Origin: a virus
Lineage: Duplodnaviria > Caudoviricetes
Length of the DNA: 24,271 nucleotides
IMG/VR virus record: IMGVR_UViG_3300031519_000218
Span: 1-24,271 of that record
Direction: 5' to 3' (one strand)
Position numbers and translations under genes: made by a program. The notes below the pieces were generated by a model. It searched no databases, was not told the DNA's origin, and saw only the letters and a list, made by a program, of their open reading frames with translations. Of the stretch, positions 1 through 24,271 are shown one piece after another. How positions within the stretch are numbered: position 1 is the first letter of the stretch; every line of letters begins with the position of its first letter.

Positions 1-1
1 G

Positions 2-145
2 AGACCAATCCTTGAAGAATGGTATGAGAGAACAGGTTGCCCAATGCTTCTAAACACTAGCCTAAATATCAAAGGACAACCAATGGTAGATACATGGCAA
101 CATGCACTTGAGTTTGAAAAGGAATACAATGTCAAAGTCTTCTAA
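2..145 (+). CDS. carbamoyltransferase (NodU/CmcH family), C-terminal fragment; gene starts upstream of the window
   Basis: Not in the ORF track. Frame 2 reads RPILEEWYERTGCPMLLNTSLNIKGQPMVDTW...KVF*; TGxPxLLNTSxNxxGxP is the C-terminal signature of NodU/CmcH carbamoyltransferases. Confidence 0.85.
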   Translation, partial: RPILEEWYERTGCPMLLNTSLNIKGQPMVDTWQHALEFEKEYNVKVF

Positions 146-959
146 GTACATTTTAGCTGCTGGTTGTAGCTTTACCGACAAAGATTTTTGGTCGCCAGAA
201 ATGGGTGCTGACTTTGATTGTTCTTGGCCTAAATGGCCTGAGATATTAGGTGAGTATCTTGACCTTGACGTTAAAAATATTGGTTTGTGTGGGGTTAGTA
301 ATGATTACATAACTTCACAAGTAATCCAAAATATTCTAAGAGATCGTGATAACATAGAGTTGGTGGTTATTGGATGGACAGAAATTCAGCGTTTTGGTTT
401 ATATGACGCATACCGATTTAACCCAATGATTGCTTTGGCCCACCCAGAAAAGAATGCCTTTGTGGGTCCTCAGCAAAAACCCGCTATACCGCTTTACAAG
501 TATTTGTTCGGAGATAATCTTGTGGACAAACATTTTGGAGTAGACGATAGTAATAATTTGTACGTACAACAAGTCACATATTGGTTCAAGCAAATGTTGC
601 AAATACAGGAATTGTGCAAAGCTTTTAACATCAAATTCATAATGTCAAGTCTTTGTGGAAGTATTCGTTTGGCAAAGTACAACCAGATACAACCATCATT
701 TGAAAGAGAAATGACTTGGACTGAAATACAATGGCATATAATGTATGGCAGAATAAAAGAACTATATGAACTTGACAAAGATCACTACATCGGATATCCG
801 TTTATGAAAGGGCTTCATGGGTGGCAGTTCGCTGATATTATTAATGGCGTTACTGGTGAGGAATATATGATAAGTGATAGGGACACACACCCAAATGCAA
901 ATGGGCAAGAACTAATAGCAAGGTATTACTATGAACAATATGCAAAAGTTTATTCTTAA
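129..959 (+). CDS. SGNH/GDSL-hydrolase-like protein
   Basis: GCSFT (block I Ser), NIGLCGVSN (block II) and C-terminal DTHPNANG (DxHP). ATG at 129 follows AAGGAA and is preferred over the track's 102. Confidence 0.65.
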   Translation: MSKSSKYILAAGCSFTDKDFWSPEMGADFDCSWPKWPEILGEYLDLDVKNIGLCGVSNDYITSQVIQNILRDRDNIELVVIGWTEIQRFGLYDAYRFNPMIALAHPEKNAFVGPQQKPAIPLYKYLFGDNLVDKHFGVDDSNNLYVQQVTYWFKQMLQIQELCKAFNIKFIMSSLCGSIRLAKYNQIQPSFEREMTWTEIQWHIMYGRIKELYELDKDHYIGYPFMKGLHGWQFADIINGVTGEEYMISDRDTHPNANGQELIARYYYEQYAKVYS

Positions 960-1056
960 AGTAAAGTTCAAGTGGATGATCCTTAAGATGAGGATACGCA
1001 AACCAAAAACAGAAGTTGATAATAGTAAAGGGTTTATCTATGAAGAGGACGAATAA
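931..1056 (+). CDS. small hypothetical protein (41 aa)
   Basis: Below the ORF-track cutoff: MNNMQKFILKVKFKWMILKMRIRKPKTEVDNSKGFIYEEDE. It fills the gap between two genes and has AAGGT upstream. Confidence 0.5.
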   Translation: MNNMQKFILKVKFKWMILKMRIRKPKTEVDNSKGFIYEEDE

Positions 1057-1756
1057 GTTTGTATTTGATGTTGATGGTACACTAACTGAAAGTCGTTGTT
1101 TTCGTGACGATTCCTTTGGTGAATTTTTTCTAGACTTTTGTAGAAAAAATGACGTGTATATCGTGACTGGTTCTGATAGAGCCAAGACTTTGGAGCAACT
1201 TGGTCCTGAAATATACTATGAATGTAAGCTTGCATATCAATGTTCTGGAAACGACGTCTGGTCTGGTTCATCCCACATAAGGTCAAACAGTTGGGTCCTA
1301 CCCAAACACGTCAGGACGTGGCTGTATGAAAAACTTGAGCAATCCGATTTCAGCATTCAGACGGGGCTTCATATAGAAGAAAGGCCGGGGTGTGTAAATT
1401 TCAGTATTGTTGGGCGTAACGCTACCAAAGAACAACGTGCGACCTATATAGAGTACGAAGGTTTCGTTGGAGAGAGGCGTCTAATTGCAGACTTATTTAA
1501 CTTGACATTTGCTGGTCTAGAGGCTACAATTGGTGGAGATACTGGGTTAGATATCGGTCCTATTGGAGCGAACAAATCTCAAATTATGGCAGATTTCGGT
1601 GAGACCGATAACGTCATATTCTTTGGAGATAAGATGTTTGAGGGCGGCAATGATTTTCCTTTAAGCGAAGCTAATAAAGACGGAATTAACTTCCATGTCC
1701 GAAATGTACAGCATACTTGGGACATATTAAAAGAATTTTATTTAAAGGATACATAA
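1040..1756 (+). CDS. HAD-superfamily IIB phosphomannomutase-like protein (eukaryotic PMM type)
   Basis: FVFDVDGTLT (motif I), VTGSD (motif II), HIEERPGCVNFSIVGR cap region, FFGDKMFEGGNDFPL (motif IV as in PMM/Sec53). Confidence 0.8.
   Translation: MKRTNKFVFDVDGTLTESRCFRDDSFGEFFLDFCRKNDVYIVTGSDRAKTLEQLGPEIYYECKLAYQCSGNDVWSGSSHIRSNSWVLPKHVRTWLYEKLEQSDFSIQTGLHIEERPGCVNFSIVGRNATKEQRATYIEYEGFVGERRLIADLFNLTFAGLEATIGGDTGLDIGPIGANKSQIMADFGETDNVIFFGDKMFEGGNDFPLSEANKDGINFHVRNVQHTWDILKEFYLKDT
1502..1530 (+). promoter_or_regulatory. sigma70-like promoter inside the PMM gene
   Basis: TTGACA-N17-TACAAT, near consensus; could drive 1757 onward (glutaredoxin cluster). Confidence 0.5.
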
Positions 1757-1984
1757 ATGTTTACTATCGAAATGGACTGGGACGAAACTGCAATTACTAT
1801 TCTAGATTCTACAGGAGAACACGAAGACGTACAGTTTCATGTATATGACGATGTTGTTTATATCAGGCAGTGGGACCAAGACGACAATAGCTTTTCGCTA
1901 ATTTCGATGTCGCCAGAACAGTTTAATGAATTGACAGCAGCAATGCACCTTCCAGAAGGTGCTTATATGATGGGGAATGATTAA
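1757..1984 (+). CDS. hypothetical protein
   Basis: 75 aa acidic ORF abutting the previous stop, AAGGA upstream. Confidence 0.8.
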   Translation: MFTIEMDWDETAITILDSTGEHEDVQFHVYDDVVYIRQWDQDDNSFSLISMSPEQFNELTAAMHLPEGAYMMGND

Positions 1985-2240
1985 AATGATTGATATATAC
2001 GGAACGCCTACTTGTTCTTTTTGTTTGAGAGCAAAGAAGCTATGTGAGCGTAGTGGATTGAATTACCAATATAAAGATATTAGCCATGAAAAGTATAAGT
2101 TAGAGCTTGATGGGCTATTGACTGAAGGATACACTACAGTACCACAAATTTTTCGTTATGGAAAACATCTTGGTGGTTACAACCAACTAGTAACCGAAAT
2201 TGAAAACACGGCTGGTGGTTTTGGCGACGGCCCTTTCTAA
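1977..2240 (+). CDS. nrdC: glutaredoxin (T4 NrdC-like)
   Basis: CSFC active site, TVPQIF cis-Pro motif, HLGGY. Start may be 1986. Confidence 0.88.
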   Translation: MIKMIDIYGTPTCSFCLRAKKLCERSGLNYQYKDISHEKYKLELDGLLTEGYTTVPQIFRYGKHLGGYNQLVTEIENTAGGFGDGPF

Positions 2241-2252
2241 AGGAGATATATT

Positions 2253-2435
2253 ATGATCGATGATTATGAAGATTTGGTTAAGAACTATTTGGAAAACGGT
2301 GGAAAAATCACACAAGGTAAGCCAATGAAGCGAACCAAAAGAATTAGTCTTAGAGGTAAAGTGGGCTATGAGCGATGGCTACTGAAAGATACATATGAGA
2401 CTGACGATGTTAAAAAAGGAAATATAGTATTATGA
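2253..2435 (+). CDS. hypothetical protein
   Basis: 60 aa ORF with strong AAGGAG SD. Confidence 0.75.
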   Translation: MIDDYEDLVKNYLENGGKITQGKPMKRTKRISLRGKVGYERWLLKDTYETDDVKKGNIVL

Positions 2436-2623
2436 GAGCAACTATGTGTGATCCACCATCAGGTTGGAAATATGGGTTTCCTAAACCCATGCCAGATGAT
2501 GTAGAAGATACCAAAACTTGGCTTGTTAGCGAAGGTTACCCACAGTCAGAGATTGATTCTTGGGGAGATCATTTTTATTGTAGATATTGGGAAGCTGAAG
2601 TGGAGGATGCTGATGGACCTTGA
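2432..2623 (+). CDS. hypothetical phage protein
   Basis: ATGA overlap with the previous gene; DPPSGWKYGFPKP motif. Confidence 0.75.
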   Translation: MRATMCDPPSGWKYGFPKPMPDDVEDTKTWLVSEGYPQSEIDSWGDHFYCRYWEAEVEDADGP

Positions 2624-2804
2624 TAACGTTTCTAAACGCATGGAAGAGCTTGGCAGGCCAATTGATGAGGCTATTCTATTATGTGATAATAGAGATGATC
2701 TTTTAATGCTTGCGTCATTGATGGCCATCACTTTGCGAAACATCTACGATTCGAATATTGGTGAGAACGGCAGGAAACAGATGTTTACGGAATTTGCTAA
2801 ATAA
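2613..2804 (+). CDS. hypothetical protein
   Basis: GGAGG SD at 2602-2606 before ATG 2613 (track ORF 2523 trimmed). Confidence 0.7.
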   Translation: MDLDNVSKRMEELGRPIDEAILLCDNRDDLLMLASLMAITLRNIYDSNIGENGRKQMFTEFAK

Positions 2805-2830
2805 CTTCATATAATGTATGGAGTTAGAAA

Positions 2831-3253
2831 ATGTGGTACTACAAAGGTGAAGAATTTACATCTGAGATGATTGAAGACTACATTGGGTTCATCTACCTAA
2901 TTACAGACAAGAGCAACGACAAGAAATACGTTGGGAAGAAACTACTGACGTCTGTAAAAAAACTACCACCACTCAAGGGTAAAAAAAGAAAGCGAACCGT
3001 AATCAAGGAATCCGATTGGAAGACCTATTACGGTTCGTCTGAAGAAGTTAAGCTTATGCTTGAGGAAAAAGGTGCTGACAACTTCCACAGAGAAATCCTA
3101 ACTCTGGGCATGAAAAAGGGTGAACTGAATTACCTTGAAGCCAAATATCAGTTCGAACACGACGTGCTACTGCGCGACGATTATTACAATGGCATCATCC
3201 AAGTAAAAATTCATAGAAGCCACGTCAAGGGCTTGACAAATCTGCTAGTTTAG
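2831..3253 (+). CDS. GIY-YIG-family nuclease-like protein
   Basis: GFIYLIT...KKYVGKK motif pair, YYGSS, FHREIL, E in YLEAKYQ and terminal YYN. Confidence 0.72.
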   Translation: MWYYKGEEFTSEMIEDYIGFIYLITDKSNDKKYVGKKLLTSVKKLPPLKGKKRKRTVIKESDWKTYYGSSEEVKLMLEEKGADNFHREILTLGMKKGELNYLEAKYQFEHDVLLRDDYYNGIIQVKIHRSHVKGLTNLLV

Positions 3254-3261
3254 TGTACTCT
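3233..3261 (+). promoter_or_regulatory. sigma70-like promoter
   Basis: TTGACA-N17-TACTCT upstream of AAGGAGG and ATG 3291. Confidence 0.6.
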
Positions 3262-3290
3262 AGTTGTTAAAGGTCAAGGAGGCTTAAGTT

Positions 3291-3512
3291 ATGATTATCA
3301 AGAGAACAAGTGCGTGTAGTGGTAAAGTACGCACTAAAGACATACCAGTAGACCCACATGACTGGGCGTTGTATGAAGCTGGTGTTGTTAGTATTCATGA
3401 TGTCATGCCATATCTCACAGATGAAGATCGTGAATTTATCTTGTCTGGCATTGTTGCTGGTGAGTGGGATGCTGCCTTCAAAGAACAAATTGAAACGGAT
3501 ACTTTTGTATGA
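3291..3512 (+). CDS. hypothetical phage protein
   Basis: 73 aa, AAGGAGG SD; MPYLTDEDREFILSGI motif. Confidence 0.8.
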   Translation: MIIKRTSACSGKVRTKDIPVDPHDWALYEAGVVSIHDVMPYLTDEDREFILSGIVAGEWDAAFKEQIETDTFV

Positions 3513-4144
3513 TTATTTTATTTAATGGACCACCTGCGTCTGGTAAAGATTGCTCTGCCGATTACTTTAAGCAATATGGCTTCAAACACTTGTCATTCAA
3601 GTACCAACTATTCAAGGCAACTTTCAAATACTTTGATGTTACCGAAGAATGGTTTATGGAAAGCTACGATGATCGTTCCGTAAAGGAAAGGCCGTCTGCG
3701 TTTCTTGGTGGGATGTCTCGACGTGAAGCAATGATTCATGTTTCAGAAAATGTCATCAAGCCAAAATTTGGTTTGGATTATTTTGGCAAAGCAGTAGCAG
3801 AAGAAGTTGACGTGAATGTAGACTACGTTATCTCTGATGGTGGGTTTGTTGACGAACTGTTCCCAATTATAAATAAAATAGGTTCCAGCCAATTTGTTCT
3901 CGTGCAACTTACGCGTGATGGATGTGACTTTTCTACCGATAGCAGACGATATCTTAACGGTTCAGTTGTAAAAGAGTATGTAAATTCGCATGCAACCCCA
4001 ATCCAAAATGAATATGTCTTACCACACAAATTTGATATTAGAACGTATCGCATACACAACAATTCAAGTGTCGATTCTTTACTTGAAGTGCTAGAAGAAA
4101 TACACGAGAAGGAATGCAATGTCAGAACAAAAGAAAGCGCATAG
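3509..4144 (+). CDS. deoxynucleoside monophosphate kinase (T4 gp1-like P-loop kinase)
   Basis: IILFNGPPASGKD Walker A, SRREAMI lid region, VISDGGF motif. Confidence 0.75.
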   Translation: MIILFNGPPASGKDCSADYFKQYGFKHLSFKYQLFKATFKYFDVTEEWFMESYDDRSVKERPSAFLGGMSRREAMIHVSENVIKPKFGLDYFGKAVAEEVDVNVDYVISDGGFVDELFPIINKIGSSQFVLVQLTRDGCDFSTDSRRYLNGSVVKEYVNSHATPIQNEYVLPHKFDIRTYRIHNNSSVDSLLEVLEEIHEKECNVRTKESA

Positions 4145-4373
4145 CCACAGTAAAGAAGCTAAGCCTAATCCTAAGTCTATATTCTATGAGAACCCATATG
4201 ATATAGAGACTTTTTTTGAAGGTCTGCAAGTAGCTGGCGAAAGAGGGAAGGAGCTACAGTTTGTAGATCGTTTCATATGCCACTTGCGATTGGACCCGCT
4301 ACAAGACACCAGCGAAATAGTTTTCAAAGTTCTAAATAAAGACTTGAAGATACTGATGTTTGAACCTAAGTAG
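4119..4373 (+). CDS. hypothetical protein
   Basis: 84 aa ORF, AAGGA upstream, overlaps the kinase end. Confidence 0.7.
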   Translation: MSEQKKAHSHSKEAKPNPKSIFYENPYDIETFFEGLQVAGERGKELQFVDRFICHLRLDPLQDTSEIVFKVLNKDLKILMFEPK

Positions 4374-4398
4374 TAAATATAACACCAACAAGGAATAT

Positions 4399-4692
4399 AT
4401 GATGTACATGCTTGAACAAGACAAAGACGGTGTAATTGCCAATCTGAAAGATGGCGTATGCGAGGTAACCTTTACGAAAGTAAATGGCGAAGAACGTGTA
4501 ATGCAATGTACTTTGAACCCTGATCTCTTGCCAGAATTGCCGACAGCTAAACCTGATGAAGGCACAGCAGCTAAACCTAAAAAAGCCCCAAACCCTGACG
4601 TTCAACCTGTGTATGATATTAATGCAGCGGGATGGCGTTCTTTTCGTTGGGATTCAGTAACAAACTTTACCAAATTAGATTCGGAGAAATAA
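4399..4692 (+). CDS. WYL_2/DUF2693-like Sm/SH3 beta-barrel protein
   Basis: VTFTKVNGEERVMQCTL...VYDINAAGWRSFRWDSV; AAGGA SD before 4399. Confidence 0.75.
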   Translation: MMYMLEQDKDGVIANLKDGVCEVTFTKVNGEERVMQCTLNPDLLPELPTAKPDEGTAAKPKKAPNPDVQPVYDINAAGWRSFRWDSVTNFTKLDSEK

Positions 4693-4694
4693 TA

Positions 4695-5642
4695 ATGAGC
4701 GTGATTTATAAAGGCCAAATCATCGAAAGCGAACAATCCAAGAACGCGAATGGTGGTACAGAAATGATGCGTAGACGTCTACTTAACAATGTAGACCACG
4801 ATCTCTTGTCTAATGTAGCAATCCACTTCAGCAGACCACGCGGTGAGTTGCCTTCTGATGTAAAGAATGTTTTGTATTGTCACGATCTCGCCCAAGACCC
4901 AGAAAACGCAATTCTATTGGATGATGGCTGGAAAAAGTTCGATCATCTTGTTTTTGTTTCTCAGTGGCAACGCGACCAATACATTTTGATTTATGGTATC
5001 CCATATTCTAAGTGTTCTGTAATTCCAAATGCAATCGAAAAGACATACAATCCAAAAGATAAGCCTACTGATACGATTCGGTTTATCTACCATACAACAC
5101 CACATCGTGGTCTTGAATTGCTATACCCAGTTTTTGATGCACTTTCAAAAGATCATAACAACATTCACTTGGACGTGTATTCTTCTTTTGCAATCTATGG
5201 TTGGGCAGAGCGCGACGAACCTTATGTGGATTTGTTTACTAAAATTCATGAACATCCCAAGATGACTTATCATGGGTCAGTTCCTAACTCTCAGATTATG
5301 ACTGCACTTGATGATGCACATATTTTCTTGTATCCAAATACTTGGAGAGAAACGTCATGCATTGCTATGATCGAAGCTATTAGAAGTGGTGTACTTTGTA
5401 TCCACCCTAATCTTGGTGCTTTGTCTGAAACCGCCGCTAATGCAACTGTCATGTATGATTATCACGAGGATAACATGTCACATGCGAATATCGCTTATTC
5501 GTATGCAAAACAAATTTTGGACATCCAAAATAACAACCCAGACTTCCTTAATCAAATGACTAATAAGCAACAGATGAGCTTGCACTCTTCATCCATCGAA
5601 GTATACAAAAACAATTGGCATAAAATATTGAGAGATTTGTAG
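4695..5642 (+). CDS. glycosyltransferase, GT-B fold (GT4-like)
   Basis: N-terminal GGTE, FVSQWQ, VIPNAI, YHTTPHRGL, ETSCIAMIEA (EX7E) and GALSE. GGAG SD before 4695. Confidence 0.85.
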   Translation: MSVIYKGQIIESEQSKNANGGTEMMRRRLLNNVDHDLLSNVAIHFSRPRGELPSDVKNVLYCHDLAQDPENAILLDDGWKKFDHLVFVSQWQRDQYILIYGIPYSKCSVIPNAIEKTYNPKDKPTDTIRFIYHTTPHRGLELLYPVFDALSKDHNNIHLDVYSSFAIYGWAERDEPYVDLFTKIHEHPKMTYHGSVPNSQIMTALDDAHIFLYPNTWRETSCIAMIEAIRSGVLCIHPNLGALSETAANATVMYDYHEDNMSHANIAYSYAKQILDIQNNNPDFLNQMTNKQQMSLHSSSIEVYKNNWHKILRDL

Positions 5643-5646
5643 AAAT

Positions 5647-5997
5647 ATGGCGGAAATTATTACTTTCCCAAAAGCGAAAAAGAACAGTCCACCTCAATCA
5701 AAAGAAGAGGTGGACGAAAAAGTTGCAGAATTTAAGGAAGATTTTGCAGATCAAATTTCTGAAATGGTTTGGAGAAGTGTTATCATTGATATGGTGCGGT
5801 CTGGATGTGACTTCGATGAAGACCCTGTTGCGTACTTTCCCGCAATGGTCTTGATTTTAGAATCAATCAAATCTCTGCATTTATTGACACAAGGCCTTGA
5901 GCACCCATTACAAACGTTTGCAGATGAATCCATTAATTTGGATGATTATACAGATGAAATTGATATTATACTTGACACCGAAGAGGATATGGACTAG
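5647..5997 (+). CDS. hypothetical protein
   Basis: 116 aa acidic ORF, N-terminal IITFP. Confidence 0.8.
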   Translation: MAEIITFPKAKKNSPPQSKEEVDEKVAEFKEDFADQISEMVWRSVIIDMVRSGCDFDEDPVAYFPAMVLILESIKSLHLLTQGLEHPLQTFADESINLDDYTDEIDIILDTEEDMD

Positions 5998-6000
5998 TAT
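5972..6000 (+). promoter_or_regulatory. sigma70-like promoter for rnh
   Basis: TTGACA-N17-TAGTAT. Confidence 0.55.
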
Positions 6001-6033
6001 AGGTCCTACAACTATTATGATGAGAAAAAAACA

Positions 6034-6894
6034 ATGGCAATTCTAATGGACTTCAACCAAGTTATCCTTGCTTCGCTGTTTCAGAGCATTGGTAACCACA
6101 CTAACATAGACATTGATGAAAATCTAATTCGTCACATGTTTTTAAATTCAGTACGAGCTAATCGCAAAAAGTTCACTAATGAGTATGGTGAAATTGTAAT
6201 TTGTGCTGACGGCAAGAATACATGGCGTCGTGAAGCATATCCATACTATAAGGCAAATCGCAAAAAGACCCGTGACAAATCTGAGCTTGATTGGAATAAC
6301 TTATTCAGCATTATGAATACTATTCGTGATGAAATGAGAGAGTTCTTTCCATACAAGGTAATTCACATCGATCATTGTGAAGCAGATGACATCATTGGTA
6401 CGATTTGCCACCAAGAAGGCACACAGCTTAATGTGGGTGGCGAGAAGTATCTTGTACTGTCAGCAGACAAAGACTTCATCCAACTACAAACTTATGCAAA
6501 TATCGATCAGTACGATCCTATTCGCAAGCGTTGGTTGAGTGACAAGAACCCCGTGCAGTTCCTTGAAGAACATATCATCAAGGGCGATGCTGGGGATGGA
6601 GTGCCAAACATTCTATCACCTGATAATTGTTTGGCTGTTGGAGAACGGCAAAAGCCAATGACCCAAAAACGAATGGCTCTGTTTAAAGGCACGAAAGAAA
6701 ATATGGATGAGGAAACTCTTGCTAGATTCAATCGGAACAAAATGATGATTGATCTTGGGGAAGTACCTCAGAAATATAAAGACATGATTCTTTCTGAGTT
6801 CAATCAATCGAACGATGTTGGACGTGAGCACTTGTTCAACTTTTTTGTTAGCAAGAAACTACGAAACTTAATTTCAGACATACAGGATTTTTAA
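6034..6894 (+). CDS. rnh: T4-type RNase H (5'-3' exonuclease)
   Basis: ILMDFNQ, WRREAYPYYKANRKK, EADDIIG, SADKDFIQL, KGDAGDGVPN. Confidence 0.95.
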   Translation: MAILMDFNQVILASLFQSIGNHTNIDIDENLIRHMFLNSVRANRKKFTNEYGEIVICADGKNTWRREAYPYYKANRKKTRDKSELDWNNLFSIMNTIRDEMREFFPYKVIHIDHCEADDIIGTICHQEGTQLNVGGEKYLVLSADKDFIQLQTYANIDQYDPIRKRWLSDKNPVQFLEEHIIKGDAGDGVPNILSPDNCLAVGERQKPMTQKRMALFKGTKENMDEETLARFNRNKMMIDLGEVPQKYKDMILSEFNQSNDVGREHLFNFFVSKKLRNLISDIQDF

Positions 6895-6895
6895 A

Positions 6896-7327
6896 ATGGC
6901 CGTAAAACGTTCTATTTCGGAGATTGTCAATAAGTTGACAGACATTAAATCGAAAGAAGAAAAGATAGCATGGTTACGTGAAAACGACTCAATTCCTTTG
7001 CGAACTGTGCTAAAGTATACATATGATGATAAGGTGGTGTTTCTTATACCAAACACACCACCACCTTGGAAGTATAATGAGTATGAAGATGAGGCAAAAT
7101 CGCTACTGTACACAGAAGCACGTAGACTCAAGATTTTTGTCGAAGGTGGTGGTTATCCCACACTGAAACAAATCAAACGTGAGCAACTGTTCATTAGTTT
7201 GTTAGAAGATGTTGATAATGATGATGCTGATTTATTGGCAAACCATATGTTAACTAAAAAGTCCATCAAGGGCCTAACAAAGAAAACCTTAATGGAAGCA
7301 TTTCCACAACTTATCGAAGAAGAGTAA
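6896..7327 (+). CDS. conserved T4-like phage hypothetical protein (DUF6433-like)
   Basis: ISEI...PPPW...LYTEARRLKIF...KREQLFISLLE pattern typical of the gene after rnh in marine T4-like phages. Confidence 0.7.
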   Translation: MAVKRSISEIVNKLTDIKSKEEKIAWLRENDSIPLRTVLKYTYDDKVVFLIPNTPPPWKYNEYEDEAKSLLYTEARRLKIFVEGGGYPTLKQIKREQLFISLLEDVDNDDADLLANHMLTKKSIKGLTKKTLMEAFPQLIEEE

Positions 7328-7337
7328 AGAGAACACA

Positions 7338-7499
7338 ATGGCCAAGACATTTAAAAAATTCCGCGAAGAGTATGACGAATGGGGTAGCGATGATGATGAG
7401 GTTTCCATGAAAGAGGAACGCATGCAGCAACGTCGTGATCGTAAGAAAACTAAACGCGATGAAAAAATGGCAAACTTTTCTGAAACAAAAGAAGATTAA
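7338..7499 (+). CDS. small charged protein (53 aa)
   Basis: Not in the ORF track: MAKTFKKFREEYDEWGSDDDEVSMKEERMQQRRDRKKTKRDEKMANFSETKED. It fills the intergenic gap. Confidence 0.7.
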   Translation: MAKTFKKFREEYDEWGSDDDEVSMKEERMQQRRDRKKTKRDEKMANFSETKED

Positions 7500-7517
7500 C
7501 ACAGAAAGATTATTAAT

Positions 7518-8105
7518 ATGATTATGAGTGATAAAGTGATTATGGTAGATTGCGATGGCGTTCTACTAGAATGGACTTACAGCTTTTTTAAGTGGATGAA
7601 GTCGAATGGATATGAGCCAGCACAACCTGATATCCCAAACTACTGCATGGGGCAAACCTTTGGCATCACACCTGAGAAAGCACAAGAACTGATTGAATAC
7701 TTTAACCAGTCTGCGGCTATTGGATGGTTAACTCCATTCAGGGATGCTGTTAAGTATGTTCGTAAATTGAATGAGGATCATGGCTATATTTTTCATGTCA
7801 TCACCTCTCTTTCAGATGATATCTATGCTGGTAAACTTCGCAAGAAAAACCTTGAAGCAGTCTTTGGTAAAAAGATTTTTGAGGAAATCATTTGCTTGCC
7901 ATGTGGTGCTGAGAAGCATGACGCACTGGAACCTTATCGTGATAGTGGCTGCATTTGGGTTGAAGATAAACCCAGCAACGCCGTACTTGGGGCAGAGATG
8001 GGATTGGTATCATATCTCCTGACATCAAATCATAGTAAAGATTTTTATCATCCTAAAGTAACAAATGTTAGAAATTGGCGCGAACTGTACGACTCTATTG
8101 TATAA
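7518..8105 (+). CDS. HAD-family 5'(3')-deoxyribonucleotidase-like protein (T4 30.2-like)
   Basis: VDCDGVL motif I, VITS motif II, WVEDK motif IV. Start may be 7524. Confidence 0.8.
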   Translation: MIMSDKVIMVDCDGVLLEWTYSFFKWMKSNGYEPAQPDIPNYCMGQTFGITPEKAQELIEYFNQSAAIGWLTPFRDAVKYVRKLNEDHGYIFHVITSLSDDIYAGKLRKKNLEAVFGKKIFEEIICLPCGAEKHDALEPYRDSGCIWVEDKPSNAVLGAEMGLVSYLLTSNHSKDFYHPKVTNVRNWRELYDSIV

Positions 8106-8108
8106 ATA
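8101..8108 (+). promoter_or_regulatory. T4-type late promoter (gp55 sigma)
   Basis: Exact TATAAATA upstream of the 8196-phoH-PAAR cluster. Confidence 0.75.
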
Positions 8109-8140
8109 GATAGAGTAACAGATTATACACTATGTGTGTG

Positions 8141-8169
8141 GGTGACTGTGAATTTCGATCATGGTCACC
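8141..8169 (+). other. stem-loop with UUCG loop (terminator or leader structure)
   Basis: GGTGACTGTGA(A)T-TTCG-ATCATGGTCACC pairs with two G-U and one bulge; followed by TTCTTATTGATTTTT. Confidence 0.55.
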
Positions 8170-8195
8170 TTCTTATTGATTTTTAAGGAGCCTTA

Positions 8196-8432
8196 ATGCC
8201 CAACTATAGTTTTCAAAACAAAGAAACAAATGAACAATTTGAGGCATCGATGCCTTGGGTCGATCTCGACCCCTACCTTAAAGAAAATCCAAACATCAAA
8301 CAAATTTTTGTAAAGTTTCCGGGGTTCGTTGACCCGTACCGTCTTGGGCGTATGAAGCCTGATGACGGCTTTCGTGATGTATTACGTAACGTTCAACATC
8401 ATCATAAAAAGGATAGTATCAATACATGGTAG
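8196..8432 (+). CDS. FmdB-like small conserved phage protein (no Cys ligands)
   Basis: MPNYSFQNKETNEQFE...YLKENP...DGFRDVL; the usual gene before phoH in T4-like phages; AAGGAG SD. Confidence 0.7.
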   Translation: MPNYSFQNKETNEQFEASMPWVDLDPYLKENPNIKQIFVKFPGFVDPYRLGRMKPDDGFRDVLRNVQHHHKKDSINTW

Positions 8433-8451
8433 TATCCTACAAGGAGGTTTC

Positions 8452-9201
8452 ATGGCCAAACAGCGAAGATTATCCCGTAGAGAAAAGCAAAGACAAGAAA
8501 GAGACAGTGAGCACCTAGTTGGAATTTTAAATCAAAAATTTTCCATGCGAAAGATATCACCTCTAACAGTTTCTCAATCAGATTTATTTGATTCATACAA
8601 ACAAGGACAAAATCTCGCAGCAATAGGTACGGCAGGCACAGGAAAAACGATGTGTGGTCTATACCTAGCTTTAGAAGACGTTATGACTAAAAAGGATTTC
8701 GAACAAATTGTTATTATTAGATCGGCAGTTCAAACCAGAGAACAGGGTTTTATGCCGGGAACAAAGGAACAAAAGGAAGCACTATACGCTGTGCCTTATT
8801 CTGACATCGTAAACGACTTATTTGGTCGCAAGGATGCATACAAGATACTAGAGCAAAAGGGCATGATTAAGTTTATGACATCCTCTTTTGTACGTGGATT
8901 GACCTTTGATAACTCTGTTATCTTAGTTGATGAATGCCAATCTATGACTTACCACGAATTGGATACGATCATCACACGCGTTGGTGAGTCTTCGAAGATC
9001 ATCTTCTGTGGAGACACAGCACAAAATGATCTAGCAACATCTAGAAATAGAGCAGACGTTTCTGGTCTTTCGGATTTCCTAAGAGTGATTAAAAAAATTG
9101 ATTCCTTCACGACAGTCAAGTTTACGGTTAATGATATCGTTCGCTCTGGTTTGGTTAAGGAATATATTATCGCAAAAGAAAGAACATTGGAAGCAGCATA
9201 A
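8452..9201 (+). CDS. phoH: PhoH-family ATPase
   Basis: GTAGTGKT, GFMPGT, RGLTFDN, VDECQ, GDTAQND, DIVRSGLVK. AAGGAGG SD before 8452. Confidence 0.95.
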   Translation: MAKQRRLSRREKQRQERDSEHLVGILNQKFSMRKISPLTVSQSDLFDSYKQGQNLAAIGTAGTGKTMCGLYLALEDVMTKKDFEQIVIIRSAVQTREQGFMPGTKEQKEALYAVPYSDIVNDLFGRKDAYKILEQKGMIKFMTSSFVRGLTFDNSVILVDECQSMTYHELDTIITRVGESSKIIFCGDTAQNDLATSRNRADVSGLSDFLRVIKKIDSFTTVKFTVNDIVRSGLVKEYIIAKERTLEAA

Positions 9202-9548
9202 TGCCAGAAGCAGCTAGAGGAAATGCAACAGAGACTGTGAATACAGTACACGTAGCGGTGGGTGATGTGGATACAGATGACTCATCGTTCTGTGACGCAG
9301 CACCTATCGTTACCTCTACTGACAAATGTAGTGGCAAAGTAAAAGCAGAAGGTAAAGGCATCGTTCGACAGGGCGATGCCGTTACTGCTCATGCTATTGG
9401 TGGTGTTTGTGCTACCCACACACCAGCATTAACCGCGTTTAGTGGCAAAGTTAAAATAGAAGGTAAAGGTGCTGGACGTAAGGGTGACACGTATGGGTGT
9501 GGCGCAATAATCACATCTGGATCAGGAAAAGTAAATATTGGTGGCTAA
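9201..9548 (+). CDS. PAAR-repeat spike-tip protein (T4 gp5.4-like)
   Basis: MPEAARG, GKGIVRQGD...H, GKGAGRKGD..CG, SGSGKVNIGG: three PAAR-like repeats with His/Cys ligands. Confidence 0.8.
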   Translation: MPEAARGNATETVNTVHVAVGDVDTDDSSFCDAAPIVTSTDKCSGKVKAEGKGIVRQGDAVTAHAIGGVCATHTPALTAFSGKVKIEGKGAGRKGDTYGCGAIITSGSGKVNIGG

Positions 9549-9593
9549 ATAGTTTTTTCTGTGTTACAATGGAGAATCAACTAAGGATATATT

Positions 9594-10262
9594 ATGTTTA
9601 ATCATGTGAAGCACGACATCAACCTGCCTAGTTTAACTAGAAAAACTACCGAAAGTGGTCGTAAATACTTTACGCCTGAAGGTAACGCATATCCCTCAAT
9701 CACAACTGTTCTTAGCCTGTTGAGCAAACAAGGCATCCTTGAATGGCGTGAGAAGGTTGGGGCAGAGGAAGCCAACAAGATATCCAGACAGGCCTCAGTG
9801 CGAGGCACGGCAGTACACAAGCTTGCTGAGGACTATCTTAACAATGAGCCAAATTGGGCTAAGGGTGCTATGCCAAGCAACCTCAATTCATTTTCCGACA
9901 TACGAAAGATCATGGATGAGCGTCTGAATAATATTTGGATGCAAGAAGTGTTCTTGTATAGTGATCGTTTAAAGACTGCTGGACAGGTTGACTGTATTGC
10001 AGAGTTTGATGGCCAACTATCTATTGTTGATTTCAAAACATCTCGCAAACCAAAGAAAGAGGAATGGATCACTTCATACTTTATCCAAGCTTCATTCTAT
10101 GCCGCCGCTTTCTATGAGAGGACAGGGATACCTATTAAACAGGGCGTGATCTTAATCACAGTAGACGGGTCAGAGCCTCAAGTGTTCAAGATAAATACAT
10201 ACGATTATCTACCCCACTTCTTGTCTGTTCGTAAGAGGTACAAAGAACTAAACAACTTATAA
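9594..10262 (+). CDS. PD-(D/E)XK exonuclease (T4-like phage exonuclease, Cas4/MGME1-like fold)
   Basis: YPSITTVL, RGTAVH, AGQVDC, IVDFKTS, YFIQASFYA. Confidence 0.88.
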   Translation: MFNHVKHDINLPSLTRKTTESGRKYFTPEGNAYPSITTVLSLLSKQGILEWREKVGAEEANKISRQASVRGTAVHKLAEDYLNNEPNWAKGAMPSNLNSFSDIRKIMDERLNNIWMQEVFLYSDRLKTAGQVDCIAEFDGQLSIVDFKTSRKPKKEEWITSYFIQASFYAAAFYERTGIPIKQGVILITVDGSEPQVFKINTYDYLPHFLSVRKRYKELNNL

Positions 10263-10273
10263 AGGAATATAAT

Positions 10274-10513
10274 ATGCCATTTGGTAAATATGTCGATGAG
10301 AATTCCCCAGCAGGAATGAAAACTAAAATGTTAGCCGCAATGAGGTCACACGCGATTGGCCACATTGAGAAACACAAGATGAACGTCGAAGTCTATTTGG
10401 CGAACCCTGCTGGTATTGGTGAACATCCTGATGTGTTCGAAGCCATGGAAATGGAAATCATGGAAATGGCAAAATACGAAGACATTCTTGATATGCTAGA
10501 TAAACATTTCTAA
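10274..10513 (+). CDS. conserved phage hypothetical protein
   Basis: NVEVYLANPAGIGEHPD motif; AAGGA SD. Confidence 0.8.
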   Translation: MPFGKYVDENSPAGMKTKMLAAMRSHAIGHIEKHKMNVEVYLANPAGIGEHPDVFEAMEMEIMEMAKYEDILDMLDKHF

Positions 10514-10523
10514 AACAAAGTTG

Positions 10524-10591
10524 TTGACAATGCTTTCGAGATTCGTTACAAAGTAAGAGTAAGTTAAGAATCAAACGAAAGAGAGAATGAC
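10524..10591 (+). promoter_or_regulatory. early promoter cassette 1
   Basis: TTGACA(10524)-N17-TACAAA(10547); GATTC 10540-10544, GAATC 10568-10572; A-rich leader with GAAAGAGA. Confidence 0.75.
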
Positions 10592-10924
10592 ATGACTGCT
10601 TTTACAAATGAGAACCTAGACTACCACGGTGGTTACTTGATGTTTCGTGGTGATTATGAAGGTCGTCCAGTTTATGAAGACAAGCCAAATGTTCACCCTA
10701 CTCGTGTTGGCAAAGGTATCGACCTTTTCATCGCACGTTTCAAGTACGGTGGTGCTCCTTTCACTAAAGCCAACTACGTCAAGGAGTTGAAGAAAAACTG
10801 GACGGTTGAAGAGTATGCCGCCAAACGCGCTGAAGGCATGACGCCACACGCCATCTTAGAAGAAAAGAACCCTCAGTGGGCCATCGACATCATGGCCAAG
10901 TGGAAAGCCAAGAAAGGACTTTAA
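10592..10924 (+). CDS. hypothetical early protein
   Basis: 110 aa ORF behind its own promoter; YHGGYL and FIARFKYG motifs. Confidence 0.85.
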   Translation: MTAFTNENLDYHGGYLMFRGDYEGRPVYEDKPNVHPTRVGKGIDLFIARFKYGGAPFTKANYVKELKKNWTVEEYAAKRAEGMTPHAILEEKNPQWAIDIMAKWKAKKGL

Positions 10925-11247
10925 TGCGTTACATCATCATTGACCCAGATGAAGGAATTTTTCTGGGTACAAGAGAAGATAAGGAAATGGGTGGGATGGG
11001 AATGCTATTTTCGTCCCACAATTTTCTTTACATAACTAGGGCCGTATGTTGGGACAATAAAGATGATGCGCGTTCATATATGTTCAGGCACATCAAGCGA
11101 CATCTCCAATATTGTTTTATTGCAGAGATCGACTCAACAACCAAAAACAAATATGTGGATATCAAAGATATTTGTAATGCGGGGTTTGGAGATTATGCCA
11201 CTGACATGATTGACGCACTCGACATGCCAAGTGAGGCAGTCCATTAA
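10924..11247 (+). CDS. hypothetical protein
   Basis: TAATG overlap, AAGGA SD; start trimmed from 10876. Confidence 0.8.
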   Translation: MRYIIIDPDEGIFLGTREDKEMGGMGMLFSSHNFLYITRAVCWDNKDDARSYMFRHIKRHLQYCFIAEIDSTTKNKYVDIKDICNAGFGDYATDMIDALDMPSEAVH

Positions 11248-11254
11248 TTAAGCG

Positions 11255-11279
11255 AAGGGGGTTGACAGCCCCCTTTTTT
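11255..11279 (+). terminator. intrinsic terminator overlapping the -35 box of the next promoter
   Basis: AAGGGGG-TTGACAG-CCCCCTT followed by further Ts. Confidence 0.7.
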
Positions 11280-11324
11280 GATTCTATAACATAAGAGTAG
11301 ATAGAATCAGAAAGCGAGATACCA
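11262..11324 (+). promoter_or_regulatory. early promoter cassette 2
   Basis: TTGACA(11262)-N17-TATAAC(11285); GATTC 11280-11284, GAATC 11304-11308. Confidence 0.78.
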
Positions 11325-11510
11325 ATGCTTATAGTAAATGACATCCAAGACGCCTCAGTGATTGAAAAGAAGCTTTCCTCAATCGTGCGTCGTTCAGTTA
11401 ACTTTAATAAGTCTGAAGAAGATATTCTTGTTGAGTTGATGTTCGTCATCGAAGACTTACGTGCAAATATTAATCGCATCGACCAAGAAATGAGTGTTGA
11501 CAGCGTTTAA
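11325..11510 (+). CDS. hypothetical early protein
   Basis: 61 aa ORF behind cassette 2. Confidence 0.75.
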   Translation: MLIVNDIQDASVIEKKLSSIVRRSVNFNKSEEDILVELMFVIEDLRANINRIDQEMSVDSV

Positions 11511-11560
11511 TAGTTTCGCTATAAAGTTAGAGTAAAGAGAATCAATTGAAAGAGAAAAAA
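11497..11560 (+). promoter_or_regulatory. early promoter cassette 3
   Basis: TTGACA(11497)-N17-TATAAA(11520); GAATC 11539-11543. Confidence 0.75.
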
Positions 11561-11827
11561 ATGATCCATTATGTAGCAGCAGACGAAGGTGGCCTTATTT
11601 TCACAATAGAGTGCGAAGTAGAGGGCGAAATCAAGCGTCGTGCAGATACTATTGAAGATGGCGTACACTGGGTAGATCAGTATGGTATCGCTGTCAACGA
11701 ATTGTTCTTTTCCTCTTCAATGGACTTTGCCGCTGAATATTACTTTGAAAATGACATGGGCGCAAAAGACATGTTCAACTCAATAACTGCCCAGTCCAAG
11801 ACCTACACAGATTTAATTTGTAACTAA
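11561..11827 (+). CDS. hypothetical early protein
   Basis: ATG 11561 after GAAAGAGA; acidic ORF with FFSSSMDFA. Confidence 0.78.
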   Translation: MIHYVAADEGGLIFTIECEVEGEIKRRADTIEDGVHWVDQYGIAVNELFFSSSMDFAAEYYFENDMGAKDMFNSITAQSKTYTDLICN

Positions 11828-11841
11828 AACGAAAATAGTTC

Positions 11842-11870
11842 TTTACATCTGAAACGAATCGATCTATATT
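11842..11870 (+). promoter_or_regulatory. early promoter cassette 4
   Basis: TTTACA(11842)-N17-TATATT(11865); CGAATCG 11855-11861 in the spacer. Confidence 0.65.
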
Positions 11871-11913
11871 ACTCTTATCGAAACAAACTTGAAACCTTGA
11901 AAGGGTTTATATC

Positions 11914-12870
11914 ATGGCTCACGAATTAGAAATGATTAACGGCGAAGCTCAAATGGCTTATCGCGCAAGCAACGGTCTCCCATGGCACGGTCTGGGCGTT
12001 CCAGTTGGTGATGACATGTCACCACAAGAAATGATGCAAGCTGCTGGCTTGGATTGGGGCGTAGAGAAAGTTGATACGTTCTTCCGCTTCCAAGGCGACA
12101 ACCACGCAACTGGTCAACAGGCACTAGTACGTTCTACTGATGGGCGTGTATTGACCCAAGTGGGCAAGAACTGGAACCCTGTTCAGAACAGTGAAGCATT
12201 TGACTTCTTCACAGAGTTCGTGAGCGCTGGTGACATGGCCATGGACACTGCTGGGTCACTCAAGGACGGTCAGATCGTCTGGGCCATGGCAGACGTGCGT
12301 GACGGCTTCTCACTGTTCAATGGTGATGAGGTAAAGGGTTACTTGTTGTTCTCCAACCCTCACCAGTACGGCAAAGCAATCGACATCAAGTTCGTTATGG
12401 AACGTGTCGTATGCAACAACACTCTGACTGTTGCCTTGAATGAAGGCACTCAAGCTGCTGTTCGTGTTAACCACCGTCAAGCTTTTGATCCTGCACGGGT
12501 CAAAGAAATCCTTGGTGTTTCTCACAACAAAGTGGAACAGTTCAAAGCCGCCGCTGAGCACCTTGGTTCACGCAACTACAACCGTGAAACTCTTGAGAAG
12601 TTCTTTGGTAAAATCTTCGGTGAATCGAACCGCGAAGGTCAGTCACTTTCAACTACGGCAAAACGCGCCATGGAAGTTACCGAAAACCAGCCGGGGGATC
12701 ACTTCCGTCCGGGGACTTGGTGGAATGCCTACAATGCCGTGACTTACATGGCTGACCACGAACTTGGTCGTTCCGCTGATACACGCATGACATCAGCTTG
12801 GTTTGGTACTAACGCCAACAAGAAAATCAAAGCTCTTGACTTGGCCTTGGAAATGGCTGATGCGTCTTAA
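11914..12870 (+). CDS. DUF932 (TIGR03299-like) phage/plasmid protein
   Basis: MAHELE, PWHGLG, AGLDW, PVQNSEAFDFF, TAGSLKDG, RVVCNNTL, GTWWNAYNAVT. Confidence 0.9.
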   Translation: MAHELEMINGEAQMAYRASNGLPWHGLGVPVGDDMSPQEMMQAAGLDWGVEKVDTFFRFQGDNHATGQQALVRSTDGRVLTQVGKNWNPVQNSEAFDFFTEFVSAGDMAMDTAGSLKDGQIVWAMADVRDGFSLFNGDEVKGYLLFSNPHQYGKAIDIKFVMERVVCNNTLTVALNEGTQAAVRVNHRQAFDPARVKEILGVSHNKVEQFKAAAEHLGSRNYNRETLEKFFGKIFGESNREGQSLSTTAKRAMEVTENQPGDHFRPGTWWNAYNAVTYMADHELGRSADTRMTSAWFGTNANKKIKALDLALEMADAS

Positions 12871-12955
12871 TATCTCAGAAGCAATATTCATGGGGGTAGC
12901 GTTAGCGCTACTCCTAATCTGGGTAGACCCTTTACTTATTATTCGTGGAATTTAA
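12860..12955 (+). CDS. possible 31-aa membrane peptide
   Basis: Not in the ORF track: MRLNISEAIFMGVALALLLIWVDPLLIIRGI; stop lies just before ATG 12957. Confidence 0.4.
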   Translation: MRLNISEAIFMGVALALLLIWVDPLLIIRGI

Positions 12956-12956
12956 A

Positions 12957-13325
12957 ATGCAAAATACTCTAGCTTTCATCGCGGCACACCTTATTGGATC
13001 AATGGCGTATCAGTACACAGGGAACGAGCAGTTTTTGTACTTAAACATCGCCACACTAGCTTACGCACTATACCAATTTATCAAAGTGGGAACTTTAGTA
13101 CTAAGCCCAAATTGGGAAGTTGAATTGTCTTATGCAGAGCACATTCCTTCGCATTGGAAGTTGTTGCACAACTCAGTTCAAGGGCTTTCACTGTTTATGT
13201 TATATTCTGCTGGTTGGGTTTTTCTCACAGGGTTTGGTACATTATATTTAACAATTACAACACTAGCTATTATCATCACAGTTCTTGATATAGATATAGC
13301 TGGGAGCGACGGAGAGGACGAATGA
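12957..13325 (+). CDS. hypothetical membrane protein
   Basis: Three to four hydrophobic segments; start trimmed to ATG 12957. Confidence 0.75.
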   Translation: MQNTLAFIAAHLIGSMAYQYTGNEQFLYLNIATLAYALYQFIKVGTLVLSPNWEVELSYAEHIPSHWKLLHNSVQGLSLFMLYSAGWVFLTGFGTLYLTITTLAIIITVLDIDIAGSDGEDE

Positions 13326-13777
13326 AGATACTTATCTTAGGATTGCCCGGCTCAGGCAAGAGTACGCTTGCAAAGCCTCTAGCAAGCTTGTTGGGGGGTG
13401 TGTGGATCAATGCAGATCAAGTCAGAGAACGTTACAATGATTGGGACTTTTCAAATGAGGGACGCAAGCGACAAGCCTTTCGTATGAGCATGCTTGCAGA
13501 TGGAGTTAGAGAGGCTGGAAGAGTAGCTATATGTGATTTCGTTTGCCCCACTGAAGAAACCCGTCAAGAATTTGGCGCAGACTTTACGGTATGGATGGAC
13601 ACTATAAGTGAGGGTAGGTTCGAAGATACCAACAAGATTTTTCAGCCACCATCACAGTACGACTATCATGTAGCTAAGTGGTTTACCAACACACCTGAGG
13701 TTCTGCACGAAGTAGTGATACGTTATAGTACTATTAAAGAGAAAATGCGTTTAGATGGGAGAATAGAAGATGTTTGA
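13322..13777 (+). CDS. adenylylsulfate-kinase-like P-loop kinase (CysC-like)
   Basis: KILILGLPGSGKST, INADQVR, DFSNEGRKRQ, DFVCP, FQPP. Confidence 0.78.
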   Translation: MKILILGLPGSGKSTLAKPLASLLGGVWINADQVRERYNDWDFSNEGRKRQAFRMSMLADGVREAGRVAICDFVCPTEETRQEFGADFTVWMDTISEGRFEDTNKIFQPPSQYDYHVAKWFTNTPEVLHEVVIRYSTIKEKMRLDGRIEDV

Positions 13778-14177
13778 TTATAAAAAGCCTAGCGTCCAGA
13801 TGTTGGGACGATGGCAACCTTGGCATGATGGCCACACAGAACTTTTCAAAAGAGCGTTCGACATTACTGGCCAAGTTGTTATCATGATCCGTGATGTTTA
13901 TGACTACCAAGGTGACGCTGGCGCTGGGCGCACAGTAGCACAAGATGACAACCCGTTTGGTATAATTGAGGTGATTGGTAATATCGAAAAAGGTTTGGCC
14001 CCACACGGTTTCCTCAATGGCCATGAATACCTTATTATAGAAGTTCCGAATATTGTTGACATTAGTTATGGTCGCGGTGTAGGATATACATTCACAGAAC
14101 ATGATCTTGGCAAACAAGTTCATGACATTTCAGCCACAAAAATTCGTGCAAAATTGAGAGAAGAAGGGAAATTATAA
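13770..14177 (+). CDS. HxGH nucleotidyltransferase (cytidyltransferase-like)
   Basis: LGRWQPWHDGH, DNPF, YGRGVGY, C-terminal ISATKIR. Confidence 0.82.
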   Translation: MFDYKKPSVQMLGRWQPWHDGHTELFKRAFDITGQVVIMIRDVYDYQGDAGAGRTVAQDDNPFGIIEVIGNIEKGLAPHGFLNGHEYLIIEVPNIVDISYGRGVGYTFTEHDLGKQVHDISATKIRAKLREEGKL

Positions 14178-14797
14178 TGGCTAATCACGTACAATTTATG
14201 GTGACATTTCACCAGATTAACGAAGCAGCAACTGCAAAACTAAACGAAATGTATGGTCGTATTCGTAATGAAGAAGGCAGTCATGCATGGTTTAGTGATA
14301 TGTTTGTCGAAGGTGACTTGACCTACGAAGATTCAGAAAAGTTTTCATGGACAACCGAAAACATTGGCCCTAAGTGGTGTTATCTTGAGGAGTTTGATGG
14401 AGAGAGCTTTAATGGTACATCAGCTTGGAGCGCACCTGAAGATGGACTAGTGAAGCTTCTGGAGATTTTAGAACAATTTGACCCAGACATCATCACTTCG
14501 ATTACCTATGAAGATGAATGCCCTAACTTTGCTGGATGTAACGTCTACGAAGGTTCTGATAATATAGATGGCACGTACAGCGACAGTGACGAAATTCGTG
14601 AAATGGTGATTTATGAATCTGAATTTCTTACTGAAGAATCTTGGAATGATGAGGATGATGAATGGGCAAATGAGGAAGCTGAAGAAGCATTCAACGAAGA
14701 ACTGTGGGAAACTTTAAACAACTCACATTGGACTTTTATTAATGACACTGTTCAAGCGATTGGAGAAGAGCAGGTGCTTCGTGCGGAGGGGGGTTGA
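14177..14797 (+). CDS. acidic hypothetical protein, possibly DUF1281/YubB ferredoxin-like fold
   Basis: WTTENIGPKW...SAWSAP...YEDE resembles the NWGTKW/TAWxPP pattern; very Asp/Glu-rich C-terminus. Confidence 0.6.
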   Translation: MANHVQFMVTFHQINEAATAKLNEMYGRIRNEEGSHAWFSDMFVEGDLTYEDSEKFSWTTENIGPKWCYLEEFDGESFNGTSAWSAPEDGLVKLLEILEQFDPDIITSITYEDECPNFAGCNVYEGSDNIDGTYSDSDEIREMVIYESEFLTEESWNDEDDEWANEEAEEAFNEELWETLNNSHWTFINDTVQAIGEEQVLRAEGG

Positions 14798-14851
14798 CAA
14801 CCCCCATTTGATTCGTTATTAAGATAGTGTAGTAACAAGAAAGAACCCGCT
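14789..14851 (+). promoter_or_regulatory. early promoter cassette 5 with hairpin over the -35 box
   Basis: GGGGG-TTGACAA-CCCCC; TTGACA(14794)-N17-TATTAA(14817); TGATTCG 14809-14815; leader GTAGTAACAAGAAAG. Confidence 0.75.
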
Positions 14852-15058
14852 ATGCACACGAACAAGAATTATCGTTTTGAAACAAAAGAAGAAGCCCAAG
14901 ATTATGCAAATCGTTATTTGGGACCAGATGGTCGCCCTGATCGTGATACATATGTGACTGGCCCCTTTCTTCGTGATGATTCAGTTACTTTCAAGAGCAT
15001 GCCTTGGGTTGAGTGTGAAGCACCATATTGGACAGTTGGCATTGAAATTTATAGCTAG
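14852..15058 (+). CDS. hypothetical early protein
   Basis: 68 aa ORF behind cassette 5; FETKEEAQ motif. Confidence 0.78.
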   Translation: MHTNKNYRFETKEEAQDYANRYLGPDGRPDRDTYVTGPFLRDDSVTFKSMPWVECEAPYWTVGIEIYS

Positions 15059-15087
15059 AATTTCTTTCAAACTTTGTCACTTTGTTA

Positions 15088-15145
15088 TTGACACCAACAG
15101 AATCATGTGGCATATAGATAAGGTAGAAACAAGAAAGTGAAAAAC
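15088..15145 (+). promoter_or_regulatory. early promoter cassette 6
   Basis: TTGACA(15088)-N17-CATATA(15111); GAATC 15100-15104; leader GTAGAAACAAGAAAG. Confidence 0.68.
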
Positions 15146-15373
15146 ATGAACTCTTTTATTTCAAATCTCTATCAAGCCGAAGGTTCGCAGATTAGTGGCG
15201 AATATAACGGTTGGTCGTTTATCGGTAAGATCACTGATACACGGTGTAAGTATGGCACTGAAATCCAAGTTACTGTCGAAGACACAGAACTGAACCAAAC
15301 TTTTCTGATCGACGGTTCTCATCTGTATTTCGGTAACGGTGGTGGTTACGACAACCTTCACGTTTACTTCTAA
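15146..15373 (+). CDS. hypothetical early protein
   Basis: ATG 15146 after GAAAG; beta-rich 75 aa ORF. Confidence 0.78.
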   Translation: MNSFISNLYQAEGSQISGEYNGWSFIGKITDTRCKYGTEIQVTVEDTELNQTFLIDGSHLYFGNGGGYDNLHVYF

Positions 15374-15378
15374 TTTTT

Positions 15379-15446
15379 GATTGGGGGGTTGACTCTCCCC
15401 AGTCGCTTTGCTACTAAGACAGTGTAGAAACAAGAAAGAGATCGTT
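15379..15446 (+). promoter_or_regulatory. early promoter cassette 7 with hairpin over the -35 box
   Basis: GATTGGGGGG-TTGACT-CTCCCCAGTC; TTGACT(15389)-N17-TACTAA(15412); leader GTAGAAACAAGAAAG. Confidence 0.72.
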
Positions 15447-15626
15447 ATGAGCTTCAAAGCAAACTATGATGCGCGGATAGAATTGGTAGAACTTCTCAAA
15501 GCCAAAAAGGGCAACAATTATGCTCTTGGCTATCTCATGAGTGCGTTTGCATGCGAGAACGCCCCTTTGCCAGATCATTACCTTGCTGTTGTTGATGAGT
15601 TGAAAGCATTGGCAGACGCTGCGTAA
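15447..15626 (+). CDS. hypothetical early protein
   Basis: ATG 15447 after GAAAGAGA; 59 aa, YALGYL motif. Confidence 0.75.
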   Translation: MSFKANYDARIELVELLKAKKGNNYALGYLMSAFACENAPLPDHYLAVVDELKALADAA

Positions 15627-15925
15627 TGTCACTAGAAGCTTTCTTGGAAGAAAAATGGGGGAGCGTCGTTGAAAAACAGACGCGCCTTCGTATAAAATTA
15701 ACAGTAGCTGCATATGCATATGAGGTGGAAAACACAGAGATAATGTCAGATCATGAATTTGATCGAAAATGTTTGGAAGTCGATAAGTCTGTTAATACTG
15801 GAAATCGAGTCTTGGATAAGTTCTTTCGAGAACAATTTGATCCTTCAACTGGTCAATGGATACATCTTCATCCTGAACTAGATAAGGTCAAGAAGACCTA
15901 TGAAAAATACTACAACCCCAAATAA
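15626..15925 (+). CDS. stand-alone NAD-dependent DNA ligase domain Ia-like protein
   Basis: AAYAYEVENTEIMSDHEFD matches LigA Ia Y(Y)xxDxPxxSDxEYD; no adenylation domain follows. Confidence 0.65.
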   Translation: MSLEAFLEEKWGSVVEKQTRLRIKLTVAAYAYEVENTEIMSDHEFDRKCLEVDKSVNTGNRVLDKFFREQFDPSTGQWIHLHPELDKVKKTYEKYYNPK

Positions 15926-15936
15926 GGAACTATATT

Positions 15937-16218
15937 ATGAACAATGGTACAACTGAAAACATTCTAACAGACGGCCCACAAGAGGTTTATTCCGTCACTG
16001 CTGAAGAACTGCGTCAATTTATTGAGCGTATTGAAACTCTTAATGAAGAGAAATCTGTAATTGCAGAAGCCACAAAAGAAGTCATGCAAGAAGCCAAAGG
16101 TCGTGGATATGACGTTAAGGTTATTCGCAAGATCATTGCAATTCGCAAGCGCAACCGTGATGACATTGATAGCGAAAATGCTATTACTGAAATGTACATG
16201 GAAGCATTGGGGATGTAA
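15937..16218 (+). CDS. gapR: GapR/DUF2312 nucleoid-associated protein homologue
   Basis: ELRQFIERIETLNEEK...KEVMQEAKGRGYDVKVIRKIIAIRKR...YMEALGM, the DUF2312 consensus. Confidence 0.92.
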   Translation: MNNGTTENILTDGPQEVYSVTAEELRQFIERIETLNEEKSVIAEATKEVMQEAKGRGYDVKVIRKIIAIRKRNRDDIDSENAITEMYMEALGM

Positions 16219-16239
16219 AACCGTCCAGAATATCACATA

Positions 16240-16266
16240 AATAAGGGGGCGTAAAGCCCCTTTATT
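16240..16266 (+). terminator. intrinsic terminator, possibly bidirectional
   Basis: AATAAGGGGGC-GTAAA-GCCCCTTTATT after gapR; overlaps a late-promoter-like CATAAATA at 16236-16243. Confidence 0.7.
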
Positions 16267-16294
16267 GCGCAAAGTGCATTTTTTGCACATTGCT

Positions 16295-17053
16295 ATGGAG
16301 AGTAATTTGAAAAGCCAGTATGAGATTGTAATCCCGTATCAACAACAACAGGAATCAAATGAACCTGATTTGCGATGTGCTGAAGATTGCCATCGTCATG
16401 CTATGTTTGTCAAAGGCAACGAACATGTAGTTAATGGACGTACCTATTCATTCAAAGATGAAGAAGGCAACTATGTTAGCTGCTTTGTTAGCCAATATTC
16501 TAACATCATAGAACGTAACCTAGAACCCGGTGTAAGAGATGCAGTACTTGCTTTACACAAAAGAGGCTATCTCACCTTCACGAGTTGCCAAGGACATGAT
16601 GACTCCAAACATAGATATATTGGGGTGGTGTTCAATACTAAACAACAGAAGAAAGACTTTGTTTCTGAAATGAACAAGCTTGATTGTAATCTGTACTGGT
16701 ATGACAACATGATTAATACTGTAGAAAGACCTTGCAAGGAAGTACCTTGGTGGTCTGATGGTGGCATCACACTGCATATCGTTTACGACGATCAGAATTA
16801 CATTGAAGCCCCACAGCAACGCAGAAGAAACAAACCGTACACAGATGCCGACTTGACTAACTTTTGGAACATCCAAACCAACAGAAATTACGTTCACTAT
16901 GAATGCATAGTGTTCTCATTCGGTTACCCATTACAAGAGAAAACGTTTTGGGAACGAGTTGAAAAGTATTTCTTCTATAACAAACTTAGAGTCACGTCTG
17001 CTTATAATGATTTTCTAGAGAAAGTACATAAGTTACCTGATTATCTGGCGTAA
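16295..17053 (+). CDS. hypothetical protein with T-x-x-S-C-x-G-H motif
   Basis: LEPGVRDAVLALHKRGYLTFTSCQGH. Start uncertain (ATG 16295, or TTG 16307 with GGAG SD). Confidence 0.75.
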   Translation: MESNLKSQYEIVIPYQQQQESNEPDLRCAEDCHRHAMFVKGNEHVVNGRTYSFKDEEGNYVSCFVSQYSNIIERNLEPGVRDAVLALHKRGYLTFTSCQGHDDSKHRYIGVVFNTKQQKKDFVSEMNKLDCNLYWYDNMINTVERPCKEVPWWSDGGITLHIVYDDQNYIEAPQQRRRNKPYTDADLTNFWNIQTNRNYVHYECIVFSFGYPLQEKTFWERVEKYFFYNKLRVTSAYNDFLEKVHKLPDYLA

Positions 17054-17055
17054 CC

Positions 17056-17271
17056 TCAATCTTCTATTTCATGAAGCCAAGTTGTACGATTAGCCCATGC
17101 CTTTTCAAAATCTTCTTTTGCATTGGGCATTGCCTCGTGGTTACCCCATAATCTTTTGAAATAGCTGTCATACACAACACGCATTTCATGGAGACTATAT
17201 CCAATAGGGAATAGATGCCCCTTTACTGCATAGAACACTTCATTGATTCTTTTGAGTTCTTCGACAGTCAT
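17056..17271 (-). CDS. hypothetical protein
   Basis: 71 aa ORF convergent with the + strand block; AAGGA SD and late-like CTAAATA upstream on the - strand. Confidence 0.72.
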   Translation of the reverse strand: MTVEELKRINEVFYAVKGHLFPIGYSLHEMRVVYDSYFKRLWGNHEAMPNAKEDFEKAWANRTTWLHEIED

Positions 17272-17307
17272 AAGCAGTCCTTCTCATCAATTATATTATT
17301 TAGGTAT

Positions 17308-17337
17308 AAAAAAAGGGACCCAATGAAGGGTCCCTTT
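17308..17337 (-). terminator. intrinsic terminator after gene 23
   Basis: AAAGGGACCC-TTCATT-GGGTCCCTTTTTTT on the - strand. Confidence 0.85.
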
Positions 17338-17364
17338 CTCGTATCGTTAACCGATATCTTATTC

Positions 17365-18672
17365 TTAGAACAAGTTTGCAATCGCAACGCGACGGTAGTA
17401 CTTGTTGGAGTCGGCTGTAAGAGCACCGTTTCCTTGAGTAGCACCAGCGGCATATGGGTTTGCAACCATGCCATATCTTGTCTTGAATCCAATTTTTGGT
17501 TGGAAGCTGTTCTCACCAACCGCACGAACCATTTGCAACGGCACGTATGGGCAGTAGAAAAGGCCAGCGTCGAAAGAAGACGAACCTTTATAACCAACTA
17601 CAAGGTAGTTAGCACCTGCATATGGATCGATATACACTTTGTAGCGACCATTAAGAACACCAGCAAATGTGTTGCCTGTGTCATCAACGTTCAAAGAGTT
17701 GCTGTTAAGAGCAGGTGTGTAATCAAGTACACCAGCCATTTGAAGTGCAGAAGCAACATCGGAAGAACAGATAACCATGTTACCTTTACCACGACGTGTA
17801 CCTTTTGCAATCGCGTTAGCTTCTTGCTCGATTTGGAACATTAGGCCCTTGAACTTCTCAACTGACCAACGGCCATTTGCGTCAACATCAAGGTCGAAAG
17901 TACCAGCTACAGCAGTAGAGGCTGCACCGACTTCAGCAGTTGCATAGATTGTACGAACCAATTCACGGTTGATTTCCACTAGGATTTCAGACTGTAGAAT
18001 GTTGGCTAGTTCTGTTTCGGCGTCTAGACCGTGAACAGCTTTAAGGTCTTGTGCAAGCTCAGTAGTGTACTCAGCTTTCAAAGCGCGAGACTTAGCAGCA
18101 ACAGTAACTTTTTCAATTGAGAAAGCCATTTCTGCGAAGTTAGTACCGTTACCGTCGCCAAGAGCTTCAGCTTCAGTTGTACCCATGCCAATACCAGTTG
18201 TTACACCAGCTTGACCAAGTGCGTTGGCGTGTGTGCCTGCACCAGAGAAGTCTGTATCGGCTTCGTTGTAGAATGCTTCTGCACCAGCTTGGCTAGTTGC
18301 GCGTGAACGCATAGCAAAGATCAAACCAGTTGGGCCAGTCATTGGCTGAACACCAGCAATGTCATAAGCAATTAGGTTTGGCATCGCACGACGTACTAGA
18401 GAAATAAGTACTGGGTCGTAACCTGCTGTTGGGCCACCAGCGGCAGAGGCTGAGCCGAAGCCGCCTGTACCAGCATCGTTAGCTGCGGTTTCTGTCAAGA
18501 AAGAAGACATGTTAGCTGACGTATCGCCAGATTCCATTAGTGCTCTTTCGGTGTTTTCAAGAATAGTCGCAGTCACGGCTTTCTTGTGATTGTCTGTGAT
18601 AGCTGCGAAAGACGAGTGCTCCAAGATTGGACCCCATTTTGCGACTAGCTGCTGATAGTTTGACTGAGTCAT
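17365..18672 (-). CDS. gp23: major capsid protein gp23
   Basis: KWGPIL, DPVLISLVRRAMPNLIAYD, GVQPMTGPTGLIFAMR, KSRALKAEYT, YCPYVPLQM, FQPKIGFKTRYG. Confidence 0.99.
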   Translation of the reverse strand: MTQSNYQQLVAKWGPILEHSSFAAITDNHKKAVTATILENTERALMESGDTSANMSSFLTETAANDAGTGGFGSASAAGGPTAGYDPVLISLVRRAMPNLIAYDIAGVQPMTGPTGLIFAMRSRATSQAGAEAFYNEADTDFSGAGTHANALGQAGVTTGIGMGTTEAEALGDGNGTNFAEMAFSIEKVTVAAKSRALKAEYTTELAQDLKAVHGLDAETELANILQSEILVEINRELVRTIYATAEVGAASTAVAGTFDLDVDANGRWSVEKFKGLMFQIEQEANAIAKGTRRGKGNMVICSSDVASALQMAGVLDYTPALNSNSLNVDDTGNTFAGVLNGRYKVYIDPYAGANYLVVGYKGSSSFDAGLFYCPYVPLQMVRAVGENSFQPKIGFKTRYGMVANPYAAGATQGNGALTADSNKYYRRVAIANLF

Positions 18673-18709
18673 ATGATTCTATCTCCTTGTTTGTATTATT
18701 GTCTGAATG

Positions 18710-18717
18710 TATTTATA
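18710..18717 (-). promoter_or_regulatory. T4-type late promoter (gene 23)
   Basis: TATAAATA on the - strand, followed by an AAGGAG SD. Confidence 0.85.
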
Positions 18718-18741
18718 ATTTTTAAGTTTTTCAACTTTAGT

Positions 18742-19698
18742 TTATTTTGACGGCATCCTGTTGAAGCCTTCAAGAAGTGCGTTGATATTAGAGTATTCAG
18801 ATACTGGTGCTTTTACCTCAGTACTTTCAACCATAATTTCTTCTTCATCATTCACTTCTTCGACCAAAGGCTTGCTTTTAGCAAAGAAAGACTCTTTGAG
18901 TGTTGTAAGATCAGATTTATAAGCGTCAAGATTATCGAACGCTAGTTTTTCAGAAAGAACCTTCAGGCGCTCAACTTGGGTAAGCGTAAGACCTTCTGTC
19001 ATTTCTTCAAATGCTGCGCTTGCTTTCAAAGAAGCGATCTCTTTTGCAAGAGTAACGTTTTCTGTGATTGCTTTATTTGCGCCAGCTTTAAGTTCTGCAA
19101 CTTCTTCTTCCAAGCCAGCAACTACGTCAATGGTATCTTCATTGATTTCGATGTTGTGCTCTTCGAATAGTGTTGCTAGACCGTCCATCAACGACTCAGC
19201 CATTTCCACTTTAATACCAGCTTCGATAGCCAAATTGTTTTCTGTCATCCACTCTTCTACTACGTAGTCAAGATACGAATCAAGATTTTCGACAATATTC
19301 GCAACTGTTTCGTCTGCCGATTCTTGCATCTGCAAGGTAAGGGCTTCAACTTTTTCAGCTACCATAGTGTCTGATCTTTTGGTTGCTGCTTCGTTAACAG
19401 CCGCCTCAAAAACGAGAGTTACTTTGCTTGTAAATTCTTCAGACAAATCCATGCCTTCAAACATAGTCGCAATTGACTCGTCAAATTCAATTACTTCTTC
19501 TGCAACGATTTCGGCCTCATCATCTGTGGCTTCTTCTGCTTGCATTGGGGCAGCTTTTACTTTATCAGCTTTGGCGTCAACTGTTTTTTTGACGTCTGCT
19601 TTATTTTTCTTAACTGCTCCACCCGCTGCTGTCGCTGGTGCTTCAACAGATGAAACCCCATCGTCAGATACGAACTTTTCTTCTAGGTCGTTAGACAT
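18742..19698 (-). CDS. gp22: prohead core scaffold gp22
   Basis: LSEEF...FEAAV, LDSYLDYVVEEWMTEN, LKESFF; acidic coiled coil between gp21 and gp23. Confidence 0.95.
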   Translation of the reverse strand: MSNDLEEKFVSDDGVSSVEAPATAAGGAVKKNKADVKKTVDAKADKVKAAPMQAEEATDDEAEIVAEEVIEFDESIATMFEGMDLSEEFTSKVTLVFEAAVNEAATKRSDTMVAEKVEALTLQMQESADETVANIVENLDSYLDYVVEEWMTENNLAIEAGIKVEMAESLMDGLATLFEEHNIEINEDTIDVVAGLEEEVAELKAGANKAITENVTLAKEIASLKASAAFEEMTEGLTLTQVERLKVLSEKLAFDNLDAYKSDLTTLKESFFAKSKPLVEEVNDEEEIMVESTEVKAPVSEYSNINALLEGFNRMPSK

Positions 19699-19735
19699 AT
19701 GTTCTACTCCTTTATTTGGATACTTATATTGCTAT

Positions 19736-19743
19736 TATTTATA
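19736..19743 (-). promoter_or_regulatory. T4-type late promoter (gene 22)
   Basis: TATAAATA on the - strand. Confidence 0.85.
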
Positions 19744-19756
19744 ATTTTGTTACTTT

Positions 19757-20446
19757 TCAATTTTTGAGAGAGCTTATAAAGCGTTCGAACAACTTAGCTG
19801 CTGTAGATTCGTCAACACGACGGACAACACGTCTAACTTCTTGCTCAACAGTTTCTTGAATTTCCTCAATTACTTGTTGGATGGATTCTTGAGCGATCCA
19901 GTGTCCAGAAGCAATATCAAAGTAATATTCAGCATTCTCCATGATGCCGTTAACAAAACAATTCGGGCCTGAAGGATCGGTTACAATATCAACTGTCGCA
20001 AGGTGAAAGTCATTTTGAACTTCCATGATGCCTTCTTTAGTTGGTTTGACTGAACCTAATCCACGGGTAGAAACACCAATTGTAACACCCTCATCCATGA
20101 AAGTTTTTACGATCTGACCCATAGGTGTGCCAAGAATTTTAGCTTTACCAGTGAAGTTTGATCCGTCACGTTTCATTTCTGTAATTAAATGAGAAACACG
20201 ATCACCATTGATGGTTGGACCCTCTGGATGACCAAGTTCTCCTAATGCACGTTTTGTACTAATAAAGTCTTTGTTGTAACGTGTCATTTCACTTTCGAGT
20301 ATTTGCGAAGGATAAATGCGACCATTACGGTTTTTGATATCACCTTGCATGAAGATACCCTCGACGAAATAGGATTTTGTTCCTGTTTCTTCGTTAATTT
20401 CGGTTGCTACTGAGCAATCCTCTACTACTTCTGTAATTAGTCTCAT
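19757..20446 (-). CDS. gp21: prohead protease gp21
   Basis: MRLITE, EGIFMQ, NRNGRIYP, ALGELGHP, GVSTRGLGS, DIVTDPS. Confidence 0.97.
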   Translation of the reverse strand: MRLITEVVEDCSVATEINEETGTKSYFVEGIFMQGDIKNRNGRIYPSQILESEMTRYNKDFISTKRALGELGHPEGPTINGDRVSHLITEMKRDGSNFTGKAKILGTPMGQIVKTFMDEGVTIGVSTRGLGSVKPTKEGIMEVQNDFHLATVDIVTDPSGPNCFVNGIMENAEYYFDIASGHWIAQESIQQVIEEIQETVEQEVRRVVRRVDESTAAKLFERFISSLKN

Positions 20447-20468
20447 TTTTGTTAATCCCTTAAAAACT

Positions 20469-20476
20469 TATTTATA
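20469..20476 (-). promoter_or_regulatory. T4-type late promoter (gene 21)
   Basis: TATAAATA on the - strand. Confidence 0.85.
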
Positions 20477-20479
20477 CGA

Positions 20480-20713
20480 TTATGATCTGTAAGAAACTGG
20501 CGTACAAGAAACTGATGCGCTGGCAGCAATTGTGTCTGCTGGGCTTTTCTCTACGATTTCAACTGTATTTATGGCCATGTCAAATGTACCCGCTGCATTA
20601 CCAGCAACTGTTATTGTAGCAGCGCTAGTAGCATGTATTCTAACCAATGTTGCAGAAGCAACAGTATTGGCAGTGGTAACGTTTACAGCAGCGCCTTTTA
20701 ACTTCAAAATCAT
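20480..20713 (-). CDS. small head-cluster protein (beta-rich, Ala/Thr-rich)
   Basis: 77 aa, ATGA overlap with the upstream gene; ATLVRI...IVEK.P.D pattern. Confidence 0.75.
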   Translation of the reverse strand: MILKLKGAAVNVTTANTVASATLVRIHATSAATITVAGNAAGTFDMAINTVEIVEKSPADTIAASASVSCTPVSYRS

Positions 20714-22479
20714 TGCGATGTCTCCTTTGCAAATCCTAGAATTTCAGCAAACCCTTTTTTGTCTCTCATTGCAGTAGCAGTCATTTTTTTAGAATTCGTC
20801 CCACTTAGTTGGGTCATCAAGTCGTTCAACATTTTAGCGTCTTCTTTCTTAACCAAAACTTGCTTGCCGTCATCCAACTTAAGACCACCAGCTTTGAAAG
20901 CTTCATTAAAAACCTCTTCAGCAATCACATCTGCAATAGTGAAATCTTCAAGTTTAACACCTTCTCTGCGCATAGAAGCCAAAGATTTTTGTGTGGAAGT
21001 CATCGTGCGAACTGGTTTCTTACGTCCAGTAGCTGTGCGTCCCATAGCTGCATTATGCTCAGCGTCTTTTGCACGTTGAACTTTAAGGAAGTCAGGCTTT
21101 ATCTTTGGTGCGCCTTTTCTGCGAGGTGCTTCATCAAGTTCAACAGATTCTTTTTTGTACCAAGGCGCTGTCTTCAAAGTAACTTTTTCTTTACCTTTTT
21201 TAGAAACTTCAGCTTGCTTAGACAATGCAGCTTTTGTTGCCGCTGCTCTGCTTTCATCAAGATCATTTAAAGCTTCGTCAAGTTGAACGTCTTCTTTTTG
21301 CATTAGTTTCATTGCAACGTTTGCAAGTTGAGTTGCTTTCATCTTATCTAGTTTTGCTTTATTGGTGTCATTTACTTTGTTGTAAATCTGTGTGACAGCG
21401 GAAGCTGTGAACATGTCAACCATAACACCGTCAATCTTTGCCGCTTGCTTTTGGTCAACTATTTTCATCATTGCTTCCAAAGTTTTAGAAGCTTCATCAA
21501 GTTCAAAAGATTCTCTGTACATGTTCAACTCATAAGAATTGCCCATGTTGTAGACTTGTACTTGGATAGCTTTTTTACCATCTTTGCCTAGCAAACGATA
21601 AGAGTTTGTTTTGCCATTAGAAGGCTTCTTAGGACCCATAGCAACTTTATCGTCAATCTCAGAAGGATCAACAATAATACCAAGACCAGACTTTGCATAT
21701 TCATATGCATGCTTCATAGCACTTGAGAAATCTTTGTGGTATAACTCATAACCCATAGCTTCAACAACAAGTTCTTCGCTACGCATACGTGGCTCTCTAC
21801 GATTATCACTTGGGTTCTCAAGACGCAAGTTCTTGGGATCGTTGTTAAGTGGATCGTTGTCTGCGTGACCTACATCCATACCATCAACATCATTCTCTTT
21901 AGCCATAATTCTACGGGCTTTATTTCTTGAAGAACGATTTGCGATTTGCTCTGGTCTACCTTGGTAGTTGTCGTATTCTTTTCTGTAATCGCGCTCAGCA
22001 AGATCAACAGACTCTTTGACTAAGCTAGTCATAGAAGCGCCCATATCACCAAGTGCAAGTGTAACATTACCATTTCTGTTGTAGAGATAGTATTTCATTT
22101 TTCCAGCGTTGTCGCCTTGGCGTGTCATAGTGATCTTGCCAACTTTTGACTTGCCAACAACAGATTTGAATGTTACTTTGAAAGTACCTTCACTGCCTTT
22201 TTTGATAGACGAGTCGTACTTGATAGTAACCATGTCACCCTTTTTAAGTGCATCGAACATAGCTGAATAATCTTTAGCTGCTTCATCAAGTTCAACAGAC
22301 TCTGTTTTGCCTTTATACGCTCTTGCGTCTTTTGTGGCCATTCTTTCTTTCTTGTCTTGCTCAGATTTTTTGGCCATTAGTTTAGCAAACTCAAGTCTTT
22401 TCTTTTGTGTGGCGATTGCGCTGTCAATTTTGTCAGCTTGAATAGACTCTTTGACGAATAAATTCTTGAAGGTTTTCAT
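20710..22479 (-). CDS. putative internal head/prohead core polyprotein with HNH module
   Basis: Located between gp20 and gp21; N-terminal MKTFKNLFVKE; repeated ES(V/F)ELDEA-type linkers; internal DVGHADNDPLNNDPKNL...NR. Confidence 0.75.
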   Translation of the reverse strand: MKTFKNLFVKESIQADKIDSAIATQKKRLEFAKLMAKKSEQDKKERMATKDARAYKGKTESVELDEAAKDYSAMFDALKKGDMVTIKYDSSIKKGSEGTFKVTFKSVVGKSKVGKITMTRQGDNAGKMKYYLYNRNGNVTLALGDMGASMTSLVKESVDLAERDYRKEYDNYQGRPEQIANRSSRNKARRIMAKENDVDGMDVGHADNDPLNNDPKNLRLENPSDNRREPRMRSEELVVEAMGYELYHKDFSSAMKHAYEYAKSGLGIIVDPSEIDDKVAMGPKKPSNGKTNSYRLLGKDGKKAIQVQVYNMGNSYELNMYRESFELDEASKTLEAMMKIVDQKQAAKIDGVMVDMFTASAVTQIYNKVNDTNKAKLDKMKATQLANVAMKLMQKEDVQLDEALNDLDESRAAATKAALSKQAEVSKKGKEKVTLKTAPWYKKESVELDEAPRRKGAPKIKPDFLKVQRAKDAEHNAAMGRTATGRKKPVRTMTSTQKSLASMRREGVKLEDFTIADVIAEEVFNEAFKAGGLKLDDGKQVLVKKEDAKMLNDLMTQLSGTNSKKMTATAMRDKKGFAEILGFAKETSQ

Positions 22480-22865
22480 TAGTTGGACTCTCCCAAGTTC
22501 TTGAGAACATCTTTCATTGTGTTGAAAGGTCCCGTAGTAGAGTTGCCATTCTTCAAGTGAAAGTAACCAGCTTTGTCTTTAATGACTTTAGGTGGGTTCT
22601 TCATGGTGTTAAGCTTGGACTGTACAGCCGCCAAATCTTTCTTGTCCATGACATATTTGTTGCCAAGTTCATCAAGTTGTTCAGCTTCATGCATTTTATT
22701 TGCAGCCCTATTAAGACCAGTTGCTCGATTTTGGCCTTGCTTATAATCTTTAGTTGTAAGAGTACCTTTTGCAAGCTTGTCTCTTTTATTTCTTAAATCA
22801 AGCGCAGATTTTGCGTGGTAGCTTTTAAGAGTTTCTTGTGATACTTCATCAAGTTCAGCTTCTTC
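21127..22865 (-). repeat. dispersed linker repeat (CTT GAT GAA core, encoding L-D-E)
   Basis: + strand TTCATCAAG at 21130, 21253, 21493, 22282, 22668 and 22845; 21-nt identity TGCTTCATCAAGTTCAACAGA at 21127-21147 and 22279-22299. Confidence 0.8.
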
Positions 22866-23387
22866 GTTCATTTTGATGAAGTTCTTGGCTGGCTTGCCGC
22901 CCTTAGATACCATATCGATTTTGTATTTACCTGATTTCAAACCAGCAACACCAGTATCTTTCCAAGAGTTGTCATTCTGCTTGCCAAGGAACGCGCCCAT
23001 TGCATTTACATCTTTGAATGCCTTTACTTGTACTCTGTTGGAAACCATTTTACCCGGTGCTTTTGGCATATCTTTGTATGCAGATGCAGTAGCTTCTTCA
23101 AGATCAACGCCCATGCGTCTTGCAAGTGCAGATTCAATGTAATCGTTAGGAAAATCAAGACCAGCATCGTAAGCCTTGTCATAATTGGCATCGCCAGTTT
23201 GATCTGCTGGGCGACTAGCTTTTTCTCTTGGAAGGCCAGCAGCACCAATGTCACCAGTAAATTGGTGATCTAGTGCAACAGGATGTTGACGGACTTCATA
23301 GCTGTGTTGGTCGATAAAGGCCTGTTCTTCACTAGCTCTATCGTTGGGTTTTGCAACCTCGCTTAGTATCTCTTTAAAGGACTTCAT
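22479..23387 (-). CDS. putative internal head/prohead core polyprotein
   Basis: N-terminal MKSFKEILSE (capsid-targeting-like); linkers VDLEEA, EEAELDEV, EAEQLDEL. Confidence 0.75.
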   Translation of the reverse strand: MKSFKEILSEVAKPNDRASEEQAFIDQHSYEVRQHPVALDHQFTGDIGAAGLPREKASRPADQTGDANYDKAYDAGLDFPNDYIESALARRMGVDLEEATASAYKDMPKAPGKMVSNRVQVKAFKDVNAMGAFLGKQNDNSWKDTGVAGLKSGKYKIDMVSKGGKPAKNFIKMNEEAELDEVSQETLKSYHAKSALDLRNKRDKLAKGTLTTKDYKQGQNRATGLNRAANKMHEAEQLDELGNKYVMDKKDLAAVQSKLNTMKNPPKVIKDKAGYFHLKNGNSTTGPFNTMKDVLKNLGESN

Positions 23388-23413
23388 CTCTGTTCTCCAT
23401 TGATCTTTTATTA

Positions 23414-23421
23414 TATTTATC
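23414..23421 (-). promoter_or_regulatory. probable late promoter (one mismatch)
   Basis: GATAAATA on the - strand upstream of GGAG and ATG 23387. Confidence 0.55.
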
Positions 23422-23446
23422 TATTTTTAACGTTCGTATTTTATTT

Positions 23447-24271
23447 TTATTGCTCTTCAGCATCACTAGGGGCCGAAACTGGCGGATTTTCTTCGCCATC
23501 GCCCTCTTCAGGTGGTGCATCTTTAGCTTCCTGTTCGATTTGTTCTTTCATTTCTTTCATTTCTTCGTCAGACATACGCAGTACATTACGCAGTACCCAT
23601 TCTCTAGAATAGTAAGTACCAACATGCTCTTCAACTTCGCGTAGAGTTGTAAGTCTTTCGCGTGTGATTTCTGCTTCTTTCAATTCAGTGAAATAGTTGT
23701 CTTGAACAAAATCATAACGGATATCATTTTTAACTTCAGCAAATTCTTCTGGCGTCATGATACCTTTAAATACCAATTGCTTCTCAAGAATTTGCGTGAA
23801 TAGCGAAGAAAAACGTGATCTTAGTCTTCTAACAAATTTGCCGAACTTCAATTCATCGCGTGTAATTTCTGAAACTCTACCGAACGAAGCCATTGTTTCT
23901 GGCTCAAGTCTTGATAGAGGAACCTTGAGAGACTTATACAACTTTCTTTGGAAGTATGTCATGTTCTCATCGCTAGTTAGACCAGCGGCGTTACCACCTG
24001 CCAACACGTCAACTTCAGTCGAGCGCTCACCACCACGACGTGGGAACCACAAGTCTTCAGTCATAGTCATCATTTTACGAGCATCTGTAATTTCACCAGT
24101 GGCAGAATTATATTGAAGCTTGTTTTTGTGGCGAACCATCATATCTCTTAGATACTGTTCAGCTTTCGACTTAGGAAGGTTGCCAACGTCAATATAGAAG
24201 ACTCTTCTTTCAGGAGCGCGAGTGAGAGTGTAAATGACTGTCGCATCTTCAAGCATCCTTAACTGATTGAG
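23447..24271 (-). CDS. gp20: portal protein gp20, C-terminal part (5' end outside the window)
   Basis: MLEDA..IY..TRAPERRVFYIDVGNLPKSKAEQYL, EDLWFPRR, EITRDELKF. Confidence 0.98.
   Translation of the reverse strand, partial: LNQLRMLEDATVIYTLTRAPERRVFYIDVGNLPKSKAEQYLRDMMVRHKNKLQYNSATGEITDARKMMTMTEDLWFPRRGGERSTEVDVLAGGNAAGLTSDENMTYFQRKLYKSLKVPLSRLEPETMASFGRVSEITRDELKFGKFVRRLRSRFSSLFTQILEKQLVFKGIMTPEEFAEVKNDIRYDFVQDNYFTELKEAEITRERLTTLREVEEHVGTYYSREWVLRNVLRMSDEEMKEMKEQIEQEAKDAPPEEGDGEENPPVSAPSDAEEQ

Follow-up and report, generated by a model that had tools for sequence, protein, structure and literature searches.

The window analyzed here, a stretch of 24,271 nucleotides of viral DNA, derives from an uncultured T4-like phage with T4-type gp20, gp21, gp22 and gp23, and its minus strand carries, in this order, the portal gene, a 302-aa ORF, a 589-aa ORF, a 77-aa ORF, and the genes encoding gp21, gp22 and gp23 (Table 1). 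An earlier note on this DNA, made by reading the sequence, had described the 589-aa ORF as a capsid-targeted polyprotein of about eight modules joined by linkers of prohead-protease type. The ORF and its N-terminus MKTFKNLFVKE were confirmed on the sequence, as was, by translation, the FLTE of gp23, and all seven linkers translate as had been claimed and lie where they had been placed. The description as a chain of eight modules stands, but its extent had been drawn too narrowly, as the upstream 302-aa ORF, which had gone unmentioned, is of the same build, with modules joined by VDLEEA, EEAELDE and EAEQLDE linkers. The system is larger than first claimed: it takes in the 302-aa ORF, and the same modules are found in polyproteins located elsewhere in other genomes.

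Table 1. Features of the head-gene region of the window, in minus-strand order (positions are those of the window).
Feature	Position	Strand	Remarks
302-aa polyprotein ORF	22479..23387	−	Leader, conserved N-module and three more modules
Leader MKSFKEILSE of the 302-aa ORF	23358..23387	−	10 residues, capsid-targeting-like; family consensus
Conserved N-module of the 302-aa ORF	23160..23357	−	Homologous, via relatives, to the N-half of phiM12 gp070
589-aa polyprotein ORF	20710..22479	−	Main subject
Leader of the 589-aa ORF	22447..22479	−	11 residues, ending V-K-E
M1	22303..22446	−	Predicted long helix, net +7
Linker 1	22279..22302	−	ESVELDEA
M2	22015..22281	−	Predicted beta-rich domain, net +9
Linker 2	21994..22014	−	ESVDLAE; a 75-aa module is inserted here in strains L238 and P0003
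M3	21778..21993	−	HNH-like module; also free genes, with and without leader
Linker 3	21757..21777	−	EELVVEA
M4	21511..21759	−	Predicted compact domain, two helices and three strands; also leader+module genes of 94-98 aa
Linker 4	21490..21513	−	ESFELDEA
M5	21292..21492	−	Predicted hairpin+helices domain, M8 paralogue; missing from near-identical P0002 and P0003
Double linker 5	21250..21294	−	EDVQLDEA-LNDLDES
M6	21151..21252	−	Basic, 34 aa; in the upstream ORF in close relatives
Linker 6	21127..21150	−	ESVELDEA
M7	20959..21129	−	57 aa, net +12; modelled mostly with low confidence
Acidic spacer and linker 7	20899..20958	−	Ending IAEEVFNEA
M8	20713..20901	−	C-terminal module conserved across the family; homologue of the C-half of phiM12 gp070
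77-aa ORF	20480..20713		Without leader; excluded
gp21 prohead protease	19757..20446	−	Inferred cutter; Peptidase_S77, E 1e-34
gp22 scaffold	18742..19698	−	Control for the protease motif within the same phage
FLTE, predicted gp23 propeptide site	18490..18501	−	Residues 58-61

Internal proteins of T4 begin with a leader of the form MKT(Y/F)...E. Among 42 non-redundant proteins of the present family, the leader has Phe at position 4 in 40, a hydrophobic residue at position 8 in 41 and Glu at position 10 in 35. The leader of the 302-aa ORF is canonical and that of the 589-aa ORF is non-canonical, with its Glu at position 11; in the near-identical strain P0003 the leader is canonical, with 10 residues and the ending I-A-E, and is followed by a stub of nine residues. 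For the 10-residue leader of T4 IPIII, targeting has been attributed to residues 4 and 7 and processing to residues 8 and 10, and T4 gp21 is reported to cleave after L/I-X-E (PMC9026906).

The modules had been characterized as mostly unrelated to each other and Lys/Arg-rich, several of them avoiding Glu. They are indeed mostly unrelated, except that M5 and M8 are distant paralogues, a relationship bridged by gp30 of phage Melnitz. Their basic character is less uniform than proposed, with net charges from +2 (M3 and M4, which are barely basic) up to +12 (M7), and the avoidance of Glu was borne out, M2 having a single Glu in 89 aa and M5 a single one besides the first Glu of its linker. In a structural model of the full 589-aa protein (pTM 0.30), M2, M4, M5 and M8 lie mostly at pLDDT 70-92 and five of the seven linkers below 50, M3, M6 and M7 are of low confidence, and M6 and M7 are predicted to be largely unstructured; M4 folded alone reached a pLDDT of 80.6. 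As modelled, the protein is a chain of beads on a string.

When cut out of the chain, M3 scored 25.1 bits against Pfam HNH_3 (cut-off 24.8), and its His-Asn-Asn motif (His43, Asn55, Asn64) is invariant in 9/9 sequences, which marks M3 as a predicted HNH-like module. Embedded copies of M3 read D-V-G-H in 47/47 cases and short ones D-V-H-H-K-D in 103/119; as Gly takes the place of the His that precedes the conserved His in the embedded copies, their nuclease activity may be lost. HNH-like M3 excepted, none of the modules matches a known anti-defence or enzyme family. The best Z in the fold search with M4 was 4.6, with no Foldseek match at E ≤0.001, and at the same threshold the full model matched nothing in the PDB (weak rows for WYL and Pelota proteins, Sm/SH3-like, at E 0.03-0.3); the viral structure library returned low-TM rows only, PDB sequence searches with M2, M3 and M5 profiles nothing meaningful, and the Atlas only unnamed viral clusters with scores ≤0.82. 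The modelling offers a weak lead that M2 is possibly SH3/Sm-like. Homologues of M1 were found in near-identical strains only.

Are the linkers true joints between these modules? An acidic pattern, E[SED]x1-3[LIVF]xE, which was formulated only after the linkers had been seen, occurs seven times in the 589-aa protein, versus a mean of 0.33 and a maximum of 5 in shuffled sequences (0/10,000 reaching seven). The bare [LIVMF]xE motif is ordinary across the whole protein (12 sites, 28% of Glu vs 24% expected), and what stands out is therefore how Glu gathers at the joints. A protein search detected at least 3,689 homologues among 7,999 scored candidates; the best 120 were used, and leaving out the query and two near-identical strains gave a set of 117. 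In counts that contain related sequences, and whose events are hence not independent, the motif flanked the window's modules in these 117 homologues in most cases, upstream in 175 of 184 distinct flanks and downstream in 147 of 171 (24% of random windows), and 43% of 606 homology breakpoints in the 42 non-redundant proteins lay within 5 aa of an [LIVMF]xE site (19% of random positions), as did 57% of the 335 breakpoints with at least three partners. Control motifs in which Asp, Lys, Arg or Ala replaces Glu showed no enrichment at the same 606 breakpoints. Inside the modules of the 117 homologues the density of the motif is 0.10 sites per 100 aa, versus 2.33 overall, and directly before M8 the motif stands in 146/146 representatives (null 33%). 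The exception among joints is the 3' side of M3, where the canonical motif is found in only 7/21 flanks, and some joints may therefore escape cutting; in many relatives the position of linker 3 is occupied by just a short R-[SN]-E joint. These patterns indicate that the linkers are true module joints. For alignments we proceeded per module, besides a full-length alignment that still holds misaligned rows, and module family F0, which merges two modules by single linkage, was kept out of the counts. A simple tandem-repeat protein was considered and rejected, as only the linkers repeat.

Several of the modules also exist as free genes. Among the best 120 of 4,605 short homologues of M3, 68 consist of a T4-type leader ending in Glu with the module directly behind it, and 26 start natively, within four residues of the first residue of the module; where a prefix is present (n=93), it ends in Glu in 82 cases and in [LIVMF]xE in 74, some of these short entries being contig fragments. 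For M4, 6/51 complete ORFs bearing the module are leader+M4 genes of 94-98 aa, and for M2 one apparently complete free leader+M2 protein (P0269) was found among 59 short matches, mostly fragments. The end of the leader, the end of the linker and the native start of the domain coincide, and the free leader+module forms are the strongest evidence for the predicted cutting at the linkers.

The earlier note had set its polyprotein against an alternative of fixed module content with unconserved linkers. Comparison of relatives excludes the latter: the linkers are conserved, and the modules between them have been gained, lost, duplicated and rearranged, with 32 different orders among the 117 homologues (a count again including related sequences), and modules shift between the two ORFs and duplicate, M7 for instance occurring in either of them. 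Turnover is visible even between strains. L238, with 99.8% DNA identity to the window, differs by an additional module of 75 aa at linker 2, and the crossover lies in the DNA that codes for the linker. P0002 is devoid of M5, from linker to linker, and P0003 is devoid of M5 and has the additional module. An assembly chimera was rejected as an explanation, given the co-linear strain L238 together with P0002 and P0003. When compared with relative L012, dS amounts to 0.025 in M5, 0.29 in M7 and 1.0-1.8 in M2-M4, forming a mosaic along the gene; this unevenness points to module-wise exchange, M5 apparently having been exchanged recently. The dN/dS ratios of M2-M4 (~0.05-0.19) are close to that of gp21 (0.07); these modules are under purifying selection. 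At the DNA level the linkers constitute an 8-copy repeat of 23 nt, 74-91% identical, with Leu codons biased to a single one (62% vs 35%), and we infer that this repeat could be sufficient as microhomology for recombination. A linker would then have two jobs, as protease site in the protein and as short recombination homology in the DNA, and it likely plays both roles.

The family extends well beyond these strains. Searching with gp21 yielded 483 relatives, and the analysis continued with the best 80; 56 loci span the whole portal-gp21 interval, the window's own contig (L237) being left out of the comparisons. This interval holds one long ORF in 47/56 loci and two in 9/56, and the window therefore represents a split form, its 302-aa ORF being the 5' half. 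The conserved N-module comes first in 56/56 loci and the C-module (M8) last in 55/56, of which 46 were recognized by pattern and 9 are variants read by eye; among 652 clusters formed at 50% identity, the best 150 likewise have M8 at the C-terminus, their proteins measuring 76-997 aa. In the same slot, the Sinorhizobium phage phiM12 encodes gp070, a protein of 135 aa annotated as hypothetical, with nothing but a leader, the N-module, acidic linkers and the C-module. Homology was detected between its N-half and relative L077 (tblastn E 1e-9) and between its C-half and the M8 profile (HHalign 82%, E 1e-5), the direct pairwise match between gp070 and the window's proteins being below detection. 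For the 56-aa gene in the gp67 slot of phiM12, no homologue was found in the window and one chance-level match in the loci, and tblastn with the 302-aa ORF and with L073 matched no cultured phage. The simplest reading of this distribution is that the polyproteins would have arisen by insertion of modules into a small prohead-core gene.

Based on these observations, we consider it reasonably probable that the gene in the gp68 slot has expanded into a series of exchanged modules that are loaded into the head, cut by gp21 and delivered with the DNA. The T4-type N-terminal leader would load the chains into the prohead, and gp21 would cut after each linker Glu to yield proteins of 40-95 residues; this loading and cutting is very probable. 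The freed modules would stay with the packaged DNA, and their survival in the mature head is probable too. They would enter the cell along with the DNA, although for ejection the balance tips only slightly in favour. Once inside, they would most plausibly shield the incoming genome, either by coating the DNA or by blocking host nucleases or sensors in the manner of T4 Ip1-3, each of which is reported to block one GmrSD variant (PMC12373910); this protective role is suggested by analogy and is put forward tentatively. With still more reserve, we propose that such genes might be self-reshuffling magazines of T4-like aquatic phages, with one leader that loads many small effectors, a head protease that frees them, and cut-site DNA that doubles as the recombination joint. 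If so, any captured small gene (HNH-like, DUF3008 or DUF5824) could become injectable cargo in one step, and the hundreds of module families would amount to a large, so far unused collection of anti-defence and host-takeover proteins that are injected.

A different role can be envisaged for modules that are loaded, cut and kept in the head, namely that of generic DNA-neutralising or packing peptides without any role in the host. The composition of the family lends itself to this reading: the 110 leader-bearing representatives comprise 799 segments with a median of 60 aa, 84% of which are net positive and many of which resemble Lys/Ala/Arg peptides of low complexity, M6 and M7 are predicted to lack structure for the most part, and in 83 relatives Pfam recognized no known effector, the sole recurrent match being DUF3008 (16/83). 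We nevertheless regard it as unlikely, since charge alone requires neither the 205 sequence families into which the segments fell in our own clustering (69 with at least two members), nor folded domains with invariant residues, and has no need of an HNH-like domain or of turnover at the strain level. In 63 other homologues, Pfam detected DUF5824 in four and a cytidylyltransferase in one.

Less probable again is an enlarged prohead core or scaffold, similar to T4 gp67/gp68, which would shape the core and then be cut and expelled, the middle modules being tolerated passengers. The gp68 slot, the conservation of the N- and C-modules back to phiM12 gp070 and the wide range of tolerated lengths (233-862 aa for the polyprotein ORFs of the 56 loci) are all in line with such a role, as are reports that T4 gp67 and gp68 are broken down into small peptides, which then exit the head, and that gp68 is non-essential (PMC9958956), and for the two terminal modules a core function may well be true. 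For the chain as a whole, the scaffold of the same phage provides a comparison. In gp22, 30 of the 52 Glu carry a hydrophobic residue at position −2 (p 1.5e-5), and gp21 itself is enriched in [LIVMF]xE (15 of 24 Glu, p 0.001), as would be expected for substrates that are degraded. The 30 sites of gp22 would leave fragments of at most 19 aa, save one of 60, versus the 41-90-aa pieces predicted for the 589-aa protein, whose modules moreover avoid the motif, are under purifying selection and exist as free leader+module genes. The earlier proposal of a polyprotein cut into small cargo is partly supported, by module turnover and by the free leader+module genes, whose modules have the same N-terminus that the predicted cleavage would produce, and the scaffold-like total degradation that it had allowed for is disfavoured by pieces of this size.

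That the linkers are left uncut altogether, as acidic spacers, repeated core-binding tags or recombination repeats of one multidomain chain, is very improbable: the linker DNA repeat with its codon bias, the lack of the hydrophobic residue in some joints and the report that ~80% of the remaining head proteins of SPN3US are uncut (PMC10052503) would agree with it, but hydrophobic-x-Glu ends the leaders of free single modules at the identical position and is enriched in gp22 and gp21, and linkers of low structure inside a T4-type prohead would presumably be exposed to gp21. Among giant phages, homologous head proteins have been reported as cut in one phage and uncut in another (PMC5694885).

The modular cargo reading that we prefer has several points of contact with known systems. 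With T4 IPI, IPII, IPIII and Alt, the polyproteins share a 10-residue leader with an aromatic residue at position 4 and hydrophobic-x-Glu at positions 8-10, as these are described in the literature consulted (PMC9026906, PMC12373910), and likewise small, mostly basic mature products (here predicted) and a repertoire that varies by strain; other phages carry M3 and M4 as free genes, and these have exactly the build of T4 internal proteins, with one small product per gene. The T4 internal proteins differ in that they hold a single cargo per gene, trimmed at the end(s), and are encoded at separate ip loci, whereas here a single leader precedes up to 13 segments, with internal sites, in a gene that occupies the slot between portal and protease. 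No sequence match to the T4 internal proteins was obtained in our searches. Known T4 head cargo is made as one protein per gene, and protease-processed polyproteins are a hallmark of eukaryotic viruses. The position between gp20 and gp21 is that of T4 gp67/gp68, and gp68 resembles the polyproteins in having a basic tail behind an acidic part with many hydrophobic-x-Glu sites, but gp67 and gp68, of 80 and 141 aa, are small and reportedly degraded, and a comparison of the M8 profile with the single T4 gp68 sequence detected no homology (HHalign 0.2%). As for phiM12 gp070, it differs by its lack of inserted cargo modules.

Polyvalent proteins likewise combine many unrelated domains in a mosaic, virion-associated single chain that is predicted to be injected and processed, and Iyer et al. 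(2017) draw the analogy to polyproteins for them; they differ by their large enzymatic domains and a predicted embedded zincin-like metallopeptidase, and the portions of that article available to us mention neither repeated prohead-protease linkers nor a T4-type leader (PMC5512222). Neither the window's proteins nor the 63 homologues or the 83 representatives gave a Pfam match to the embedded metallopeptidase or the polyvalent domain set. The ejection proteins of SPN3US and phiKZ come close in another respect, as their internal head proteins are substrates of the prohead protease, which cleaves behind the Glu of a short motif, sometimes several times; in the accounts available, however, 13 of the 14 mapped sites in SPN3US serve the removal of N-terminal propeptides, and repeated cuts in these phages destroy propeptides and do not release multiple mature products (PMC5694885, PMC10052503). 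Since the idea of injected multi-domain chains already exists for polyvalent proteins, with a different predicted peptidase, and processing in SPN3US removes propeptides, we rate the present system as a variation on the T4 leader/gp21 cargo system, which belongs outside the single-cargo class of internal proteins. No description of modular cargo polyproteins linked by prohead-protease sites was found in full-text searches, with few subscription papers covered.

If the chain is cut as predicted, a very common class of 'hypothetical' genes of marine T4-like phages would encode hundreds of small proteins, the exact ends of which could be read from the sequence, and each of them could be tested individually and directly against bacterial defences. 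The scale is considerable, with the 3,689 homologues as a lower bound and, for the C-module on its own, 652 clusters (50% identity), and the design suggests a natural route to multiplexed cargo in T4-type capsids.

The same design is found in cultured phages. In S-CREM2, the published virion table includes gp154, gp155 and gp160 with 3, 5 and 7 peptides, respectively (PMC10665884); gp154 consists of a leader and a cytidylyltransferase, gp155 and gp160 of linkers and basic modules, and gp160 has one module in common with homologue P0035 (E 2e-5). As this table also includes the scaffold, and the authors allow for co-purification (PMC10665884), it lends weak support to the presence of such proteins in virions. 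In Melnitz, gp20 holds M2 and M4 in a gene located away from the portal, and Cr30 and S-SKS1 each encode a chain of 682 aa with the same linkers. Cutting as predicted would create specific new N-termini in cultured phages, namely Melnitz, Cr30, S-CREM2 and phiM12.

The modules themselves vary considerably among relatives. A module with an EF-hand/dockerin-like loop (D-x-N-x-N-G-x-I-D) is very common in their loci (L024 6344-7936 and most of the interval ORFs of L017-L078) and is absent from the window, and Cys-rich and His-rich modules also occur in the relatives' polyproteins. One relative (L016) carries a polyprotein (5294-6805) with a different, acidic N-terminus that looks gp67-like, and a second polyprotein (1469-2836) is found 2.5 kb upstream of it. 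In Melnitz (L081 1539-8611), consecutive genes bear leaders of the MK-F-E type, and the run includes a cytidylyltransferase fused to modules separated by linkers; this is a putative cargo cluster, located apart from the head operon. Genes resembling the HNH-like module M3 extend to T7-like podophages as well, with examples from phages of Prochlorococcus, Pelagibacter and Vibrio (family of the polyprotein homologue P0035; podophage matches H5, H7, H21); in two of these phages the gene adjoins the scaffolding gene.

In the 589-aa protein, an F-x-E motif near the C-terminus of module M8 (window 20713-20745) is conserved, with the Glu invariant in 23 of 23 sequences. The motif may be where the C-terminus is trimmed, or it may bind the core. 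The T4 late-promoter sequence TATAAATA is found upstream of gp21, gp22 and gp23 (window 20476, 19743 and 18717, all on the minus strand); upstream of the 302-aa ORF only imperfect, A/T-rich variants of it are present.

The position of the small ORF next to gp21 (see table) is occupied in the closest relatives by an unrelated ORF of 74-93 aa starting with MAWV, or by nothing. In the window, the interval separating the portal gene from the polyprotein (23388-23446) holds no gp67-like small gene, whereas phiM12 has a 56-aa gene between its portal and the polyprotein slot (L082 5831-6001). T4 gp67 is not named among the dispensable core proteins (PMC9958956).

Other genes of the window
Feature	Position	Strand	Remarks
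77-aa ORF	20480-20713	-	Ala/Thr/Val-rich, no leader; phrog_19805; between polyprotein and gp21
Phosphomannomutase match	1016-1756	+	eukaryotic-type, HAD family
Glycosyltransferase	4632-5642		accompanies the phosphomannomutase match
PAAR-motif gene	9201-9548	+	among replication and metabolism genes, distant from structural genes
GapR-like DNA-binding protein	15937-16218	+	Pfam E 1e-28

Since the GapR family is known from Alphaproteobacteria, the GapR-like gene hints at an alphaproteobacterial host, in agreement with phiM12-like phages (phiM12 infects Sinorhizobium) being the best cultured match for the window's gp21.
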